A stretch of 63,107 bases of DNA from IMG/VR virus record IMGVR_UViG_3300030104_000829, positions 1 to 63,107 of that record, one strand, 5' to 3'. The notes beneath the pieces are model-generated. The model did no database searches, was not told the DNA's origin, and saw only the letters and a list, made by a program, of their open reading frames with translations. This DNA comes from a virus (taxonomy: Duplodnaviria > Caudoviricetes). Numbering within the stretch: position 1 is the stretch's first letter; each line of letters starts with the position of its first letter. This document shows positions 1 to 63,107 of the stretch, piece after piece. Position numbers and translations under genes: made by a program.

Positions 1-133
1 GTATTGTATTACCTGTCTTGTGTTCGATGATAGGCACATAACTGTACGTTTTAGTTGTTGAACACTGAACACACGTTTTATAACCTAACTCGATCCGTAC
101 TGGGTGCACGGTTTGACCACATTTGCAATACAT
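1..133 (-). CDS. partial small zinc-finger-like protein (runs off the window)
   Basis: ATG at 133 just downstream of promoter motif copy; translates MYCKCGQTVHPVRIELGYKTCVQCS (CxC...CxxC). Confidence 0.6.
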   Translation of the reverse strand, partial: MYCKCGQTVHPVRIELGYKTCVQCSTTKTYSYVPIIEHKTGNTI

Positions 134-147
134 ATTTTTGTTTATTA

Positions 148-180
148 TATTATCTGTTGGTAATATTATTTTGTTTGTAA
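148..180 (-). promoter_or_regulatory. bipartite early promoter motif, copy 1
   Basis: minus strand TTACAAACA-N15-CAGATAATA; six copies with identical spacing. Confidence 0.8.
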
Positions 181-345
181 TAATTTGTTAAGTGCAACAT
201 TTATTACATACTCTTTCATTTCTTGATAGTCATCGCCTTCAAGAGGTGTGTCTGCTAATTGCCAATCAACACTGTCTTCAATTATTTCTTTCATGTGATC
301 CGCCACGCCTTGCGCTATAAGATCTAGTTCTTTCATTTTACTCAT
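166..345 (-). CDS. small acidic early protein (59 aa)
   Basis: MSKMKELDLIAQGVADH...LQTK; ATGA overlap with the upstream ORF. Confidence 0.6.
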   Translation of the reverse strand: MSKMKELDLIAQGVADHMKEIIEDSVDWQLADTPLEGDDYQEMKEYVINVALNKLLQTK

Positions 346-875
346 TTTGCATAGTTTTTAAGGTAATAGTTTAACATAAAGTTTAATCTTGTTATTGGTG
401 AATGTATAAGCGCACGAGCTTTAGTCATACCTTTTGATGTATACAACTCACCATTTTCTCTCTGCCATACGCATCTATAATTCTGCTCGTATGTAGGATT
501 TAGTTGATATGCTCTGTCTGCACCATTTTGCTTACGTACATAACCTGACTTGAAACAAGCCAGTCTTAGTCTTGGTAAATCTTTTAATTTAGAGTTTGGA
601 AACCAAGATCTACTGTGTGTTAATTGAAGACTTTCTTGTTTATTACGTTCTATAAACCACTTAAGTCTTTGTTTAGTATACGCAGGCACAGGAAACTCGA
701 ACTCACGAGTACCGTTTTTAGCTTGCCGCTGTGTTGTTATTTCTCTGATTCCGTAGTCGATAAGCATGCGCTTTACGAACTGTTCTTCGAGCATAAATTG
801 CTCAGCTTGATAATTTGTCATAGTGATTTTATTTGTTTTAATTGTTCTATTGAGTATCTTGATTGATATTTCCAC
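342..875 (-). CDS. hypothetical early protein
   Basis: 177-aa ORF in early gene train; true start may be MTNYQ at 821. Confidence 0.65.
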   Translation of the reverse strand: MEISIKILNRTIKTNKITMTNYQAEQFMLEEQFVKRMLIDYGIREITTQRQAKNGTREFEFPVPAYTKQRLKWFIERNKQESLQLTHSRSWFPNSKLKDLPRLRLACFKSGYVRKQNGADRAYQLNPTYEQNYRCVWQRENGELYTSKGMTKARALIHSPITRLNFMLNYYLKNYAK

Positions 876-1072
876 ATACGGTTGTGAGTGAACTTACGAA
901 ACTTAGTGAAGTTTTTCTTTTGGTTGACACGTACTCGATTGTACTCTTTGTCAGTAAGTCCACTACACCTGCCGTCATGGAGAGTTAGACGCCTATGCTC
1001 GTCTGCTCTGATTTTACGTTGTGCTTTAGCATAAGCGCACAATTCTTTCATGTTAGTTACTTTGTTATACAT
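818..1072 (-). CDS. hypothetical basic early protein
   Basis: 84-aa ORF overlapping both neighbours. Confidence 0.6.
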   Translation of the reverse strand: MYNKVTNMKELCAYAKAQRKIRADEHRRLTLHDGRCSGLTDKEYNRVRVNQKKNFTKFRKFTHNRMWKYQSRYSIEQLKQIKSL

Positions 1073-1214
1073 AAGTGTTATTGTTTATAGTGTAAAACTT
1101 GTTGTAACTTTGATAAGATTTTTCAAAATAGTATTTAGTATAAGGAACTTTAGTAAGTAAAGTATTATTATTTAATAGTATTTGATTGTTAGGTAAGAAT
1201 TTTATTGTTTGCAT
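1065..1214 (-). CDS. small early protein (49 aa)
   Basis: AATACTATG start directly after promoter copy 2; MQTIKFLPNN... Confidence 0.5.
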   Translation of the reverse strand: MQTIKFLPNNQILLNNNTLLTKVPYTKYYFEKSYQSYNKFYTINNNTYV

Positions 1215-1229
1215 AGTATTATTTATATA

Positions 1230-1262
1230 TATTATCTGCTAGTGATATTATTTTGTTTGTAA
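1230..1262 (-). promoter_or_regulatory. bipartite early promoter motif, copy 2
   Basis: TTACAAACA-N15-CAGATAATA. Confidence 0.8.
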
Positions 1263-1390
1263 TTAACTGTAGTATACATCAGTATATTCTTCTACTGTTA
1301 CAAATTTACCTAATTCATGAGAGTAAATCATATCATCTATTACATGCTCGTCATCAAACGACCATATTTTCTCGTGTGTATGTTTTATTT

Positions 1391-1588
1391 TCATCTGTAG
1401 TCAGTATTAGGTTGAATACTATTTGATACATTTTGACGGAATTGCCATTCACGTTTACGATATTCGTAGTCAGTACACCATTTTCTCCATGATTTACTTA
1501 CAGGTTTTTCACCCCATTCTGCTTCGAATTTATTTATTTGTTCTAGTTTTGCAGCGATTTGCTCTGCAGGATAATCTTGAAATTGCAT
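1391..1588 (-). CDS. hypothetical early protein
   Basis: 65-aa ORF with AATACTATG start. Confidence 0.65.
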   Translation of the reverse strand: MQFQDYPAEQIAAKLEQINKFEAEWGEKPVSKSWRKWCTDYEYRKREWQFRQNVSNSIQPNTDYR

Positions 1589-1592
1589 AGTA

Positions 1593-1727
1593 TTATTTAT
1601 TAGTTGATTTATAAAATTTTATTCTGTCTTGAACGTCTTTACGAGATATCTCGCCGCTCATTTGTTTTAGTATGTCGCTTGACATATCTATTTGTTTACC
1701 GTTAGGTAGATTTAGTATAAATTGCAT
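1593..1727 (-). CDS. small early protein (44 aa)
   Basis: AATACTATG start; MQFILNLPNGKQIDMS... Confidence 0.55.
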   Translation of the reverse strand: MQFILNLPNGKQIDMSSDILKQMSGEISRKDVQDRIKFYKSTNK

Positions 1728-1738
1728 AGTATTATATT

Positions 1739-1858
1739 TTAATAGAAATTATAGTATATATCTAACACTTTAGACTTTTGTTCATCAGTTAGTTTAGTAT
1801 AGTGCTTGTCGAATAGTCGCCAAGATATTTTTAGTAATGTGTAAGATTTAGTTGACAT
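1739..1858 (-). CDS. small early protein (39 aa)
   Basis: ATAACTATG start; MSTKSYTLLKISWRLFDKHY... Confidence 0.5.
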   Translation of the reverse strand: MSTKSYTLLKISWRLFDKHYTKLTDEQKSKVLDIYYNFY

Positions 1859-1869
1859 AGTTATATTAT

Positions 1870-2007
1870 TTAAAGAGTTATTAATTTAGTTTGGAAGCGT
1901 TGGTATACATATACTTCATCGAGTAATTCTTGTGGAAGAACTGGTAGTATTTCATGGTTACTTTGTAGCCATAGTGATAAGCGCGATATGTATTTTATAC
2001 GTTTCAT
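1870..2007 (-). CDS. small early protein (45 aa)
   Basis: ATG just downstream of promoter copy 3; MKRIKYISRL... Confidence 0.45.
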   Translation of the reverse strand: MKRIKYISRLSLWLQSNHEILPVLPQELLDEVYVYQRFQTKLITL

Positions 2008-2014
2008 TTTATTA

Positions 2015-2047
2015 TATTATCTGTGTTAGAAATTATTTTGTTTGTAG
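2015..2047 (-). promoter_or_regulatory. bipartite early promoter motif, copy 3
   Basis: CTACAAACA-N15-CAGATAATA. Confidence 0.75.
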
Positions 2048-2085
2048 ACATAGTGAGAATCGAACTCACTTTAACCATTATGTCT
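2045..2085 (-). ncRNA. anticodon-less tRNA-like minihelix (acceptor stem + GG loop + T-arm)
   Basis: AGACATA-ATGGTTAAA-GTGAG-TTCGATT-CTCAC-TATGTCT-A: perfect 7-bp acceptor, 5-bp T-stem, canonical T-loop. Confidence 0.7.
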
Positions 2086-2087
2086 TG

Positions 2088-2157
2088 CTCACGTGTATTT
2101 ACTCTGCCCAGTTAAGCCTGCTTCAAAGCCAAAGGTTCGGACAGTCACCCGTGTGAG
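2088..2157 (-). ncRNA. unknown structured RNA (interrupted rod)
   Basis: nested pairings CTCAC/GTGAG, CTGTCC/GGGCAG, CCT/AGG, GCT/AGC in a GC-rich intergenic island. Confidence 0.5.
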
Positions 2158-2177
2158 ATTTTATTTTGAAATGTAGT

Positions 2178-2408
2178 TTACTTTACTTCGACTACATTTC
2201 TTACTGAAACTGGTACGTTATTTGATGAAGTATAAGATTTATACTTGAGAAAACATGGCATAGTTTCTAGTTTACTTTTCATAATTTCAAATACTTTATC
2301 GTGATCATAAGTACAAGTTTTGCCATTTTTAAAGTTGACAGTTATAGTTTGATTTTTACCGATTAAAGATTTTCTGATTACGAATCTTTTAGAAATTAAA
2401 TTTTGCAT
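2178..2408 (-). CDS. hypothetical early protein
   Basis: 76-aa ORF after promoter copy 4. Confidence 0.7.
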   Translation of the reverse strand: MQNLISKRFVIRKSLIGKNQTITVNFKNGKTCTYDHDKVFEIMKSKLETMPCFLKYKSYTSSNNVPVSVRNVVEVK

Positions 2409-2447
2409 AGTTATTATTATTAAGTTATTATTATTTAGTTACATTTA

Positions 2448-2480
2448 TATTATCTGTAATGTGTTTAGTTTTGTTTGTAA
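2448..2480 (-). promoter_or_regulatory. bipartite early promoter motif, copy 4
   Basis: TTACAAACA-N15-CAGATAATA. Confidence 0.8.
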
Positions 2481-2532
2481 AAGTTGTATATTTATTTAAT
2501 TGTTAGTAATGTTAGTAAAGTACTGCACGAAG

Positions 2533-2616
2533 TGTCATAATGTCATATAGATGTCATATTGTCATTAAGACATATTGTCATAGTTATCAGTGACTTACTG
2601 TCATGTCAACTTGTCA
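2533..2616. repeat. cluster of 8 direct TGTCA repeats (iteron-like)
   Basis: TGTCA at 2533, 2541, 2552, 2560, 2576, 2599, 2604, 2612 in non-coding DNA. Confidence 0.75.
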
Positions 2617-2621
2617 TATAG

Positions 2622-2729
2622 TTATATTGTAGTAATAACGTGGACAAGAATCATAGTTAGACATGGTATAATAAAAGTGATTGTAAATATTAAACCGATT
2701 GTTTGAGTGATATTATCTTTTTTAAGCAT
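2622..2729 (-). CDS. small single-TM peptide (35 aa)
   Basis: first ORF after promoter copy 5; hydrophobic IGLIFTITFIIPCLTMILVHVI. Confidence 0.5.
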   Translation of the reverse strand: MLKKDNITQTIGLIFTITFIIPCLTMILVHVITTI

Positions 2730-2757
2730 AGTATTATTTTAAATTGTTTTACAGTTA

Positions 2758-2790
2758 TATTATCTGCAAAAAGCCTAAATCTGTTTGTAA
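2758..2790 (-). promoter_or_regulatory. bipartite early promoter motif, copy 5
   Basis: TTACAAACA-N15-CAGATAATA. Confidence 0.8.
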
Positions 2791-2907
2791 AAATGCTAAA
2801 AAAAAGGCTAGGGGTGGCAAAAAAAGCTAAATTTTCCTAGAATTACAGATAAAAAACGGGTAGGGGGAACACAATTGCTCTCTATTTGTAACGTTTTTTT
2901 AAAATAG

Positions 2908-2948
2908 GACATAAGCCTTATAAAGTATATAAGTAACAGTCTATTGTC
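2908..2948. promoter_or_regulatory. inverted-repeat binding site, copy A
   Basis: GACATAAGCC-N21-GTCTATTGTC; same architecture at 58646-58686. Confidence 0.6.
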
Positions 2949-3010
2949 ACACTTGTAAAAATCTCACTTTATCTGTAAGTATATATAATATAAGAAATTA
3001 ACAAAGAACT

Positions 3011-4237
3011 ATGGCAATAATTAACTCTTACCCAACAGTAACACCTACAGGTAGTGATCTTATAATAGGTACTGATGTATCTACTACACCTAACTCTACT
3101 AAGACATTTACTATCGATAGCATAAACGCACTAGCGACTGGAACACCAGCTGCTGGAACACTAAATACATTAGCATTATTCACTAGCGCTGTAGCGATAG
3201 GTGATTCAACAATAGTAAGATCAGGTGCAGGAGCTACTTCTACTTATACTTTTGGTGGAGGAACAGCTATAAACAACACATCGATAACAACTGATGATTT
3301 AACTACAAACGGCAATACAATATTAGGTAACGCTGGCACAGATACATTAACAGTTAACGCTGCTACAACTTTCGCAGATGACGTTACTGTAAACGGAAAT
3401 TTAAAAAGTTTAATAATGGGGCTAACTAGTCCTATAAAGTTTCTTGATGGTGCTGGTTCTCCAAGATTAACAATTGGAGGAAATATAACAGGTAATTCAG
3501 TTATAAACGAGTCAGGAGCTGGAGATCTTATTTTAGCCTCTAATACAGAAGTTGAAATTAAGTCAGGGGAACTAGGAGAAAACTTTGCTAAATTCACAAA
3601 AGACGGACCTATTGAACTTTACTACGATAACGTTAAAAAGTTTGAAACAACAAACACTGGTGTTACAATAACAGGTACTCAATCTTCTTTCAGTGGCCAA
3701 GTGACTATACCAACAACACCTGTAGCAGCTACAGACGCCGCTTCTAAATCATATGTTGATACTTCTATATCTGGAGCTGCATATTTACCTTTAGCAGGTG
3801 GAACAATGTCTGGCGATATTATATTATCGGATAATGTAAAATTAGAGGTTGGAGACGCAGCAGGTGGTGATTTACAAATATATCATGATGGTTCTGATAG
3901 TTATATAGACGAACAAGGAACTGGAGATCTTAAAATAAAAGGTTCTACTAATGTATACATATCTACATCAAGTGGTGGAACAATGGCACAATTTACTGAT
4001 AGTGGTAGTGCTTTTCTTTATCACTCAGGTAATTTAAGATTAGGAACTATGGCGGCTGGTGTTACAGCATACGGTGATGTTACTACTACTGGTCAATTTA
4101 GAGTAAACGCATTAAACGCAGCTCCTGCCTCAGCTTCAGCAGCAGGTACTTTAGGAGAAATAAGATTTACAGCAGACCATATATATGTGTGCGTAGCAAC
4201 AAACACATGGAAAAGAGTTGCTATAGCTACTTTCTAG
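3011..4237 (+). CDS. tail fibre/virion structural protein
   Basis: G/T/S-rich; YLPLAGGTMSG, DLQIYHDGSDSYI and C-terminal YVCVATNTWKR motifs typical of phage fibres. Confidence 0.7.
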   Translation: MAIINSYPTVTPTGSDLIIGTDVSTTPNSTKTFTIDSINALATGTPAAGTLNTLALFTSAVAIGDSTIVRSGAGATSTYTFGGGTAINNTSITTDDLTTNGNTILGNAGTDTLTVNAATTFADDVTVNGNLKSLIMGLTSPIKFLDGAGSPRLTIGGNITGNSVINESGAGDLILASNTEVEIKSGELGENFAKFTKDGPIELYYDNVKKFETTNTGVTITGTQSSFSGQVTIPTTPVAATDAASKSYVDTSISGAAYLPLAGGTMSGDIILSDNVKLEVGDAAGGDLQIYHDGSDSYIDEQGTGDLKIKGSTNVYISTSSGGTMAQFTDSGSAFLYHSGNLRLGTMAAGVTAYGDVTTTGQFRVNALNAAPASASAAGTLGEIRFTADHIYVCVATNTWKRVAIATF

Positions 4238-4324
4238 TAAAATTCACCAAAACCAAGTGAATATATAAAATATACCCGGCACGGGAAAGTGCAAACCAAA
4301 TATTAACAATTAAAACCAAAACCA

Positions 4325-4615
4325 ATGACGTTTTATTATCAGACTCAATCGTGGTCTAGTCAACCACAAATAACCGAAGAAGCCAAGAGTTTATGGGATC
4401 ATGTAGTTCAAAAGAAAAACTGGAGAATAGTACAGCTACCAAATGGTTTCTACCAAACTGAATACCTTGACCCTAATGAAGAAGATACATGGGTCGATGT
4501 AACGAGACGCGAAACAATTGAAGGTGCTGAATCAGCAATAGATGCTTCGATTAACCACTATGAGAAAAAATTAGCTCATATTCGCGGACCACAAGTCGTT
4601 AAGACTTTTAAATAG
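4325..4615 (+). CDS. hypothetical protein
   Basis: 96-aa ORF preceding groEL. Confidence 0.7.
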   Translation: MTFYYQTQSWSSQPQITEEAKSLWDHVVQKKNWRIVQLPNGFYQTEYLDPNEEDTWVDVTRRETIEGAESAIDASINHYEKKLAHIRGPQVVKTFK

Positions 4616-4647
4616 TAAAAGTAAATTAAATTAAATTAAATTAAATT

Positions 4648-6204
4648 ATGTCAGACTTAATAGTCAAAAACCTTAACTTTGGTGACAAAGCTAGGGAAGA
4701 AGTATTTAAAGGTATAACAAAACTCACAAATGCTGTTAGCTCCACACTTGGAGCTAGCGGTAAATGTGTAATGTTAGAAGATCACAATGGTAAACCAGTT
4801 ATAACTAAAGATGGTGTAACTGTTGCCGATTCAGTAATATTGAGAAACCCTGTTGAAAACATGGGTGCTACACTTATAAAAGAAGCGGCACGCAAAACAG
4901 TTAGAGAAGCTGGAGACGGCACAACAACAGCAACAGTATTAGCGCATGCTATATTAGAAGAAGCTTATAAGGTTTCTAATAAAACAAACTCAAGAGAATT
5001 AAAAGAAGGTATAAACAAAAGTGTTAAAAAAGTAGTAAAATACTTAGAATCAATTTCAGTTCCAGTAAAAGGAGACATGCTAAAACAAGTTGCTTCAATA
5101 TCTACTAATAATGATGAAGTTCTTGGATCTATTATAGCAGATGCTTTTAATTCTGTAGAAAACACTGGTGTTGTTATGATGGAAACAGCTGAAGATGGAA
5201 AAACAAGTTTTGAAGTTATAGATGGAGTTCAATACGATAAAGGATTAAAAAACTCTCATTTTATAAATAATAAACAAAACAAGTCTGCTGAACTAGAAAA
5301 TCCACTAGTATTATTAATTGAATCACCAGTTGATACAATTAGACAAATTCAACCCGTGCTAGAGCACGTAATAAAAAACAATAAACCCTTGCTTATTATA
5401 GGCGATTTAGAACAGGGTGTTTTATCAGCTCTAGCAATGAATAAGATGAAGGGTAATATAAAAGTCAATGTTATAGACGCGCCTACATATGGAGTAAACA
5501 AACAGCAAATGCTACAAGATTTATCCATGCTTACTGGTGCTACTATAATAAATGAAGACTTAGGTGATGATATGGAGATGATACAAGTAGATCATTTAGG
5601 TTCATGCTTAAAAAGTGTTACCACCTATGATAATACTGTTCTTCAAATAGCTAATCAATCAGATGAAACAAAAGCTATAATTGAAGATATAAAAGAAAAA
5701 GTATTAAAAGAAAAAAATCCTAATTTAGTTATAAAATTAGAAAAAAGACTAGCAATGTTAGCTGCTAAAATAGCTATAGTTAAAGTAGGTGCTAATTCTG
5801 AAATTGAATTAAAAGAAAAACTAGATAGAGTCGAAGACGCTATTTGTGCTACTAAAGCTGCTGTTAAAGAAGGCATAGTTTCAGGTGGGGGTATTGCTTT
5901 GTTAAACGCTGCTTTAAAAATGAAAGGGAAAAGTGATGGTGAAAAAGTTTTAAGCAAAGCTATATTATCTCCGTATAAAACAATACTGCATAATGCTGGA
6001 ATTGAAAACAAAGAAATACCAGCAAAAGAAAAATATGGTATTGATGTAGTTACAGGAAATATGGTACATATGATTAATTACGGTATAATAGATCCGTTAT
6101 TAGTTACAAAAAGCGCTCTTCAAAACGCAGCTTCTGTAGCAACAACAATACTTTCCACTGATTGTGTAATCAATAATTTAAGAATAGATGAAAGCAATAG
6201 GTAG
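4648..6204 (+). CDS. groEL: phage group I chaperonin GroEL
   Basis: [32 protein letters not shown] motifs; no GGM tail. Confidence 0.97.
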
Positions 6205-6448
6205 GAATTTAATTATAAAAAAAATAAAAGAAGGAACTACTAAAACAAAAGGTGGTTTACTTTTAGCTGAAAACCAAAGATCAGATATAAGATATATAGA
6301 AGCCAATGTTATTTCTGTTGGTACTGATGTAGCTGGAATAAGCGAAAATGATACTATATTTTATGACAGACACGCTGGTCATACTATAGAAATAAATAAA
6401 AAATCTTATAGTGTTATAAAAGCTCAAGATGTAGTGTTAGTGACATGA
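6188..6448 (+). CDS. groES: co-chaperonin GroES
   Basis: 86 aa, mobile loop TKTKGGLLL, VISVG; adjacent to groEL. Confidence 0.9.
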   Translation: MKAIGRNLIIKKIKEGTTKTKGGLLLAENQRSDIRYIEANVISVGTDVAGISENDTIFYDRHAGHTIEINKKSYSVIKAQDVVLVT

Positions 6449-6891
6449 GATCATTAACGGCTAGTGACATTAAAGATTTAAGTCTACTAAAGCATTACAG
6501 AATAATAAGAAAATGGGCTTGTAAAAATAATAGTTTAAACGATGCTGATTTAGAGTTATTAATTTATTTAGATTGTATAGGATTATTTAGTATAAAAGAT
6601 TTTAAACAAGGCACATATTCTTATAGTTGGGATACAAGACGCTGGGCTAAATTAATAGACAATGAATGGGTTGTTATATGGAGGAAAAGAAATAGATCAA
6701 CTCAAAAGCATAATTTATACCAATTGTCATTTAAAGGTAAGCAACTTATAAAAAGAATATATAGAATAATGCTAGGCGAAGAAGACTTGCCAACAAGCAT
6801 TAGAAGAAATAAATTAATGGCTGGTAAAAGTTATACAGATAAAGTTTTATCAAAAGCTATTGAAAATGTAAATAAAGATAAACACAGATGA
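6445..6891 (+). CDS. putative winged-helix DNA-binding protein
   Basis: LNDADLELLIYL...YQLSFKGKQLI resembles MarR-type wHTH. Confidence 0.5.
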   Translation: MRSLTASDIKDLSLLKHYRIIRKWACKNNSLNDADLELLIYLDCIGLFSIKDFKQGTYSYSWDTRRWAKLIDNEWVVIWRKRNRSTQKHNLYQLSFKGKQLIKRIYRIMLGEEDLPTSIRRNKLMAGKSYTDKVLSKAIENVNKDKHR

Positions 6892-7244
6892 TTAATAAAG
6901 ATAATGATAGTCCACTAGGTTTTGGTATATTTGGAAGTATAGGTAGAGCTCTTGGAATAAAACGCCCACGAGGCAACAGACTTGAGCAAAATATAATGTC
7001 TAAACTAGATGCTATAAGTGAACAAATATCTCAATCTACAGGAGCTACACCACAAGACGCTGCTAACCCAGTTGAGCCAGCAGCTATAAATACAGTTGAA
7101 GAAAATGCTATGCAAGCCGCGGATATGGTGGCGAATGGAGTAGGTACCGCTGCTTCAAGTGGTGATTTAAATGCTGATAAAGTTTTTGGAACTCCATTAG
7201 AAAGACAGAGATCTGTAAGTAAAAAATATTTAAAAAAAAATTAA
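6888..7244 (+). CDS. hypothetical protein (SP-motif cluster)
   Basis: 118-aa ORF, DSPLG near N-terminus. Confidence 0.6.
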   Translation: MINKDNDSPLGFGIFGSIGRALGIKRPRGNRLEQNIMSKLDAISEQISQSTGATPQDAANPVEPAAINTVEENAMQAADMVANGVGTAASSGDLNADKVFGTPLERQRSVSKKYLKKN

Positions 7245-7254
7245 ACAACTAATT

Positions 7255-7464
7255 ATGAGCATGCACGATATTGAAAAAATTAAAAAAAATCCTAAATTAT
7301 CAGGGCAGATAGGTGAAAACGCTGTATGGGACGGTCCATTAAGTAAAGTAGGTTTTCCAATGGGCGTTGGTAATAGCAATGGTATTACAGGTATGCAGGT
7401 ATCTAAGTATCCTTGCAAATATGAAGCAGGACCAATAACACAAAAAGCTAAAGTATATAAATAA
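7255..7464 (+). CDS. hypothetical protein
   Basis: 69-aa ORF in operon. Confidence 0.65.
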   Translation: MSMHDIEKIKKNPKLSGQIGENAVWDGPLSKVGFPMGVGNSNGITGMQVSKYPCKYEAGPITQKAKVYK

Positions 7465-7688
7465 TGTATAGATCACCATTTTTAAAAAAAGACGATTTTC
7501 CTGAAATAAAAAAAGAAAATCAAGGAAAATTTACATCTTGGGCTAAAGAAAACGGCTTTAAAGACGCTTGTAGCGGCGCGTCTGCAGTTATGGGTAATAA
7601 AGAAAAATACAAAGGAAAAAAATACAAAGGTAGCGATGTCATTGAAATGGCTAACTATGCTAAAAACTTTGGTTGTTCTAAAAAATAA
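7464..7688 (+). CDS. small basic protein
   Basis: MYRSPFLKK...GKFTSWAK...ANYAKNF. Confidence 0.65.
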   Translation: MYRSPFLKKDDFPEIKKENQGKFTSWAKENGFKDACSGASAVMGNKEKYKGKKYKGSDVIEMANYAKNFGCSKK

Positions 7689-7691
7689 ATT

Positions 7692-7925
7692 ATGATAAGT
7701 AAATCACCATTTAAACAAGACAAATGTGCTGAAGCTAAAGCAAAGAAAAAAGCTGAGTATATGTCTAGAAAATCTAAAACCACACTTAAAAAAGTTGATG
7801 GTAAATATAAGAAAGTAGAAGTACCTATAAGTGAAGCTGAAAATTTAAAAGAGTTTAACAGAGAAATAAATGAGTTTGAGTGTGTGAACGGTAAACTTAA
7901 AATAAAGCAAGATCCCAACGATTAA
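7692..7925 (+). CDS. small basic protein
   Basis: MISKSPFKQ, Lys-rich. Confidence 0.6.
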   Translation: MISKSPFKQDKCAEAKAKKKAEYMSRKSKTTLKKVDGKYKKVEVPISEAENLKEFNREINEFECVNGKLKIKQDPND

Positions 7926-7935
7926 AAATAAAATT

Positions 7936-8394
7936 ATGACTAAATTTAGAGACGGCTTCATGATGAAGTCACCACTACCTGCTCATGGCAAGTTAGAAAA
8001 AAAGCTTAAAAAAGCTAAAGCTGGAAAAATAGGATCTGAGCAAGGAGATAAAGATTATGAATTAATAGCTGATTTAGAAAGTCAAATAAAAGAAGCAAAA
8101 GCTAAACATCGACCTATGCGTAGAGAGGATGATACTCTAGCAAAAGAAGACGAAGACGCTGCTAGAGGCTCTGCGGCAGAAATGCACACACCGCTTCATA
8201 ACTATGGTGGATATAGAGGTGGCGCTGATATAGGTCAGTATGAACCAACTGCTGATTTATATCAAAAGCTGTTTGATAAAATAGAATCATCTACAACAGA
8301 GTATCATGACAGAAGAGATGGAACTGGTGCCTACGCTCCCGATTCAGATAAAGAAGACGATAAAGAAGACGATAAAAAGAATAAAAATCAATAA
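7936..8394 (+). CDS. charged low-complexity protein
   Basis: 152 aa; KSPL, GSAAEMHTPL. Confidence 0.6.
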   Translation: MTKFRDGFMMKSPLPAHGKLEKKLKKAKAGKIGSEQGDKDYELIADLESQIKEAKAKHRPMRREDDTLAKEDEDAARGSAAEMHTPLHNYGGYRGGADIGQYEPTADLYQKLFDKIESSTTEYHDRRDGTGAYAPDSDKEDDKEDDKKNKNQ

Positions 8395-8396
8395 AA

Positions 8397-8747
8397 ATGG
8401 GACACAAAGGACATTGGGGTGAATATACTGGTAACGCAAAATGGTCAAGAGACCATGCCCACACAAGAGTTACAGCTAGTAATTATAAAGCAACTGAAAG
8501 AGATGACGCTGCTCATATAGATTATTTAAAGCGTGATGTATTATATGATGATCATCACGGACACAGCGACGAGAAAATGACTGCTGATGAGAAACATATT
8601 TCAAAATTAGCAGGCGACATGAAATATGATAAAGAACATCATAGTTCACCAGCTAAAAAACACTTCAAACCTCAAGATATAAATAAAAATGGAGAGATTG
8701 AAGACTGGGAAATAGGAAAAGCTAAAGCAATGAATAAACATAAATAA
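8397..8747 (+). CDS. His/Asp-rich protein with EF-hand-like loop
   Basis: DINKNGEIEDWE; SSPAKKH. Confidence 0.6.
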   Translation: MGHKGHWGEYTGNAKWSRDHAHTRVTASNYKATERDDAAHIDYLKRDVLYDDHHGHSDEKMTADEKHISKLAGDMKYDKEHHSSPAKKHFKPQDINKNGEIEDWEIGKAKAMNKHK

Positions 8748-8758
8748 AAACTAATATT

Positions 8759-9202
8759 ATGCCTGGAAAATTTGGATACGGCCCTGACGCCGGAAAAAAA
8801 GGAGCACTAAAAATGAAATATGGAACTGTTCTTGAAATGGGTCACAGCCCAGCAGAAATGGGACATAACTCACCAGCTAAAAACCATCATTATGGTAAAA
8901 GAAAAGGAGAGTCAGTAAAACAAGAAAAGTATAATTTAGAACACGATAATCCAGTAGCAAAGCACGCTAGTTGGATGTCTAAATTTGCAGGTAACTCTAG
9001 AATGAGTCCTATGAATATGGATCATGGTTCACCAGCTAAAAACTTAGGTCATGGTATGGATGATATGAGTCCAGAAAAAGGTGCTCATAGAAAATACCAC
9101 TTAAAGCAGAGAATGTCTAAAAAATCTAAAGAGTCAGTAGGTTCTAAAGATTCAATGGCTGAAATGAAGTATCCTTCACCAGCTGGAAAGCACTGCATGT
9201 AA
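8759..9202 (+). CDS. Met/His-rich repeat protein
   Basis: repeated SPAEM/SPAKN/SPMNM/SPAGK. Confidence 0.65.
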   Translation: MPGKFGYGPDAGKKGALKMKYGTVLEMGHSPAEMGHNSPAKNHHYGKRKGESVKQEKYNLEHDNPVAKHASWMSKFAGNSRMSPMNMDHGSPAKNLGHGMDDMSPEKGAHRKYHLKQRMSKKSKESVGSKDSMAEMKYPSPAGKHCM

Positions 9203-9275
9203 AATAAAACAGTAGAGAACTGTATAAAACTCAAAACAACCAATTACACAATTACACAATTTAAAACTAAAAATT

Positions 9276-9677
9276 ATGGCACAATGGATTAATTTTCCTG
9301 TAGTAGGAGGACATGATGGAAGTACAGCTGTTGCAGCTGAAGACGGAGACAACTTGTTGTTGGCTTCAAGTATCGTAGCTGTATCTGTAGCAGAAACTGC
9401 AAACAGAATGACTGCTACTTTAACATTACGCGCACCTACTGCAGCTACAGATGTATGTACTGTATTATGTAGTACAGATGCTGCTGCAACTGACCCTGAC
9501 ACGGCAAGATGTGATGCCGCTGGTTATGAAGCGCAATTAAAAGCAGCTATTAACAGAGCTATCACAGCTAACCCAGGTGGAGTAAAATCTACAGTAGGAG
9601 CACCTCAAAATGCTGTTGCTGGAGCTAAATATGACTCTGCAAATAAAGTTTATTTTAAATCATTTAAAATAGGTTAA
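9276..9677 (+). CDS. putative virion structural protein
   Basis: 133 aa Ala/Thr-rich, T-ending high-expression codons. Confidence 0.6.
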   Translation: MAQWINFPVVGGHDGSTAVAAEDGDNLLLASSIVAVSVAETANRMTATLTLRAPTAATDVCTVLCSTDAAATDPDTARCDAAGYEAQLKAAINRAITANPGGVKSTVGAPQNAVAGAKYDSANKVYFKSFKIG

Positions 9678-9679
9678 TA

Positions 9680-9835
9680 ATGAAATCAACAGGTTTAGGA
9701 GACAGCGTAGAAAAGTTTACTAAAGCTACTGGTATCAAAAAAATGGTAGACACAATGAGCAAGGGACTAAACATCCCTTGCGGTTGTGAAGCCAGAAAAG
9801 GTGCATTAAACAAAATGTTTCCTTATAAACAATAA
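9680..9835 (+). CDS. small protein with GLGD...CGC motif (51 aa)
   Basis: MKSTGLGDSVEKFTKATGIKK...PCGCEARKGALN; fills the gap exactly. Confidence 0.7.
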   Translation: MKSTGLGDSVEKFTKATGIKKMVDTMSKGLNIPCGCEARKGALNKMFPYKQ

Positions 9836-9837
9836 CT

Positions 9838-10146
9838 ATGGCTTTTAAACTTAACAATCCTCCGTATAAAATAGACAACACTCCAGTGTATCACGTAGAT
9901 ATGGAAGACGGGGTTATGGGTAAGGCCAATAATAATTTAACAATTATTATAAATAAAGATGTATGTCCTTCTAGAACTCAAGACGTTATAGATCACGAAA
10001 TGGTTCATATAGATCAAATGAAACGTGGTGATTTAGATTATGACGATAAAAACGTTTACTGGAAAGGTAAAGTTTATCCAAGATCTAAAATGAACGAAGG
10101 AGCAAAAAATCTGCCTTGGGAAGACGAGGCTTATAAAAATGCCTAA
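9838..10146 (+). CDS. putative HExxH zinc metallopeptidase
   Basis: VIDHEMVH plus downstream PWEDEAY (third ligand Glu). Confidence 0.7.
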   Translation: MAFKLNNPPYKIDNTPVYHVDMEDGVMGKANNNLTIIINKDVCPSRTQDVIDHEMVHIDQMKRGDLDYDDKNVYWKGKVYPRSKMNEGAKNLPWEDEAYKNA

Positions 10147-10597
10147 AAAGAAATTTAAAGATACTAAAGTCGGTCAGTTTTTAAGCAAAGCCGCACCAGG
10201 TATATTAGGAACTGTTAGTGATGTATTACCAGATCAAGGTTTATTAGGTGTAGTAAAAAACCTAATACAAAAAGAAGATCCAGTAGTATTACCACCAGAA
10301 GATAAAGAAAAAGCTCTAAAACTATTAGAGCAAGATATGGTAGAAATGCAAGAAATATCGAAACGTTGGGATAGTGATATGAAGTCTGATTCATGGCTTT
10401 CAAAAAACACACGCCCAATGACATTGATATTTTTAACTGTTTCTATGATTTTTTTAATAATATTAGATAGTTTTGAAATAGATTTTAGCGTAGACTCAGG
10501 TTGGGTTGATCTTTTAAAATCACTATTAATTACTGTGTACGTAGCATATTTTGGTTCACGAGGCGCAGAAAAGTTTAAATCAATAAGTAATAAATAA
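10139..10597 (+). CDS. holin-like protein (GTA 3TM holin type)
   Basis: RW..DM..DSWLSKNTRP, two TM helices, AYFGSRG.EK. Confidence 0.7.
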   Translation: MPKKKFKDTKVGQFLSKAAPGILGTVSDVLPDQGLLGVVKNLIQKEDPVVLPPEDKEKALKLLEQDMVEMQEISKRWDSDMKSDSWLSKNTRPMTLIFLTVSMIFLIILDSFEIDFSVDSGWVDLLKSLLITVYVAYFGSRGAEKFKSISNK

Positions 10598-10602
10598 AAC
10601 AA

Positions 10603-11118
10603 ATGGCAAGTAATCAACCAACACAAGCATTAAAAGTAATACCAAGTGATGTTATTAATATACCAGAACCAGATGCTTATATAATAGGAAATAATAGCGC
10701 GGGGGCAGGTACAACTATAACAGATGCTTTTGCTAATTTTTTAGGAGTATCAAATCCAGGTAACACAGGATATTCTAATAAAGTAGCTATAGGAGATGTA
10801 GTATATCACGAAGCAGCAGGACCAGTTTTTACTTTATTAACGGTAGTAAGTATAATAGATAATAATAATATACAAGTCTCTGCGTCTATAACTGGAGGTC
10901 GTTATCAAATATATAGAGATAATGGTGGGGATGGTTTTTTAAATCAAGAAGGATTTAGCTTATTTGTAGGTAAAACTGGTAATATATCAGTTATACCTGC
11001 GTCAAGTGGTCAAACAGTTGTACTAAAAAATATACCTGATTCTTCATTCATACCACTGCAAGTAAAAAGAGTTAACGCAACTAGCACTACAGCAACAGAC
11101 ATAATAGCATTAAGATAA
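10603..11118 (+). CDS. putative structural protein
   Basis: C-terminal FIPLQVKRV..T.TTA.DI.AL motif. Confidence 0.6.
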   Translation: MASNQPTQALKVIPSDVINIPEPDAYIIGNNSAGAGTTITDAFANFLGVSNPGNTGYSNKVAIGDVVYHEAAGPVFTLLTVVSIIDNNNIQVSASITGGRYQIYRDNGGDGFLNQEGFSLFVGKTGNISVIPASSGQTVVLKNIPDSSFIPLQVKRVNATSTTATDIIALR

Positions 11119-11119
11119 T

Positions 11120-11284
11120 ATGCCAACTATACTAGGTAACGCAAACGCTATACTAGCAGTCCCCTTAACTAAAGCAGGTGGTGGTGGTCCATCTCCTGTA
11201 ACGTTTTTTATACTTGCAGAAAACGGAGACAAGTGTATAACAGAAGTTGGCACTAATTTCATGGTACAAGAAATAGCACCTTAA
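11120..11284 (+). CDS. small protein (54 aa)
   Basis: MPTILGNANA...FILAENGDKCITE; fills intergenic gap. Confidence 0.55.
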   Translation: MPTILGNANAILAVPLTKAGGGGPSPVTFFILAENGDKCITEVGTNFMVQEIAP

Positions 11285-11301
11285 ATAAATAAAAATATAA
11301 A

Positions 11302-14016
11302 ATGGCAAATATAAAATTTTCGGCTTTTACAGTAGAAACAGATCCAACACAAATAGATGCTTTAGTAGGTTATCAAGGCACGACAATGAAGCAAATAGCA
11401 CCTAGTAATTTAAGTGCAGGACTACCTTTTCTATATAATTCTACAGCAGAGTCTTTATATGTATATAATATACCAAGCGGACAAACTAACACGGCGCAAG
11501 GAAATACAAGTCTTGGGTATTCAGCATTAAATTTAGTTACAGATGGAGACAGAAACACCGCTTTTGGTTATCGCGTTTTTGATAGTATAACTACTGGAAC
11601 AGATAATGCTGCTTTTGGTTATTACTGCGGTCAAGCTATTACTTCTGGTCAAGGCAATGTTTTAATGGGTAGAGATACCGGAATGTTTACTAGTACAACT
11701 TTCACTGGAAATATACTCTTAGGTTATAGAGCAGGATATCAAGCTCAAGGAAATTATAGCGTTTCTATAGGGTATGAAGCTGGTAAAGTTAATACAGCTT
11801 CAGGAACTATATCTATTGGTTACTATGCTGGTCTTTCTAATACTTCTGGTAATTACAACATAAATATAGGTTACCAAGCAGGTCAAAACAATACCACTGC
11901 GCAGGGTAGAACAATGGTTGGTAATGAAGCTGGAACGTATCAAACAGGTTCACAAAATACTGGAATTGGTAGATACGCTTGTAGGCAAGGTACTGGAATT
12001 CAGAATACAGCTTTAGGGCATTCAGCTATGGTTGGTAACGCGTTAGGTAGTAATGGTAACACAGTTGTAGGCTATAACGCTATGTCAAGTAATGGTACAA
12101 AAAATGATAATGTTATTTTTGGTAGAAACGCCGGAAGACTTATGACCTCAGGTAGTACTAATACTATTTTAGGCTCTGAAGCTGGAAACAATTTAACTAC
12201 TGGTTCAAATAACATACTTATTGGATATGATGTTGCTGCGAGCGCTGTAGGTGTTTCAAATGAAATAACTTTAGGTGATGCAAATATAACTGCGTTAAGA
12301 ATACCAGGATTACAATCAGGAGCTTCTGATGGTGATGTTTTAACATTTAGTTCAGGCACAGGTCTAATTACTTTACAATCCGGCGGTGGTGGTGGAGCTT
12401 CAAGTTTAAATGGTCTTTCTGATTGTTTAGTTGATACCGATTCTGTATATGTAGCAGAAGTACCTGCTGGATTATCTGGTAATCCACAAAGAAACACAGT
12501 ATTTGGTATAGATGCGGGTGGAGGCTTAACTACTGGTGAAAATAATACATTCATTGGTAACGATGCCGGTCTTGGCAACACTACTACAAGCGGTGTGGTT
12601 GCTATAGGTTGGGAATCAGCTTTAAGCACAAACTCAAATGCTAATAGTGTTTCTATAGGAGCAAGAGCAAATAGAGGCGGTGGAAGCAGTAATGGTGTTA
12701 TCATTGGTGCGAGCGCGGCTTACAACGGTGCGGCATCTAATGCAGTTGTTATAGGTCAAGCCGCTGGTAATTCAAGCTCTGGTAATGAAACTGTTTTAAT
12801 AGGGCAATTTGCTGGAGCTTTTGGCACAGCTGCTTCTAAACAAATAGCAATAGGTGCTGGTCAAGCAGGTAGAAGTAACACAGCAGATGACCACATGGAT
12901 GTAGGATATGCTGCTGGTTATTCAAATACATCAGGACAATATAACACAAACATAGGATTTAAAGCTGGTAATACAAACACTACTAGCAGTAGTAGAACTA
13001 TGCTTGGATATGAAGCTGGACTAAATAATACAGGTAGTAATAACGTGTTCTTGGGTAAAGCTACTGGTAAAGGCGCTGGTTCTGGTGCTCAAGTAATAGC
13101 TATTGGACAAGGTGTAATGGAAACGGCTAGTCAAATAGATAACTCTGTATTGATTGGAAATTATATGGCTGCTAACTGTACTTCAGGAGCGGGTTCAACT
13201 GTAGCTATTGGAGTAAACTGTTTATCTGTTTCAGGTTATAGTGGCGAAGGAAACACAGCGATAGGTCATCAAGCTGGAAATAATTTAACATCTGGAGATA
13301 ACAACGTTTTATTAGGTAAAAATGCTGGTGACGCAATAACAACAAGTCCAGACAATACTTTCGTTGGCTTTCAATCTGGAAGATTATATAATAATACAAG
13401 TGGAGATGGTAGAAATGTAGGAGTAGGTAGTACTTCTGCTGGAGCTTTAACAACTGGTATATATAATACTTTTTTAGGTTATGGAGCTGGAAATGGTGGT
13501 GGTGGTACGAGTGGCACAGTTACAACGGGTAATTTTAACACTATGGTTGGTTATCAAGCTAAAGGTAGCGCTACTGGAGCCGCTAATCAAAATAGTTTTG
13601 GGTATTCAGCTGCTTGTACTGGAAATAATCAAATAACGTTAGGTAATACCAGTATAGGAACTATTAGAGCTCAAGTAACAAGTATTACAGCTATATCTGA
13701 TGAAAGAGATAAAACAGATATTGAAACAATACCTTATGGATTAGATTTTGTTAATTCATTGCAGCCTAAAAAGTTTGTATGGGATAATAGAGCAGAAATT
13801 GACGGAGATGGTAATGAATTTTTTAGCGCTAATAAAGGTAAAAAAGATATTGGGTTTATAGCACAAGAACTACAAACTGTTGATGACGATTATTTAAATT
13901 TAGTATATGATGCTAATCCAGAAAAATTAGAAGCTACATACGGTAGATTAATACCTGTATTAGTACAAGCAATAAAAGATTTGTCAGCAAAAGTAACAGC
14001 ATTAGAAAACGCTTAA
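11302..14016 (+). CDS. tail fibre/spike with YadA-like repeats and C-terminal S74 intramolecular chaperone
   Basis: many N-x-x-x-G-Y-x-A-G repeats; SDERDK, GFIAQE, LIPVLVQAIKDL. Confidence 0.85.
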   Translation: MANIKFSAFTVETDPTQIDALVGYQGTTMKQIAPSNLSAGLPFLYNSTAESLYVYNIPSGQTNTAQGNTSLGYSALNLVTDGDRNTAFGYRVFDSITTGTDNAAFGYYCGQAITSGQGNVLMGRDTGMFTSTTFTGNILLGYRAGYQAQGNYSVSIGYEAGKVNTASGTISIGYYAGLSNTSGNYNINIGYQAGQNNTTAQGRTMVGNEAGTYQTGSQNTGIGRYACRQGTGIQNTALGHSAMVGNALGSNGNTVVGYNAMSSNGTKNDNVIFGRNAGRLMTSGSTNTILGSEAGNNLTTGSNNILIGYDVAASAVGVSNEITLGDANITALRIPGLQSGASDGDVLTFSSGTGLITLQSGGGGGASSLNGLSDCLVDTDSVYVAEVPAGLSGNPQRNTVFGIDAGGGLTTGENNTFIGNDAGLGNTTTSGVVAIGWESALSTNSNANSVSIGARANRGGGSSNGVIIGASAAYNGAASNAVVIGQAAGNSSSGNETVLIGQFAGAFGTAASKQIAIGAGQAGRSNTADDHMDVGYAAGYSNTSGQYNTNIGFKAGNTNTTSSSRTMLGYEAGLNNTGSNNVFLGKATGKGAGSGAQVIAIGQGVMETASQIDNSVLIGNYMAANCTSGAGSTVAIGVNCLSVSGYSGEGNTAIGHQAGNNLTSGDNNVLLGKNAGDAITTSPDNTFVGFQSGRLYNNTSGDGRNVGVGSTSAGALTTGIYNTFLGYGAGNGGGGTSGTVTTGNFNTMVGYQAKGSATGAANQNSFGYSAACTGNNQITLGNTSIGTIRAQVTSITAISDERDKTDIETIPYGLDFVNSLQPKKFVWDNRAEIDGDGNEFFSANKGKKDIGFIAQELQTVDDDYLNLVYDANPEKLEATYGRLIPVLVQAIKDLSAKVTALENA

Positions 14017-14034
14017 TAATAAAAATAATTAAAA

Positions 14035-14292
14035 ATGTATAAAAACGTAATAACATCAGAAAACACGCCAGACAGTCACAAAGCAGTTATAGTTAGTCAA
14101 GTAGATGGTCAATTGGCAGAAGCTGCGGATTCAGAAACTTCAGCAGAGCAGCTGCAGTGTCTTAAAGATCACTTTCTTTGGTTACTATCTAACGACTTTT
14201 ACAAAGACGAATGTAGTGCTGAGCAAGTAAGTGATATGGAATCATATTTACCTGCTGATTATGCAGATGGATATGAAGATTTACCTTCTTAG
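14035..14292 (+). CDS. hypothetical acidic protein
   Basis: 85-aa ORF after fibre gene. Confidence 0.6.
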   Translation: MYKNVITSENTPDSHKAVIVSQVDGQLAEAADSETSAEQLQCLKDHFLWLLSNDFYKDECSAEQVSDMESYLPADYADGYEDLPS

Positions 14293-14356
14293 TAGATTTG
14301 TTAAAACAGGTGTAACTATATAAATATAAAACAATTAAATTAAATCAAATAAAATT

Positions 14357-14608
14357 ATGAGTGAAGAAATTAAAAAAATTGAAGAAGTAGAACTTTCTAA
14401 AGTAACAGAGCAACAACAAAGATTATCAGAAGCTCTTGCTAACATTGGTGTATTAGATGTACAAAAATTAAGTCTACATACTAAGGTAAAAGAAATTAGT
14501 GATGAAATTGAAGCTACTAAAAAAGAATTAGAAGCTAAATATGGAAAAATTAATATTGACTTAAAAGACGGAAGTTATACAGATATAGAAAAAACTGATG
14601 GCGAGTAA
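14357..14608 (+). CDS. coiled-coil protein
   Basis: heptads, ELEAKYGKINIDLKDG. Confidence 0.65.
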   Translation: MSEEIKKIEEVELSKVTEQQQRLSEALANIGVLDVQKLSLHTKVKEISDEIEATKKELEAKYGKINIDLKDGSYTDIEKTDGE

Positions 14609-14825
14609 TATTAGGAAGATTAGTATTGGATCTGACTATAAAAACGATGCCATGCATTATTCTATAGGTCAACAAGTTTACGGTGGTCACGAAATATCAC
14701 ACATACTTTTTGAAGATTCAGATAATTCTTATAATATACATATAAAGAAAAACAACGAAGTATTGCCATGGAAAAAGTTTAATTCTCATATGGCTATATC
14801 AGTTGAGTATGATTTAGAGTATTAA
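14598..14825 (+). CDS. hypothetical protein
   Basis: 75-aa coupled ORF. Confidence 0.7.
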   Translation: MASNIRKISIGSDYKNDAMHYSIGQQVYGGHEISHILFEDSDNSYNIHIKKNNEVLPWKKFNSHMAISVEYDLEY

Positions 14826-15430
14826 TGAAAAGTTTATATGATTTTATCGTTGAACCATTAGGCGATAAATACAGTAATACTGTAAGTGTTGGTGATAAAA
14901 AACTAGTTGTAAATACTAAAATAGAAAATTGGAAATTTGTTAACAGAGTGGCTAGAGTTTTAGAGACCCCAGCCGCTTTTTCCACTCCTATAAAAAAAGG
15001 TGATATAGTAATTATACACCAAAATGTATTTAGAACTTTTTACGACATAAAAGGTGAAAAGAAAAAAAGCAGATCTTGGTTTAAAGATGATTTATATTTT
15101 TGCGCTGTAGATCAAATTTATTTATACAAAAACAATAATGGTTGGCACGCTATAAATGACAGATGCTTTGTAACACCTATAAAAAACACTGAAGATTTAA
15201 CGCTTAATAAAGAAGCAAGCCTTATTGGTATACTTAAATATGGTAACAAGTTCTTAGAAGCGCTTAATATTAACCCAGGTGATCTGATTGGTTTTACACC
15301 TAACAGTGAATGGGAATTTTTAGTCGATAATAAACGACTATATTGTATGAAATCAAATGATATTGTAATTAAGTATGAGTACCAAGGAAACGAAGAAGAA
15401 TATAATCCAAGCTGGGCGAGTAGCAGTTGA
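14825..15430 (+). CDS. tandem GroES-like co-chaperonin
   Basis: two units: FIVEP...IKKGDIVII and NDRCFVTP...INPGDLIGF...LYCMKSNDIV. Confidence 0.6.
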   Translation: MKSLYDFIVEPLGDKYSNTVSVGDKKLVVNTKIENWKFVNRVARVLETPAAFSTPIKKGDIVIIHQNVFRTFYDIKGEKKKSRSWFKDDLYFCAVDQIYLYKNNNGWHAINDRCFVTPIKNTEDLTLNKEASLIGILKYGNKFLEALNINPGDLIGFTPNSEWEFLVDNKRLYCMKSNDIVIKYEYQGNEEEYNPSWASSS

Positions 15431-15650
15431 AGAATTAATTAAGGTAGCTAAAGAACCTATTGTAGATTCAGATGACGATATATCTGCTGATAGATTAAAA
15501 AATGCAGCAGCAACAAAAAAATTAGCAATATTTGATGCTTTCGAAATATTAAATAGAATACAAGAAGAGCAAGATATGTTAGAAGATAAACCAAAAGAAG
15601 TTAAAAAGCAAAACACTTTTAAAGGCTTTGCAGAAGGAAGATCTAAGTAA
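15375..15650 (+). CDS. putative terminase small subunit
   Basis: helical 91-aa ORF coupled to terL (position only). Confidence 0.45.
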   Translation: MSTKETKKNIIQAGRVAVEELIKVAKEPIVDSDDDISADRLKNAAATKKLAIFDAFEILNRIQEEQDMLEDKPKEVKKQNTFKGFAEGRSK

Positions 15651-17869
15651 TGTATCAACAAGATTTATATAAAATATTAAAAGACCATATTAAACCTAAA
15701 GTTCTTAAACGAATGAATAGGTATAAAAAATGGGAGTACGGTTATAACGAAGAACACGATATTGTAGTTATAAGTAGAACTGGTAAAATAGATGAGATAT
15801 ATGAAATACAAAATCTTAAAATAGCTTTACCAGAAAAAGAAAACGTACATAAGTTTAATAATAACAAGTGGAATCAATTTGAATATCCAAAAGCGTTAAG
15901 TAGAATTAAATCTACATTTGATTGGAGACAATATCCACAAGATTTTAAAGATAAGTGGTATGATTACATCGATAATGAGTTTAACCGTAGGGAAGAAGGT
16001 TTTTGGTTTTATAACAAAAGCGTTCCTACTTACATTACTGGTACTCATTACATGTACTTGCAGTGGAGTAAAATTGATGTCGGGGCACCAGACTTTCGGG
16101 AGTCGAATAGATTATTCTACATTTTCTGGGAAGCTTGTAAGGCCGATATACGGTCTTACGGATTGTGCTACCTTAAGAACAGACGTTCTGGGTTTTCCTT
16201 TATGGCCTCAGGAGAGGTGGTTAACTTGGCAACCATATCCTCTGACTCTAGATATGGTGTATTATCAAAGTCCGGTCCTGATGCTAAGAAGATGTTCACA
16301 GATAAGGTGGTACCCATATCGGTTAATTACCCCTTCTTTTTCAAGCCGACCCAGGACGGAATGGACCGTCCAAAGACCGAGCTTGCCTACCGTGTCCCAG
16401 CCAGTAAGTTTACCCGTAGAAAACTCACCGCGACCAACGACGAAACCTTACAGGACGAACTACAGGGTCTCGACACCACAATCGATTGGAAGAACACAGG
16501 TGATAACTCCTACGATGGAGAGAAGCTCAAGCTCCTCGTCCATGATGAATCGGGCAAGTGGGAGAAACCGAACAACATCCTCAACAACTGGAGGGTTACG
16601 AAAACGACACTAAGATTAGGTAGTAGAGTTATTGGAAAGTGTATGATGGGAAGTACATCAAACTCTTTAGACAAAGGTGGTAGAAACTTTAAAAAACTTT
16701 ATGATGACTCAGATGTTACAAAAAGGAACAGCAACGGACAGACTCGCTCAGGATTATATTCTTTGTTCATACCTATGGAATGGAACTACGAGGGATACAT
16801 TGATTCTTATGGGCTACCTGTCTTCGACACACCAAAGAAACATACTGAGGGACCGCATGGGGAAAAAATAAAACTAGGCGTAATAGAATATTGGAATAAT
16901 GAAGTAGAAGGCTTAAAAGATGACCAAGATGGTTTAAATGAATTTTATAGACAGTTTCCAAGAACAACTAAACACGCTTTTAGAGATGAATCTAAACAAT
17001 CATTATTTAATCTAACAAAAATATATCAACAAATAGATTACAATGAAGATGTAAAAAATTCTATAAGTGTAGTACAAGGAAGTTTTCAATGGGAAAACGG
17101 ACATCAAGACACTAGAGTTATATTTGTGCCAAATAAAAATGGTAGATTTTTAGTTACTTGGGTTCCACCTTTTGAACTACAAAATAAAAGATTTTTAAAA
17201 AATGGAGTTAATTATCCAGGTAACGAGCATTGTGGTGCTTTTGGATGCGATCCATATGATATATCAGGAACTGTAGATAAGAGAGGTTCTAATGGCGCTT
17301 TACATGGTTTAACAAAATTTAGCATGGAAGAAGTTCCACCAAATCATTTTTTCTTAGAATATATAGCTAGACCACAAACAGCTGAAATATTTTTTGAAGA
17401 TGTACTTATGGCTTGTGTATTTTATGGTATGCCAATTCTAGCAGAAAACAATAAACCAAGACTACTTTATTATTTTAAACGTAGAGGTTATAGAGGTTTT
17501 GCTATGAATAGACCAGATAAAAAAAGAAATAAATTATCTGTTACAGAAAAAGAAATAGGTGGTATACCTAATTCAAGTGAAGACATTAAACAAGCACACG
17601 CGTCTGCTATAGAAACTTACATAGAACATTTTGTAGGTTTAAAAGAAACTGGTTATGGTGATATGTATTTTCAACGTACATTAGAAGACTGGTCAAAATT
17701 CAACATCAATAATAGAACAACACACGATGCTTCTATTAGTTCGGGTTTAGCTTTAATGGCTTGTAATAAGCACAGGTATACACCTGTAAGTAAAAGAAAA
17801 TTAAAACCAGTTGATTTAGGTATAAAAAAATACGACAACAAAGGAACTGTATCAAAAATTTTAAATTAA
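15650..17869 (+). CDS. terL: terminase large subunit
   Basis: KNRRSGFS Walker A variant, LLVHDESGK Walker B, GSTSN, nuclease GCDPYD, AENN. Confidence 0.9.
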   Translation: MYQQDLYKILKDHIKPKVLKRMNRYKKWEYGYNEEHDIVVISRTGKIDEIYEIQNLKIALPEKENVHKFNNNKWNQFEYPKALSRIKSTFDWRQYPQDFKDKWYDYIDNEFNRREEGFWFYNKSVPTYITGTHYMYLQWSKIDVGAPDFRESNRLFYIFWEACKADIRSYGLCYLKNRRSGFSFMASGEVVNLATISSDSRYGVLSKSGPDAKKMFTDKVVPISVNYPFFFKPTQDGMDRPKTELAYRVPASKFTRRKLTATNDETLQDELQGLDTTIDWKNTGDNSYDGEKLKLLVHDESGKWEKPNNILNNWRVTKTTLRLGSRVIGKCMMGSTSNSLDKGGRNFKKLYDDSDVTKRNSNGQTRSGLYSLFIPMEWNYEGYIDSYGLPVFDTPKKHTEGPHGEKIKLGVIEYWNNEVEGLKDDQDGLNEFYRQFPRTTKHAFRDESKQSLFNLTKIYQQIDYNEDVKNSISVVQGSFQWENGHQDTRVIFVPNKNGRFLVTWVPPFELQNKRFLKNGVNYPGNEHCGAFGCDPYDISGTVDKRGSNGALHGLTKFSMEEVPPNHFFLEYIARPQTAEIFFEDVLMACVFYGMPILAENNKPRLLYYFKRRGYRGFAMNRPDKKRNKLSVTEKEIGGIPNSSEDIKQAHASAIETYIEHFVGLKETGYGDMYFQRTLEDWSKFNINNRTTHDASISSGLALMACNKHRYTPVSKRKLKPVDLGIKKYDNKGTVSKILN
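15960..16613 (+). CDS. putative overprinted lipoprotein in the +1 frame of terL
   Basis: over 200 stop-free codons in GC-shifted part of terL; KK + hydrophobic core + LITCTC lipobox-like. Confidence 0.55.
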   Translation: MITSIMSLTVGKKVFGFITKAFLLTLLVLITCTCSGVKLMSGHQTFGSRIDYSTFSGKLVRPIYGLTDCATLRTDVLGFPLWPQERWLTWQPYPLTLDMVYYQSPVLMLRRCSQIRWYPYRLITPSFSSRPRTEWTVQRPSLPTVSQPVSLPVENSPRPTTKPYRTNYRVSTPQSIGRTQVITPTMERSSSSSSMMNRASGRNRTTSSTTGGLRKRH

Positions 17870-20250
17870 TGAATATATATACTAATACCAGAAGTGATTT
17901 CCCTAGTCAAGTAGTGAGTGATGCTGAAAAAGCCAGTATTGAGTATGGTAGACAAGTAGCACAAGCTATAGAACACGAGTGGTTTTCTCAAGGTAGAACT
18001 ACGGGTAATAGGTATTTAACCGCTTGGAATAATTTTCACCAACTAAGATTATATGCTAGAGGTGAGCAGTCAATACAAAAATACAAAGATGAATTATCTA
18101 TTAATGGTGATTTATCATATCTTAATTTAGACTGGAAACCTGTTCCTATATTATCTAAGTTTGTAGATATAGTGGTTAATGGTATATCTGAAAGAACCTA
18201 TGATATAAAAGCTTATGCTCAAGATCCTGAGTCAATAAAGAAAAGAACTGAATACGCTTCTAAGATATATGAAGACATGTTAGCTAAAGAATATTTAGAT
18301 AACTTAAAAAATACTCTTGGAATTGATTTACATCAAGTACCTAATCCAGAATTATTACCAGAATCAGAAGAAGAGTTAGAGTTACACATGCAATTAAGCT
18401 ACAAGCAATCATTAGAAATAGCTGAAGAAGAAGCTATATCTAGTGTTTTAGCTCAAAACAAGTATCAATTAACAAGACGTAGGCTTAATATGGATTTAAC
18501 AGTTTTAGGTATTGCTGCTTGTAAGACAAATTTTAACACAGCTAACGGTATAACTGTTGATTACGTAGATCCTGCTTATATGGTATATTCTTACACAGAA
18601 GATCCTAATTTTGAAGATGTATATTATGTAGGTGAATTAAAAGCTGTAACAATACCGGAGCTTAAAAAAGAGTTTCCAGACATAACGGATAAAGAATTAG
18701 AACGTATACAAAATATGCCCGGTAATAGATCTTATATTACTGGTTGGGGTGATTATAATAGTAATACTGTTCAAGTTCTTTATTTTGATTATAAAACATA
18801 TCATAATCAAGTATTTAAAATTAAAAAGACTGATCAAGGTTTACTTAAAGCCATAGAAAAAGATGACACTTTTAATCCAGTTGAAAACGATAATTTTGAA
18901 AAAATATCAAGATCTATAGAAGTATTATATAGCGGAGCAAAAGTATTAGGTACAGATACAATGCTTAAATGGGAGCTTGCTGAAAATATGTCAAGACCTT
19001 ACGCTGATACTACTAAAGTAAAAATGAATTACTCAATTTGTGCGCCAAGAATATATAAAGGCAGAATAGAATCTTTAGTTAGCAAATGTATTGGTTTTGC
19101 TGACATGATTCAACTTACTCATTTAAAACTACAACAAGTAATGTCTAGAATAGTACCAGATGGTGTTTATTTAGATATGGACGGTTTAGCAGAAGTCGAT
19201 TTAGGTAATGGAACAAATTATAATCCAGCTGAAGCATTAAACATGTATTTTCAAACTGGTTCTATTGTAGGTAGATCACTTACGCAAGATGGTGATATGA
19301 ATCCTGGTAAAGTACCTATTCAAGAATTAAATTCTAGTTCAGGTCAAGGTAAAATACAAAGCCTTATAAATACTTATCAGTATTATTTACAAATGATACG
19401 CGATGTAACCGGACTTAATGAAGCTAGAGATGGTAGTACACCAGATAAACAAACGCTTGTAGGGTTGCAAAAGATGGCTGCTAATGCATCTAATGTTGCA
19501 ACAAGACACATTAAGCAAGCTGGTTCTTATTTAACTCTTAGAATATCAGAAAATATTGCGTTAAAAATAGCTGACGCGTTAGAATTTCCATTAACAGCTG
19601 AGTCTTTAACCAACTCTATTAGTAATTACAACGTCAATACACTAAAAGAAATTGTTAATTTGAATTTACATGACTTTGGTATATTTTTAGAATTAGAGCC
19701 AGATGATGAAGAAAAAGCTCAACTAGAACAAAATATTCAAGTTGCTCTACAGGCTGGTGGTATTAATCTTGAAGATGCTATTGATTTGAGGCAAATAAAA
19801 AATCTTAAATTAGCTAATCAATTACTTAAAGTAAAGCGTAAGCAAAAAGCTATTAAAGATCAAGAAAACGCTCAAGCTAACATTAGAGCTCAAGCAGAAT
19901 CTCAAGCAGAGGCTAATGAAAAAATAGCAATGAACGAGGTTCAAAAACAAGAAGCTATTAGTGGCTCTAAAGTTCAATACGAACAAGCTAGAACACAAAT
20001 GGAAATACAAAAAATGAATAATCAAGCTCAACTTGATATGCAAAAAATGCAAATGCAACATGAGTTTGACATGCAGTTAGCTCAAGTGCAATCACAGGCT
20101 AATGCTCAAAATAATTCTGCTAAAGAAGCAGCTAAAGATAAGCGTATAAAAATGGAAGGTACGCAGCAAAGTAAAATGATAACACAAAGGCAAAATCAAA
20201 TGCTTCCAATAAATTTTGAACAAGAAGCAGAAGAACCGCCTGTTGTTTAA
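17869..20250 (+). CDS. portal protein
   Basis: 793 aa after terL; IRDVTGLNEARDG; Gln-rich coiled-coil tail. Confidence 0.85.
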   Translation: MNIYTNTRSDFPSQVVSDAEKASIEYGRQVAQAIEHEWFSQGRTTGNRYLTAWNNFHQLRLYARGEQSIQKYKDELSINGDLSYLNLDWKPVPILSKFVDIVVNGISERTYDIKAYAQDPESIKKRTEYASKIYEDMLAKEYLDNLKNTLGIDLHQVPNPELLPESEEELELHMQLSYKQSLEIAEEEAISSVLAQNKYQLTRRRLNMDLTVLGIAACKTNFNTANGITVDYVDPAYMVYSYTEDPNFEDVYYVGELKAVTIPELKKEFPDITDKELERIQNMPGNRSYITGWGDYNSNTVQVLYFDYKTYHNQVFKIKKTDQGLLKAIEKDDTFNPVENDNFEKISRSIEVLYSGAKVLGTDTMLKWELAENMSRPYADTTKVKMNYSICAPRIYKGRIESLVSKCIGFADMIQLTHLKLQQVMSRIVPDGVYLDMDGLAEVDLGNGTNYNPAEALNMYFQTGSIVGRSLTQDGDMNPGKVPIQELNSSSGQGKIQSLINTYQYYLQMIRDVTGLNEARDGSTPDKQTLVGLQKMAANASNVATRHIKQAGSYLTLRISENIALKIADALEFPLTAESLTNSISNYNVNTLKEIVNLNLHDFGIFLELEPDDEEKAQLEQNIQVALQAGGINLEDAIDLRQIKNLKLANQLLKVKRKQKAIKDQENAQANIRAQAESQAEANEKIAMNEVQKQEAISGSKVQYEQARTQMEIQKMNNQAQLDMQKMQMQHEFDMQLAQVQSQANAQNNSAKEAAKDKRIKMEGTQQSKMITQRQNQMLPINFEQEAEEPPVV

Positions 20251-20278
20251 ACCATTAATTATTTAATTATATTATATT

Positions 20279-21496
20279 ATGTCAGAAACAAAAACAAATG
20301 AACCTGTTAAACAGGAAGGTGAATTTAAGTTAAAAACAAAAAAGAAAACACCTAAAAAATTAAACGAAACCAAGGACAATGTTACTAAAGTAAATATTAA
20401 TCCAAAAGAACCTTTGATTGAATTAGAACCAGAGGTTAAGAAAGTAGTAATTCCAAAACAAGAAGAAAAAGAAGATGCTATTCAAATCGGAGAAACAAAG
20501 GAGGTATCTGTGGAAAAACCATCCGGAGATAGCGCAACGGTGGGAAAACCTGTACAAGAGTCCAACGAGGATGTTGAAGGGTTTTCTCCGATCCAAGAAG
20601 TAACAGAAGAAGAAGTTAAAGAAGTTGAAGCTGAAGTTAAAGAAGCTATAAGAGATGAAAAAGTTTTAGGTAAACCATTACCTGAAAACATTGAAAAACT
20701 TGTAAACTTCATAGAAGAAACTGGTGGTACTATAGAAGATTATACTAGATTAAATGCTGACTATACAAACGTAGATGAAACTATATTGTTGAAAGAGTAT
20801 TATAAAAAATCTAAACCACACTTAGATTTAGAAGAAATTAATTTCATAATGGAAGAAAAATTCGATTATGATGCCGATATTGACGAAGAGCGAGAAGTCA
20901 AAAGAAAAAAACTCGCTAAAAAAGAAGAGGTTGCAAAAGCCAAAAACTATTTAGAAGATCTTAAGATTAAATATTACGAGGAAATCAAGTTGAGACCCGG
21001 CGTAACTCAAGATCAACAAAAAGCAATGGATTTTTTCAATCGCTATAACAAGCAACAAGAAGTAGCTGAAAAACAACACGAATTATTTAAACAAAAAACT
21101 AAAGAATTATTCAATAACGATTTCAAAGGTTTTGATATTAATGTGGGGGATAAAAAATTTAAGTATAATATTGTTAATCGTGATAAAGTTGCTGAAAACC
21201 AATCAAACATTAATAACCTTGTAGGGAAGTTCCTTGACAATGACGGTAATATTAATGATCACGCAGGTTATCATAAGGCTATTTATGCTGCTGAAAACGT
21301 AGATAGAATTGCAGCTCATTTTTATGAGCAAGGAAAAGCTGATGCTGTAAAAGACGTCGTAAACAAATCAAAAAACCTAGTAGATACTGAAGGTAGAAAA
21401 TCTCAAGGTGATGTGTTTATTGGTGGAATGAAAGTTAAAGCTATTTCTGGTGCAGATTCTTCAAAATTAAAAATTAAAACGAAAAGGTTTAACTAA
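20279..21496 (+). CDS. putative scaffolding protein
   Basis: acidic/disordered N-terminus, between portal and capsid genes. Confidence 0.55.
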   Translation: MSETKTNEPVKQEGEFKLKTKKKTPKKLNETKDNVTKVNINPKEPLIELEPEVKKVVIPKQEEKEDAIQIGETKEVSVEKPSGDSATVGKPVQESNEDVEGFSPIQEVTEEEVKEVEAEVKEAIRDEKVLGKPLPENIEKLVNFIEETGGTIEDYTRLNADYTNVDETILLKEYYKKSKPHLDLEEINFIMEEKFDYDADIDEEREVKRKKLAKKEEVAKAKNYLEDLKIKYYEEIKLRPGVTQDQQKAMDFFNRYNKQQEVAEKQHELFKQKTKELFNNDFKGFDINVGDKKFKYNIVNRDKVAENQSNINNLVGKFLDNDGNINDHAGYHKAIYAAENVDRIAAHFYEQGKADAVKDVVNKSKNLVDTEGRKSQGDVFIGGMKVKAISGADSSKLKIKTKRFN

Positions 21497-21512
21497 TTAA
21501 AATTAACAAATT

Positions 21513-22964
21513 ATGAGTTTATCTCCACAATTTGGTAGTATTGTACCTTCGCAAATTCAACAAACTCTAGCTAGTAACTATCTAACATTTGATGGTGGTG
21601 CTGGAGTAAATTTTGCGCAACAATATTTACCAGAAATTTACGAACAAGAAGTAGAGCGTTATGGAAACAGAACGTTATCAGGCTTCTTAAGAATGGTTGG
21701 CGCTGAAATGCCAATGACATCTGATCAAGTTATTTGGTCTGAACAAAATAGATTACATATTGCTTATGATGCTTGTACTGTAGTTGCTACAGGTGCAAAC
21801 AACGCTGCTACTGTAACTCCTACTGCTGCTGGTGTTTCAACTGTAGTATCTATAAATGATACTGTAGTTCTTATGGACCCAGTTTCAGGAGCTGAAGCTA
21901 AAGGTATTGTAATTGCTACAACTCCTGGAGTTGGTGGTGATTTTATTGCGCAGCCATTTGCTAACGCAACTTTTGCTGCACAAGGATTAGCTGCTGCTGG
22001 AATTAAAGTATTTGTTTACGGTTCTGCTTATGTAAAAGGATCATCTATGGTAGGTGGTACTCTTGCAAACGCGCAAGCGGATAGAGTATCTGTAGACCCT
22101 GCTTTTACACAATTTTCTAACTCACCTATTATATTGAGAGATCAGTATGTTATTAACGGGTCTGATATGGCTCAAATCGGTTGGGTAGAAGTTGCAACTG
22201 AAGATGGTGCTTCTGGGTATTTATGGTATTTAAAAGCTGAGTCTGAAACAAGACTACGTTTTGAAGATTACCTAGAAATGTCTATGGTAGAATCTGAATT
22301 AAACGCAAATGCTCTTGCTGCTGCAGGAACAGTTGCTGCTGCTTTACCAGGATCTGAAGGTTTATTTGCTGCTATTGAAAATAGAGGTAATGTAGAAGTA
22401 GGATTTACTGCTGCTGCTGGAATTGATGAGTTTGATGAAATTCTTAAAAACTTAGACACTCAAGGAGCTATTGAAGAAAACATGCTTTTCTTACAAAGAC
22501 AAACTGCTCTTGATTTTGATGATATGCTAGCTGGTATTTCTGGTGGTTTCGCTGGTGGTACTGCTTTTGGTTTATTTGAAAACTCAGAAGAAATGGCTCT
22601 TAACTTAGGTTTCTCTGGATTTAGAAGAGGATCTTATGACTTTTATAAAACTGATTGGAAATACTTAAATGACGCTTCTACAAGAGGTGGTATTGTAGGT
22701 ATTAACTCAGTCGAAGGTGTATTAGTACCTGCTGGAACTTCTACTGTTTATGACCAAATTTTAGGTACAAACATTAGACGACCATTCTTACACGTGCGTT
22801 ATAGAGCATCTCAAGGAGATGACAGACGTATGAAGTCTTGGTTGACTGGTTCTGCTGGTGGTGCATTTACTTCAACTCTTGATGCTATGGAAATTAACTT
22901 CCTATCTGAAAGATGTTTAGTAACTCAAGCTGCTAATAACTTTGTATTATTTAAAGGTATCTAA
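21513..22964 (+). CDS. major capsid protein
   Basis: 483 aa, strongly biased codons, WSEQNRLH, followed by terminator; position in head module. Confidence 0.8.
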   Translation: MSLSPQFGSIVPSQIQQTLASNYLTFDGGAGVNFAQQYLPEIYEQEVERYGNRTLSGFLRMVGAEMPMTSDQVIWSEQNRLHIAYDACTVVATGANNAATVTPTAAGVSTVVSINDTVVLMDPVSGAEAKGIVIATTPGVGGDFIAQPFANATFAAQGLAAAGIKVFVYGSAYVKGSSMVGGTLANAQADRVSVDPAFTQFSNSPIILRDQYVINGSDMAQIGWVEVATEDGASGYLWYLKAESETRLRFEDYLEMSMVESELNANALAAAGTVAAALPGSEGLFAAIENRGNVEVGFTAAAGIDEFDEILKNLDTQGAIEENMLFLQRQTALDFDDMLAGISGGFAGGTAFGLFENSEEMALNLGFSGFRRGSYDFYKTDWKYLNDASTRGGIVGINSVEGVLVPAGTSTVYDQILGTNIRRPFLHVRYRASQGDDRRMKSWLTGSAGGAFTSTLDAMEINFLSERCLVTQAANNFVLFKGI

Positions 22965-22980
22965 TACCTAAATTAAATCT

Positions 22981-23017
22981 TAGGGTCACAAAGTGAGCGT
23001 GACCCTAGGGTTTTTTT
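22981..23017 (+). terminator. Rho-independent terminator
   Basis: TAGGGTCAC/GTGACCCTA stem then T7. Confidence 0.8.
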
Positions 23018-23042
23018 ATTAACTATTTAATTTTATCATATT

Positions 23043-23861
23043 ATGGCTAAAAAAGCTAAAGCAGTAGAAACTGTTGAGGTTGCACCTCAGGAAGTGGTTA
23101 CAAAAACACCAACAAAACCCGCAAAAGAAGCGTGGGAAGTTAAGGATAGAGTTTATTACTTAAAAGGTAATAAAAATCCATTAACATTAACAATACCTGG
23201 AAAACACACTAAAAAGCATGCATTGCTTTATTTTGATCCAGAAATAAAAAAACAAAGAGAACTAAAATATGCAACTAATCAATCAAGCCCATTTGTTGAT
23301 GAGCAAAAAGGCGAGTGTACTATGGGGCATATTATGTTTAAAGATGGAACATTGAGAGTAGGTAAAGGAGATATTGCGCTTCAAAAATTACTTTCATTAT
23401 ACCACCCATTAAAAGGAAGAGTGTATGAAGAATTTAGCGCTGTAGCTGAAGCAGAAGACGATTTAGATTTAATAAATCTTGAAATAGACGCTATGACAGC
23501 CGCTAGATCTATGGATATTGATCAAGCAGAAGCTATAATGAGAGTTGAAAAAGGTTCTGCAGTAAACAACATGAGCTCTAAAGAATTAAAAAGAGATATA
23601 TTGTTGTTTGCAAAACAAAATCCTAAAACTTTTATAGCTCTAGCTAAAGATGATAATGTTCAACTAAGAAACTTTGGTATTAAAGCCGCTGAGGCTGGTA
23701 TAATAAAGTTATCTCAAGATCAAAGAACATTTACTTGGGGATCAAATGATAGAAAACTAATGAATGTGCCTTTTGATGAAAATCCATATTCAGCCTTTGC
23801 TGCTTTCTTGAAAACAGACGAAGGAGTTGAGATCTATAAATCTATAGATAAAAAACTATAA
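23043..23861 (+). CDS. hypothetical head-module protein
   Basis: 272-aa ORF after MCP. Confidence 0.7.
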   Translation: MAKKAKAVETVEVAPQEVVTKTPTKPAKEAWEVKDRVYYLKGNKNPLTLTIPGKHTKKHALLYFDPEIKKQRELKYATNQSSPFVDEQKGECTMGHIMFKDGTLRVGKGDIALQKLLSLYHPLKGRVYEEFSAVAEAEDDLDLINLEIDAMTAARSMDIDQAEAIMRVEKGSAVNNMSSKELKRDILLFAKQNPKTFIALAKDDNVQLRNFGIKAAEAGIIKLSQDQRTFTWGSNDRKLMNVPFDENPYSAFAAFLKTDEGVEIYKSIDKKL

Positions 23862-23880
23862 AAACAAGTGATACTAATAT

Positions 23881-23903
23881 AAGGCGGATTCGTCCGCCTT
23901 TTT
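23881..23903 (+). terminator. hairpin/terminator
   Basis: GGCGGA-TTCG-TCCGCC followed by T5. Confidence 0.7.
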
Positions 23904-23924
23904 AGTATATTAAAAATTAAAATA

Positions 23925-24686
23925 ATGGTAAATGTAAATACAGTATATACAACAGTTTTGTACATATTAAACAAAGAGCAAAGAGGTTATATTACTCCAA
24001 GCGAGTTTAATAGTTTAGCTGTACAGGTTCAAAATGAAATTTTTGAATCGTATTTTCCTGATGGCAATCAATTAAACCGTCAAAATCAAAACAATACTCA
24101 AAATGATACAGAGTTTTTTAACATGTTTAAAGACACTGCTTATAAGCTTTATCCTTTTGAAAAAGATGCAGAATTCACATATGACACTACCAATAACGGT
24201 TGGTATTTTAATAGTTTAAATTCTATATTTAAATTAGGTGAAATCATATCTACATATAACACTACAAATCCTACATACGAATCTATAACTCAATTAACTA
24301 GTAGAAGTGATTATACTAAAATAACTAAATCTAAGCTTACAGCTCCTACGATTCAATATCCTATAGCGATCACAACTCAATCAACAACAAACATATCTCC
24401 ATTTTCACAATCAATTTTATTAGTAAAAGTTAATCCTAAGCCAGATAAACTAACAATAAACTGTATTTTTACTCCTAGTAATCCTACATGGGGATTTACT
24501 CCTGGAGCTATGGGGCAATACGTATATAGTCCTTCTACGTCTATAGACTTTGAACTAGATATATCAGAACAAACTAATTTAATAATAGGTATTTTAAAAT
24601 ATGCTGGGGTTATAATAAAAGATCCTGAGATAGTTCAAGCAGCTACACAAGAAGCACAACAAGTATCTATAAATGAAAAATCTTAA
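23925..24686 (+). CDS. tail ring/adaptor-like structural protein
   Basis: LNKEQRGYITPSEFN N-terminus; position after head module. Confidence 0.6.
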   Translation: MVNVNTVYTTVLYILNKEQRGYITPSEFNSLAVQVQNEIFESYFPDGNQLNRQNQNNTQNDTEFFNMFKDTAYKLYPFEKDAEFTYDTTNNGWYFNSLNSIFKLGEIISTYNTTNPTYESITQLTSRSDYTKITKSKLTAPTIQYPIAITTQSTTNISPFSQSILLVKVNPKPDKLTINCIFTPSNPTWGFTPGAMGQYVYSPSTSIDFELDISEQTNLIIGILKYAGVIIKDPEIVQAATQEAQQVSINEKS

Positions 24687-24692
24687 CAATAA

Positions 24693-25928
24693 ATGGCATT
24701 AGTAACTGAAACAAATCAACAATATTATCAAGGCGTACAAGGCTTTAGAGGTACTGGAAATCCTTTAACTATAAAAACTACTTTTGATACAGATTTAGTT
24801 TTTGGTGATTGGAATCCTTCTAATACAAACTATGCTTTAAATAATTTTAAAATATATACTAGCACAACTGGTTTACCTAATCCAGGTAGTTGGAGCGAGT
24901 ATGTCTTAGAATACTCTGTAGTTAACAACTCTATAACATTTGCAGCTAATCCAGCTAATGACTTATACATTGTTGTGCAACTTAAAAAATTAGATGGTGG
25001 TAAATACGCAAATACTCCAGCCGAAGAAGCTATAGGTAGTGCTGTTGAAGAAAATTACGGATCTTATCAATATATAAAATTATCTGATATAGTAGATAAT
25101 TACATGGTAGGTTATGTTGGCGATGGAAAAATAATTCAGTCTGCTAAAAAATCTGATGTAGTTTTTTTTGCTAAAAGATCTTTACAAGAATTTAGTTATG
25201 ATACTTTAAAAAGTATAAAATCACAAGAATTAACTATACCTTCTAGCTTATCTCTTCCAATACCACAAGATTATGTTAACTATGTTTCTTTTTGTTACAT
25301 AGATTCTTTGGGTGTAAAAAGACCTTTATATCCTAATAATAACTTAACTACTAATCCTTATTATAATTTAATACAAGATGACCAGGGTGTTCCAACTCAA
25401 GATAATTTTGGAGAAAATTTAGAAGGTACTTCTCAAACAGTAGAAAGATGGAGAAAAGCTGACGATAGAATAATAAATAATCAAGCTTTTAATCAATTAT
25501 ATGATAATTTTGCATATGGATTATATGCAGAAGGCTGGTATGGTTCTGGTCCTTGGGATTGGGGAAGATTATATGGTTTAGAACCACAAACATCACAAGT
25601 TAACGGTTGGTTTGGAATAAATGAAAGAGATGGTTTGTTTACTTTTTCAAGTAATTTAAGAGATAAATTAATTGTTGTAGATTACATATCAGATGGACTT
25701 GCATATGATTTAGATACAAGAGTTCCTAAACTAGCTGAAGAAGCAATGTATACGAGTATTTCATATAATTTGTTATCTGGAAGAGCCAATGTATCTGAAG
25801 GTATTGTCGCTAGGTTTAAAAAAGATAGAAGAGCAGCTCTTAGAAATGCTAAAATAAGATTATCTAACATTAAATTAGACGAAATAGTTCAAGTTATGCG
25901 AGGTAAATCTAAATGGATAAAACACTAA
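24693..25928 (+). CDS. tail ring-like structural protein
   Basis: IPQDYVNYV, YISDGL motifs. Confidence 0.6.
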   Translation: MALVTETNQQYYQGVQGFRGTGNPLTIKTTFDTDLVFGDWNPSNTNYALNNFKIYTSTTGLPNPGSWSEYVLEYSVVNNSITFAANPANDLYIVVQLKKLDGGKYANTPAEEAIGSAVEENYGSYQYIKLSDIVDNYMVGYVGDGKIIQSAKKSDVVFFAKRSLQEFSYDTLKSIKSQELTIPSSLSLPIPQDYVNYVSFCYIDSLGVKRPLYPNNNLTTNPYYNLIQDDQGVPTQDNFGENLEGTSQTVERWRKADDRIINNQAFNQLYDNFAYGLYAEGWYGSGPWDWGRLYGLEPQTSQVNGWFGINERDGLFTFSSNLRDKLIVVDYISDGLAYDLDTRVPKLAEEAMYTSISYNLLSGRANVSEGIVARFKKDRRAALRNAKIRLSNIKLDEIVQVMRGKSKWIKH

Positions 25929-25934
25929 AATTTA

Positions 25935-28900
25935 ATGGCAAAAGTTAAAAATACTTTTATAAAATCCAAGATGAATAAAGACTTGGATGCTCGTATTATT
26001 GCTAACAATGAATACAGAAACGCTTTAAATGTACAAGTTAGTAAATCCGAAGGTGAAAATGTAGGTTCTTTAGAAAACGTATTAGGTAATAATTTAATAG
26101 CTAACGTAGCCGTACACACAGGTGTTAGTGGTTTGTATTGCATAGGACATGTAGAAGATGATTCTAATGGTAATATGTATTTATTTTTTACAAACTATTT
26201 AGATCAAGATCCAACCCAACTCAAGTATAGTTCAAGCGCTGAAAATTTTATATTAAAATGTAGCAGTTCTGGTGTATTAACAACACTGGTTAAAGGCGCT
26301 TTTTTAAATTTTTCAAAAACACATCTTATATACGGTATTAATATAGTTGAAAATTTATTATTTTGGACAGATAATAGAAACCAACCTAGAAAAATAAATA
26401 TAGATTTAGCTAATCCAACTAAACTTGCAATTCCAACTTATTATACTACAGAAGATCAAATATCTGTTGCCAAATACAATCCTTATAGCGCCATAGAGTT
26501 ATATGCTGAAAGTAAAGAATCTACAGCCCCTACAACTCAATACGAGACAACTATGAAGGATGTCACTAGTAAGTTTTATCCTAACGGTGGTAGTTCAAAA
26601 CTAAATACCCAAGCCTTATCAGGAGCAGCTAGCTTTGTAGTTAAAAATTTAAAAGGATATATAGCTCAAGCTCAAATACCTAATCCTTATGATAGTGGCG
26701 CTAACGTATCATATATAGATGCTTTAGGAAATATAGTACCAATACCTTCAGCATATGTTGATACCGTTGTTTATTCTGCTCCTGCTGGTGTTAATCCAGC
26801 TCTATGGACTGTTAATATATTAGGTGCAACTATACCTACAACGCTAGCAGCAGATACAGAAATAATTTTTAATTATAATAAATATTACGAAAAAGATTTT
26901 GCGGGTGATGACACTTATTTAGAAGATAAGTTTGTAAGATTTGCATATAGATTTAAATTTATAGATGATGAATATTCTTTATTCTCTACATTCACACAAT
27001 CTACATTTATACCTAGACAAGATGGGTATTTTATGTATGTTAAAGATGACGCTAGGGGAATGCCTGAGTTAGACGATCAAGCAGAGTCTTATAGAAGTAC
27101 TATAGTTTCTTTTGTAGAAAATAAAGTAGATAAAATACAACTAAGAATACCATTACCTTTTAAAAACTATGAATTAAAAGATAAATTGCTTTTAGAATCT
27201 ATTGATATACTATATAGAGAATCTGATCAAACAACTGTTAAAGTTGTTGATACAATAGAAGAGCAGGAAATTTTTAATCAATCAGCTAACTGTACCGTAA
27301 GAACAACTACCACGTCTAGTAATACTGTTTTAGTAGATAATGTAAAAGGAGGTATAAACGTAGGTAGTTATGTAACTGGTTTTGGTATAACTACAAATAT
27401 AACAGTAACTGCTTACCAACCTGATAATCCAAATATTAATCCTAGTACATCTGGTGAAATAACTTTAAGTTCACCTGTTTCTTTAGCTGCTAATGTAGAG
27501 TTAACTATAGGTGAACCTGAGTATTTTACATATGACTATCAGTCTCAAAAACCTTTTAAAACATTACCTGAAAAAGATTTAATAAGAGTTTATGACAAAA
27601 TACCTGTAAGAGCTTTAGCTCAAGAAGTTTCTGGTAACAGAGTTATATATGGTAATTTTTTAAATAAACACACTGCTCCTGATTTTATAGATTATCAAAC
27701 AGCTATTACAACTAAATCAGCATTTAACACATTAGAAGCACAGGGCGATGCTGTTGGACCTATTCCAATTGGATCTACACAAATAGAATTAATTAACATA
27801 AAAGATGTAATTTCTGTAGGTATGGTAGTTATATGTGACGGAGTTCCAGAAGGTACTTTAGTTACAGGTATAAATGCTACTACTATTGAAATAGACACGC
27901 CAACAACGGCTGTAATAGCTAACTTACAACTAGTTTTATTAGTTCCTGGTAGTGATATACAAAAAACAACTAGTAAAATAGAATATCCGAACTCTAGTGT
28001 AAAAACAAATAGAAATTATCAAATTGGAGTAGTGTTATCTGATAGATACGGTAGACAATCAGGTACTATTTTATCAAACAATAAAACAAGCATAACACTT
28101 CCAAATGGAGCTAGTTTTAAAGGTGATACTGCTTATTCCCCTTATAATGATGAAAACATAGACAATGATAGTTGGCCTGGAAACTCTATAAAAGTTTTAT
28201 TTAACAATGTTATAGGCGAGCAAAAAGACGCTCAATTAGCTTTACCTGGTGTTTATAATGGTGATCCTACGAGTGCAGATTATAATCCATTAGGTTGGTA
28301 TAGTTTTAAAATAGTTGTAAAACAAACAGAGCAAGATTATTACAATGTATATCTTCCTGGTATAATGGCATCGTATCCTAGCGACCAATCATTAGAAGTT
28401 GGTGAAACTTCACATACTGTTTTAATTAGTGATAATATAAATAAAGTACCAAGAGATTTAGTTGAAGTTGGTCCACAACAAGATCAATTTAGAGCATCTG
28501 TAAGGCTGTATGGAAGAGTTCAAAATTCTGCAACAAGTGTATCTGTAGGATCTACGAATTTAGGTTTAAGCAATGAACAGTATTATCCAGGTAGAACTTC
28601 TGATTTTGCTTCAACAGTTTCAACTGTAAGAGATTTATTTGATTACGATCCACAAACTCCACCTCAACCTAACTTTTTTCCTCAATTTTATTCATTAGAT
28701 TCAAATCCTTATATAGCAAGAATAAATACAGCTAATAAAATAGGTCAATTGTCTAATGTTAATTTTTCAGCAGTAAGTGGAACAGTGTCTATATCTGGAA
28801 CATCAAGTACTATAAGATTAAATAATGTTAGCGGAACAACTGGTACTATACTACCAGGAGATACAGTGCAAGGTCCAGGTTTTCCAAGTGATTTAACTTT

Positions 28901-31253
28901 AGTTAGTTTCACTGGAACTACTACTGGTCCTGCAGGTGTAGTAATGGCGGGTGCTTACACAGGCACAAGCATAACAGTAGCACCAGGCGGTGGTGCGATA
29001 GGTGGTATTACTGTAGGAATGATGGTAACAGCTGCTTCTGGTACACCTACAATACCCGCTGGCACAATAGTGTTAAATAAAGACGCAACAACTGCTGCTC
29101 CTAATGTTATTTTAGAACTTAATAACCCTGTTAACATTGGAGCGGCTGACACTCTTAACTTTACAACACCTGCTCAAATAGTAGTAAGTGAAGCTGTTGA
29201 CGCCTCAGTAGGTGATTTAGTTAATATATACAGTGCTGCAACACCTGGTATACAATATTTAGCTGTATATGAAACAGAACCAGTTGAAAGTTTATTAGAT
29301 ATATTCTGGGAAACCTCTACTACTGGACTAGTTAAAAGTATAAATGATATTGTTTTAAATGAAAATACTGGTGGATTAGGAGCTGCAGGATTAAATCAAT
29401 GGAATGATTCTCCTTTTTTAGAAAGTTTAACTTTTGATTTTGGAGGAACTAAACCAAGTATATTAACTGGACCTATATATCTAGTAAATAACTTTGACGT
29501 ACAAATACCAAACTCAGAAATAAATGAAGTTTTATCTTTAGATAGCGTTGTAGATGGTTATGGCACCAATGTGCAAACTGCTTATGATCAAGGACCTTGT
29601 TTTGCTTTTACAGAAACAGGTACTAACACGAATCAATTTAACGTAACTATAGATACTGGATTCATAGGTGGTCATACTTTAACACAAACTAACTCTGTTT
29701 GGTTTGGTACAGATCCTTTACTAAGAACATTTACTTTTACTTTTTCTGCAGTTGTAAATGGTTTGCCTTTTAACCAAAGCTTTACATCTACATTAGGAAA
29801 TGTAGCTCCTCATATTCCTACTGGAATTGGAGCTTCAATGAAAGTTTTAATACCAGAAACTACAACTATTATAAAAGTTTACGACGCTAGTGATACATCT
29901 GACACTATAGATGTTGGTGACACTGTAGAAGGTGTTGGTATTCCTCTAAATACTATAGCCACGGGCACTACTTTTAGCCCTCCTGGTGGACCTAGTCAAC
30001 TTTTACCTTTAGTGAACACAGTTTATCAATCAACAACATCAGAGCATTATGCTTGGGAAAACTCACTTCTAGTTGTCGGGTATGAACTTGTTGCCTTTAC
30101 ATTTCAGTATCAAACCCCAACAGGACCTTTCTACACACCTCCTGGTACGTATCTAGTATCTAAAACAACACTTGGTAGTGGTAATATACAATGTACGTGG
30201 AACAAAGCGATTAGTTTTGTATCTGGTACTGGCGGTGGAATACAGATAAGACCTCCAGCTACTTTAGAAGTCAATAATAGTTCTACTGTTACAAATGGTA
30301 CGCTTCTAGAAGTTTTAGACTCTGTTCTTTGGGATAACTGTCCTATTCCTACTATTTATCCTTTGTTTTTAGCTGTTGGTGAAAACCAAGGAGTACAGCC
30401 TACAGAAATAAGAGATTTAGGTTTATTAAAAGCTGTAAATGGAGCTGGCTGGAGAAACAATAGATTGGCTTCTGGTAATAGTAATTCTTATAAAGATTTA
30501 ACTTTTGAAATAACAGATCAAAGAGATAGTCTTGGCAACGTGGTAAATCACTTTGCTTTAGATCAAGCTAATCAAAGCTTTAATCTAGCTAGACAAGCAA
30601 CTATACCTTTAATAAATCAAGACTATCAAACTCCAAATGTAGCTACTGATGTTTACACAATAGAGTATAGAGTTTCTGATCCTACTGACTTTGTTGACTG
30701 TTCCGTTTTAGTAAACATGGGTATAAATATTAGTAAAGTTCAGCAATGGAGACTAGATGTTTACTATAGTAGCAACTGTACACCAGGTGGTAATACCGGT
30801 GTTACTGATTCATTCAAAGTTATAACGTTGTTAATGTCTAGACCGGGAGGCATGTTTGTTGGCGGCGATGGTTCTAATGGTTATTATGCATACATAGCAA
30901 ACTCTAATGGCGCGGGCCAATTTCCAAGCTGGACTCATTTAATATCTAATAGCTCGGCAAACAATATAGTTATCAGCGGAGCAGAATCGGGTCCTTCTGC
31001 TACTAATTGCGGATGGAGAGGTCCAAAATTAAATCTTGCAGACACATTGGTTCCAGGTGAGTACGTTGGATATGGTTTACTAAGTGACATCGCTCACGGT
31101 GGTGGTAATCCTGAAGATGGTTTATGTGGAAGCCCTGGTTGTTTTGTACAAGGTGGCCCAGATTCATTTACTTGGACTTTAGAAGCTGGATTTGGTACTA
31201 CTGTGCCCATAGAACCATCACCAACTAATTATGCGTTTTCATATCAAGAGTAA
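25935..31253 (+). CDS. tail stabilisation/nozzle protein with inserted domains
   Basis: KMNKDLDAR..NEYRNALN, LLFWTDNRNQPRKIN, GNRVIYGN. Confidence 0.7.
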   Translation: MAKVKNTFIKSKMNKDLDARIIANNEYRNALNVQVSKSEGENVGSLENVLGNNLIANVAVHTGVSGLYCIGHVEDDSNGNMYLFFTNYLDQDPTQLKYSSSAENFILKCSSSGVLTTLVKGAFLNFSKTHLIYGINIVENLLFWTDNRNQPRKINIDLANPTKLAIPTYYTTEDQISVAKYNPYSAIELYAESKESTAPTTQYETTMKDVTSKFYPNGGSSKLNTQALSGAASFVVKNLKGYIAQAQIPNPYDSGANVSYIDALGNIVPIPSAYVDTVVYSAPAGVNPALWTVNILGATIPTTLAADTEIIFNYNKYYEKDFAGDDTYLEDKFVRFAYRFKFIDDEYSLFSTFTQSTFIPRQDGYFMYVKDDARGMPELDDQAESYRSTIVSFVENKVDKIQLRIPLPFKNYELKDKLLLESIDILYRESDQTTVKVVDTIEEQEIFNQSANCTVRTTTTSSNTVLVDNVKGGINVGSYVTGFGITTNITVTAYQPDNPNINPSTSGEITLSSPVSLAANVELTIGEPEYFTYDYQSQKPFKTLPEKDLIRVYDKIPVRALAQEVSGNRVIYGNFLNKHTAPDFIDYQTAITTKSAFNTLEAQGDAVGPIPIGSTQIELINIKDVISVGMVVICDGVPEGTLVTGINATTIEIDTPTTAVIANLQLVLLVPGSDIQKTTSKIEYPNSSVKTNRNYQIGVVLSDRYGRQSGTILSNNKTSITLPNGASFKGDTAYSPYNDENIDNDSWPGNSIKVLFNNVIGEQKDAQLALPGVYNGDPTSADYNPLGWYSFKIVVKQTEQDYYNVYLPGIMASYPSDQSLEVGETSHTVLISDNINKVPRDLVEVGPQQDQFRASVRLYGRVQNSATSVSVGSTNLGLSNEQYYPGRTSDFASTVSTVRDLFDYDPQTPPQPNFFPQFYSLDSNPYIARINTANKIGQLSNVNFSAVSGTVSISGTSSTIRLNNVSGTTGTILPGDTVQGPGFPSDLTLVSFTGTTTGPAGVVMAGAYTGTSITVAPGGGAIGGITVGMMVTAASGTPTIPAGTIVLNKDATTAAPNVILELNNPVNIGAADTLNFTTPAQIVVSEAVDASVGDLVNIYSAATPGIQYLAVYETEPVESLLDIFWETSTTGLVKSINDIVLNENTGGLGAAGLNQWNDSPFLESLTFDFGGTKPSILTGPIYLVNNFDVQIPNSEINEVLSLDSVVDGYGTNVQTAYDQGPCFAFTETGTNTNQFNVTIDTGFIGGHTLTQTNSVWFGTDPLLRTFTFTFSAVVNGLPFNQSFTSTLGNVAPHIPTGIGASMKVLIPETTTIIKVYDASDTSDTIDVGDTVEGVGIPLNTIATGTTFSPPGGPSQLLPLVNTVYQSTTSEHYAWENSLLVVGYELVAFTFQYQTPTGPFYTPPGTYLVSKTTLGSGNIQCTWNKAISFVSGTGGGIQIRPPATLEVNNSSTVTNGTLLEVLDSVLWDNCPIPTIYPLFLAVGENQGVQPTEIRDLGLLKAVNGAGWRNNRLASGNSNSYKDLTFEITDQRDSLGNVVNHFALDQANQSFNLARQATIPLINQDYQTPNVATDVYTIEYRVSDPTDFVDCSVLVNMGINISKVQQWRLDVYYSSNCTPGGNTGVTDSFKVITLLMSRPGGMFVGGDGSNGYYAYIANSNGAGQFPSWTHLISNSSANNIVISGAESGPSATNCGWRGPKLNLADTLVPGEYVGYGLLSDIAHGGGNPEDGLCGSPGCFVQGGPDSFTWTLEAGFGTTVPIEPSPTNYAFSYQE

Positions 31254-31288
31254 GCGTAATTTATATAAAAAATAAGTAATAATTAAAT

Positions 31289-33151
31289 ATGGCTGCATCA
31301 GTAGAAGTTAAATACTTTAACACTTTTATTCTTAAAAAGACGAATAATGACGAAGAACCTATTTGGAACGGTTCTTTCGGCATACCCAATGATAGAGGTG
31401 GTTATCCTGTGATTACGGGTATAACAGGTAATAACAATTGGAATATTGAAGAATCTAGAATTAGAGGTGGTTATAATAATACTACTGTTGATTTTGGTGT
31501 AAAAGCTTATATAGTTGATGAAAACAATAGCGGTGCTTATAGATTAAGTTCTTTAATATATTCAGGTATATTTAACTCAAGAACAGGTATAAATCAAACT
31601 AATGTATTCTCAGTTGGTGAAGATATAACAAAAACAGCTGATCCTGCAAATGCATCTATACAAAAACTTTACGCAGAAGATACCAATTTAATAATTTTTC
31701 AAGAAGACAAAGTTAGTAGAGCTCTAATAGATAAAGATGCTATATATAGCGCTGAAGGTGGTGGTGCTGTTACATCTAGTAATTTAGTTATAGGAACAAT
31801 ACAGCCTTTTGGTGGTGAATACGGTATAAGCAAAAATCCTGAAAGTTTTGCTGTTTATGGTTATAATAAATATTTCTCTGATAAAAATAATAACGCTATA
31901 TTAAGACTTAGTGGAGGTAATATATCTGAAATATCTGCATTAGGTATGAGAGATTATTTTAGAGATGAATTAGACGCTATAGGCAATAAAGGCTTGGTTA
32001 TTGGTGGTTATGATATACACAACGATCAATATGTTGTTTCAACACAAGTACCTATAGATTCAAGCGCTACTAAAAAAGGGTTTTCAACTGTTTCATACGA
32101 CGAACAAGCACAAGGTTGGGTTAGCTTTTTCAGTTATACACCAGAGCAAGTTTTTAGTTTAAAAAACAAATTGTATACAGTTAAAGACGGAGGTGTGTAC
32201 CAGCATTATTCTACATCTGTAAATAGAGGTAGTTTTTATAGTGTAGAAACACCAAGCGAAGCAACAGTTGTATTCAATCCTGCACCAGATAATTCTAAAA
32301 CATTTAAAACTATAGGTTACGAAGGTAGTAATGGGTGGATGCTTAAGTCTTTATTTTCTGATTCAACTGGAAGAGATTACCAACCAAATGTAATAACTGT
32401 ATCAAATATTGACCAATCAAGTATAATTAGAAGTTATTATGGAGGAGAATACATACAAACAGGATCAAATGCAGCATGTGCACAAACAGTGACAGGGACA
32501 AGTGTAACTATATATTCTAATATTGATATACCAATTGGATCTTCTGTTGACAGTGCCGCTATAGCTGTTCCAGCGAACACAACAGTAACTAATCAAGTAG
32601 AAGTTATAGGTTTTGCAAGTATTCAATCTGTAGGTAACACTGTTACATTAACAAGTGCTTCTTATGTTATACCTGCTGGTGTTGTAATATCGGGTTCTGG
32701 TATAGAAACAGGCACAACAGTTGTATCTTATAACGCTTTAACGGGTGTTTTAGTTGCAAGCCAAGACATACAAGTAAATATAGGTTCGACTGTAACTTTT
32801 GAAGGTATAAGAGTTATATCTGTAAACAATGCTGTTCCTTTTGTTTTAAATGCAACTATAAGCTTTTCTAGTGTTACTAGTAGAGCTAATTATTTAAGTA
32901 CATTTGGCACAGAATACCCACCATATGATAAACAAAGAATAGGTTTTTCTAGAAAAGAAAATTATTATGTTTCTAATGTTGTAAACAATAGTGTACCTAG
33001 AGCTGGGGAAATTATATTTGGAGACTCAATGAGTGGTTTAAAAGGTTATTATACAACTGCCACTTTCTCTACAGATGATGTAACAGATGTTGGAGGAGAA
33101 AAACAATTATTTTTAGTTTCATCAGATTTTGTGATGGACAACGGTTATTAA
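31289..33151 (+). CDS. tail stabilisation protein, second part
   Basis: GEYGISKNPESFA, GWVSFFSY, KTFKTIGYEG beta-propeller-like motifs. Confidence 0.65.
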   Translation: MAASVEVKYFNTFILKKTNNDEEPIWNGSFGIPNDRGGYPVITGITGNNNWNIEESRIRGGYNNTTVDFGVKAYIVDENNSGAYRLSSLIYSGIFNSRTGINQTNVFSVGEDITKTADPANASIQKLYAEDTNLIIFQEDKVSRALIDKDAIYSAEGGGAVTSSNLVIGTIQPFGGEYGISKNPESFAVYGYNKYFSDKNNNAILRLSGGNISEISALGMRDYFRDELDAIGNKGLVIGGYDIHNDQYVVSTQVPIDSSATKKGFSTVSYDEQAQGWVSFFSYTPEQVFSLKNKLYTVKDGGVYQHYSTSVNRGSFYSVETPSEATVVFNPAPDNSKTFKTIGYEGSNGWMLKSLFSDSTGRDYQPNVITVSNIDQSSIIRSYYGGEYIQTGSNAACAQTVTGTSVTIYSNIDIPIGSSVDSAAIAVPANTTVTNQVEVIGFASIQSVGNTVTLTSASYVIPAGVVISGSGIETGTTVVSYNALTGVLVASQDIQVNIGSTVTFEGIRVISVNNAVPFVLNATISFSSVTSRANYLSTFGTEYPPYDKQRIGFSRKENYYVSNVVNNSVPRAGEIIFGDSMSGLKGYYTTATFSTDDVTDVGGEKQLFLVSSDFVMDNGY

Positions 33152-33161
33152 ATTAAATTAA

Positions 33162-33680
33162 ATGAGCAACTCCTTAATAAAACAAGAGTATACATTAGAG
33201 CAGCTAGAACATATAGAACGTTTTAGAGAGCTAATAATAGATTTTGAAGAACAACTTTTAAATTTACCAGGATCTTATGGCGACCCTAAAGAAGCTGGCA
33301 GAAATAAAATTGTTAACACAATAAATCCGTTAAAACATACTTTTGCTGATGGATTATATATTAGAGAAATATTTATGCCTAAAGGTCAAATAGTCTCTAC
33401 TGGTATACACAAAATAGAACACCCTTATTTTGTACAAAAAGGTGATATATCTGTTTTAACAGAAGAAGGTATAAAAAGAATAAAAGCGCCTTATAATGGC
33501 ATAACTAAACCAGGAACAAAAAGATTAATTTACATGCATGAAGACACTGTTTGGATAACTGTTCACGCAACAGATAAAAAAATACCAGAAGATGTTTTAG
33601 AAGATGTAATAGCAAAGGATTTTAATGATCCAGATATTAGTGTTGAAAATATGAAAAAACAATTAAAACTAAATAATTAA
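33162..33680 (+). CDS. cupin-fold protein
   Basis: HTFADGLYIREIFMPKG...HKIEH...PGTKR...WITVH. Confidence 0.65.
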   Translation: MSNSLIKQEYTLEQLEHIERFRELIIDFEEQLLNLPGSYGDPKEAGRNKIVNTINPLKHTFADGLYIREIFMPKGQIVSTGIHKIEHPYFVQKGDISVLTEEGIKRIKAPYNGITKPGTKRLIYMHEDTVWITVHATDKKIPEDVLEDVIAKDFNDPDISVENMKKQLKLNN

Positions 33681-33684
33681 TAAT

Positions 33685-34350
33685 ATGAGTGTAGTAGCAG
33701 CCGGGATTGGCACAGCAATAAATATCGGTGCGGGTATTTTTGGAGCTAGTAAAGCTCGAAAAGAAGCTCGTAGAAGAGCTAGACAAGCTAGGCTTTTAGA
33801 AAAAAAATTAAAGCGGCTTGAAGATAACCGTCAAGAAATAATAAATCCATACGCTGGTGTTACTGATCTTAGCAACATGTTATCTAATCCTTTCGCTAAT
33901 TTAAGCGTAGCAACACAAGCTACTGAAATTAAAATGGAACAAACTGATCAAGCTTTAGCTAATACTTTAGATACATTAAGAGCTACTGGTGCTTCAGCTG
34001 GTGGGGCAACCGCGCTTGCACAAGCTGCTTTACAAGCTAAAAAAGGTATTGCTTCGGATATAGAAAGACAAGAGGTTAATAACGAGCAGCAGAGAGCCGC
34101 TGGAGAGCAAAGACTTCAAAGCCAGCAAATGTCAGAAGCACAAAGAATACAGCAAGCAGATGTACAAGGAGACTTGTTCCAGTTCGAGCAAAGAGAAATT
34201 AGAGAAACAACTCAATTAGATAGAGTTGCTAATCAAATAGCAGCTTTAAGAGGTCAAGAAGCTCAAGCAAGAAGAGATGAAACTAGCGCAATAACTGGAG
34301 CTATTGGATCTGTAGCTGGAATAGTAGGAGGCTTAGGAGGTAAATTATAA
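33685..34350 (+). CDS. putative ejection/internal virion protein
   Basis: Gly/Ala-rich termini, Gln/Ala coiled coil. Confidence 0.6.
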   Translation: MSVVAAGIGTAINIGAGIFGASKARKEARRRARQARLLEKKLKRLEDNRQEIINPYAGVTDLSNMLSNPFANLSVATQATEIKMEQTDQALANTLDTLRATGASAGGATALAQAALQAKKGIASDIERQEVNNEQQRAAGEQRLQSQQMSEAQRIQQADVQGDLFQFEQREIRETTQLDRVANQIAALRGQEAQARRDETSAITGAIGSVAGIVGGLGGKL

Positions 34351-34354
34351 TAAA

Positions 34355-35452
34355 ATGGAGAATAAAAACATTACATACAATCTTACGATTAAACAAACTA
34401 ATCAGAGTAATGCACTCGCATATGATAAAAATTACGTTGCCGCTAACATAGACACTTCTTTTGGTATACTAGATAACGCTTATAAAGGAACTGGAAAATT
34501 TTATGCTAAATTAAAAACAGCTATAGATTCGGGTAAATGTATTAGTGAAAACTGTGATTATGAATATAAACAATTACAGAGACTTAAAAATGCTCCGCAA
34601 AAATCTTTAGATTTTATAAAATCTGTTGTTGATCAATTATCTGTTACTGAAGACCAATATTATGATGTTAATAATGATTATTCTTTTATGGTTGCTAATT
34701 GCATTATGACAAATAAACCAGGTTTTTCTAAAACAGAAGGATATAATGTTTATTTAAATTTACTAGAAGATAATTCTCAACAATTAGTTTTTGAAGGTCC
34801 AATGCTAGAAAGGCCGTTAGAAATAAATAGTAACACATTAAAAGCTTTATTAGATGCTAACACTGATTTAATAGCTACTACGCCTGATATTAACAAAGAC
34901 ATGCTAAGACTTTTAACTGAAGTTGGTGTTTTAGCAAAAGGATCTGCTGATGAAGAAGGTAATTTAATGCCTAATGCTGCTATAGCTGACGAATTTATAC
35001 TTAAAAATTCTGATGGTAGTTATGATTATGAAATTATAGACATAGGCATGGGTAAAGGTAGAAACATATTGAAATTTGATTTAGATAAAATTAAAAGAAA
35101 AGCTAAACCTTTTATAAATGCTGAGGTAGCAGGTTTAATGCAACAAGAACAAGAAGTTATAGCTGCCTGGAATGTTTTTATAGCTAAAGGTTCTAGTGAA
35201 GAAGAAGATGACCAAATGATGCAAAATGCAAATGCGGGTAGTTTAGCATGGTCTTATGAAAGAGATTTACCTTTATCTCAAGATAAAAAAATACAATTTG
35301 AAAATAATTACATAAATTATTTTATGAAAAATTATTTAAAACAATTTATTACAAATAAATTACCTATAGTTGAGCAAGACGCTGCTGTATTTGATTTAGC
35401 TGAAGCTAAAAAAGCTAAAGCCCAAAAGTTCATTGATGATAACAAACTTTAA
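34355..35452 (+). CDS. putative internal virion protein
   Basis: 365-aa ORF in cargo cluster. Confidence 0.55.
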   Translation: MENKNITYNLTIKQTNQSNALAYDKNYVAANIDTSFGILDNAYKGTGKFYAKLKTAIDSGKCISENCDYEYKQLQRLKNAPQKSLDFIKSVVDQLSVTEDQYYDVNNDYSFMVANCIMTNKPGFSKTEGYNVYLNLLEDNSQQLVFEGPMLERPLEINSNTLKALLDANTDLIATTPDINKDMLRLLTEVGVLAKGSADEEGNLMPNAAIADEFILKNSDGSYDYEIIDIGMGKGRNILKFDLDKIKRKAKPFINAEVAGLMQQEQEVIAAWNVFIAKGSSEEEDDQMMQNANAGSLAWSYERDLPLSQDKKIQFENNYINYFMKNYLKQFITNKLPIVEQDAAVFDLAEAKKAKAQKFIDDNKL

Positions 35453-35462
35453 ATTAAATTAA

Positions 35463-38400
35463 ATGGAATTAGTAGAAAAAGTACAAGAACTACAAGCTAT
35501 TAAACCACCTTTAGATATCGATGAGATAAATAGAAGAATACAAGAGTGGAAAAAATCTACTGGTTATAAAGCACCAGAGGCGGTAGAAGTTAAAGAAGTA
35601 AAGACAAACGACTCCCAGACACAGGATCCGAGCTCGGAGTCAGAAGACAATACAGGATCCGAATCGGACGATGGATCTTCACAGCAACCACTTTTTAGTT
35701 TATCTTCAACATCAAGTTTGTCTAATAAAAAAGGTGGATTTGGAACAGGTGAGTTCGCTGGTTCATTAAATAAGTTTAGACAAGAAGAACAACAGAAAAA
35801 AATTAACCAATATACTTCTGTTGCTAAACCAAATGAAATTATAACTAAAAACGGTTATGATTTTAAGTATGATGAAAATGGTATATATTATTATAAACCT
35901 AAAGGATCTTCAGATGATAAATGGAAAACTTATAAAGATAAAAATGGTGCAGGTAATTTAGGTATAGCAGCTCAATTTGGTCATTCAGATTTTGACTCAA
36001 GTGCGTCATATTCCACAAGAAAGCAATTAAAAGAAGGTGAAGAAGTTTATAGTAGTATTGATGGTCAATTAATTATTACGGAGGGTAAACAATATACTTT
36101 GACTCCAGAAATGTTAGAATTAGAAAAAGAGTTTTTAGAAGCAACTTCTTTAACTGATAATGACAATATAGATATACAAAAAGATGTAGATAAATGGTTT
36201 TCAAAGAAAGTTATACCTCAATATAAAACAGAACCATATGTAGATCCATATTCAAAAACGGGTAATGTTAAGAAAAGAAAAGTTAAGACAGGTGAAATGA
36301 TACCTAATCCTGAGTGGGAGCAAGCTCAAATAAAATCAAAAGAAGCTTGGGATAAACTAGATCCCAAACCTACTGATATTTCAGAGCAGCAGTGGATTGA
36401 AAACAATATGAAAAAAACTTATACTGCTGAGTTAGTAGATAAGAAAGAAAAAGACAAACTAGAATCTTGGATAGAAGATCAAGATAGTAAATTTAACTGG
36501 AAAAGAGCGCTTCAGCTTTTTGGACCAGCAAGAGGTGCAGTTCTTGCCGGCGAAAGTGTTGTTGAAAAAGGCGACAAGCAAAAAGCAGTTAAATATATTC
36601 AAGATATAAGAAAACTTAATTTAGATAATAAAGAAAAAGATGCTAATAATTTTGCTAATTCGGCTAAAACTAGCATAGAAGCCTTAAATAATCAAATAAT
36701 TATCTTATCTAAAGCCAAATATCAAACTGAAGGGGAAGCAAAAAGAGGAAAGGCTTTAATAACTAAACTTACTGAAAAAAGAGATAAAATATTTGGACTT
36801 TATGAGTCTAAAATAGAGGACTTAAACACCATGATGCTTGAGCCTGAGTACAAAAACTTGAGCACAAGACTTGATTATTTAGAAAGAAATTTTAATCCTA
36901 TAGCTATTTTTGGTGAAAATGTTAAAATTGCCGCGGTTAACGCAGGAAAGTCTATACTTGATCTTGGACACATGGTTGTTAACGCACCAAATGCTTTTGG
37001 TATTACTGATAATCCTATAACATCAAAAGTTTTTAATGTTTTTTCACCTGGTGCTTCTTTAGCGGCTAAGTTTTTAAGATCAGACGCTTATACAGAAGCT
37101 AGGGGAAATTTAAATAATATAGTTGATGCTTATGTAGAGCAAACTTCTAATGGTATTGCTCATGCTCAAACTTTATCTGATTTAAAAGACGGTGATGATT
37201 GGGGTAGATATTTTTCAACGATGCTTGGAAGTCAGTCTATTAACACTGCTGTTATGTTTATGGGTGGTGGTGCTGCTTTACCTATATTAACAGGTCAAGC
37301 TGTTGGCTCTAGTTATCGCGAAATGGAAAAAGATAATGAAGAAAAAGCAGCTAAAGGTCAACCAGTTTTTTCTCCACTTCAAATGTATGGAGTAGCAATA
37401 GGTAATGGTATTTTAGAATTTGGTTCTGAAAGAATATCACTCGGTATAATAAATAGATCTAGAGCCGCTTTTAATTCTATGGGTCCTAGTGTAAGGCAGG
37501 GTTTTTCTCAACAAGTTGCTAGTTTATTAACAACAAAAGGAGCAACTAGAACAGCTAAAGGTATTGGATACTTTGGTTTGGACGCAACTAAAGAAGGTGC
37601 TTCAGAAGGTTTCGTTGAATTAGGTGGGAACATGTTTGACAGATATATATTAGGCAAAGATGTGAATCTTTTTGATGGTGTTCCAGACGCTACTTTTAGT
37701 GGAGCTTTTATGGCTAGTGGTGTTTATAAAGCACCAGCGTTATTTGCTAATGTATCTCAAATGGTTCAAGGGCCAGATAGTAATACTAAAATAGCTAACA
37801 ATAGGTCTAAAATATTAGAATTACAAAATACACTAATAGCTAATCCTAACATGTCAGATGCTAATAGAGCTAGATTAAACGATCAAATAGTAGATTTAAC
37901 CAGAAGCTCTAGTAATGAAATAAATAAAACACTAAACAGATTTAGTGAAATGGATAGATCTGAGATTGATGATTTATCTGATATAGAATTACAAGTAAAC
38001 AACAAAAGAAAGGCTATTGACGAAGTTAATTCTGATCCTAACTTTAATGATAAAGAACCTGAGATAAATAGAATTAAAAATGAAATACTAGAGCTTGAAA
38101 TACAAAAAAATAATATCTTAAAACCTTATATTGATGCTGATGCTAAACAAAGCAAAAAACCTAAATTAGATGGTTCAGGTAGTTTTACAGAATTTAATAT
38201 TCCACCAGTTGAATTAACTAATAGAATTCAAAAAGGTGCTGACGTTGTAGCTGATCAATTAGGTGATGTCGGTATTACTAGATTTGACACAACAGAAGAC
38301 ATTGTTGGAGCTTTTGAAACGTTAAAAGAACAAGGTATAAAGCTAGATGTAGCAACAAACGATGCTGGCGAGATACTAGATGCTAAAGACCAAGGGTATG

Positions 38401-41400
38401 GTATAATAGCTACTTTACCAGATGGAACTAAACAAATTGTTATAAACAATGCCTCAAGTGAAGCTGACGGTACTATACCCGCTGACAACCACGAGTTAAT
38501 ACACGCTTTTGCTAGTAAAGTAAATCCTGATCTTTTACTTAAAATGGGTATAGATTTAAAAAATAAACTAGATAACGATCCTTTTGTTAAAGTTGATGCT
38601 ACAACTAAATCTTTATTAAACGATTATGCAACTGACTTAAAAGATGGTAAAATAAGTGAAGCTACTTTTTATGAAGAAGTTATGGCTGTTACGAGTGACG
38701 CTTTAACTACTGGTGGTATTCAAATAACTGACCCAACTAAATTTGCTCAAACATGGAATTTTTTAGAAACTATAGGCTGGAATCAAAGTTTTAAAGACGG
38801 AGATCAAGTTATAGACTTTTTAAAAGGATTTAATAAAGATTTATTAAGTGGCGAAGGTTTATCGCAGCAAACATTAGATGCGGCACAAGTTGAATTAGAT
38901 ACTGAAAACCTTGATGAAGTTGACTTAGGCACTGTTAAAAAATCTAATAAAAAGCAGGAAAAAGTAGATAATGCAGCTGGACCTAAAGACGATGCTGGTA
39001 ATTACACAGTTACTAAAGCTGAATGGGATGCGGGTAAAGCTGATCAAGCAATAGGTGATTTATTTGGTAATAATACTCTTCAAGGTTTAATTGAAAGTAA
39101 AATACCTTCACCAAGTCAACAGCCTCCTGGTTTTAGTAAAGATGATTTTGTACAAGCAACCGTCACAGAGTTAATACCTCATATTAGAAACTTTAATCCA
39201 GAAGTAAACAATAGTTTATCTGGCTGGATAAATTCTCAATTATCTAATAAAATTGGTAATGTATTTAAAAAAGGAGAAGCAGGTACTAAAGATGTTTTTG
39301 AAGCAGATGTGACCGAAGCAAAAGGCGTTGTAGCTGAAACAGAAACAGAAGTAGAAACACAAGCACCTAGAAGAAAAAGAAGTCCAAAAGGAGATGCTAT
39401 TTATAGCTCTGTATTAACAGAAAACCTAGGCACAGATGTTGCTCCTGCTATTGAAACAGCAATACAGACTGATCTTAAAACGACACCTGTAGCTAATATG
39501 GCAGGTACTAGAAATATAGGTCCGGCTTTAGGTAGAACACTGGGAAAAGCTTTTGGTATTAATCCTAAAGTTTTTACAGACAAAAGACAAAACATACAGA
39601 AAAAAGATTTAAAAGGTTTAGTAAACTTAAAACAATATCTTAACAATAATGCTCAGCAAGATTTTAAAAACTTACCTGATGCTTATGATTCTAGTGGTAA
39701 ATCTACTTTTATACCTAACAACATATTAAATGCTTTATATGTTAAAGATGGAAAAGGTAAATGGAAATTAGATCCTAGCAAAACAGTTGCTGACTATAAA
39801 AACTTATTAGGTGATATAACTAGTGATAAACCTATATATAGAGCAGCAGAAGCTCAAACCATAAAAGGTTTAGCTGGATTATCTTTTAGAAATAAAATGT
39901 TTGAAACTGCTTTTCCCAAAGCAGAATTAAGAGTTGGTACTGGTGTTAAGTTTAGTAAAAAAGCAGATAAAAATAAAACAATAAAAAAACAACAAGAAGA
40001 TATTGTAGAAAGCTTTGGCGCTAAAGTAATAAAAAAAGGTAAAGAAGGAGTTAACAGGGTTTCAGAGTTTATAACTAGTGGTATGGTAGATGGTTTTGGA
40101 GATGCTACTTCATTGCTTTTAACACCATCAACGTGGGCTGGAGCAGGTAATAATATAGCTTCAGCTTTAAAAAGAGGTTTTTTAGCTATTAACGACGCTT
40201 CAAGAGCTTCAAAAAATAAAAAAGACTCTATAGATGGAGTTAAAAATGGTGATATACTTGAATTAAAAACTGTAAAAGGAGAAGTAAACCAAAAAACTAA
40301 TGTTAAAAACCTAGATAAAGATACACAAAGAGATATTAAAAATGCCATAGGTAGTCAAAAAGGTGCTGCTAAAGCTGAAAAGAACCAAGGACAACAAAAC
40401 TCTATTTTAAAAGGTAAAAACTTTATTCTTGATGGTATTAGAAAAATAGTTTTAAATAATAAATTTGATATAGCTGGTTTACAATTTATGCTAGGTAATC
40501 AAAATGCTAATGCTGGTTTAGCTAGAAACATGGCTACAATTAACAATGACGGTAGAACAAACAAAAAAGGTAAAGCATACGAAGAACATTGGTTTCCAAT
40601 GAGTGCTTGGGTAACAAACACATTAAAAGCTTCTGGTCTTAGTGACGCGGTGTGGAAGGGTTGGAAAGATTTGTCAAACGAAATTTACTATCAAGAAATA
40701 GTTAACAAAGATCTTCAAGAAAATCACTTAGATAAAACTTATGATGTAAAAATGCCAGATGGTTCTGTTGTAAAATGGAACTCAAAGAGTGGTTTGCATC
40801 CTTTACTAGACAATGCTATAAATTTAGGTTTAGAAACAGGTGATTTTAGTGATGCTAAGAGATTAGCTGATATAAGAAAATATCCTGGAAAAGATGTACA
40901 TACTGCTGTTAATCCATTTACACATGGTAGAAACGGCGTTAGTGATGCTGTTAGATATGATATTATAGTAAGTAAAGATTTACAATCAAATCCTAACATA
41001 CAGCATGCTACTAGCTCTTTAATAAATGAAATTATAATTGGAAAAATAACTTCTAAGCAAGCTCAAGAAAGAATAGACGCCTACGAAACAACAGCTAAAG
41101 ACGAAGTTAAGTCAAGTAAAAAAAATAATAAAACTTTTGGAGACAAAGTAAATCCTGATTCTACTATAGAAGATCAAATAAAAGATCTAGGTAATTATGA
41201 TAAAGCTGCAGACCTAGGTAGAGCATTAGATACTCCAACAAAAGGTATTAGTGTTTTTGATTTTGATGACACGTTAGCTAAAACAAAAGAAAAAGTAATA
41301 GTAAACAAAAGAGATGGTTCTACCGTAGAAATATCTGCATCTGAGTTTGCTCAACAAGCAGCTAATTTAGAAGCTGATGGAGCTGCATTTGATTTTACTA

Positions 41401-43922
41401 ATTTTGAAAAAGTTGCTGATGGTACATCAAAAGGACCATTAGCTGATCTTGCTTTAAAACGTCAAGATAAGTTTGGTAGTAAAGATATTTTTGTATTAAC
41501 AGCTAGACCTCAGGTTTCTGCTTCAGCAATTAAAACATTTTTAGATGGTATTGGTTTAAATTTACCTTTAGGAAATATAACAGGATTAGCAGACGGAACA
41601 CCAGGTGCAAAAGGTAGATGGGTTGCAAGTAAAGCAGCGGAAGGTTATAATGATTTTTATTTTGCTGATGATGCTGTAAAAAATGTTAAAGCAGTAAAAG
41701 AAGTATTAGATCAAATAGATGTTAAGTCTGACGTACAAATAGCTAAACAAAGTAAAAAGAAAAACTTTGATAAAATATTTAACGATATACTAGAAAGCTC
41801 TACCGGTATTGAGTCATTTAAAGAATATTCAAAAGCAAAAGCTCAAACTGTAGGTAAGAAAAAAGGTAAATTTAGTTTCTTTACTACACCTTCAGCTGAA
41901 GACTTTTTAGGTTTATTATATAAAACACTAGGTAAAGGAAAAGTTGGTGAAGCTCAAATAGATTTTTATAAGAAAAATTTATTAGACACTTACGATAGAG
42001 CTGAATTAGCTACAACAAGAGCTAAAATTCAAGCTGCTGCAGACTTTAAAAAGTTAAAAGGTAATTTAAAAACATTACCTAAAAGCTTAAGTAAAGAAAT
42101 GGGTTACGGTGGATTTACGCATTCACAAGCTGCAAGAGTTGCTGTATGGACTAGACAAGGTATGACTATACCTGGTCTTTCTAAAACTGATTTAAAAGCA
42201 TTAAATGATTTTGTAGATAAAAATGCTGAAATGAATACTCTTGTTGATGAATTAATGAAAATACAAAAAGGCAAAGAGTATCCAGCTCCAAGCGATAGTT
42301 GGTTGGCTGGAACTATTACCACAGATGTATTAAATGGTATAACAAAAGTAAACAGAAAAGAATATTTACAAGAGTGGCAAGAAAATGTAGACATTATATT
42401 TTCTGACAAAAACATGAACAAGTTGGAAGCCGCATACGGTCCTAAGTATGTAGAAGCTTTACGTGATCAATTACGTAGAATGAAGTCAGGATCTAATAGA
42501 CCTATCGGTGGTTCTAGGGTTGTTAACAACCTTTTAGATTGGCTTAATAACTCTGTAGGTGCTATTATGTTCTTAAACACTAGATCAGCCGTCTTACAAA
42601 CTCTTTCAGCAGTTAACTTTATAGGTGTTGGAAACAATAGTTTAATAAATTCTGCTAAAGCTTTTGCTAATCAAAAACAATATTGGAAAGATTTTAAGAC
42701 ATTAATGAACTCTCCTTACTTAGTTGAAAGACGTAATGGCTTAAAAATAAATGTAAGTGAATCTGAAATAGCCGATGCAGTTGCTGAAAGTTCTGATAAA
42801 CCTAAAGCTGCTTTAAATTATTTATTGAATAAAGGATTTGTATTAACTAGGTTTGCTGACAGTTTTGCTATTGCAACAGGTGGCGCTGGTTTCTATAGAA
42901 ATCAATTAGACATGTATATTAAGCAAGGTATGCCACAAGATCTTGCACAAAAACAAGCTTTTGAAGATTTTTATGCTATTGCAGAGAAAAATCAGCAATC
43001 AAGTAATCCAAGCAAAATATCACAACAACAAGCAAGCGGTGCTGGTCGTGTAATACTAGCTTTTGCTAATACACCAATGCAGTATGCTCGTATTATAAAA
43101 AGATCTACACAAGATCTAATAAGTGGTAGAGGAGATTGGAAGAAAAACGTAGGCACGATAGCTTTTTATGGTGTAGCACAAAACTTAATATTTAACGCCA
43201 TGCAAAACGCTTTATTTGCTGACGCTTTTGGTGAAGAAGAAGAAGAAGAAAAAGACAACAACAAAACAGGTAGAATAGCTAACGGTATGGCTGATTCTTT
43301 GTTAGATGGTTTAGGTATACAAGGTAAAGCTGCTTTAGCACTTAAAAACTCTTTAATAACTTTAGCTAAAGAAAATGATAAAAAATCACCTAAGTTTGTA
43401 AAAGCTGTTTATGACTTATTTGATTTTTCACCACCATTAGATTCTAAGTTTAGAAAATTAAGAGTTGCTGCTAATACTTTTACATGGGATAGACAGTTAA
43501 TGAAAGAAAAAGGATTTAGCTTAGATAACCCTGCTTATTTAGCTGGCGCACAGGTTATATCAGGTTTAACAAACCTACCTCTTGATAGAGCTATTCAAAA
43601 AATGAATAACATTAGAGGTATAATGAGTGAGCAATCTCAGAACTGGCAAAAAGTTGCTTTAGCTTTAGGTTGGTCAACTTGGGATGTTGGATTAGGATAT
43701 TATGGTGGGTTTGATCCTGTAAAACCTCTTACGCCAGAACAACAATATGATTTAGATGTTTCTAACATGAAAAAAGAAACTACATCTAAACAACAAAAAC
43801 AAATGTTGCTAGACTTAGGTTTAACAAGACAAGAGCTTAAAAAGTTAAGATACGAAGAAGATAGAGTTAAAAAAATAATTGAACTACAAAAAAAGAAAAA
43901 AAATGCCAGATCCAAAGAATAA
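35463..43922 (+). CDS. giant polyvalent cargo protein (HExxH peptidase, sigma-2-like, HAD domains)
   Basis: 2819 aa; NHELIH; FNPEVNNSLSGWIN; VFDFDDTL/LTARP/FADD. Confidence 0.75.
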   Translation: MELVEKVQELQAIKPPLDIDEINRRIQEWKKSTGYKAPEAVEVKEVKTNDSQTQDPSSESEDNTGSESDDGSSQQPLFSLSSTSSLSNKKGGFGTGEFAGSLNKFRQEEQQKKINQYTSVAKPNEIITKNGYDFKYDENGIYYYKPKGSSDDKWKTYKDKNGAGNLGIAAQFGHSDFDSSASYSTRKQLKEGEEVYSSIDGQLIITEGKQYTLTPEMLELEKEFLEATSLTDNDNIDIQKDVDKWFSKKVIPQYKTEPYVDPYSKTGNVKKRKVKTGEMIPNPEWEQAQIKSKEAWDKLDPKPTDISEQQWIENNMKKTYTAELVDKKEKDKLESWIEDQDSKFNWKRALQLFGPARGAVLAGESVVEKGDKQKAVKYIQDIRKLNLDNKEKDANNFANSAKTSIEALNNQIIILSKAKYQTEGEAKRGKALITKLTEKRDKIFGLYESKIEDLNTMMLEPEYKNLSTRLDYLERNFNPIAIFGENVKIAAVNAGKSILDLGHMVVNAPNAFGITDNPITSKVFNVFSPGASLAAKFLRSDAYTEARGNLNNIVDAYVEQTSNGIAHAQTLSDLKDGDDWGRYFSTMLGSQSINTAVMFMGGGAALPILTGQAVGSSYREMEKDNEEKAAKGQPVFSPLQMYGVAIGNGILEFGSERISLGIINRSRAAFNSMGPSVRQGFSQQVASLLTTKGATRTAKGIGYFGLDATKEGASEGFVELGGNMFDRYILGKDVNLFDGVPDATFSGAFMASGVYKAPALFANVSQMVQGPDSNTKIANNRSKILELQNTLIANPNMSDANRARLNDQIVDLTRSSSNEINKTLNRFSEMDRSEIDDLSDIELQVNNKRKAIDEVNSDPNFNDKEPEINRIKNEILELEIQKNNILKPYIDADAKQSKKPKLDGSGSFTEFNIPPVELTNRIQKGADVVADQLGDVGITRFDTTEDIVGAFETLKEQGIKLDVATNDAGEILDAKDQGYGIIATLPDGTKQIVINNASSEADGTIPADNHELIHAFASKVNPDLLLKMGIDLKNKLDNDPFVKVDATTKSLLNDYATDLKDGKISEATFYEEVMAVTSDALTTGGIQITDPTKFAQTWNFLETIGWNQSFKDGDQVIDFLKGFNKDLLSGEGLSQQTLDAAQVELDTENLDEVDLGTVKKSNKKQEKVDNAAGPKDDAGNYTVTKAEWDAGKADQAIGDLFGNNTLQGLIESKIPSPSQQPPGFSKDDFVQATVTELIPHIRNFNPEVNNSLSGWINSQLSNKIGNVFKKGEAGTKDVFEADVTEAKGVVAETETEVETQAPRRKRSPKGDAIYSSVLTENLGTDVAPAIETAIQTDLKTTPVANMAGTRNIGPALGRTLGKAFGINPKVFTDKRQNIQKKDLKGLVNLKQYLNNNAQQDFKNLPDAYDSSGKSTFIPNNILNALYVKDGKGKWKLDPSKTVADYKNLLGDITSDKPIYRAAEAQTIKGLAGLSFRNKMFETAFPKAELRVGTGVKFSKKADKNKTIKKQQEDIVESFGAKVIKKGKEGVNRVSEFITSGMVDGFGDATSLLLTPSTWAGAGNNIASALKRGFLAINDASRASKNKKDSIDGVKNGDILELKTVKGEVNQKTNVKNLDKDTQRDIKNAIGSQKGAAKAEKNQGQQNSILKGKNFILDGIRKIVLNNKFDIAGLQFMLGNQNANAGLARNMATINNDGRTNKKGKAYEEHWFPMSAWVTNTLKASGLSDAVWKGWKDLSNEIYYQEIVNKDLQENHLDKTYDVKMPDGSVVKWNSKSGLHPLLDNAINLGLETGDFSDAKRLADIRKYPGKDVHTAVNPFTHGRNGVSDAVRYDIIVSKDLQSNPNIQHATSSLINEIIIGKITSKQAQERIDAYETTAKDEVKSSKKNNKTFGDKVNPDSTIEDQIKDLGNYDKAADLGRALDTPTKGISVFDFDDTLAKTKEKVIVNKRDGSTVEISASEFAQQAANLEADGAAFDFTNFEKVADGTSKGPLADLALKRQDKFGSKDIFVLTARPQVSASAIKTFLDGIGLNLPLGNITGLADGTPGAKGRWVASKAAEGYNDFYFADDAVKNVKAVKEVLDQIDVKSDVQIAKQSKKKNFDKIFNDILESSTGIESFKEYSKAKAQTVGKKKGKFSFFTTPSAEDFLGLLYKTLGKGKVGEAQIDFYKKNLLDTYDRAELATTRAKIQAAADFKKLKGNLKTLPKSLSKEMGYGGFTHSQAARVAVWTRQGMTIPGLSKTDLKALNDFVDKNAEMNTLVDELMKIQKGKEYPAPSDSWLAGTITTDVLNGITKVNRKEYLQEWQENVDIIFSDKNMNKLEAAYGPKYVEALRDQLRRMKSGSNRPIGGSRVVNNLLDWLNNSVGAIMFLNTRSAVLQTLSAVNFIGVGNNSLINSAKAFANQKQYWKDFKTLMNSPYLVERRNGLKINVSESEIADAVAESSDKPKAALNYLLNKGFVLTRFADSFAIATGGAGFYRNQLDMYIKQGMPQDLAQKQAFEDFYAIAEKNQQSSNPSKISQQQASGAGRVILAFANTPMQYARIIKRSTQDLISGRGDWKKNVGTIAFYGVAQNLIFNAMQNALFADAFGEEEEEEKDNNKTGRIANGMADSLLDGLGIQGKAALALKNSLITLAKENDKKSPKFVKAVYDLFDFSPPLDSKFRKLRVAANTFTWDRQLMKEKGFSLDNPAYLAGAQVISGLTNLPLDRAIQKMNNIRGIMSEQSQNWQKVALALGWSTWDVGLGYYGGFDPVKPLTPEQQYDLDVSNMKKETTSKQQKQMLLDLGLTRQELKKLRYEEDRVKKIIELQKKKKNARSKE

Positions 43923-44289
43923 AAAACACAGAGATACCATAAGAATTAATAATCCTAGTAAAATTTACAAGCCAAACGACCACGTTACAGAAGATGATTT
44001 TGAAAAGCAATTTGCTCAAATAAAAGGAGATTCATCTACTTTTCCGCAATCATCTGTTGAAGATTACTCTAATATAAAAGTAGACGACATAGGACCTTAT
44101 GTTGTTAGAAATTCTTCTAATAAAATGAAAACAGAAGGCTCGGCTTTATACGCGAAAATAAGTGCTAGCTGTAAAGCAGCTGCAAAAAGAAAATTTAAAG
44201 TTTGGCCTAGTGCTTATGCTTCAGGTTGGGGTGTAAGATGTACTAAAGCTGGTGGACCAAGTAAGTTTGGCGGAGGTAAAAAGAAATAA
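43903..44289 (+). CDS. hypothetical protein with basic C-terminal domain
   Basis: AKRKFKVWPSAYASGW. Confidence 0.65.
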   Translation: MPDPKNKKHRDTIRINNPSKIYKPNDHVTEDDFEKQFAQIKGDSSTFPQSSVEDYSNIKVDDIGPYVVRNSSNKMKTEGSALYAKISASCKAAAKRKFKVWPSAYASGWGVRCTKAGGPSKFGGGKKK

Positions 44290-44531
44290 TGGCAAAAGAA
44301 AAAAGACCTGAGTGGAAAGACTCTGATGCACCAGACGCTAAAGGTAAGTTTAGAGATCTTAGTTGTGAAGCTTTGGCTAACTGGCTTATTAAAAGTAGAA
44401 AAGGTAATAAAAAGAAAATTGTTGGTAGTTTAAACCAACAGATAGTGTTTAACCGCAAGCGTAATCCTAGCTATGCTAAAAAAATGAAGTGTGCTAGAAA
44501 TAAAGCAATGCGTAAATTAGATAAATCATGA
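44289..44531 (+). CDS. small basic protein
   Basis: 80-aa coupled ORF. Confidence 0.6.
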   Translation: MAKEKRPEWKDSDAPDAKGKFRDLSCEALANWLIKSRKGNKKKIVGSLNQQIVFNRKRNPSYAKKMKCARNKAMRKLDKS

Positions 44532-44932
44532 GTTATAAACAAGGAACACCAATGTTACATTGCGCTGCTACAGTAATGCACTCAAAACCCTGGAATAAAA
44601 TGCGTAATAGAACCGCTGCTGTTGCTGGGAGAGGTGATGGTAATAAAGTAGGATTAAAGCATGCTGAAGAAGAAAGATCTCCACTTAATAAACAAAAAGG
44701 TGGTGGAACTACTAAAACTTGTTTGCCCGCTGCTAAAATACGCGGCATGAGTAAAGAAGAAAGACAGAAGCTAGTTAACTCTAAAAGAGCTGCTGGTGCA
44801 CAAGGTAAATATAAACGATCATCTTCAACAAACGTAAAAGGAGCTCGTAAAAAAGGAGCTACATTACGTGACTGGTTTGAAAATGAAGACTGGAGAAGGG
44901 TTGATGATCCATCTAAAAAATGTGGAGAATAA
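44528..44932 (+). CDS. basic protein
   Basis: CLPAAKIRGMSKEER, LRDWFENEDW. Confidence 0.6.
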   Translation: MSYKQGTPMLHCAATVMHSKPWNKMRNRTAAVAGRGDGNKVGLKHAEEERSPLNKQKGGGTTKTCLPAAKIRGMSKEERQKLVNSKRAAGAQGKYKRSSSTNVKGARKKGATLRDWFENEDWRRVDDPSKKCGE

Positions 44933-44933
44933 T

Positions 44934-46115
44934 ATGAAAAAAATACTATGTATATTGTTGTTGTTAATTACTTTTAATAGTAACGCACAAATATTTAAAA
45001 AGTTTTATAATAATGTATTAAAGTATTCTAGTGTATACGCGGCTGGTAATACTTCAAATTCATTTGAAACACCTCGTAAAGATTATTTTGTAAGACCTCC
45101 AGCTGATGGTAATTTGTATGATATACCACAAGTAATTGATGTTACTGAATATTTTCCAAATGATTATAGAATAGGTTTTGGTGTACGTAAATTAGCTAGA
45201 TTTGGATATGAAAATAAACCTAATTTTTATAATGGTACAGAAAACAATATAGCCTTGTCTGCACCTACTGCAGCTGTACAAGGCTTAGAATATTTATTTC
45301 ATTATGAAAAAGAAAGACAACGTGGTGATGAGTTTGAAAACTCTAGATATTTTATAAGACATACAGGTAAATACCACATAATAAAAGCAGAACAAAGACA
45401 AGCTGGTAACGTGGGTTTTAAATATCAATCTGCAGAAGCTAGACTGCGTTTGCCTATAGGTAATAAGTTTAGCATATCAGCCGGGGCTATATATAGAACA
45501 CACGAGCAAGCTTTTGGTTATAATCCTATAGAAATATGGCTAAATGAAACTCAAACTATTAACGGTCAAGAATACCCTGCTAATTACTGGTATGAACTAG
45601 GTTTTTTATATGGATATGATGATATATATTATACTGAAGAAGACGAGTTTGGTAACGAAAGATCTGACTGGTATTGGATTGATCCTGCCGGTAATAGAGT
45701 TGCTGATAGTGATTTAGAGTTTAGAAACACTGTATTTGGTGATTTAATGCTAAGATATAATAATGAGCAGTGGGATTTATTAGATCCTTTTGGTGAGGTT
45801 GCGCCTATAGTTGGTTTTGATTTTTATCACTATCAAAATAATTTTTGGCTACATGCTTATGGCAATTTAATACTACCTTATCACAAATATGTGAAAGGTG
45901 ATGTTGACTTTAGCTATTTAAACAGAAACAACTGGGGTAAAGGCGGTTTAATAGAAAACTCAGAATTAGAACAATGGCAAGACATACAAGGTGGTGTAAT
46001 GTTTGGTTGGAAAATATGGAAAACATTAGGATTGTTTGCAGAAGCTGAATATGTAAAGTTCTGGGATAGAGAAATATTTAATACAAGCTTCGGCATAAAT
46101 ATAACACTTAGGTAA
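44934..46115 (+). CDS. putative secreted outer-membrane beta-barrel-like protein
   Basis: signal peptide MKKILCILLLLITFNSNA|Q; aromatic alternating strands; terminal NTSFGINITLR. Confidence 0.6.
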   Translation: MKKILCILLLLITFNSNAQIFKKFYNNVLKYSSVYAAGNTSNSFETPRKDYFVRPPADGNLYDIPQVIDVTEYFPNDYRIGFGVRKLARFGYENKPNFYNGTENNIALSAPTAAVQGLEYLFHYEKERQRGDEFENSRYFIRHTGKYHIIKAEQRQAGNVGFKYQSAEARLRLPIGNKFSISAGAIYRTHEQAFGYNPIEIWLNETQTINGQEYPANYWYELGFLYGYDDIYYTEEDEFGNERSDWYWIDPAGNRVADSDLEFRNTVFGDLMLRYNNEQWDLLDPFGEVAPIVGFDFYHYQNNFWLHAYGNLILPYHKYVKGDVDFSYLNRNNWGKGGLIENSELEQWQDIQGGVMFGWKIWKTLGLFAEAEYVKFWDREIFNTSFGINITLR

Positions 46116-46405
46116 TGGCTAAAACACCACAAATAGGAGAAAACACTAAAATAACATTAGACTTTAAGACAATAGGTATGATAGTTGGTTTTGTTATAAC
46201 TTTATCAGGTATGTGGTACACATTACAAGCTGATATAGCTGAAGCAATGAAGAAACCTGAACCTGTTATAGATCGCGTTGAGTACGACTTGAAAGACGAG
46301 CTTATACGCCAAACAATAATGGATACACAAGAAGATGTTGAAGAAATAAAAGAAACAATTGATAAAATAGATCAACGTTTATACGAAATACAAAGAGGAA
46401 GATGA
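46115..46405 (+). CDS. TM-anchored coiled-coil protein (i-spanin-like)
   Basis: one N-terminal TM then heptads. Confidence 0.5.
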   Translation: MAKTPQIGENTKITLDFKTIGMIVGFVITLSGMWYTLQADIAEAMKKPEPVIDRVEYDLKDELIRQTIMDTQEDVEEIKETIDKIDQRLYEIQRGR

Positions 46406-46812
46406 GAAGTTTAATTTTATTTTTATTTACAACATTTGCTTTTAGTCAAACAAGTGTACCTGAAGACAAATGGATAGATGATAGTAGTTTTGAAAAAGCT
46501 ATAGCTCAAGTTTCTTCTTTTGGTGAAAACAATTTTGAAACAATAGTTGTAGAATTTTGGGCGGAATTTAATGAAAAAAATTGTTTTGAACAATGGGAGG
46601 AAATAAAAAACGCTACTTATTATAGAGTAGATATAGCTAAAGCGCCTATAGCGAAAAAGAAACATAGAGTACGCATGGCTCCGACTTTATTAATATTTAA
46701 AAACGGTATTAAAGAAGCTACATTTAAAGCTGGACTAGATTTATTATTACCTACAGATCTTAAAGAAATTCAAGCTACTATAGACGAAATAAATCAAGCT
46801 GATAAATTTTAA
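46402..46812 (+). CDS. secreted thioredoxin-like protein without CxxC
   Basis: signal peptide; VVEFWAEFN, RVDI, MAPTLLIFKNG. Confidence 0.7.
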   Translation: MRSLILFLFTTFAFSQTSVPEDKWIDDSSFEKAIAQVSSFGENNFETIVVEFWAEFNEKNCFEQWEEIKNATYYRVDIAKAPIAKKKHRVRMAPTLLIFKNGIKEATFKAGLDLLLPTDLKEIQATIDEINQADKF

Positions 46813-46814
46813 TT

Positions 46815-47276
46815 ATGGAAAATATAAGTAAACATATAACTTACGCTGAAGCTATACACTCTAATACTGCTAAACGCAAAGGTATAGATAACACTCCAAA
46901 TCCTACTCAAGTAGAAACAATGGGTTTAACTGCTAGAAAAATATTTGAACCACTAAGAAAATGGGTTGGAGGCGCAATAAAAGTTACATCATTTTTTAGA
47001 TCACCAGTTTTAAATGAAGCTATAGGAGGGTCTAAAACATCACAACACATGAAAGGTCAAGCAATGGACTTAGATGATGTTTATGGCTGTAAAACCAACG
47101 CTGAGATGTATCATTGGATAAAAGAAAATTTAAACTTTGATCAATTGATATGGGAGTTTGGTACAGATACAAATCCTAATTGGATACATGTTTCGTATGT
47201 AAATGATGAAGACAATAGAAATAGATGTTTAAAAGCTTACAAAAAAAACGGTAAAACAAAATATAAAGTAATATGA
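46815..47276 (+). CDS. endolysin, peptidase M15 family
   Basis: SFFRS..LN.AIGG...SQHMKGQAMD...WIHVS. Confidence 0.85.
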   Translation: MENISKHITYAEAIHSNTAKRKGIDNTPNPTQVETMGLTARKIFEPLRKWVGGAIKVTSFFRSPVLNEAIGGSKTSQHMKGQAMDLDDVYGCKTNAEMYHWIKENLNFDQLIWEFGTDTNPNWIHVSYVNDEDNRNRCLKAYKKNGKTKYKVI

Positions 47277-47554
47277 GTTCACCAAGTAAAATAACAGATG
47301 CTGCATACGAAAAGCAGAACAGAACTATGCGATCAGAGCATAAACGAGATACAGGTAAAACTTTAGGTAAAAGATTAACTTCTGGTAAAAATAAACGTAG
47401 AGTATCATTTGCTTGTAGATTCGCTGGTATGGCTGGCGCAATGAAAGACGCTAAAGGAAAGCCAACCAAAAAAGCAATAGCATTAAAAAAGTGGGGATTT
47501 GGTAGTGTAGAAGCTGCTAGAAACTTCTGTCAAAAAAATAAATCTAAAAAATAA
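47273..47554 (+). CDS. small basic protein
   Basis: RRVSFACRF...ALKKW. Confidence 0.6.
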   Translation: MSSPSKITDAAYEKQNRTMRSEHKRDTGKTLGKRLTSGKNKRRVSFACRFAGMAGAMKDAKGKPTKKAIALKKWGFGSVEAARNFCQKNKSKK

Positions 47555-47558
47555 AATT

Positions 47559-47699
47559 ATGGGAAAATTATTAGTAAAATTAGGATTATGGATGCAGGCT
47601 TGCTGGTGTAAGCTAATGTGCAAATGGAACTGGTTAGTATCTAAATTAATTGTAGATGTTAAAGATTGTCCAGTGGCACAGTGTGTGTGCAAAAAATAA
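47559..47699 (+). CDS. Cys/Trp/Lys-rich amphipathic peptide (46 aa)
   Basis: AAATTATG start; MGKLLVKLGLWMQACWCKLMCKWNWL...CVCKK. Confidence 0.55.
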   Translation: MGKLLVKLGLWMQACWCKLMCKWNWLVSKLIVDVKDCPVAQCVCKK

Positions 47700-47745
47700 G
47701 GAACAAAGATAACTGGGCGTACCATACCCAAAAGTTCCTGTAACG

Positions 47746-47776
47746 AAAGGGGATCTCTATTGAGGTCCCCTTTTTT
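47746..47776. terminator. terminator at convergence of the two arms
   Basis: AAAGGGGATCTC-TATT-GAGGTCCCCTTTTTT. Confidence 0.85.
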
Positions 47777-47777
47777 A

Positions 47778-49496
47778 TTATCCATCACAGGCAACACAAT
47801 CTTCACTCATAGCTTGTTGAGCTATATCTCCACGTAAAACAGATTCTGTTCTTGTATAGTATAAAGTTTTAATACCTTTTTTCCAAGCTTCAAAATGAAC
47901 TTTGTTAATCCATTTTGGTGTGGCAATACTAGGAAAAGCTAAATTTAAACTTACAGACTGATCAACATATTGCTGTCTCAAGCCTGCTTGATTAACTAAT
48001 TCTAATTGATTAATCTCTTTAAAAGTCTTAAATACCTCTTTTGCTGGCGTGTCATGAGCCAAGACAACATCATCAAGCTCAGTAATGTTTTGAACACTAC
48101 CACCGTCAGCAAGTATTTTATCCCATGTTTCATTGTTGTTTATTTTAAGTTTTCTAAGAAGCTTAACTAATGTAGGATTTTTTCTTATAAAAGTTCCTTT
48201 AGCTGATTGCTCTGTAAATACGTTTGCAGCCCAAGGTTCTATTCCGGGTGATACGTTTCCACTAAGCTTCGAATTACTAACAGTGGGAGCAACAGCACGC
48301 AAGTGAGTATTCCTATAACCAGTATTAGCACACCACAAAGGCTCGCCATAAGTTTCAGCAAGAGCCATAGAAGCTCTTTCGCTCTCAATTTTAATCTGAC
48401 TAAAAATTTTCCTAGTTTCAAACTGAGCAAGTAAACCTTCGAACGATATACCTTTTTCCTGTAAATACGTGTGCCAGCCCAAGACGCCGAGCCCAAGTGC
48501 TCTTCCTTTAGTTGCTGATCTGACTGCGTTTTCAAAACCTCGTAAGCCCTTAGCTCTTTGTATAAACTCCTCCATAACTCCGTCCAAAAACCATATACTG
48601 TCATAAATAAGGTTTGTACCTTTCCATTCTTCATATTTTGCTAGATTTAAAGATGATAAACAACATACAAAACTGTGGTTTTCATCTGTGTGTAATGTAA
48701 TTTCAGAACATATATTTGTCATATGAACCTTTAAGCCATTGTCTTTGTATGCTTTGGGGTTTTGCTTATTCGTATTTCCTTTAAATAAAATATAAGGTTC
48801 ACCAGTAGCTTTTCGTTTCTGTAACAACTTACCCCATTTTTTTCTGGCTTTTTTATCTCCAGCTTCAAGTCTTCGCATAAACTTATCACCGACGACAGCG
48901 CACTGGTGTAGGTTAAGAGATTGTCTATTGACATCTCCTTTTGGCTCTCTAATCTCGAGCCATTCTTCAAAATCGTCATGTTCAATGTTGATATTAACTG
49001 ATGCCGCTCCTCTTCTGACAGATCCTTGATTAGTGGCAAGTATAGTTGAATCATATATTTTACAAAACGGTACAACTCCATCACTTGTTCCATTACCTGT
49101 TATTTTAGCTCCGGCGGGTCTTATTTGATTTATACCGATACCAACTCCACCGCCGTGTTTAGCGAGTAGCATCATCTCTAAATTTTTACTACCTATATCT
49201 TGTATTGAGTCGGCAACATCAATGCCAAAACAACTAATAGGCAAACCACGATCCGTTCCAGTGTTGGATAAAACAGGACTAGCAAGGCATAACCACCCAT
49301 TCCAAATATAGTCAAAAAATTTGTTAGCCAGTTCGGGTTTGTATAACCTCCTAGCGACGGTTTTAGCAACTCGCATATACGCTTCACGAGGTGTTTCATC
49401 TGGAAGTAAGTAGCCTCCAGATATAGTTTTTTTATAAACATCTGTATCACCCCACTTAGGGTAATCTTCTCCTTTTTTCCATTCATTATTCCACAT
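47778..49496 (-). CDS. nrdA: ribonucleotide reductase class I alpha subunit
   Basis: PISCF, GGGVG, TNICSEI, APTVS, DQSVSLN, KTLYY, C-terminal CVAC; start placed at MWNNEW. Confidence 0.95.
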   Translation of the reverse strand: MWNNEWKKGEDYPKWGDTDVYKKTISGGYLLPDETPREAYMRVAKTVARRLYKPELANKFFDYIWNGWLCLASPVLSNTGTDRGLPISCFGIDVADSIQDIGSKNLEMMLLAKHGGGVGIGINQIRPAGAKITGNGTSDGVVPFCKIYDSTILATNQGSVRRGAASVNINIEHDDFEEWLEIREPKGDVNRQSLNLHQCAVVGDKFMRRLEAGDKKARKKWGKLLQKRKATGEPYILFKGNTNKQNPKAYKDNGLKVHMTNICSEITLHTDENHSFVCCLSSLNLAKYEEWKGTNLIYDSIWFLDGVMEEFIQRAKGLRGFENAVRSATKGRALGLGVLGWHTYLQEKGISFEGLLAQFETRKIFSQIKIESERASMALAETYGEPLWCANTGYRNTHLRAVAPTVSNSKLSGNVSPGIEPWAANVFTEQSAKGTFIRKNPTLVKLLRKLKINNNETWDKILADGGSVQNITELDDVVLAHDTPAKEVFKTFKEINQLELVNQAGLRQQYVDQSVSLNLAFPSIATPKWINKVHFEAWKKGIKTLYYTRTESVLRGDIAQQAMSEDCVACDG

Positions 49497-49498
49497 AT

Positions 49499-49768
49499 TT
49501 ATACTCCATTTATTAAGTGTATTATCCAAGCTATTAAACCGTTTATATTTAAAGCTACTAAATTCCATTGTTTGCGTGATGATGTTTGTACTATCACGCA
49601 TATAAATCCTATAATAAAAAATACAGGTTCAATTGTCCATTGACCAGCAATAACAAAACCCGCACCCATGTATCCAACACGTGATGCAAACTTTTGCCAA
49701 GATGTAAGTTTATTAGTGTAGCGTAAGGCTTTAATCAACCTGTACTTCAGTCTCCTCTTTGCTTTCAT
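49499..49768 (-). CDS. small membrane protein
   Basis: about three hydrophobic segments. Confidence 0.55.
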   Translation of the reverse strand: MKAKRRLKYRLIKALRYTNKLTSWQKFASRVGYMGAGFVIAGQWTIEPVFFIIGFICVIVQTSSRKQWNLVALNINGLIAWIIHLINGV

Positions 49769-49952
49769 CTTTTTTAGTTACTTCGTTTTTTAATTTTTCT
49801 AACGCTTCGTCATAACCAGGCATTTTCTTTATTGTTTCTAAAGTACCAACAGCTACTTCTCTAGTAAACTGTAATTCAGTTATAAGTTGTTGCAAAACTC
49901 TAGTCATTGCTTCAACTTTATTTTTCATTTCTATTAATTTAGTCTCTTTCAT
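49731..49952 (-). CDS. hypothetical protein
   Basis: 73-aa helical ORF. Confidence 0.6.
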   Translation of the reverse strand: MKETKLIEMKNKVEAMTRVLQQLITELQFTREVAVGTLETIKKMPGYDEALEKLKNEVTKKDESKEETEVQVD

Positions 49953-49990
49953 ATAAGTCTTCGTATATATCTTCGTTTGTTATTTTTATA

Positions 49991-50959
49991 TTACCAAATA
50001 TCTTCAAAGTCTTCTCCTTCATTAGCTTTGCTATAGTCTGTCGGACGAATAGAGAAAAAATCAGTATGGGTAATGCCCCCGGTAAGATGATAAAACCAAT
50101 CAAGCTTAGCCGCTGCTTCAGTGTCATATTTGAACTTATCTTTAAGTTCTGTATAACCGAGTTCCATAAGTTTTTCATTTGTTCTTTTTCTTATAAATTG
50201 TTTTAAGTCATAAGATTTTATGCCTTCTATATCACCCATTTCAAACATCTTGTCAATATACTTTTCTTCAAGATCTACCATAATTTCAGCAGCTTTTACT
50301 ACATCTGGTTTACAAGCAAATAATAATTCATTATCTTCTTCACACATATGTCTAAATAATCTACAGCCCATTTTGCTGTGTAGTGATTCATCTCTTACAG
50401 ACCACTTCATTTGTTGCCCGATACCCTTAAGTAAATTTCGAAGCTGAAAACTATACAGCACTGCAAAAGCACTATACAGACTAACTCCTTCAGCGAAGGC
50501 TGAAAATACAGCCAAGCTTTTCGCAATACCCACAGATTCAGTACCGTCGTAAGCAACAAGATTATCAAAGCGATTAGCCGTTGCTTCTTCATGTAAGAAA
50601 GCTTCATAATCTTCTAGTTTTAATGTTTCATTTAAATAACTATATGCTACTGCATGGATTGTTTCTTGCGATCCAAACATCATAGCCATTTGTTGTATTT
50701 CATGTTTAGGAAACCAACTTACTACTTTTTGGGTCCAGTAATCAGAAACCGCACACTCCGTCTGCGCGAAGCCAAGGAGTATATTACCGACCAAGTTCTT
50801 TTCTTTATCATTTAGTTTTTCGTTCCAATCTTTTACATCTCCGCTCATAGGTATTTCAGTATGTAGCCAAAATGCCTGAGCTTGTTTTAGCCAACCCTCA
50901 GTATAATACTCAGGATATTCAAACGGTTTGTACGCTACGCGCTCATTAAATAATCCCAT
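49991..50959 (-). CDS. nrdB: ribonucleotide reductase class I beta subunit
   Basis: FWLHTE, ETIHAVAYS, EGVSLYSAF, RDESLH, DFF. Confidence 0.95.
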   Translation of the reverse strand: MGLFNERVAYKPFEYPEYYTEGWLKQAQAFWLHTEIPMSGDVKDWNEKLNDKEKNLVGNILLGFAQTECAVSDYWTQKVVSWFPKHEIQQMAMMFGSQETIHAVAYSYLNETLKLEDYEAFLHEEATANRFDNLVAYDGTESVGIAKSLAVFSAFAEGVSLYSAFAVLYSFQLRNLLKGIGQQMKWSVRDESLHSKMGCRLFRHMCEEDNELLFACKPDVVKAAEIMVDLEEKYIDKMFEMGDIEGIKSYDLKQFIRKRTNEKLMELGYTELKDKFKYDTEAAAKLDWFYHLTGGITHTDFFSIRPTDYSKANEGEDFEDIW

Positions 50960-51105
50960 TAGCTATATATTTCTAACGCTAGATCAATAAACGGCACATA
51001 TAATACATGTGTTGTTTGATTAGTTTCATTGTAAGATCTTACTCCGAATAATATACCCGGATAAAACCCTAATGATAAACTCCAGCTTTTGTTTTGTTTT
51101 TTCAT
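50959..51105 (-). CDS. small protein (48 aa)
   Basis: MKKQNKSWSLSLGFYPGILFG; coupled to nrdB. Confidence 0.5.
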   Translation of the reverse strand: MKKQNKSWSLSLGFYPGILFGVRSYNETNQTTHVLYVPFIDLALEIYS

Positions 51106-51251
51106 ATTATATTCTTACTTAATATTAAAGGTGAAGCATCTTTATTTGTTGAAACAAAATAACAACACTTACCTTCCATTACTATTATTTCTTTATTTTT
51201 AAATGTTTTAGGGTATTTTTCTAAAACATAATCAATAATATTTGATTCCAT
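51102..51251 (-). CDS. small protein (49 aa)
   Basis: MESNIIDYVLEKYP; ATGA overlap with next gene. Confidence 0.45.
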   Translation of the reverse strand: MESNIIDYVLEKYPKTFKNKEIIVMEGKCCYFVSTNKDASPLILSKNII

Positions 51252-51356
51252 AATAATCTTGTTTTGCTACTAATTCTTTATATTTTATTTTACCTCTAAT
51301 ATCCCAGCTCCACTTCCACCATTTATCAATTTGGCGCTCTGCGTATTTACGCCTAG

Positions 51357-51812
51357 CTATTGCTTTAGCTTTTCGAGGATCAGTCTTACTGTTTCGTCGC
51401 ATTCTTTTTGATTTTGAGGTTTATATAATGTAAATGGTCCTATTTTGTTTTCTGTTAAAAGTTTTTTAAACATCTTCCACCTAATTGGAAAAGATTCATT
51501 TGGTCTACCTTTAGTTTCTATTATAAAACCTTTACCTACAAAATCAGGAGTATATTTTATATTAAATATTTTTTTATTGCCTCTGTTTTTATAATCACCT
51601 TTACTGTTGCCGCATCTTTCATATGACTCAAATGGAAAATCAAAAGCTTCTTGTAGTTCAAAAGTCTCGCCTTCATATAAAGCTTTAATCTTTGCCTTTT
51701 TTAAAGCCATGTACATATAGCGTTCAAGACCTGATGCAAAGTTAATACCATCATATGTTATCTTCTTTGATTGAACAGGACCTCTTTTTCTTTTATAGCT
51801 CTTCTTCTTCAT
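51357..51812 (-). CDS. PD-(D/E)xK endonuclease (T7 endonuclease I-like)
   Basis: FASGLE, YTPDFV...IIETKG. Confidence 0.8.
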   Translation of the reverse strand: MKKKSYKRKRGPVQSKKITYDGINFASGLERYMYMALKKAKIKALYEGETFELQEAFDFPFESYERCGNSKGDYKNRGNKKIFNIKYTPDFVGKGFIIETKGRPNESFPIRWKMFKKLLTENKIGPFTLYKPQNQKECDETVRLILEKLKQ

Positions 51813-52059
51813 GTACTTGGATTCTGTTTAACATTGCTTCTTCGATCTCATCAGTCAAACAACGTTTAGCAGCTTCGATGTATAGCAAAGCGTCCATAAG
51901 CTCTTCTTGTACATCAACTAAAAAACGATTAAGATCTTTTTCCTGACCTTCAATCTCTTGCATCATTGTAGCTCCGTATTTTTTTTGTCCTACTAAACTA
52001 CGTTCGTCCATCTTCCTTAGTACTTGCTGTACTATCTTGTCTTCAGTTTTAATTCTCAT
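51793..52059 (-). CDS. MazG-like all-alpha NTP pyrophosphatase-like protein
   Basis: GQKKYG...QEELMDALLY. Confidence 0.55.
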   Translation of the reverse strand: MRIKTEDKIVQQVLRKMDERSLVGQKKYGATMMQEIEGQEKDLNRFLVDVQEELMDALLYIEAAKRCLTDEIEEAMLNRIQVHEEEEL

Positions 52060-52825
52060 CTTTTACAAATGTTCCGTTAATCATTTTACCTGTACGCGCA
52101 GCTATTTCTACATAAGCCGAATCAATACAGTCTTCTATTTCTGTGCCTTCTAAGTGAGCTAAGTTTGTCAATACAACAACTATATCTCCAATAGCATCTA
52201 TTATTTCTGGCTTATCATTTTTAAGCAATGCTTTAGCTAATTCACCAGCTTCTTCTTGAAGCTTAACATATTGCGTGTGTGAATTACCTTTGTCATATAA
52301 ACCTCTAGTCGCAGCCCAGTCTCTTATTAAATCAAATCTATCTGGAAAATGATTATTATTTAAAACTAAGTCCGGGTTATGGTGAGGATTAAAAAATGCT
52401 TCATAAAAAGCCTTGTTATATACATAACACCTATTAGTATTATACATTGACTCTTTTATATTAGCCATTATCCACGGAATATTTTGTTTGTTAATTTCAA
52501 ACTGGCCAAAATCCGTTTGCCATTTTAAACCTATATTATCGTGTAATTGTCCTTTTAATTTATTAACTGGACAAGGGAAAGTTGAGGTTTGCTGTGTTGC
52601 GTTTATTTTCATTTTATTAAATAAGTTTTTATATAGTTTTCTATCTACTTTGTAGCCATAAGACTTTTGAAGTTCTATTTCACGGTCTGATATATAATCT
52701 ATATCGTTTGACTGTTCAAGAACTTCATACTCATTCTCCTTATAACCTTGCATAAGGGTAACTCTGGTATTAAGATCACGTGTAACACCGATCTTTTTAC
52801 CTGGTATGTGGTATAAATAATACAT
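52049..52825 (-). CDS. GIY-YIG-like domain fused to MazG-like pyrophosphatase
   Basis: YYLYHI..KKIGVT..LNTR; KLQEEAGEL...DAIGDIVVVL. Confidence 0.7.
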   Translation of the reverse strand: MYYLYHIPGKKIGVTRDLNTRVTLMQGYKENEYEVLEQSNDIDYISDREIELQKSYGYKVDRKLYKNLFNKMKINATQQTSTFPCPVNKLKGQLHDNIGLKWQTDFGQFEINKQNIPWIMANIKESMYNTNRCYVYNKAFYEAFFNPHHNPDLVLNNNHFPDRFDLIRDWAATRGLYDKGNSHTQYVKLQEEAGELAKALLKNDKPEIIDAIGDIVVVLTNLAHLEGTEIEDCIDSAYVEIAARTGKMINGTFVKDEN

Positions 52826-52827
52826 AA

Positions 52828-53469
52828 TTATAATTTATCGTTATATAAGTGCATGTTATGTGCGTGGTGGTAATACCAACCAATTTTAAAATTTAGTCTC
52901 TCTGCAATCATTTTTTGCAATGATGAAAACTGATATTGATCATTGCAGAAACCGTACCAGATGTCATTAGAACGCATATAGACAGACATACAAAGCTCAT
53001 CATTTATAATTGTAAACTGAATAGCATAAGTACAAGGTGTATCTTTCTTGTATTTATCAAATTCTTTAGCGTCGTATATACTAATCGCTGCATGACGCGT
53101 ATTAGGGTTTGTTTTAAGCTTCGCGCAGACATAGTCTATTTGAGCTTTACGTTTCCATTGGTAACCATAATTACTATTTACCTCACGATTACTGTCTGCC
53201 ATGCGTTCCCATATTGGTGGTACTTTACCATACAGTTCACCAAGCTTGTCAATACTAGGATCACCGGACAGATACCATTGCCACTCAGCTTCAGCATATT
53301 CTAAACTCCAATTACGCTGTTTGTTTTTTATATGATTATCTTCTGGATTCAATATATAAAAACCACAATTAAATATAGCTTTAGTATTATCAAAGTCTAT
53401 ACCACTTATAATAACTTCATCAAGTAAAGCCTCATACGCTTCATCTGCATTGTGAAATTTATTTCTCAT
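52828..53469 (-). CDS. thymidylate-synthase-fold dCMP hydroxymethylase-like enzyme (T4 gp42 type)
   Basis: NSNYG, PCT, MRSNDIWYGFCND with Asp at the ThyA Asn177 position. Confidence 0.8.
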   Translation of the reverse strand: MRNKFHNADEAYEALLDEVIISGIDFDNTKAIFNCGFYILNPEDNHIKNKQRNWSLEYAEAEWQWYLSGDPSIDKLGELYGKVPPIWERMADSNREVNSNYGYQWKRKAQIDYVCAKLKTNPNTRHAAISIYDAKEFDKYKKDTPCTYAIQFTIINDELCMSVYMRSNDIWYGFCNDQYQFSSLQKMIAERLNFKIGWYYHHAHNMHLYNDKL

Positions 53470-53704
53470 ATTTGTCGTAATAATATTTATAAAACTCATA
53501 CATTTTAATCCATATAGTATCTTTACCATATGTAACCGGTGATCTATTAGTTTTTTTGTTAATCTCTATATCTAAGTACCATGTCGCTTCTCCAGTTGCA
53601 AACGGGGAAATATATATTCCATTGTTTATACACCAGTGATACGCTTTTGTTTCCTCTAACGTAGGCAAATAGCTTCCCATTATTTGTTTTTTTACTCTCG
53701 GCAT
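53459..53704 (-). CDS. hypothetical protein
   Basis: 81-aa coupled ORF. Confidence 0.6.
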   Translation of the reverse strand: MPRVKKQIMGSYLPTLEETKAYHWCINNGIYISPFATGEATWYLDIEINKKTNRSPVTYGKDTIWIKMYEFYKYYYDKYEK

Positions 53705-55429
53705 CTATTCCCATGGCATTGGTTCATCATTAATACTTATTGGTTCGAAAGGTATAAAACAACCTGATTTATGTTCCCATTTAAAATGGGCTTCAGCACC
53801 GTTTTCACCAAGGTTTTGAAATTTTACTTTAAGAACCTTAGCTTTAACTGTTTTAGCTTCATAATCTCTGTGAACTAATATACCGTGATAACTAGCATCA
53901 TACCATTCACCACCACCTTTTATATTATACATTGTTGGCTCTTCAATTTTACCGTCTTTGTCTTTATACATTTTAGTAGGATGTGCTACGATAAACACTA
54001 ATACATCAAACTTTTTAGCAAAAGTTTCTATTTTAGTAAGATACTCCATTGTATAGCGATTTACATCTTCTGTTTTACAATCAACATCTCTTACTTTATT
54101 ATAAGGATCAATAACTAAGCATTTAATTCCTTTTCGTTTAACTAGCTCTGCACCTTTACGTAATACAGATTCTAATGTATAACGCTCCATGTCTATGAAA
54201 AAGTAGTTATCGTTAACGTGATCAGCTACTGTATTCCATTTATCTCCATGTATATCTGCTGACGTTGGCATACCTTTCCATGTTTTACGCATTAACTTGT
54301 GAGCATGTAAATACGTGGGTGCATTTTCTGGTGATGCAAAAGCCGTTTTCCAGCCATAATTACGATTGTAACCTACAACCATCTGGTCAACAAAATCAGA
54401 CTTACCACTACTAGGTATCCCAGTAACAGTAATAAACTGTCCGGTGTAAGTGCTAAAAATGTTGTCAAAGTTTTCCAAGCCGACTTGATAGCCTTTTTTA
54501 AATCCATTACGAACAAAGTCTGTAACCTCGTCTTCAATGTCTTTAAATGTTGTAACATTTTCAAGAGGAACAGGCCTCGCTCTTGAAATAATTTCTGATA
54601 ATCTCTCTGATCCATGTTTTATTAGATATTCATTAGCGTCTTTACAATCATCAAACGAAACTAAATAACATACTTCAGCACCTAATCTTCTAACTAGTTC
54701 AGCTTGTAATGCTTGACCTGCTTCATCTGAATCAACAGCTAATATTATTTTTTCTTTATCTTCAAAATAATCTATACAATTATCAAGATAATCTAAATTA
54801 TTACTATTAAGTGTAGCGCCGTTAGGAACTGATATAGCGTTTGGTATACCAGCTTCATGTAACGCTAACACATCCATTTCTCCTTCAGTTATAATACAGT
54901 ACTCATAACCTACAATACTATTAATATTATAGAATACTTTTTCAGCACCTTTATATAACTTAAAGTTTTTACGACCATCTCTATATTTAACATTAATAAG
55001 TTGATCGCCCATAAAGTAATTAAACTTTATAGTATTCTCGGTCTTACCGGTTTGCGGCATATACTCAAGACCCTCACCGACTTGTAAGTCGACCAGAGTC
55101 TGAGCTGATATACCTCTTGTTTTAAACCATTTCAAGACTTTTTGCTCTGGATCACCAGTTATATTATAATCCTCTTGTTTGTCAACAGGTCTTACATATT
55201 CTTTTTCACTAGCTCCTTTACGTTGATAAGTATGTAGTTGAAATGATGTATTACAATTGTGACAAGTACCGAGACCCCGTTCCCAATCATAAGACGCACA
55301 TTTTGCCTTTTGATTCTTGGGTTTTCTAGTGTGCGAGCAAAGAGGACATATACCCTGCTTTTTCCCTTCTTCTAGCTTATGTTGATTGAACTCATCAATC
55401 AAAAATCCATTGATCTCTACTGTCTGCAT
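53705..55429 (-). CDS. primase-helicase (T7 gp4/Twinkle-like)
   Basis: Zn finger CPLC..CHNC, TOPRIM EGEMD/DSD, GIPSSGKS, LVID, VAHP, KVKF. Confidence 0.92.
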   Translation of the reverse strand: MQTVEINGFLIDEFNQHKLEEGKKQGICPLCSHTRKPKNQKAKCASYDWERGLGTCHNCNTSFQLHTYQRKGASEKEYVRPVDKQEDYNITGDPEQKVLKWFKTRGISAQTLVDLQVGEGLEYMPQTGKTENTIKFNYFMGDQLINVKYRDGRKNFKLYKGAEKVFYNINSIVGYEYCIITEGEMDVLALHEAGIPNAISVPNGATLNSNNLDYLDNCIDYFEDKEKIILAVDSDEAGQALQAELVRRLGAEVCYLVSFDDCKDANEYLIKHGSERLSEIISRARPVPLENVTTFKDIEDEVTDFVRNGFKKGYQVGLENFDNIFSTYTGQFITVTGIPSSGKSDFVDQMVVGYNRNYGWKTAFASPENAPTYLHAHKLMRKTWKGMPTSADIHGDKWNTVADHVNDNYFFIDMERYTLESVLRKGAELVKRKGIKCLVIDPYNKVRDVDCKTEDVNRYTMEYLTKIETFAKKFDVLVFIVAHPTKMYKDKDGKIEEPTMYNIKGGGEWYDASYHGILVHRDYEAKTVKAKVLKVKFQNLGENGAEAHFKWEHKSGCFIPFEPISINDEPMPWE

Positions 55430-55438
55430 TTAATTTAA

Positions 55439-55747
55439 TTAAAATGGTAAATCATCTACCGGTGCCGCAGCTGGTGTAGCTTTAGCAGGTTGGTCTTGTC
55501 TTGGTGCAACATCTACGTTGCTGCCGTTTGTCCATACTACTTGTACGTTGCCTAAGTAAACTTTAGCAGTTTTAGCCTCACGCTCCTCTTTAGTTTGTGC
55601 TATACAAACTGGACCGTTATTACCAAACTGATCTACTTCGTCATTTAACGTAATAGTAATAGGTAAGTATTTACCTTTTTTACCCTCGATAACTTTTGAT
55701 TTATCGATGTTAGTAAGGTTAATACTGGTTTTAATTATACTAGCCAT
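55439..55747 (-). CDS. single-stranded DNA-binding protein
   Basis: GKKGKYL, DQFGN, YLGN; acidic tail DDLPF. Confidence 0.75.
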   Translation of the reverse strand: MASIIKTSINLTNIDKSKVIEGKKGKYLPITITLNDEVDQFGNNGPVCIAQTKEEREAKTAKVYLGNVQVVWTNGSNVDVAPRQDQPAKATPAAAPVDDLPF

Positions 55748-55748
55748 A

Positions 55749-55928
55749 TTATACGTATTGATTTATTTGATTAAACATTCTTTGCATCTGCTCTTTAGTA
55801 GCTCCAGTAGTTCTTCTTAAGTTATCTACTGCTTTAACATGAGTTTGATTAGCGTAAAAGTTGTTTACACTAGTTTCTAATCCTGTTACACTACATACTT
55901 TAGTTTGGTTTTTTCTGGTTCTTGCCAT
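55749..55928 (-). CDS. small protein (59 aa)
   Basis: MARTRKNQTKVCSVTG; fills the gap. Confidence 0.55.
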   Translation of the reverse strand: MARTRKNQTKVCSVTGLETSVNNFYANQTHVKAVDNLRRTTGATKEQMQRMFNQINQYV

Positions 55929-55930
55929 AA

Positions 55931-56662
55931 TTATAAGGTTTTATTAATAAAATATTGTTTAGGGTCAAAGCCCTCAGACTTATAGAACAATTCATAAGCC
56001 TGTACTGCTCTTTCAACTTTATCTTTACCACGTTCATAGAACTCTGGTGAGCAATCAAAGATACCTATTTGTTCTGTGTTTTTATCAATGGCAATAAATA
56101 CCATTTCATAACCAAATAGTTTACTATAAATATAAGCTTGTGAGTCGTAATTGTATTTAGAAGCTGAATATTTAAATTTATTAAGATCTGCAGTAGTTTT
56201 CAAATCAACAATGAGTTTTTCATTATGATTAATAATATCAGCTTTACCTTTCCACATTTGACCCTCAAGCTCTGTTATGCCTGGTACTTCATATTCTGTA
56301 TTACTATCACGTATTAATCCTTTGCATACATTATTATCTAAAACTTTGTCTGTTAATAATTCTATAGCATCGACTTCGTGTTGCAATAAGCATAATTCAC
56401 CGCCAGACATCTCTTTGTAAGCCTTAGTGTTTCTAGTGGTAGACTGTATCACTCTATACTTATGCAGTTTATCTGGTTCAAGTATAGCCGTGTGAAAATA
56501 TCCACCAACTAGAAATGCAGGTCGCGGAGCTTGCTGCTTACCTAAAGCTAAAGGATTTGTAAGTAAAGTACCAATATCAGAGTTACTTAAATACTTTTTA
56601 CCAAAAGCACCATAGTAATTCTCATCATCACGTAACTTTTCAATTACTTTTTCTTTATTCAT
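55931..56662 (-). CDS. RecE/exonuclease VIII-like PD-(D/E)xK nuclease
   Basis: LSNS, G..FH.AILEP, KGKAD, VDLKTT, YDSQAYIY. Confidence 0.8.
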   Translation of the reverse strand: MNKEKVIEKLRDDENYYGAFGKKYLSNSDIGTLLTNPLALGKQQAPRPAFLVGGYFHTAILEPDKLHKYRVIQSTTRNTKAYKEMSGGELCLLQHEVDAIELLTDKVLDNNVCKGLIRDSNTEYEVPGITELEGQMWKGKADIINHNEKLIVDLKTTADLNKFKYSASKYNYDSQAYIYSKLFGYEMVFIAIDKNTEQIGIFDCSPEFYERGKDKVERAVQAYELFYKSEGFDPKQYFINKTL

Positions 56663-56663
56663 A

Positions 56664-57212
56664 TTATAGTGTTGTTAATGCTCCTTCTATTTCTTTAGAT
56701 AGAGCATACTTGGCTTTTATAGCCGATACTTTACCACCTGCTGTTACGTATTGAACCGCTTTTTCATAAGCTGGATCATTTTTAGAGGTTAAAGTTGGTT
56801 TTTTTGGCTCGAACTTTTTCTTGCCGTGATTGTTTGTAGCATCGCTATCTTGGGTGTCGTCTATTAGAAATAAATTTCCTAGTGCATACTTCTTTGCGTA
56901 ACTCGATGCTGACCCAAACTGTTGAGGTGCTTGCATACCTTTTTGATTAAGATCAACTCCAACTATTGATGTAGCTGTAATTGTACCTTTACCATCAGTT
57001 ACTGTAGCTGTTGTTTGTATAACAGGCATTGGCTCTGTTGCAATCAACTCTTCATTAACTGTTACGGTAACTCCTAACTCTAACAGAAAGGGTTTTGTAG
57101 CTTCGAGAATGTCTTCGGCTGACCTGAAGTAATACTTACCGAATGAGTTAAATCTACTTTTTTTCGATTTAAACTTTGTCTGAATTTGAGATAATTTTTC
57201 GTATATGGTCAT
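56664..57212 (-). CDS. erf: ERF family single-strand annealing protein
   Basis: GSASSYAKKYALGNLFLIDDTQDSD. Confidence 0.85.
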   Translation of the reverse strand: MTIYEKLSQIQTKFKSKKSRFNSFGKYYFRSAEDILEATKPFLLELGVTVTVNEELIATEPMPVIQTTATVTDGKGTITATSIVGVDLNQKGMQAPQQFGSASSYAKKYALGNLFLIDDTQDSDATNNHGKKKFEPKKPTLTSKNDPAYEKAVQYVTAGGKVSAIKAKYALSKEIEGALTTL

Positions 57213-57254
57213 ACTATTATAATTACATGTTTAAAATTAATTTACATATCTAAC

Positions 57255-58022
57255 TTACACTATATCAAGCACTTGCGAGTGATCTACATTGTCAATTAGT
57301 TTTTGAACTGCTTGCTTTTTTAACTCTGAAACGCGTACATAATTACCCACGCCGTTCATATTTAATTTTACAGCAATTTGTTTTGCAGAGTGCTTATCAC
57401 AATCAAGACCATAACTCATACGCAGTACCTCGTATTCATTTTCATTAAGGTATTTTTCCATTAAACTTTTTAAATAAATATTAAGTATATGTATGTTATA
57501 AGGTTCTGATTTGTCTGCTATTTGATACATCATATTTTCTTCATCATCATTTGTAACTTGAGCATCAATAGACAAAAATATACTATTGAAAAATATTTCA
57601 ACCATTTTTTTATCTTTAGGATTTTTACGTATTTCATTTAGTTTATGCTCTGGTATACGTATATCACCTCTAGCCATATCAATACGTCTACGTATAGCAC
57701 CTTTAATACGTTTAGATAGAAATGATTTTAATGTTTTTTCTATATCATCTGACTCATATAGTTTTGTCCACTCTATTCTATCAACAGCTTTTGTTAAGGC
57801 TTCACCACCACATTGTATTATATCATTTATAGTCATAACACCTGATGCTTGTTGAGTTGTAGAGAATTTACGACCTAAGTTTTCAATTAAAGGACTAAAT
57901 TTTATTATGAGTTCTTCTCTTGTATATTTTTTATAATCTGAACCATAGTCTGGTAATCTGGCTAAAGACTGTTTTAAGTCTTCTTTGTACCTTATATAGT
58001 TTTGTACGTTATATTTCTTCAT
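57255..58022 (-). CDS. sigma70-family phage sigma factor
   Basis: region 2 (DIIQCG..AL..AVDR, RIKGAI, IRIP) and region 4 (VLRMSYGL, RVSELKKQAVQKL). Confidence 0.85.
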   Translation of the reverse strand: MKKYNVQNYIRYKEDLKQSLARLPDYGSDYKKYTREELIIKFSPLIENLGRKFSTTQQASGVMTINDIIQCGGEALTKAVDRIEWTKLYESDDIEKTLKSFLSKRIKGAIRRRIDMARGDIRIPEHKLNEIRKNPKDKKMVEIFFNSIFLSIDAQVTNDDEENMMYQIADKSEPYNIHILNIYLKSLMEKYLNENEYEVLRMSYGLDCDKHSAKQIAVKLNMNGVGNYVRVSELKKQAVQKLIDNVDHSQVLDIV

Positions 58023-58650
58023 TTAATATTGCTTTTTCTTTTCTCAGGCAATCATTTAGATTACGCTGTATTGTTCTAGTAGAACAGTCTAACAAACCTG
58101 CTATTCTGCCCCATGTTATTGTTTTACCCATATCGTTTAGATCTAACATGCATTGATAAATTGATTCACCATCTACACGACTAGATCTACCGATAAGCTT
58201 ACCAACGATACTCATCTTCTCGTTAGGTGTTAAACCGCTATAGTCTTTAAATATTATCTTACGTTTTTTATTTACAGGTGGTTCGCCACCAGTTTTAAAA
58301 ACATCTTTAATCATTTCGTTTAACTTTTTATCACTAATAAAAAATGTAACAAAACCATTTTCTTTATCAGCTATAAACTCAAACCATTTTTTTAAATGCT
58401 CTAAATTCCAAAAAGCTACATTAATACCTTCTTTACAAGGATTTAGATAATATAAAACATAAAAATGCCACTTCAAAGATTTATATGTTGTAATCTTTGC
58501 TTTACTACGAAACAAGTGATAGCATTCGTATGTACCATTTTCATAGTAACTATACAATGCGGTATCAATCGTAGGTTTATCATTAACAGGATCACACCTG
58601 TAATTTATTCTACGATCGTTTAACCATTTCATGTTTCTTTCATGTGACAT
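58009..58650 (-). CDS. HTH DNA-binding protein (candidate origin-binding/initiator)
   Basis: C-terminal ITWGRIAGLLDCSTRTIQRN. Confidence 0.65.
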   Translation of the reverse strand: MSHERNMKWLNDRRINYRCDPVNDKPTIDTALYSYYENGTYECYHLFRSKAKITTYKSLKWHFYVLYYLNPCKEGINVAFWNLEHLKKWFEFIADKENGFVTFFISDKKLNEMIKDVFKTGGEPPVNKKRKIIFKDYSGLTPNEKMSIVGKLIGRSSRVDGESIYQCMLDLNDMGKTITWGRIAGLLDCSTRTIQRNLNDCLRKEKAILNEEI

Positions 58651-58686
58651 TAGCCTCTTACTTTATTATCTTTACGGGCTTTTGTC
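58646..58686. promoter_or_regulatory. inverted-repeat binding site, copy B, over HTH gene start
   Basis: GACATTAGCC-N21-GGCTTTTGTC. Confidence 0.6.
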
Positions 58687-58775
58687 AGCCTCGGTTTAAC
58701 AAAATTCTTAATTTTGGTACGAATACCAAATACGTCTGTTTGTATAATGTGGTTATATATTTTATATCTACTCAT
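58650..58775 (-). CDS. small basic protein (41 aa)
   Basis: MSRYKIYNH...VRG; TAATG overlap with HTH gene. Confidence 0.4.
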   Translation of the reverse strand: MSRYKIYNHIIQTDVFGIRTKIKNFVKPRLTKARKDNKVRG

Positions 58776-59103
58776 TTATAATTGTTATTTTTACGTTATT
58801 CCATTTACCGCCTTTTACATCTTTATTTACAAGAAAATCAATACGGTTTTTCCATCGTTTATTCATACGATCTTCAATAGTCCATATTCCATCTAACTGA
58901 CCTGCTCCTTGAACACAAACTTTAGTGCCAAACACAAAACCGTGTTGCTCTAAATCTCTAGATACGGCTATCCAACGGTGAACTTGAGGATCAGCTTCAT
59001 TAATAGTTTTAAGTGAAGCTGTAGTTAAATAGTCTGCATTGCATTGAGTAGGATCAGCATGGTATATTGTTGCTGTTACTAATATTGATATTAAAAAATT
59101 CAT
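58768..59103 (-). CDS. 3D-domain protein
   Basis: VTATIY, WIAVSRDL, FGTKV, IEDRM, RIDFL. Confidence 0.75.
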   Translation of the reverse strand: MNFLISILVTATIYHADPTQCNADYLTTASLKTINEADPQVHRWIAVSRDLEQHGFVFGTKVCVQGAGQLDGIWTIEDRMNKRWKNRIDFLVNKDVKGGKWNNVKITIINE

Positions 59104-59581
59104 CTGGTCTAGTTATTAATTGTTCGTTTTTATTAGCCACTAAGTATTTTTCACCTTCATAATAATTCCAATATGCAGTTATACTACATCCAGGCACTTT
59201 ATATTGATCTGGCATACACTGTGGCGGTTCTGTAAAAAAACCATCAGGTATACCTTTAGGTATAAACATTAAAGGTATTTTGCATCTAGTTATTGTTAAA
59301 TGTTCTTTACCATATCGATTTGTGTATTCTTCGCCAAGCGCTACCATGTGATTATACAACCACAAATACTGGCTTTTATTACCTCTACACCATATTGTTG
59401 ATGGGTGATTGTAATGTGCTTTTTTGTATGGTACAAAAGTCTTGTAGTCATACAACTCAGCATAATGATGATGCGCTGTACAAAGCATCTGGGCTGATTC
59501 TAGGATCATTTTAACCACATGCTTATTATATTGTATCTGCGCAGCTTTAACTGGGTCAGGATGTAAATAAAATATATTCAT
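59054..59581 (-). CDS. pyrimidine-dimer DNA glycosylase-like protein
   Basis: MNIFYL...HVVKMILESAQML, NHPSTIW, EY..RYGK.H. Confidence 0.75.
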   Translation of the reverse strand: MNIFYLHPDPVKAAQIQYNKHVVKMILESAQMLCTAHHHYAELYDYKTFVPYKKAHYNHPSTIWCRGNKSQYLWLYNHMVALGEEYTNRYGKEHLTITRCKIPLMFIPKGIPDGFFTEPPQCMPDQYKVPGCSITAYWNYYEGEKYLVANKNEQLITRPDEFFNINISNSNNIPC

Positions 59582-59688
59582 TTATATCTTTTATTGTTTA
59601 ATCTATTATAATGCGCGTCTAATAATATATGAGCAACCTCTTCGCTGATCATATTATCATTATATAATTTCCATATTACTTTACTCAT
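59578..59688 (-). CDS. small protein (36 aa)
   Basis: MSKVIWKLYND; ATGA overlaps at both ends. Confidence 0.45.
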   Translation of the reverse strand: MSKVIWKLYNDNMISEEVAHILLDAHYNRLNNKRYK

Positions 59689-59957
59689 AATTCTTCTTGT
59701 ATTTTAATAAACTTTTTAACTTTGTGTATTAGCGCTGTGAATATAGCTAAACCCATGCCACCTACAAATAATTTTACATTAGTTGTAAAAGGCTTTAAAG
59801 TAAAACCCCATATTAATAAAGCTATAAGATCTAGCGCAAACATAGCACCGCCAATGCCCATTATAACATCAGGAAATTTTTTACAAATTAAAGCTACTAA
59901 TCCTGTTATTTGTATAAGGATAATTATTGAACCAAAACCTAATAAAAAATCTTCCAT
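59685..59957 (-). CDS. 3-TM membrane protein
   Basis: three hydrophobic helices. Confidence 0.6.
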   Translation of the reverse strand: MEDFLLGFGSIIILIQITGLVALICKKFPDVIMGIGGAMFALDLIALLIWGFTLKPFTTNVKLFVGGMGLAIFTALIHKVKKFIKIQEEL

Positions 59958-59958
59958 A

Positions 59959-60798
59959 TTATTCGTAATTTCTTATACATTTAAACAGCGGGTGTCTGTA
60001 AGAACCTGCATTAGTTTTTTGAAAATAAGTAAAGGTAGCACGCTGACCAATGTAGTCATGAACGTTATCGAGCATAGCCGCTAAATCCTTGTAGGAATAA
60101 CCTTTGCCTGGTGGACAACCAAACTGTATACCTTCGTCATCTAGCATAATGAACTTACCGAGCGTGCCTTGTCTCTTACCTTTACCTGCTTCATAACCAA
60201 TGATAGTTGCTTCAGTATCGCTGAAGTCTTTGAATTTCATTAAGTCGTAAGACCTACCGTGCTTGTATAGACCATCTAGTCTGATAATAGAGCCTTCGTA
60301 ACCTTGATCAAGGAACTCAGCGTGTATATCTCTAGCATAATTATAACTGTCAACAAGTTTTGCAGGTACATACATAACTGTGTGATCAGGAGTATATATA
60401 CCTGACGTTACAAGTTGTTGCATACGAGTTTTGTAGCTGTCATATTTGACACCATCAAAGTAATCGTATACGTGAAACTGCACAAGATGTTGAGCATCTA
60501 GTCTATCATCTGCGGTAGGCTTTTGCTTACGAACTAATGATATAATTTTTTCGAAGTCATTTTTAAGCTTGTGATTGTACAACTCGCCATCGAGTATTAC
60601 GTCTGGGTTTTGCTTGAAAAATGGTATAAGTGCTAACTCGATATGAGCTAGGTTTTTAAAATGTTTGCCTGTACGAGAGTACGCGCCATTTTTAGTAAAG
60701 AGGCAACGAACACCGTCAAGCTTAGCTTGTATATACACAGGTTGAGACCAGTCAACTCTTGACTCGTCAAACTTGTGTGCTAGCATTGGTTTCTGCAT
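59959..60798 (-). CDS. ATP-dependent DNA ligase
   Basis: KLDGVR, LDGELY, YEGSII, LMKFK. Confidence 0.93.
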   Translation of the reverse strand: MQKPMLAHKFDESRVDWSQPVYIQAKLDGVRCLFTKNGAYSRTGKHFKNLAHIELALIPFFKQNPDVILDGELYNHKLKNDFEKIISLVRKQKPTADDRLDAQHLVQFHVYDYFDGVKYDSYKTRMQQLVTSGIYTPDHTVMYVPAKLVDSYNYARDIHAEFLDQGYEGSIIRLDGLYKHGRSYDLMKFKDFSDTEATIIGYEAGKGKRQGTLGKFIMLDDEGIQFGCPPGKGYSYKDLAAMLDNVHDYIGQRATFTYFQKTNAGSYRHPLFKCIRNYE

Positions 60799-60799
60799 A

Positions 60800-61042
60800 T
60801 TATTTAAATTTGTTAAGTTTATTTTCTATTGTTTTTATTTTATCTTGCAATTCTTTGCATTTTTCATAATTCTCACGTTTTAATTCAAAATCTAGTTTAG
60901 TCATTGTAGCTGCTAATTCTGCTAACAATTCTTCTTCGTTTGATTGTTTTGTAGGAACTATAAAAGCCGCATGATACATTAACTCTGTTATTACTAATTC
61001 AGCAACACGTTGAGCTATTTGTTCTATTTCTTTTTTAGTCAT
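60800..61042 (-). CDS. protein with UvrB/UvrC-like motif
   Basis: RENYEKCKELQDKI; start placed at MTKKE. Confidence 0.55.
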   Translation of the reverse strand: MTKKEIEQIAQRVAELVITELMYHAAFIVPTKQSNEEELLAELAATMTKLDFELKRENYEKCKELQDKIKTIENKLNKFK

Positions 61043-61484
61043 AATTAGTTTGATTGTTAGCAAAATCAGTATATTCCATATCTTGCATATATTTAGATAT
61101 AATTTTCTCAGGCGTTAACACAAACACACATTTGCTACTGTACATATCCCAACAACTTACGTGTATTTTATCTCTATCACCTGACCATATTATGTATCTA
61201 TACTGATGGTCTATTTGATCTGCTTTAGGGTATAAGTAGCAACTGTCATAGTACATGTCATGTACAAGTTTACTAGCTAATCTGCTACCGTCTTGACAAC
61301 CATTGCTTTTAGCAAGCAACCAATTAGCTATTTGTACACCTTGCCATTCAGGATAACCATCATGGTGCATGTATATGTTTACATAGCTTTTGTCTTGCAT
61401 AAGATCAGGATGTATAGCAAATCCTTCTGGGTATCTACTACTATGTTCTCGATCTACAACCATTAATAAGTTTCTAGTGCTCAT
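61035..61484 (-). CDS. hypothetical phage protein
   Basis: MSTR..., YMHHDGYPE motif. Confidence 0.65.
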   Translation of the reverse strand: MSTRNLLMVVDREHSSRYPEGFAIHPDLMQDKSYVNIYMHHDGYPEWQGVQIANWLLAKSNGCQDGSRLASKLVHDMYYDSCYLYPKADQIDHQYRYIIWSGDRDKIHVSCWDMYSSKCVFVLTPEKIISKYMQDMEYTDFANNQTNYD

Positions 61485-61930
61485 GCTTCTGTTTTTTCAT
61501 ATTCGTAACCTTCTTCTATTAATTCATTTTCAACTTCTTGTTTCATATCATTTACATACTCATCATACACTTCTGTAACTGCATCTTGTACATAATAAGA
61601 ATCTAAATCATCTACGTAGATAATATCATTATAATCAGTCATAGCTTCAGATAGTTTTTCTGCTAAGTCATTTTCGTAATAATGTACATCTTCGTTGATA
61701 CACACGTTTCTACCATCACCGTGAGTTGCAACCCATACTTCGTAGCCATCTGCTGTGCTTTCTGTATATATACTGTAGCAAGGAGTCTCGTTCCAGTTAT
61801 CTGTTAGTTTAAAATCGTAGTGTTTTTGTATTACTTTAAGTGCTTCATCGTGGTCAATATCAAACTTCACGCCACGAGCTTCTAATCTTTTATCGATTAG
61901 TTCTTCTGTTATTAATTTTTTAGTTCCCAT
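61481..61930 (-). CDS. acidic hypothetical protein
   Basis: 149 aa, D/E-rich. Confidence 0.65.
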   Translation of the reverse strand: MGTKKLITEELIDKRLEARGVKFDIDHDEALKVIQKHYDFKLTDNWNETPCYSIYTESTADGYEVWVATHGDGRNVCINEDVHYYENDLAEKLSEAMTDYNDIIYVDDLDSYYVQDAVTEVYDEYVNDMKQEVENELIEEGYEYEKTEA

Positions 61931-62207
61931 ATTCTATTTTATTATTATTAGTTACCATCCATTCACAGTCATTTACCTTGTGACCTGCTCCGTATAAGAA
62001 CGATTCACAAGATTCTGTGTCAGGGTTCCATTCATTTTCTTTTGTACATAATACGCTAATGTCATATCTATATACTTTACCATCTGTAAAATCTAGTAAG
62101 AATATATATTTAGCTGACTCATCCGCTGTTATTACTTCTTTTGCATTGTTACCAAAGTGTCCAACAATTGGATTATCTTCGAAGTATTTTGTTACTGAAT
62201 CACTCAT
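61920..62207 (-). CDS. hypothetical protein
   Basis: 95-aa coupled ORF. Confidence 0.6.
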   Translation of the reverse strand: MSDSVTKYFEDNPIVGHFGNNAKEVITADESAKYIFLLDFTDGKVYRYDISVLCTKENEWNPDTESCESFLYGAGHKVNDCEWMVTNNNKIEYGN

Positions 62208-62448
62208 AGTCTTTAGATATTAAAATGTTATCGCCATATTTAAAATCCCATGCAGTAACTTTAATTAACTCAATATCAGAAAATGTATATAACATGCTAA
62301 TGTCACTTATTTTTAAGTTAGAATAAAAATATTCATTACTTAGCGTTTCAATAACACTTAGCACACTGCTTTCATAGTTTACAGTATTCGCTAGTAAAGC
62401 CTCTTTAACTTCGGGTTTTAGTCTTTCGTAGATTGTTAGTCTTTTCAT
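62200..62448 (-). CDS. hypothetical early protein
   Basis: 82 aa after promoter copy 6. Confidence 0.65.
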   Translation of the reverse strand: MKRLTIYERLKPEVKEALLANTVNYESSVLSVIETLSNEYFYSNLKISDISMLYTFSDIELIKVTAWDFKYGDNILISKDYE

Positions 62449-62464
62449 ATTTATTATTTAATTA

Positions 62465-62497
62465 TATTATCTGTTGGTGTTTGTATTTTGTTTGTAA
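62465..62497 (-). promoter_or_regulatory. bipartite early promoter motif, copy 6
   Basis: TTACAAACA-N15-CAGATAATA. Confidence 0.8.
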
Positions 62498-62704
62498 TTA
62501 CTCACCAAGTACAATGACGTCGCCATGAATAGACTCGTTTTCAATAATAGACTCTACATCTTGCCAATGATACCAGTCCATTTCTAGTTCTGTCATTGTT
62601 TGCTTAATTTGATTTACTTTGTTTTGTTGACCATTGTTGTCGCCAATAATATAACCACCGACAAATAGTACGCACGCTAGTGCAATCGCTTTTCTTCTGT
62701 TCAT
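62498..62704 (-). CDS. small membrane-anchored protein
   Basis: MNRRK plus hydrophobic segment. Confidence 0.55.
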   Translation of the reverse strand: MNRRKAIALACVLFVGGYIIGDNNGQQNKVNQIKQTMTELEMDWYHWQDVESIIENESIHGDVIVLGE

Positions 62705-62718
62705 ATATTTAATTTTAG

Positions 62719-62792
62719 GTGCGCCAGCAGGATTCGAACCTGCGACCTCTAGGTTATGAGCCTAGCGAGCTGACCAACTGCTCCACAGCGCA
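62719..62792 (-). tRNA. tRNA-Met(CAT), initiator-like D-arm, CCA not encoded
   Basis: TGCGCTG/TGGCGCA acceptor, GAGC/GCTC D-stem, CTAGG-CTCATAA-CCTAG, GCAGG-TTCGAAT-CCTGC. Confidence 0.92.
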
Positions 62793-62798
62793 ATATAG

Positions 62799-62877
62799 TG
62801 GAGGTGGACAGAATCGAACTGTCTTCCGTAATAATTCCTTTGCAGGCTTTTTACTACGTCAAAACCATATCACCCCC
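62799..62877 (-). ncRNA. minimal tmRNA: tRNA-like domain only
   Basis: GGGGGTGATATGGTTTTGAC 5' end, G3:U70, A73, 8-bp P2-like helix with GNRA hairpin, GACAG-TTCGATT-CTGTC T-arm. Confidence 0.8.
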
Positions 62878-62881
62878 CAAA

Positions 62882-62964
62882 AATACCACCTGTCACTACG
62901 ACTGGCTTTGTACAACTGATACCTCAAGGAAGCCAAGGCGTCGATTTACTGTTAGGGTGGTATT
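62882..62964 (-). ncRNA. unknown structured RNA (interrupted rod)
   Basis: AATACCACC/GGTGGTATT, CGAC/GTCG, TGGCTT/AAGCCA nested stems. Confidence 0.55.
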
Positions 62965-63107
62965 GCTAGCAATTCACTTATGTGCGTGTAATACACTTCC
63001 GATTTCCATAAGGACTCACATACACACCTAATTAAGCTACTCGTCTAGCTATTTACGCTTCACAACCGTGCACTACTATTTCAAGCTGTGATTGTTCTTC
63101 GCGCTAT

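What the first reader, a model, noticed from the sequence alone, without database searches (positions are those of the whole stretch)
2045..2085. 41-nt anticodon-less tRNA mimic
Seen: AGACATA-ATGGTTAAA-GTGAG-TTCGATT-CTCAC-TATGTCT-A. This is a perfect 7-bp acceptor stem stacked on a 5-bp T-stem with a canonical T-loop, joined by a 9-nt linker with the D-loop GG. There is no D-stem or anticodon arm, and the T-loop is identical to that of the mini-tmRNA. Established: the acceptor/T minihelix and elbow are what RNase P, RNase Z, CCA-adding enzyme and EF-Tu recognise. Inference: a processing signal (mascRNA-like) or a decoy for tRNA-targeting defence toxins.
Basis: partly seen in the sequence, partly recalled or inferred. 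Interest (0 to 1): 0.82.

Follow-up and report, generated by a model that had tools for sequence, protein, structure and literature searches.

The report
Anticodon-less mini-tRNA gene in phage
A 41-base phage RNA that copies only the top half of a tRNA is real and conserved in many uncultured marine phages; it probably borrows the host's tRNA-trimming enzymes, but its purpose is untested.

Summary
On the minus strand, 2085->2045 is an acceptor stem plus T-arm joined by a 9-nt GG linker. ARAGORN and Rfam do not call it.

It is a conserved RNA, not chance. A pattern that fixes only unpaired bases and one T-stem pair found 121 metagenome matches. Of these, 101 pair fully in both helices, with 32 different acceptor stems and 28 T-stems.

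The family consensus is a 6-bp acceptor stem with A7 unpaired. The window's seventh pair is an exception.

The helix ends exactly at 1:72, followed by A73 and C74. The phage's own tRNA-Met and its tRNA-like-domain-only tmRNA carry the same trailer.

The element sits between genes of an early operon. It lies after a conserved 76-aa gene and, in this window, after a phage-only structured RNA that I call module A.

Best reading (confidence 0.5): a tRNA-like unit matured by RNase P, 3' trimming and CCA addition. This would cut the transcript and release a stable minihelix. A trans-acting decoy or RNP role remains open. No expression data could be obtained.

The parts
2045..2085 (-). Mini-tRNA ('module B'): acceptor stem + 9-nt GG linker + T-arm + discriminator A
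   Evidence: Sequence; fold; covariation in homologues; covariance model R1 hit at 68.2 bits, noting that the model includes this sequence
2079..2085 (-). 5' acceptor strand. Positions 1-6 pair in the family; A7 is usually unpaired.
   Evidence: 6 of 7 acceptor pairs show changes on both sides; 7:66 pairs in 2 of 18
2070..2078 (-). Linker that stands in for the D-arm; invariant A8, G10, G11, T12 (GG at 2076-2075)
   Evidence: Invariant columns of alignment A1
2053..2069 (-). T-arm: 5-bp stem and 7-nt T-loop (TTCGATT)
   Evidence: 100% of cells paired, 4 of 5 pairs with changes on both sides; the only part that aligns to Rfam tmRNA (9.5 bits)
2044..2052 (-). 3' acceptor strand (2052-2046), discriminator A (2045) and conserved C at position 74 (2044)
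   Evidence: C74 in 18 of 18, and -1 cannot pair with A73 in 17 of 18. A73 in 87 of 101, C74 in 94 of 101
2088..2157 (-). Module A: a phage-only structured RNA directly 5' of the mini-tRNA. Outer stem 2157-2153 with 2092-2088; core 2149-2104 with a covarying inner stem.
   Evidence: 38 related contexts; two inner-stem pairs with three pair types each, none broken; absent from bacterial genomes except two short phage-like contigs
2169..2199 (-). Hairpin spanning the stop codon (2180-2178) of the 76-aa gene
   Evidence: Arms differ but stay complementary in relatives, read by eye. No U-tract
2178..2408 (-). Conserved 76-aa basic protein gene ('ORF76') that precedes the mini-tRNA in most phages carrying it
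   Evidence: 48 of 71 evaluable metagenome copies have a same-strand homologue ending less than 600 nt upstream. No family or fold match
2008..2046 (-). About 40-nt promoter/leader-like repeat that starts at the 3' end of the mini-tRNA and runs to the next ATG
   Evidence: further copies at 141-179, 1222-1261 and 62456-62496, all on the minus strand and each just before an ATG
1870..2007 (-). Downstream 45-aa ORF on the same strand; its ATG lies 37 nt after the discriminator

Best explanation
The element is a genuine small RNA gene on the minus strand. It is a tRNA 'top half': a 6-7-bp acceptor stem stacked on a T-arm, with a GG linker that can close the elbow. It belongs to a widespread family in uncultured podophages related to phages of Flavobacteriia.

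It is most likely handled like a tRNA gene by host enzymes. RNase P would cut between 2086 and 2085. A 3' activity would trim to A2045 or C2044. The CCA-adding enzyme would then complete the end.

In this window that processing would do three things. It would separate the upstream transcript (the 76-aa gene, its hairpin and module A), giving module A a defined 3' end. It would free the downstream message. It would release a stable minihelix of about 41-44 nt.

Shown: the conserved structure, the strand, the tRNA-like ends and the position between genes. Inferred: the cleavages and CCA addition. Unknown: what the released minihelix does.
For: 1. Structure under selection. A pattern fixing only T6, A7, six linker bases, the T-loop and the G53:C61 pair gave 121 metagenome matches.
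- 101 have all 5 T-stem and 6 acceptor pairs, and 9 more have 5+5.
- These comprise 62 distinct elements, 32 acceptor stems and 28 T-stems.
- My arithmetic puts chance at about 0.375^10 per match.
- In 18 distinct copies from loci fetched through GroEL or module A, 10 of 12 pairs show changes on both sides. 0 of 500 shuffles reach any of the five measures.

2. Strand.
- Flanking ORFs are on the minus strand.
- 15 of 61 distinct copies carry G.U pairs, 18 in all.

3. tRNA-type ends.
- Position -1 cannot pair with A73 in 17 of 18 copies, and C74 is present in 18 of 18.
- A73 occurs in 87 of 101 and C74 in 94 of 101.
- The same N73-CTA trailer follows the window's tRNA-Met and mini-tmRNA.

4. Related tRNA-like genes sit in tandem with a true tRNA. 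Spacers are 4 and 8 nt in L121 and 6 nt in the window at 62877-62719.

5. Position between genes.
- The next same-strand ATG lies 15-29 nt downstream in 11 of 19 contexts.
- Module A is followed by a tRNA-like element in 26 of 39 contexts by scanner. Three more carry the 40-nt form, seen by eye.

6. Established knowledge.
- RNase P RNA cleaves model hairpins made of acceptor stem, T-stem and T-loop (PMC11143913, passages).
- A bacterial tRNA-like Y RNA with a 7-bp acceptor stem is cut by RNase P and gains CCA in vivo (PMC4201824, passages).
Against: - No RNA evidence. The three RNA or RNA-labelled runs found hold only relatives' contigs, and none covers 2005-2338.
- The nearest relatives do without it. 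L016 and L022 (GroEL 97% identical) have nothing at this site. L015 (99%) has a different mini-tRNA. So it is not needed to express the flanking genes.
- Features a bare cleavage signal would not need: the invariant linker bases, the tight link to ORF76 (48 of 71), and the same acceptor stem shared by the 41-nt copy and a longer tRNA-like gene within one locus (L123, L099, L120). These hint at a role for the RNA itself.
- A7 is usually unpaired or opposite a mismatch, unlike a canonical 12-bp acceptor/T stack.
- Alignment A1 was assembled with a pairing filter. Its percentage of paired cells is therefore inflated. The unfiltered test is.
Confidence: 0.5

Rival explanations
1. Trans-acting tRNA mimic. 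The matured minihelix, alone or bound to the adjacent 76-aa basic protein, titrates or redirects something that reads the acceptor/T-arm/elbow or the CCA end. Candidates are an acceptor-end-directed defence toxin, SmpB or EF-Tu, or a ribonuclease. Processing would only be the way it is made.
For: - The linker bases that would close the elbow are invariant.
- An ORF76 homologue lies upstream in 48 of 71 evaluable metagenome copies and among the three nearest homologues in 35 of 54.
- The site turns over quickly and swaps between different tRNA-like cargos in close relatives, as accessory or arms-race loci do.
- The same phages carry a tmRNA reduced to its tRNA-like domain and several other anticodon-less tRNA-like genes.
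- A phage protein that works as a complex with t(m)RNA fragments is on record: AcrIIIA1 (PMC11662646, passages).
Against: - No target is known.
- ORF76 has no family or fold match.
- No tRNA-repair, CCA-adding, SmpB, Ro60 or RtcB gene is present in the phage.
- Nothing here was tested at the bench.
Confidence: 0.3
2. Chargeable minihelix. After CCA addition a host aminoacyl-tRNA synthetase loads it through acceptor-stem identity alone, and it donates or sequesters an amino acid.
For: - G2:C71 is nearly fixed (17 of 18) and 1:72 is always A-U or U-A.
- A73 occurs in 87 of 101 copies.
- The same acceptor stem is shared by two different tRNA-like genes within one locus.
Against: - There is no G3.U70, the one identity element known to suffice for a minihelix (my own knowledge). 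The window has A3-U70.
- Acceptor stems vary widely, with 32 versions.
Confidence: 0.07
3. Y-RNA-like particle. Module A would be the Ro60-binding part and the minihelix the tRNA-like part, as in bacterial YrlA.
For: - The window's module A contains GTCCGAA, which recalls the conserved Y-RNA helix (from memory).
- YrlA has a tRNA-like domain that can be cut by RNase P and gain CCA (PMC4201824).
Against: - No TROVE/Ro60 or RtcB gene in the phage.
- The first two bases of that heptamer are part of a covarying stem.
- The bacterial motif GNCGAAN0-1G is not matched.
- No Y-RNA family appears even at E<=10.
- Most copies of the minihelix lack module A: it is upstream in only 9 of 54.
Confidence: 0.03
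4. Non-functional remnant or DNA-level element: a tRNA or tmRNA gene that lost its middle, a phage attachment site carrying a tRNA end, or a transcription terminator.
For: - Its T-loop equals that of the mini-tmRNA in the same genome.
- Longer versions with 22-44-nt inserts exist.
Against: - Compensatory changes in both helices across many lineages.
- G.U pairs that work on one strand only.
- No integrase.
- No U-tract and no terminator call.
Confidence: 0.03

Closest known systems
RNase P model hairpin substrates (acceptor stem + T-stem + T-loop; McClain, Guerrier-Takada and Altman, as described in PMC11143913, passages seen)
   Same: Same architecture: a single hairpin made of the acceptor stem stacked on the T-arm, cleaved at the canonical site by RNase P RNA.
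   Different: Those are synthetic. This one is a natural, conserved gene. It keeps a GG linker that can close the elbow and usually has A7 unpaired.
mascRNA at the 3' end of MALAT1, and the related MEN-beta tRNA-like (recalled, no call)
   Same: A tRNA-like unit directly downstream of a structured non-coding RNA. RNase P cleavage makes the 3' end of the upstream RNA and frees a small CCA-tailed RNA.
   Different: mascRNA is a eukaryotic cloverleaf with an anticodon-like arm. Here there is no D-stem or anticodon arm, the setting is a phage operon, and processing is not shown.
Plant mitochondrial t-elements (PMC1920247; search listing and start of abstract only), and mitochondrial tRNA punctuation (recalled)
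   Same: tRNA-like structures between genes that set mRNA 5' and 3' ends through the tRNA-processing enzymes.
   Different: Different lineage and sequence. The phage element is much more uniform and has a conserved protein-gene neighbour.
tRNA-like domain of tmRNA, including the 82-nt domain-only tmRNA of this same phage (62796-62877, Rfam tmRNA 64.7 bits)
   Same: Identical T-loop, an AUGGUU-type D-loop analogue, A73, and the same CTA-type trailer.
   Different: No G3.U70 and no helix 2. Only the T-arm aligns to the tmRNA model, at 9.5 bits against 47.
Bacterial YrlA / Y RNAs (PMC4201824, passages)
   Same: A non-coding RNA with a tRNA-like domain. The M. smegmatis version is cut by RNase P and gains CCA.
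   Different: No Ro60 gene or motif here. YrlA keeps D-arm and T-arm mimics inside a Ro-binding stem. This element has no D-stem.
tRNA-like/miRNA (TMER) transcripts of murine gammaherpesvirus 68, and the tRNA-cluster stable RNAs of phage T4 (both recalled, no call)
   Same: Virus-encoded tRNA-like units that are processed and CCA-tailed but not used in decoding, linked to other small RNAs.
   Different: Those are full cloverleaf-like or larger RNAs. The order of the modules and the hosts differ.

Membership tests
tRNA (Rfam RF00005) | Cloverleaf with D-arm and anticodon arm; detected by tRNA finders | tested here: not met
   ARAGORN finds only tRNA-Met. Rfam finds only tRNA-Met. [quoted passage not shown]
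tRNA (Rfam RF00005) | Acceptor stem stacked on a T-arm with a UUCRANY T-loop, unpaired discriminator and a CCA-ready 3' end | tested here: met
tmRNA (Rfam RF00023) | Match to the family model above its gathering score | tested here: not met
   Only 2053-2069 aligns, at 9.5 bits against 47. The window's mini-tmRNA scores 64.7 bits.
tmRNA (Rfam RF00023) | G3.U70 alanine identity pair and helix 2 after the D-loop analogue (features recalled) | tested here: not met
   Position 3:70 is A-U in the window. Across homologues it is AU 11, UA 4, GU 1, UG 1 of 18. There is no helix between the linker and the T-arm.
RNase P / RNase Z processing signal (mascRNA-like, t-element-like) | Cleaved in vivo or in vitro at the 5' end by RNase P; 3' end trimmed and CCA added | not testable with these tools
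   RNA runs found do not cover the site. Only indirect features are available.
Y RNA / YrlA | Encoded next to a Ro60 (TROVE) gene | tested here: not met
   No TROVE match in the 98%-complete phage record; controls matched in 2 genomes. The host genome could not be searched.
Y RNA / YrlA | GNCGAAN0-1G Ro-binding motif (PMC4201824), or a match to an Rfam Y-RNA family | tested here: not met
   Module A has N-C-C-G-A-A-C-C with a non-G base two places before CGAA. No such family appears at E<=10.
Intrinsic terminator | GC-rich hairpin followed by a U-tract | tested here: not met
   0 terminator-like sites in 1700-2700. The trailer is CAAACAAA.
Phage attachment site in a tRNA gene | Integrase gene, plus only the 3' part of a tRNA | tested here: not met
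   No integrase family match. Both acceptor strands are present and covary.

The most novel reading that the evidence does not exclude
The 76-aa basic protein and the anticodon-less mini-tRNA form a dedicated two-part phage module, a small protein with its own tRNA-shaped RNA. It would act in trans on the host's tRNA, ribosome-rescue or RNA-surveillance machinery, or on a tRNA-directed defence system.

It would be one member of a wider, undescribed repertoire of 'tRNA-scaffold' RNAs in these phages. That repertoire includes 40/41-nt empty scaffolds, 54-76-nt versions with conserved inserts, and tmRNAs reduced to the tRNA-like domain. All are matured through the tRNA pathway.
Probability: 0.22. 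Interest if true: 0.85.

Novelty: new variant of a known kind. Interest (0 to 1): 0.68.

Why it matters
- tRNA-like structures that borrow the tRNA-processing enzymes are known from eukaryotic long non-coding RNAs, organelles, some animal and plant viruses, and bacterial Y RNAs. A natural, widespread 40-41-nt 'top-half-only' tRNA gene in DNA phages is not in Rfam 15. It did not turn up in five full-text searches.
- It gives a clean, minimal natural substrate for asking what the acceptor/T-arm/elbow alone is good for in a cell.
- It shows that a clade of uncultured podophages, related to phages of Flavobacteriia and seen mostly in marine metagenomes, carries a whole set of anticodon-less tRNA-shaped RNAs. 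tRNA finders miss these, so phage 'tRNA' counts understate them.
- If the trans-acting reading is right, it would be a new type of RNA-based host manipulation or counter-defence.

Tried and rejected
Searches for relatives
- blastn of 1500-3000 against 50,697 phage records: no match.
- An exact linker plus T-loop pattern in IMG/VR gave 10 loci. None has a complementary acceptor stem, so all are chance.
- Model R1 found nothing in MW202828.1 or NC_055854.1.
- No cultured phage has a GroEL more than 41% identical to the window's, so the clade has no cultured member in that collection.
- Module A pattern in 185,579 species genomes: 25 loci. 23 lack the complementary stem. The 2 real ones are 1.4-kb and 0.6-kb contigs that look like phage DNA binned into MAGs.

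Phage-encoded partners
- No TROVE, RtcB, SmpB, CCA-adding/poly(A) polymerase family, RNA ligase or integrase.

ORF76
- No PHROG or Pfam family.
- AlphaFold model with pLDDT 88.9.
- Foldseek against PDB: no match at E<=0.001.
- VIA-align wide: best Z 3.6.
- ESM Atlas: only unnamed viral clusters below 0.9.

Expression
- Three runs with small word shares were found.
- Their contigs are mostly 85-95% relatives, and none lies on 2005-2338.
- This says nothing either way.

Promoters and terminators
- The sigma-70/terminator scan was uninformative.

Ideas considered and dropped
- Module A as a riboswitch, ribozyme, kink-turn, SRP-like or mRNA-like tag domain. No Rfam hit, frames are not conserved, and the motifs do not fit by eye.
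- Pairing between module A's first five core bases (2149-2145) and the 3' strand of the T-stem, or between its CGAAC and the T-loop. These are only 4-5 nt and show no consistent covariation.
- Mimicry of a particular host tRNA could not be tested.

Literature
- Five full-text searches found no description of such phage minihelices.
- Supplementary tables of PMC4201824, which list phage YrlA candidates, are closed and might bear on this.

Slips
- The fifth sequence (L015) had wrong coordinates and is ignored.
- Two references (L098, L119) were mis-set and are dropped, so counts there are out of 19.
- Alignment A1 mis-gaps L104 at its 3' end.

Full report
**What is there**

The window is a whole IMG/VR virus record of 63,107 bases, rated 98% complete. 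Its large terminase is 44% identical to those of Flavobacterium 'elemo' podophages. It also matches phages of Cellulophaga, Tenacibaculum and Maribacter.

On the minus strand, 2085->2045 reads AGACATAATGGTTAAAGTGAGTTCGATTCTCACTATGTCTA. The layout is:
- seven acceptor pairs (2085-2079 with 2052-2046)
- a 9-nt linker (2078-2070), with GG at 2076-2075
- a 5-bp T-stem and 7-nt T-loop (2069-2053)
- discriminator A (2045)

RNAfold returns this nested fold at -10.8 kcal/mol, z = -2.43, with 4 of 200 shuffles as good.

A generic scan finds only three acceptor/T-arm elements in the window: this one, a mini-tmRNA at 62877-62800 with the same T-loop, and tRNA-Met. Shuffled windows average 0.7.

ARAGORN and Rfam at gathering scores report only tRNA-Met. 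At E<=10, only the T-arm aligns to tmRNA, at 9.5 bits against 47.

**Is it more than chance?**

Eighty related IMG/VR loci were fetched through the phage GroEL, at 64-99% identity.

blastn of 2220-2000 found the element in L033, L024, L021, L068, L041 and L028. Visible compensatory changes occur in both helices.

A further 44 loci were fetched through the upstream module A. From both sets I collected 18 distinct 40-43-nt copies. On that alignment:
- 91.6% of cells pair, against 72.4% in shuffles.
- 10 of 12 pairs have changes on both sides.
- 0 of 500 shuffles reach any measure.
- Sliding the partner by 1-3 columns drops pairing to 26-52%.

Those 18 copies were picked with a pairing filter, so the cleaner test is the metagenome scan. 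Its pattern fixes only T6, A7, six linker bases, the T-loop and the G53:C61 pair. Results:
- 101 of the 121 have all five T-stem and six acceptor pairs. Nine more have 5+5. Eleven do not fold.
- The 101 comprise 62 distinct elements, 32 acceptor stems and 28 T-stems.
- Fifteen of 61 distinct copies carry G.U pairs, 18 in all. That fits RNA of this strand only.

This is a real, selected RNA structure.

**What the family looks like**

- Invariant in the 18 copies: A8, G10, G11, T12, most of the T-loop, and A at the discriminator.
- The seventh acceptor pair is not conserved. It forms in 2 of 18 copies, and the window is one of them.
- Nucleotide 66 is absent in 28 of 61 metagenome copies. In the rest it is C in 14, T in 11, A in 6 and G in 2.
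- So there is a 41-nt and a 40-nt form. The consensus is a 6-bp acceptor stem, an unpaired A7 and a 5-bp T-stem.

**tRNA-type ends**

- Base -1 cannot pair with A73 in 17 of 18 copies, so the helix always stops at 1:72.
- The next base is C in 18 of 18. The trailer is CTA in 13, CAA in 4 and CTT in 1.
- In the metagenome set, A73 is present in 87 of 101 and C74 in 94 of 101.
- The window's tRNA-Met and mini-tmRNA carry the same N73-CTA trailer. Rfam aligns it to the ACCA of tmRNA.
- CCA is therefore not encoded. It would have to be completed after transcription, as for the phage's true tRNA.

**Surroundings**

The element lies between two minus-strand genes.

Upstream is a 76-aa basic protein gene (2408-2178). 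Its stop codon sits inside a hairpin (2199-2169). This protein is highly conserved, with 27 invariant columns in 26 sequences.
- A same-strand homologue ends less than 600 nt upstream of the mini-tRNA in 48 of 71 evaluable metagenome copies.
- It is among the three nearest homologues in 35 of 54 copies.
- It has no family or fold match.

Downstream, the next ATG lies 15-29 nt after the discriminator in 11 of 19 contexts. Five of these are one lineage. In 5 of 19 contexts, including the window, a roughly 40-nt promoter/leader-like repeat intervenes and the ATG lies at 37-54 nt. In the other three it lies at 68-140 nt.

The slot after the 76-aa gene is a hot spot.
- L016 and L022 (GroEL 97%) have nothing there.
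- L015 (99%) and L088 have a different 44-nt mini-tRNA.
- L019, L043 and others have long tRNA-like genes.

**Module A**

Between the hairpin and the mini-tRNA, the window has a GC-rich 70-nt element at 2157-2088.

A pattern from its core found 44 IMG/VR loci. With the window these give 39 distinct contexts, one of which looks like chance.
- The inner stem covaries: GC, AU and CG at one pair, and UG, UA and AU at the next. None of 27 sequences breaks it.
- An outer 5-bp stem occurs in five sequence versions, and an inner 3-4-bp stem also varies with compensation. Both were read by eye.
- In 596 billion bases of bacterial and archaeal genomes, the pattern has only two true matches. Both are tiny phage-like contigs, and both are again followed by a mini-tRNA.

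A tRNA-like element follows module A within 57 nt in 26 of 39 contexts by scanner. Three more carry the 40-nt form.

Conversely, only 9 of 54 metagenome mini-tRNAs have module A upstream. Others are preceded by different small hairpin modules. No Rfam family matches module A. Its function is unknown.

**A wider repertoire**

The same loci hold other anticodon-less acceptor/T-arm genes:
- 54-, 73- and 76-nt versions with conserved inserts, often with the same acceptor stem as the 41-nt copy in the same locus (L123, L099, L120)
- several types with G3.U70
- an 82-nt tmRNA reduced to its tRNA-like domain

The window's reduced tmRNA (62796-62877) scores 64.7 bits on Rfam tmRNA, with 304 model positions missing. 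Relatives score 53-64 bits.

In L121 three such genes, ending with tRNA-Met, are separated by 4 and 8 nt. In the window the mini-tmRNA and tRNA-Met are 6 nt apart. That is the layout of a tRNA operon.

**Most likely mechanism**

Shown:
- a conserved acceptor/T/elbow fold on the coding strand
- precise helix ends with A73-C74
- a position between genes
- kinship of layout with true tRNA operons

Established:
- RNase P RNA cleaves hairpins consisting of acceptor stem, T-stem and T-loop at the canonical site (PMC11143913, passages).
- A bacterial tRNA-like Y RNA with a 7-bp acceptor stem is cut by RNase P and gains CCA in vivo (PMC4201824, passages).

Inferred:
- The host's RNase P cuts before 2085.
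- A 3' activity and the CCA-adding enzyme finish the end at 2045/2044. The phage has no such enzyme of its own.
- This severs the early transcript, gives module A a defined 3' end and frees a stable minihelix.

I give this 0.5.

**Rivals**

- Trans-acting mimic, possibly with the 76-aa protein (0.3). It would explain the invariant linker, the gene linkage and the rapid turnover. It is compatible with processing as the maturation route.
- Aminoacylation through acceptor identity (0.07). It lacks the known minihelix determinant.
- Y-RNA-like (0.03). It fails on Ro60, on the motif and on the rarity of module A.
- Pseudogene, attachment site or terminator (0.03). These are contradicted by covariation, the lack of an integrase and the lack of a U-tract.

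**Novelty and limits**

The kind, a tRNA-like unit that exploits the tRNA-processing machinery, is known. This particular family, its minimal form, its phage setting and its partners are not in Rfam 15. They were not found in five full-text searches.

There is no expression evidence, because the RNA runs found do not cover the site. No cultured relative exists.

Noticed in passing
window 62796-62877 (-): An 82-nt tmRNA reduced to its tRNA-like domain. It has G3.U70, a D-loop analogue, a short helix 2 with a small loop, and a T-arm. Rfam tmRNA scores it 64.7 bits (gathering 47) with 304 model positions missing. The default-filter scan of the whole window missed it. Relatives score 53-64 bits.
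   Followed up: partly
window 62719-62792 (-): tRNA-Met (CAT) lies 6 nt downstream of the mini-tmRNA. It has U1-A72, a C discriminator and a CTA trailer.
   Followed up: partly
window 2088-2157 (-): Module A is a phage-only structured RNA with covarying stems and a strictly conserved asymmetric internal loop. It has no Rfam match and unknown function.
   Followed up: partly
window 62880-63075 (-): About 200 nt of GC-richer sequence with no long ORF lies directly upstream of the mini-tmRNA. It looks structured but was not analysed.
   Followed up: no
window 141-179, 1222-1261, 2008-2046, 62456-62496 (all -): A conserved repeat of about 40 nt sits just upstream of the ATGs of small early genes. 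It is also conserved in relatives and is likely an early promoter or leader.
   Followed up: partly
window 1-133 (-) and 63076-63107 (-): The open-ended minus-strand ORF at 2-133 would read on across the record's ends and stop 11 codons later. This suggests the linear record is a permuted circle or a concatemer cut. Read by eye.
   Followed up: no
L123:999-1074 (+), and the same type in L047, L069, L071, L096, L099, L102, L103, L120, L130: A 76-nt tRNA-like gene has a 44-nt insert that is almost invariant while its acceptor stem covaries. ARAGORN did not call it in L047, L069 or L071, the carriers among the loci it scanned. It often shares its acceptor stem with the 41-nt copy in the same locus.
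   Followed up: partly
L188, L197, L205, L256, L170 (upstream of the mini-tRNA); L104, L117, L121 (upstream of module A): A conserved motif of about 40 nt containing GTTCCACTTGT and a TATAA-like box sits just upstream of the RNA genes. It may be their own promoter.
   Followed up: no
L187, L228, L113, L175, L194, L200 (upstream of the mini-tRNA): Other leader modules precede the mini-tRNA: a small hairpin followed by an A-rich tail of the TAAATA...GTTGAA type. This tail resembles the 3' tail of module A.
   Followed up: no
window 4648-6204 (+), 57255-58022 (-), 35463-43922 (+): The phage encodes a GroEL-like chaperonin (PHROG E = 1e-134), a weak sigma-factor-like protein, and a 2,819-aa protein with no family match.
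   Followed up: no

Follow-up and report, generated by a model that had tools for sequence, protein, structure and literature searches.

The analysed window, an entire IMG/VR virus record of 63,107 bp (completeness estimate, 98%), encodes two hairpin RNAs, rod1 and rod2, each placed directly 5′ of a tRNA-like module on the minus strand of the early arm, and comparison with related viral sequences marks them as two new RNA families, absent from Rfam 15. We lean, with guarded confidence, towards a reading in which the rods are conserved phage-specific RNA payloads of early arrays, which would be freed by tRNA-style processing and would bind a partner in the manner of aptamers. The original prediction for this DNA had described the architecture as occurring twice, and this is exact: the T-arm motif GTTCRANTC is found three times in the whole window, always within the minihelix, mini-tmRNA and tRNA-Met modules of these two loci (Table 1). 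The proposed coordinates and spacings were likewise accurate, with rod1 separated from the minihelix by the dinucleotide CA (2087-2086, 2 nt), the closing stem of rod2 ending at 62882/62883, 4-5 nt before the start of the mini-tmRNA at 62877, and tRNA-Met starting 6 nt after the mini-tmRNA discriminator base. Both rods are also GC-rich, as claimed (51% for rod1 and 46% for rod2 versus 33% for the genome).

Table 1. Positions in the window of the RNA elements, their parts and the promoter-like motifs
Feature	Position	Strand	Description
Rod1	2157-2088	minus	member of a conserved phage RNA family
Rod1 outer stem	2157-2153 with 2092-2088	minus	CUCAC paired with GUGAG
Rod1 GGUGA	2145-2149	minus	invariant in the alignment of 34 distinct sequences
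Rod1 core helix	2139-2144 with 2104-2109	minus	CUGUCC paired with GGGCAG, covarying
Rod1 CGAACC	2134-2139	minus	invariant in the alignment of 34 distinct sequences
Rod1 AACUG	2109-2113	minus	invariant in the alignment of 34 distinct sequences
tRNA-like minihelix	2085-2045	minus	acceptor stem, linker, T-arm and discriminator
Minihelix acceptor stem	2085-2079 with 2052-2046	minus	7 bp
Minihelix T-arm	2069-2053	minus	5-bp T stem and 7-nt loop
Minihelix discriminator	2045	minus	A
Promoter-like motif GATAATATAAT	2011-2021	minus	belongs to the next small ORF, 23 nt past the minihelix end
Promoter-like motif, other early-arm copies	2754-2764, 2444-2454, 144-154, 62461-62471	minus	at most 1 mismatch
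Promoter-like motif outside the early arm	59648-59658	minus	at most 1 mismatch
Rod0	63048-62965	minus	opens the second array; 63027-63048 pairs with 62965-62984
Rod2	62964-62882	minus	member of a second conserved RNA family, distinct from that of rod1
Mini-tmRNA	62877-62796	minus	tRNA-like domain only; Rfam tmRNA match
tRNA-Met	62792-62718	minus	anticodon CAU; ARAGORN; Rfam tRNA, 64.5 bits

The genome encodes a ribonucleotide reductase, a thymidylate synthase, a primase-helicase, ERF, a DNA ligase, a GroEL-type chaperonin and a sigma-factor homologue. Since the phages nearest to its primase-helicase infect Cellulophaga (43% identity), Riemerella, Tenacibaculum and Flavobacterium, the host is probably a marine member of the Flavobacteriia, as judged from protein similarity. 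Among isolate phages, no close DNA relative of positions 1-4000 was found, and a tRNA was the sole match to 61500-63107. The record is circularly permuted, with a small minus-strand ORF for a zinc-ribbon protein that runs from 133 across the junction, and so the two rod/tRNA-like loci lie ~2 kb apart in one minus-strand early arm. The end of the zinc-ribbon ORF, for which no Pfam or PHROG family match was found, adjoins the second array on its 5′ side, as seen in relatives. No RNA-binding or RNA-processing protein was recognised among the 29 phage proteins scanned. A 2819-aa ORF prompted us to consider an N4-like phage with hairpin promoters; we rejected this idea, as the ORF matches nothing in Pfam or PHROG and the genome has the sigma-factor homologue instead.

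The motif GATAATATAAT occurs 15 times in the whole window when one mismatch is allowed, against 5.9 expected matches, and minus-strand copies flank both arrays. Each of the two arrays lies directly 3′ of a small early ORF with such a promoter-like motif. A consensus scan of positions 1-3100 for intrinsic terminators returned none on the minus strand and three sites on the plus strand; rod1 itself does not resemble a terminator, being followed by CA and the minihelix and by no U run. In small shares of four RNA-library runs (oligo-dT, low-depth), relatives were represented solely by assembled contigs, mostly at 90-95% identity, and one contig from these assembled, low-depth data bears the minihelix of a relative. 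The tight packing and the promoter-like motifs upstream agree with the earlier view of these loci as polycistronic-looking cassettes with tRNA-like modules in the early arm.

A pattern for rod1, built from relatives, retrieved 66 viral loci, corresponding to 52 distinct rows with the window's own copy included. We accepted 36 of these into the family on two grounds, their location in AT-rich relatives and their complementary helix, and set aside the other 16 as GC-rich chance matches. In the alignment of 34 distinct sequences (A1), the core helix is 97.5% paired, compensatory change affects three of its six pairs, and one position displays three pair types (AU, GC and CG). The covariation score of the core, 0.452 versus 0.115 in shuffles, was reached by none of 500 shuffles, and slid-partner controls scored at most 0.09. 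All 19 invariant columns fall in the segments GGUGACU, CGAACC and AACUG or in those core-helix pairs that stay constant, and the apical part varies. Relatives carry five complementary versions of the outer stem, which in the long form of the RNA, the window copy included, encloses a conserved internal loop and is missing from a short form. Because G-U pairs outnumber A-C cells by 12 to 0 on the minus strand, we assign the RNA to that strand. Folding energy alone is no better than that of shuffles (z +0.33), a result that counts against the reading that we favour.

The rod2 family comprises 24 members. Its core hardly varies and contains CGAC/GUCG and GGCUU/AAGCC helices together with an apical GUAU..GUAC hairpin, and its closing stem is variable, at least five different ones being present among relatives. 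The alignment (A3) is 96.6% paired, with compensatory change at 6 of 17 pairs and a covariation score that none of 500 shuffles reached; the covariation resides in the closing stem and the second helix. Here too the minus strand is the RNA strand, since G-U pairs exceed A-C cells there by 27 to 4. Energetically, rod2 is only mildly more stable than its shuffles (z −1.68). Rod2 also contains a self-complementary 8-mer, a DNA palindrome in 2 of its 3 versions.

The element that follows rod1 is a tRNA-like module reduced to acceptor stem and T-arm. It has no encoded CCA, and a 9-nt linker containing an invariant GGUU takes the place of both the D arm and the anticodon arm. Among the defining traits of a tRNA it therefore retains the acceptor/T-arm with the conserved T-loop and neither the D nor the anticodon arm; it matches Rfam tRNA (RF00005) over the acceptor and T parts only, at 20.2 bits and below the gathering score of 29, and ARAGORN called no gene there. 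Its fold is nonetheless conserved: in 20 distinct sequences (alignment A2), 94.2% of the positions are paired and 9 of 12 pairs are compensatory, with a folding z of −2.43. Comparison with homologues thus found compensatory pairs in the rod1 core, in rod2 and in the minihelix, and the covariation and the G-U bias identify the rods as structured minus-strand RNAs, as had been claimed.

The module behind rod2 is a tmRNA cut to its tRNA-like domain. It matches Rfam tmRNA (RF00023) at 64.7 bits, above the gathering score of 47 (E 4e-25, with lax filters), with 12 nt in place of 304 model positions, and ARAGORN called no tmRNA. The G3:U70 pair, a D-loop analogue, the T-arm and a helix capped by a GCAA loop are all present; there is neither a tag reading frame nor pseudoknots, that is, no mRNA-like domain. 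The folding z of this element is −3.26, and short tmRNA forms of the same kind were found at 53 viral loci. tRNA-Met is the last module of the second array, the next ORF starting ~13 nt further on. At its opposite end, the array begins with rod0 (folding z −2.42), whose two strands enclose a variable apical hairpin; the first strand recurs at 47 related viral loci, behind the zinc-ribbon ORF. A promoter had been one reading of these two conserved strands, but 17 of 20 single-sequence folds pair them with each other and the window contains a single copy of each, and for these reasons they are read as an RNA scaffold.

No described RNA family accounts for the rods. Scanned with Rfam 15 at the gathering score, the whole window yielded tRNA only and nothing on the rods. 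With E values up to 10, no row covered rod1 in region 1900-2300, where the sub-threshold tRNA match on the minihelix was the only one on an array element and the other rows were at chance level; region 62650-63107 returned tRNA, tmRNA and weak rows only, leaving rod2 unmatched. Similarly, 48 kb from 12 related loci gave tRNA and tmRNA alone at E up to 0.05. By eye, rod1 resembles RNase P RNA, SRP RNA and the Ro-binding helix of Y RNA, as well as the loops of phi29 packaging RNA and the hammerhead core. These candidates were discarded, as the matching letters are unconserved or belong to the covarying helix and Rfam lends no support. A suggested link to Ro60 and Y RNA found no support either: the Rfam YrlA model (RF02553), whose gathering score is 69, reached 15.5 bits (E 2.1) on the tRNA and a portion of the mini-tmRNA and matched no rod, and no TROVE protein appeared among the phage proteins scanned.

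The words AGTAAAT and TTGGCTT are indeed present in both, as had been noted, and the relationship that they were taken to suggest is within chance: two or more shared 7-mers arise in 7% of dinucleotide shuffles, 5.7% of random 83-nt pieces share as many with rod1, and the rods belong to different families. As a motif of all rods, GUAAAU is unenriched (1.05 per kb in the arrays, 0.71 per kb in the DNA beside them). Both the rod1 long form and rod2 nevertheless conserve GUAAAU, which there faces a GUGA strand.

In a collection of cellular genomes with one genome per species (185,579 species), rod1 has only two true copies, each on a very short MAG contig (0.6 kb in one case, 1.4 kb in the other), and the family is essentially absent from cellular genomes. 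A host copy was sought among the 12 pattern matches in this collection and dismissed, 10 of them being unpaired chance matches.

About 100 related IMG/VR contigs carry the same two early loci, with hypervariable and tightly packed arrays in which modules are separated by 0-6 nt and rods end 0-5 nt before the 5′ end of a tRNA-like element. Behind rod0, 46 of 48 arrays (47 related loci and the window) are distinct. Their parts are rods, which fall into at least eight sequence families; tmRNA-like domains of three types, every one with the G3:U70 pair; another tRNA-like element; and true tRNAs. Modules are exchanged between positions. One further rod family was seen in three settings, standing free, within a tRNA-like domain and ahead of rod0; the apical hairpins of rod0 recur as inserts in tRNA-like domains; and rods also sit between two tRNA-like modules with no ORF in front. 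At the first locus of the window, a relative whose flanking genes are the same carries a minihelix of another kind and lacks rod1, and in a second relative a short rod1 with a different minihelix is allelic with the window's pair. We looked for an upstream gene to which rod1 might be tied and found the upstream ORFs to vary among relatives.

We quantified the packing by scoring hairpins (span of at least 45 nt, dG of −15 or lower) that end within 5 nt of a module, leaving out modules directly behind another T-arm module (four tmRNA-like domains and six tRNAs). Such hairpins precede 24 of 36 tmRNA-like domains and 14 of 27 copies of the other tRNA-like element, as compared with 2 of 29 true tRNAs and, within the same loci, 57 of 448 positions drawn at random (Fisher p ~1e-13, with the proviso that the counts given here are non-independent events because the counted sequences are mutually related). 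For compact minihelices the count was 1 of 10, the short rod1 forms being below the size cut-off. A T-arm module follows rod1 within ~150 nt in 28 of 36 copies, mostly at less than 100 nt, and is absent in the other eight. Four of the 24 rod2 copies are inserted in the capping helix of a tRNA-like domain. Among the 20 free ones, two lie directly 5′ of a mini-tmRNA, two of a second type of tRNA-like domain, seven of a tRNA and two of a minihelix-like element; seven have no T-arm module within ~130 nt, with another RNA or a promoter next, and four are placed last before a promoter. Conversely, some minihelices of relatives stand without a rod, behind an ORF or a different small hairpin. The pairing of rod and tRNA-like module is frequent and not obligatory, contrary to the idea of the rod as a fixed 5′ partner (8 of 36 rod1 and 7 of 20 free rod2 copies lack a T-arm module). 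Because relatives display both covariation, in rod1, rod2 and the minihelix, and recurrent hairpins directly 5′ of tRNA-like modules, the architecture proposed from two instances is recurrent beyond chance.

These data bear directly on whether the elements are RNAs at all. They could instead act as DNA, that is, as recombination sites, operators or origin hairpins, or be coding sequence or chance hairpins. A plus-strand frame of 74 codons (1932-2156) does overlap rod1 and the minihelix, and the rod2 8-mer is, as mentioned, mostly palindromic as DNA. The frame is unconserved, however, and the excess of G-U pairs is confined to the minus strand, the same modules occur inside tRNA-like RNAs, and covariation rules out chance. 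Protein coding is further contradicted by the elements as a set (lengths of 83-143 nt), none of which keeps a frame open throughout and 10 of 25 of which have stops in all six frames. We regard the DNA-level, coding and chance explanations as nearly excluded.

The compact core of rod1, with invariant unpaired segments around a covarying helix, could also be that of a new small self-cleaving ribozyme or of a ligand-sensing aptamer acting on the array itself. Small ribozymes are common in phage accessory regions, the setting in which rod1 is found, and the alignment can be read such that the invariant GGU and ACC pair as a pseudoknot. Against this explanation, which we judge very improbable, neither the window at E up to 10 nor the 48 kb of relatives at E up to 0.05 contains an Rfam 15 ribozyme or riboswitch match, and no conserved expression platform or regulated gene lies downstream. 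The hammerhead-like word CUGAUGA is present in just 2 of the 34 members, where it forms part of the covarying helix.

The reading of the rods as freed payloads supposes the following sequence of events. Each array would be co-transcribed with the small early ORF in front of it, and host tRNA-processing enzymes would recognise every acceptor/T-arm unit. RNase P would cut at the 5′ end of the unit, and a 3′ enzyme, followed by CCA addition, would finish the 3′ end. Such cutting would release the rod or leave it as the 3′ end of the upstream RNA. Bacterial RNase P requires no more of a substrate than an acceptor stem stacked on a T stem-loop, and the cutting is suggested by exactly this shape in the minihelix, a 7-bp acceptor on a 5-bp T stem. 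Two features weigh against the model: the predicted RNase P site is preceded by A at the minihelix and by G at the mini-tmRNA, and CCA is not encoded. Invariant loops, closing stems that change freely and tolerance of any scaffold are the traits from which we read the rods as payload binding something specific, that is, as autonomous aptamer-like modules whose invariant loops would contact a partner, either protein or RNA. The tRNA-like pieces would mark the sites of processing and act as stable scaffolds. Array transcription, RNase P cutting and the binding function of the rods are thus what we infer, and tRNA-style processing provides a plausible model for them.

The same geometry could be explained if the rods acted in cis only, as 3′-end caps that shield the upstream early mRNA from 3′ exonucleases after the RNase P cut and have no function of their own. 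The location of both window arrays directly behind a small early ORF with a promoter-like motif, the 0-5 nt between rod end and tRNA-like 5′ end, the free variation of closing-stem sequences and the lack of a minus-strand terminator-like site in 1-3100 would all be expected of such caps. Yet the invariant GGUGA, CGAACC and AACUG of rod1 and the near-identical core of rod2 would be superfluous for a mere cap, the predicted stability of rod1 is ordinary, and some rods lie between two tRNA-like modules without an ORF in front, or inside tRNA-like domains. We therefore consider this explanation unlikely.

Alternatively, the tRNA-like modules would be the functional products, decoys for SmpB, alanyl-tRNA synthetase or tRNA-targeting defences, and the rods mere leaders or spacers that prevent misfolding and aid processing. 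The G3:U70 pair retained in all three types of tRNA-like domain fits this proposal, as does the finding that hairpins are far commoner before tRNA-like modules than before true tRNAs; moreover, a molecule similar to a tmRNA cut to its tRNA-like domain strongly inhibits tmRNA, according to passages of PMC4131195 that cite Mao et al. 2009. A spacer role nevertheless leaves unexplained why rod families are conserved in sequence across different neighbours, why 4 of the 20 free rod2 copies come last before a promoter, and why rods are inserted within a tRNA-like domain, and as a full account it seems quite improbable. With the rods as payload, the tmRNA-like domains probably have an action of their own as well, and tRNA-like-domain-only tmRNAs may also restrain SmpB and trans-translation.

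Going further, the arrays might constitute a combinatorial arsenal made of RNA only. Aptamer-like payloads would stand free, behind a tRNA-like mark, or be carried as grafts in chargeable tmRNA-type domains and further conserved scaffolds. They would be reshuffled between relatives under diversifying selection and, made within minutes of the onset of infection, would sequester or inactivate host factors, among them trans-translation, RNases, and defences that sense RNA or cut tRNAs. In this scheme, rod2 may dimerise by way of its self-complementary 8-mer. This bolder version is rather doubtful. The variability of the arrays between near-identical phages resembles that of anti-defence islands, and on this ground they may mark an RNA-based layer of the arms race between phages and the abundant marine Flavobacteriia. 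Were the arsenal reading true, it would represent a natural invention of the 'tRNA scaffold' for RNA display.

Much less work has gone into the small RNAs of phages than into their proteins. If our interpretation is correct, two new covarying families with invariant loops become targets for structure determination and the search for partners, tRNA-punctuated production of small RNAs would have a bacterial-virus case, and tRNA-like domains would have natural evidence for their use as exchangeable scaffolds for RNA modules. In the literature searched, we found no description of such rod/tRNA-like arrays, and no bacterial-virus tRNA punctuation with hairpin payloads 5′ of the mark or inserted in it. 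A catalogue of ~10,000 candidate viral RNAs mined, as here, from IMG/VR for covarying motifs contains many tRNA-like candidates (PMC10690425); the portions of its text available to us hold nothing like the arrays, and its supplementary catalogue may already list one or both rod families.

Closest among known systems are the RNAC and RNAD of T4, the tRNA punctuation systems and the tRNA-like-domain-only tmRNAs. YrlA likewise joins a rod-like stem to a tRNA-like domain. There, a stem formed from both ends encloses the tRNA-like part, whereas the rods described here are separate hairpins 5′ of the tRNA-like module. tRNA punctuation operates in mitochondrial transcripts, in the MALAT1-mascRNA pair and in the tRNA-miRNA units of murine gammaherpesvirus 68. 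As in those systems, a tRNA-shaped element beside a non-tRNA RNA could set the ends of its neighbour, and the minihelix has exactly the acceptor-plus-T-arm shape. The known cases are, however, eukaryotic or organellar, and here the setting is a bacterial virus and the processing is predicted.

RNAC and RNAD lie in the T4 tRNA gene cluster and mature together with the tRNAs. They are described as 'RNAs of yet unknown functions' and classed as late in passages of PMC9697503. Compared by description and not by sequence, they resemble the rods as small phage-encoded RNAs with no assigned function. They differ in being late, whereas the present arrays belong to the early arm, and in that the rods come from many exchangeable families, cut-down tRNA-like modules take the place of full tRNAs, and among close relatives the array content is hypervariable. 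For the neighbour of rod2, and not for rod2 itself, the closest counterparts in the source passages available are the tmRNA of mycobacteriophage DS6A, recorded as 'TLD only' (PMC4131195), and the 'reduced form of tmRNA' of jakobid mitochondria (PMC3590771), with which the mini-tmRNA shares a tmRNA tRNA-like domain devoid of tag frame and pseudoknots. Taking those passages as the reference, the range of tRNA-like-domain-only tmRNAs would expand from one isolate phage to at least 53 viral contigs. Unlike these counterparts as described there, the domain occurs here as one module of an array and in three sequence types, with a capping helix that receives exchangeable rod inserts in relatives.

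Rod0, the first module of the second RNA array, constitutes a conserved scaffold that heads this array in 47 relatives (see the table for positions), and both of its conserved words are single-copy in the window. Alignment A3 of rod2, the minus-strand hairpin that follows, revealed three versions of the apical 8-mer, namely CCUUGAGG, CCUUAAGG and CAAGCUUG, all of them self-complementary. As this 8-mer is too short to accommodate a hairpin loop, its sequence suggests RNA-RNA dimerisation.

Features of the window
Feature	Position	Strand	Description
Short tmRNA form	62796-62877	(-)	tRNA-like domain only
Rod0	62965-63048	(-)	two conserved 20-22-nt words, mutually paired, variable hairpin between
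Apical 8-mer of rod2	62918-62925	(-)	three versions
Promoter-like motif GATAATATAAT	2754-2764, 2444-2454, 2011-2021, 144-154, 62461-62471	(-)	repeated
Zinc-ribbon ORF	1-133 and 63107 downwards	(-)	62 codons, four cysteines
AT-rich hairpin	2165-2215	(-)	9-10 bp
Imperfect inverted repeat	~2890-2960	(-)	GTGACAATAG..CTGTTAC .. AAGGCTTATGTC
Long late-arm ORF	35463-43922	(+)	2819 codons

The record is circularly permuted, and the zinc-ribbon ORF spans its junction. This ORF lies directly upstream of the RNA array, a location that is conserved in relatives, and matched no Pfam or PHROG family; the long ORF of the late arm was likewise devoid of matches in Pfam and PHROG. Each small early ORF is preceded by the promoter-like motif, which often has TTACAAAC on its 5' side. 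In relatives, the upstream half of this motif is overlapped by the 3' trailer (..TTACAAA) of the tRNA-like elements.

The AT-rich hairpin is placed directly upstream of rod1 (the hairpin located 5' of the minihelix, which has an acceptor stem and T-arm only), overlapping the stop codon of the ORF at 2408-2178, and its comparison with Rfam returned only weak microRNA rows at chance level. The inverted repeat maps to the divergent region separating the early and late arms, and is akin to the sequence found 3' of rod1 in the eight relatives lacking a minihelix. A relative's minihelix (window 2044-2087) was also found with other flanks on a single contig assembled from run X3, an oligo-dT library of marine RNA; this is no proof of transcription.

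The related loci L004, L029, L042, L057 and L064, among others, carry a further tRNA-like element that is absent from the window. Its acceptor strands are AACUAG and CUAGUU, with the first pair mismatched, and it also has a T-arm, the trailer ACAAA and an internal hairpin that varies. The element yielded no match to the Rfam tRNA or tmRNA model at E up to 0.05.

Short tmRNA forms of 68-92 nt, reduced like that of the window to the tRNA-like domain, were identified with one strict pattern in 53 viral contigs (loci L003-L055). Among the window's relatives, the tmRNA-like domains fall into three sequence types. The G3:U70 pair is retained in all three, and variable inserts are found in their capping helices. 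The second and third types scored 36-41 bits against the Rfam tmRNA model.

Follow-up and report, generated by a model that had tools for sequence, protein, structure and literature searches.

A conserved phage gene for a tmRNA apparently reduced to its alanine-accepting tRNA-like domain

The DNA analysed here (the window), 63,107 bases long, comprises an entire IMG/VR virus record that is rated 98% complete and has a GC content of about 33%, and it encodes a terminase, portal and tail proteins, a GroEL-like protein, ribonucleotide reductase, a primase-helicase and a ligase. The record represents a permuted complete genome, because in the contigs of relatives base 63107 of the window runs on into base 1. 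All 87 host-naming phage records that matched the terminase named Flavobacteriaceae (Flavobacterium, Cellulophaga, Tenacibaculum or Maribacter); the known relatives of the window phage are podophages of this family, its host is probably a member of the Bacteroidota, and the sequencing runs containing the region are marine metagenomes. The GroEL-like chaperonin gene lies at 4648-6204 (plus strand; PHROG 5725, E 1.3e-134), and in MW202828.1, the closest complete relative, groEL and a 10-kDa chaperonin are annotated. Within the structural genes, the 2819-aa ORF at 35463-43922 (plus strand) had no PHROG match.

Close to the right end of the window, on the minus strand, lies the element that the original prediction had described as a phage tmRNA made only of the tRNA-like domain (TLD), and the sequence given there was located exactly (Table 1). 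This gene, referred to below as the mini-tmRNA gene, does not encode the 3' CCA, the discriminator A being followed by CUA. The tRNA-Met(CAU) gene downstream of it is separated by 13 nt from ORF 62498-62704, the first of the minus-strand gene block, and this adjacency provides a context for co-transcription and for RNase P/Z processing. The tRNA-Met, like the mini-tmRNA, has CUA, not CCA, at its 3' end. Five IMG/VR relatives (L002, L005, L007, L008 and L012) carry the mini-tmRNA at the same position; the tRNA-Met at this site is missing from all five and was found in the window phage only, the next gene region in the relatives following directly after the mini-tmRNA.

Table 1. Coordinates of the mini-tmRNA gene, its parts and the neighbouring tRNA gene in the window
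Feature	Positions	Strand	Basis and remarks
TLD-only tmRNA gene	62799..62877	-	79 nt, G1 to discriminator A; RF00023, fold
Acceptor stem, 5' strand GGGGGUG	62871..62877	-	fold; G3 = 62875
Stemless D-loop analogue AUAUGGUUUUGA	62859..62870	-	aligned with RF00023 consensus GAucuGGaUUCGAC
Helix P2, 5' strand CGUAGUAA	62851..62858	-	fold, covariation
AAAG junction (A-rich), hairpin CCU-GCAA-AGG and AA	62835..62850	-	fold
Helix P2, 3' strand UUAUUACG	62827..62834	-	fold
T-arm GACAG-UUCGAUU-CUGUC	62807..62823	-	fold, RF00023 alignment
Acceptor stem, 3' strand CACCUCC	62800..62806	-	G3's partner U = 62802; discriminator A = 62799
tRNA-Met(CAU)	62718..62792	-	ARAGORN; Rfam tRNA 64.5 bits; 6 nt downstream of the mini-tmRNA

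Other elements were seen in the surrounding DNA. Upstream of the mini-tmRNA, a block of about 80 nt (63026-63107, minus strand), which continues into base 1, was conserved in L002, L005 and L012 amid varying surroundings and was present in RNA-library contigs of high depth (128x in run X16 and 26x in run X19); it had no Rfam match and no folding signal, and could be a promoter/leader region or a small RNA. Directly 5' of the mini-tmRNA, an element of about 118 nt is found in L002 (4286-4405, plus strand), L007, L008 and L012; it is tRNA-like, with an 8-bp terminal stem and the T-arm GGTTCGAATCC, and was called by neither ARAGORN nor Rfam. At this site the window and L005 have a different sequence, bounded by a 9-bp long-range complement. 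The folding energies of these upstream elements were no better than those of shuffles. In addition, a 41-nt 'minihelix' at 2045-2085 (minus strand) has a 7-bp acceptor-like stem, a 10-nt GG-containing linker, a 5-bp T stem with the loop UUCGAUU and a discriminator A, and lacks G3:U. Taken alone, this element is weak (20.2 bits with Rfam tRNA, E 0.76; 23 bits with the class model described below), and in the copy present in L007 both stems are kept by compensatory changes.

All parts of the fold originally described for the mini-tmRNA were present in its MFE structure, namely a 7-bp acceptor stem (nt 1-7 with 72-78) in which G3:U76 is equivalent to G3:U70, an unpaired discriminator A79, a 12-nt D-loop analogue without a stem, an 8-bp helix P2 (nt 20-27 with 44-51), a 3-bp capping hairpin with a GCAA loop, and a 5-bp T stem with the loop UUCGAUU. 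The MFE was -26.4 kcal/mol (z = -3.2), and one of 200 shuffles folded as well. The sequence GG..UU(C/U)GA in a stemless D-loop is a hallmark of tmRNA, and the D-loop analogue, which had been claimed to be of this type, aligned with the RF00023 consensus. Just 16 nt (nt 28-43) lie between the strands of P2, with no resume codon, tag frame or stop codon among them, the junction, hairpin and AA occupying the position of the tag ORF and pseudoknots of a full tmRNA; pseudoknots PK1-PK4 are missing, and the space for them is absent, one 3-bp GCAA hairpin standing there instead. The element failed the test for a canonical tRNA (RF00005), both the D-stem and the anticodon arm being absent from the fold.

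We found that the Rfam tmRNA model RF00023 aligns end to end (model positions 1-374) with 62796-62877 of the minus strand at 64.7 bits, the gathering score being 47 bits, with E values of 4.6e-25 on 508 bases and 1.4e-26 on the whole record. The alignment skips 304 model positions, those of the tag ORF and pseudoknots, and has 12 nt there instead, in agreement with the earlier statement that hundreds of nucleotides are gone and a GNRA hairpin is left. The acceptor stem with G3:U70, A73, the D-loop analogue, the GGA(C/A) junction and the T-arm thus align with bacterial SsrA from end to end, whereas the resume codon, tag frame, stop codon and four pseudoknots of SsrA are lacking, and the mini-tmRNA would therefore be unable to perform the messenger half of trans-translation. 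When four bacterial genomes were scored with RF00023 as a control, tRNAs and all else apart from the true tmRNA came to no more than 33.5 bits; the mini-tmRNA, at 64.7 bits, is therefore not a tRNA cross-hit.

Among the checks put forward with the original prediction, that with Infernal supported it, through an RF00023 match that emerges only with permissive filters, and that with ARAGORN gave no call. On the window, both ARAGORN and a default gathering-mode cmscan missed the mini-tmRNA and reported the neighbouring tRNA-Met alone. The class model R1 gave the element 89.5 bits, a score by construction, as the window is in the seed alignment. Among 44 mini-tmRNA loci, none was called correctly by ARAGORN, which instead produced three spurious long 'tmRNA' and one 'tRNA-Val', all overlapping mini-tmRNAs. 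The long calls (at L014, L015 and L028) have implausible tag peptides and join an unrelated start further upstream to the 3' end of a mini-tmRNA, and calls built in this way are likely to be a source of wrong phage tmRNA annotations. The class is absent from annotation because the usual finders miss or mis-call its genes.

In the five relatives the mini-tmRNA is 87-99% identical to that of the window, compared with 66-85% (DNA) for the flanking genes, which shows that the gene is under purifying selection. One base differs in L002, the identities are 96.5-98.8% in L005, L007 and L012, and in L008 (87%) the helix is maintained by additional paired changes. The sole difference from four relatives is a G:U pair of P2 in the window that is G:C in them (U at 62831 to C), and a contig of run X15 has the same change (A>G at 62831 on the plus strand).

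These data bear on whether the element is a non-functional remnant, either of a decayed phage or host ssrA or of the core of an ssrA-derived attachment site. Although ssrA is commonly used for integration and ssrA fragments are found in prophages, according to passages of PMC9004378, such an origin is very improbable, as both halves of the domain are intact and paired, the gene is better conserved than its flanks, the helices covary over at least 90 distinct sequences (see below), the record has no integrase, and the known relatives, as stated above, are Flavobacteriaceae podophages. The original prediction had likewise argued against a decayed remnant, and the alternative that it named as refuting, an att site made of a duplicated ssrA end, found no support. 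Specifically, an attP core derived from ssrA, which would consist of the 3' part only, beside an integrase, was rejected, since the 5' and 3' halves are paired and PF00589 (integrase) had no match in the record.

Homologues were collected by pattern scans of IMG/VR. The first two scans, in which only the 5' D-loop region and the T-loop were fixed and the 3' strand of the acceptor stem was left free, yielded 43 loci with 30 distinct sequences, and these, together with the window and phage DS6A, formed an alignment of 32 rows. The named structure was paired in 92.4% of the cells, compared with 42-52% when it was slid along the alignment, and in 95.4% in a model-fitted alignment of the 32 sequences. 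Changes on both sides were present at 16 of 23 pairs, and the covariation score was reached by none of 500 shuffles, so that the covariation check in related phages, also put forward originally, came out in favour of the structure. Acceptor pairs 1-7 were 100% paired; P2 had double-sided changes at seven of its eight pairs; the capping hairpin, with its pairs 83-85% paired, had them at all three; and the T stem, 100% paired, at four of five. G3:U70 and A73 are identity elements of AlaRS; their presence in the window had been pointed out at the outset, and we found each of them in 32 of 32 sequences, neither being set by the search patterns.

A looser pattern, which fixed the 3' TCCA, gave at least 119 loci. 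Among the matches listed, 69 of 71 new loci reached at least 58 bits with the class model, and a second set of 58 distinct sequences showed the same covariation; because the pattern itself imposed G3:U and A73, their presence in this set is not counted as evidence. In total, at least 90 distinct sequences of one architecture, from at least 112 sources, were obtained from a few narrow scans of IMG/VR. The script kept 114 of the 119 aligned rows among the matches listed, and the GC content of these loci ranged from 27 to 69%. Among the 90 distinct sequences from the matches listed, the median length was 81 nt (range 61-82), nine were short forms without the inner hairpin, and 30 had AAAGCC at the junction. 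A tRNA gene lay within 200 nt of 20 of the 114 copies among the matches listed, some of which were inside tRNA arrays, and for 86 of the 114 there was no tRNA in the surrounding DNA examined. The Rfam score, the five relatives and the covariation in 32 plus 58 distinct homologues support the identity originally proposed, a conserved phage gene for a tmRNA reduced to a predicted alanine-accepting TLD.

Among 50,697 phage records, blastn with the region and with the 82 nt alone revealed no homologue of the window element, the matches being tRNA-Met or short chance pieces, and the class model found a mini-tmRNA in none of the five closest complete or cultured terminase relatives, so that the gene is accessory. 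Three other mini-tmRNAs were also used as blastn queries; one of them had no match, and one led to the cultured Streptomyces phage Shaeky (MT701595.1), which has a TLD-only tmRNA at 42932-43012 (plus strand; locus L209:1491-1571), unannotated and situated between tRNA-Phe and tRNA-Leu of its tRNA array, with 66.4 bits in the class model and 59.3 bits with RF00023. Matches of these queries in Stenotrophomonas, Ruegeria and Tunturiibacter sequences were rejected as permuted full tmRNAs, and permuted tmRNAs were identified in phages Marzo, RpAliso and Tunturi_4. In Tunturiibacter phage Tunturi_4 (PP885687.1, L211:1121-1882) the permuted two-piece tmRNA (RF04321, 79.2 bits) starts directly after gp53, annotated as an RF-1-domain (ArfB-like) gene, two ribosome-rescue parts thus being adjacent in one phage.

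The novelty implied by the original prediction was too high, since a TLD-only phage tmRNA is already in print, with one example, in an entry 'Mycobacterium phage DS6A (TLD only)' of Hudson, Lau and Williams 2014 (PMC4131195). A passage of that paper, citing Mao et al. 2009, states that tmRNA is strongly inhibited by a molecule of similar type, whether or not it can be charged, and that titration of SmpB may be the cause; the 2025 tmRNA database paper (PMC11915505) restates the inhibition of E. coli tmRNA by the DS6A type. Our full-text literature searches found no survey of TLD-only or CDS-less phage tmRNAs, and the class appears to be far larger and more diverse than the searchable literature suggests. 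In JN698994 we found the DS6A element at 28478-28560, and it had 43.2 bits with RF00023, below the cut-off, and 63.5 bits with class model R1. Like the window element it is phage-encoded and of similar size (83 nt, compared with 79 nt plus CCA), it has the same order of parts (G3:U acceptor, stemless D-loop, a single helix with an A-rich junction and a short capping hairpin, and T-arm), and the tag frame is absent from both. However, the two are only distantly alike in sequence (43.2 versus 64.7 bits with RF00023), the host of DS6A belongs to the Actinomycetota whereas that of the window phage is probably one of the Bacteroidota, DS6A is temperate (with an annotated integrase) whereas the window record has no integrase, and the window gene adjoins tRNA-Met at the head of a replication-gene block.

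Reduction to the TLD has also occurred independently in organelles, and the comparison with mitochondrial tmRNAs made originally is apt in the light of passages in PMC4131195 and PMC11915505, the latter describing CDS-less plastid forms as well as mitochondrial tmRNAs without a tag frame. As those sources present it, the jakobid and oomycete mitochondrial forms and the plastid forms of Mallomonadaceae (about 65 bp) resemble the window RNA in this reduction, with SmpB encoded elsewhere. The organellar RNA, however, is the organelle's sole tmRNA, in vertical descent from a bacterial ancestor, whereas the window RNA would be introduced by a virus, as an additional copy, into a cell with a complete tmRNA of its own, so that competition between the two is to be expected. 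Complete phage tmRNAs, described in PMC4131195 and PMC9004378, are of one piece in mycobacteriophages and Bacillus phage G and of two pieces in marine phages such as Melnitz; these are likewise phage-borne ssrA homologues, often close to tRNA genes, but they keep the tag frame and can complete trans-translation, which the window RNA cannot. Engineered TLD fragments also consist of the tRNA-like domain alone, but are laboratory constructs, whereas the window RNA is natural and under selection.

The acceptor stem and D-loop were near-identical to those of Bacteroidota tmRNAs in a comparison whose rows were pre-selected by likeness, one Bacteroidota genome among such rows sharing 20 of 21 nt of the 5' end and an identical 3' CACCUCCA, and 38 genomes in a sample of 401 from the Bacteroidota matched at no more than three mismatches. 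A scan of genome contigs with the 5' 20-mer gave 20 matches, of which four are tmRNAs and the others look like chance, with no mini-tmRNA among the 20. The Bacteroidota matches indicate a TLD of Bacteroidota-like type and no more, and lend weak support to a host in this phylum. No SmpB, RF-1/ArfB, Pth or integrase domain was found in the 98%-complete record, and no SmpB- or ArfB-like gene was found by tblastn in 150 sources (1.39 Mb) around the homologues; with no SmpB in the phage, the partner would be that of the host. When the 1116 ORFs lying no more than 4 kb from 45 mini-tmRNAs were compared all-vs-all, no gene family was common across lineages beyond phage kinship, which the common neighbours (RusA, DNA methylase, exonuclease, WhiB and HTH proteins) track.

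A sigma-70 scan found no minus-strand site upstream of the mini-tmRNA. The Bacteroidota-type motif TAnnTTTG was rejected as promoter evidence, with 93 sites compared with about 85 expected, and the only one near the mini-tmRNA abuts G1, without a correctly spaced TTG. Among RNA-library contigs from four runs, those of X15 alone cover the mini-tmRNA, through short contigs of a relative; a 107-nt contig from an oligo-dT RNA library spans 62801-62877, is derived from a relative and may be DNA carry-over. As such contigs neither show transcript ends nor exclude DNA, no claim of expression is made from them.

The role that we consider most likely is to compete with the host's tmRNA for SmpB and for stalled ribosomes, and we give about an even chance (roughly 50%) to the window element being a functional phage TLD-only tmRNA that competes with host tmRNA and suppresses SsrA tagging. 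Since it lacks a resume codon, a tag frame and a stop codon, the RNA would act as a competitor and could not carry out the messenger half of trans-translation. In the proposed sequence of events, the mini-tmRNA would be co-transcribed with tRNA-Met at the start of the replication-gene block on the minus strand and excised by host RNase P and 3' processing enzymes, CCA being added by the host; host AlaRS would charge it with alanine through G3:U70/A73, and the elbow formed by the stemless D-loop and the T-loop would bind host SmpB. It would then compete with host tmRNA for SmpB and, once charged, also for EF-Tu and stalled ribosomes, so that SsrA tagging and the degradation of nascent proteins and non-stop mRNAs would be suppressed during infection and phage proteins translated from phage mRNAs that are truncated or cleaved would be spared. 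Weighing against this reading, some phages require tmRNA function, and it is a conjecture that a phage would gain from blocking trans-translation. In its favour, PMC6207430 reports that tagging by tmRNA can restrict the propagation of phages in recoded E. coli when their mRNAs stall in translation. Competition with loss of tagging is the best supported role, and inhibition is what the papers cited above describe for the DS6A homologue in E. coli. An SmpB decoy and a tag-free rescue had both been put forward in the original prediction, and of the two the decoy has, in DS6A, an experimental precedent described by those citing papers.

Titration of SmpB alone needs no charging, according to a remark in PMC4131195. 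Yet G3:U70 and A73 are invariant, which suggests that the charged form matters and fits action at the ribosome, and this also keeps alive the main rival to competition, a rescue without tagging. In such a rescue the alanylated mini-tmRNA would enter stalled ribosomes with host SmpB and EF-Tu and accept the nascent chain, and the peptidyl-RNA would be freed by host factors (by drop-off with Pth or by ArfB-type hydrolysis), so that ribosomes would be recycled for the phage and the proteins left unmarked, by analogy with what has been proposed for mitochondrial tmRNAs lacking a tag frame. We consider this possible but unlikely. That G3:U70 and A73 were kept in all 32 sequences free to vary argues that charging matters, the tight tRNA-like length (median 81 nt, 61-82, in the 90 distinct sequences among the matches listed) also speaks for rescue, and the 20 of 114 listed copies within 200 nt of tRNA genes would fit a role in supporting translation. 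In addition, peptidyl transfer to a TLD-only RNA on the ribosome is reported in vitro (Shimizu and Ueda 2006, as cited in a passage of PMC3895274), and, according to PMC11915505, organellar tmRNAs that lack the CDS are found together with SmpB and are believed to aid with incomplete mRNAs. On the other hand, termination without resume and stop codons has no known route, a phage hydrolase (RF-1 domain or Pth) is absent from the window and SmpB/ArfB-like genes were not found near the homologues, and the sole published experiment on such a phage RNA, as described by the citing papers, gave inhibition.

A further explanation, which we regard as improbable, is that the RNA is a decoy or sponge for another target, such as a host or defence nuclease acting on tmRNA or tRNA-like RNA, RNase R, or another tRNA-binding enzyme. 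The stability and localisation of RNase R depend on tmRNA-SmpB. The A-rich junction and CC...GG hairpin are kept in sequence (AAAGCC in 30 of the 90 listed sequences) and may be a partner site, and a passage of PMC11662646 describes a phage anti-CRISPR protein that associates with tRNA/tmRNA fragments, which bind RNase R; but no protein neighbour is conserved across the mini-tmRNA lineages, and all features conserved throughout the class are the AlaRS and SmpB features of tmRNA.

Returning to competition with host tmRNA, it can be suggested tentatively, and with the odds against it, that the mini-tmRNAs are a widespread phage device (27-69% GC across hosts) that has to carry alanine in order to work and that, by means of the host's AlaRS, SmpB and EF-Tu, seizes stalled ribosomes and ends trans-translation after one untagged alanine. 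If this is true, phage proteins from mRNAs cut by host defences or toxins would evade SsrA-directed proteolysis, and the RNA would be a counter-defence against ribosome quality control and not a simple SmpB sponge. The class, which consists mostly of unannotated phage RNAs invisible to routine annotation, probably disturbs or diverts the process by which the host rescues stalled ribosomes. The invariant alanine identity elements pose a sharp question, whether charging is necessary or not. If mini-tmRNAs do shut down or redirect trans-translation, ribosome rescue would be a regular target of phage takeover, and the tmRNA-SmpB system could be inhibited or probed with these small natural RNAs.
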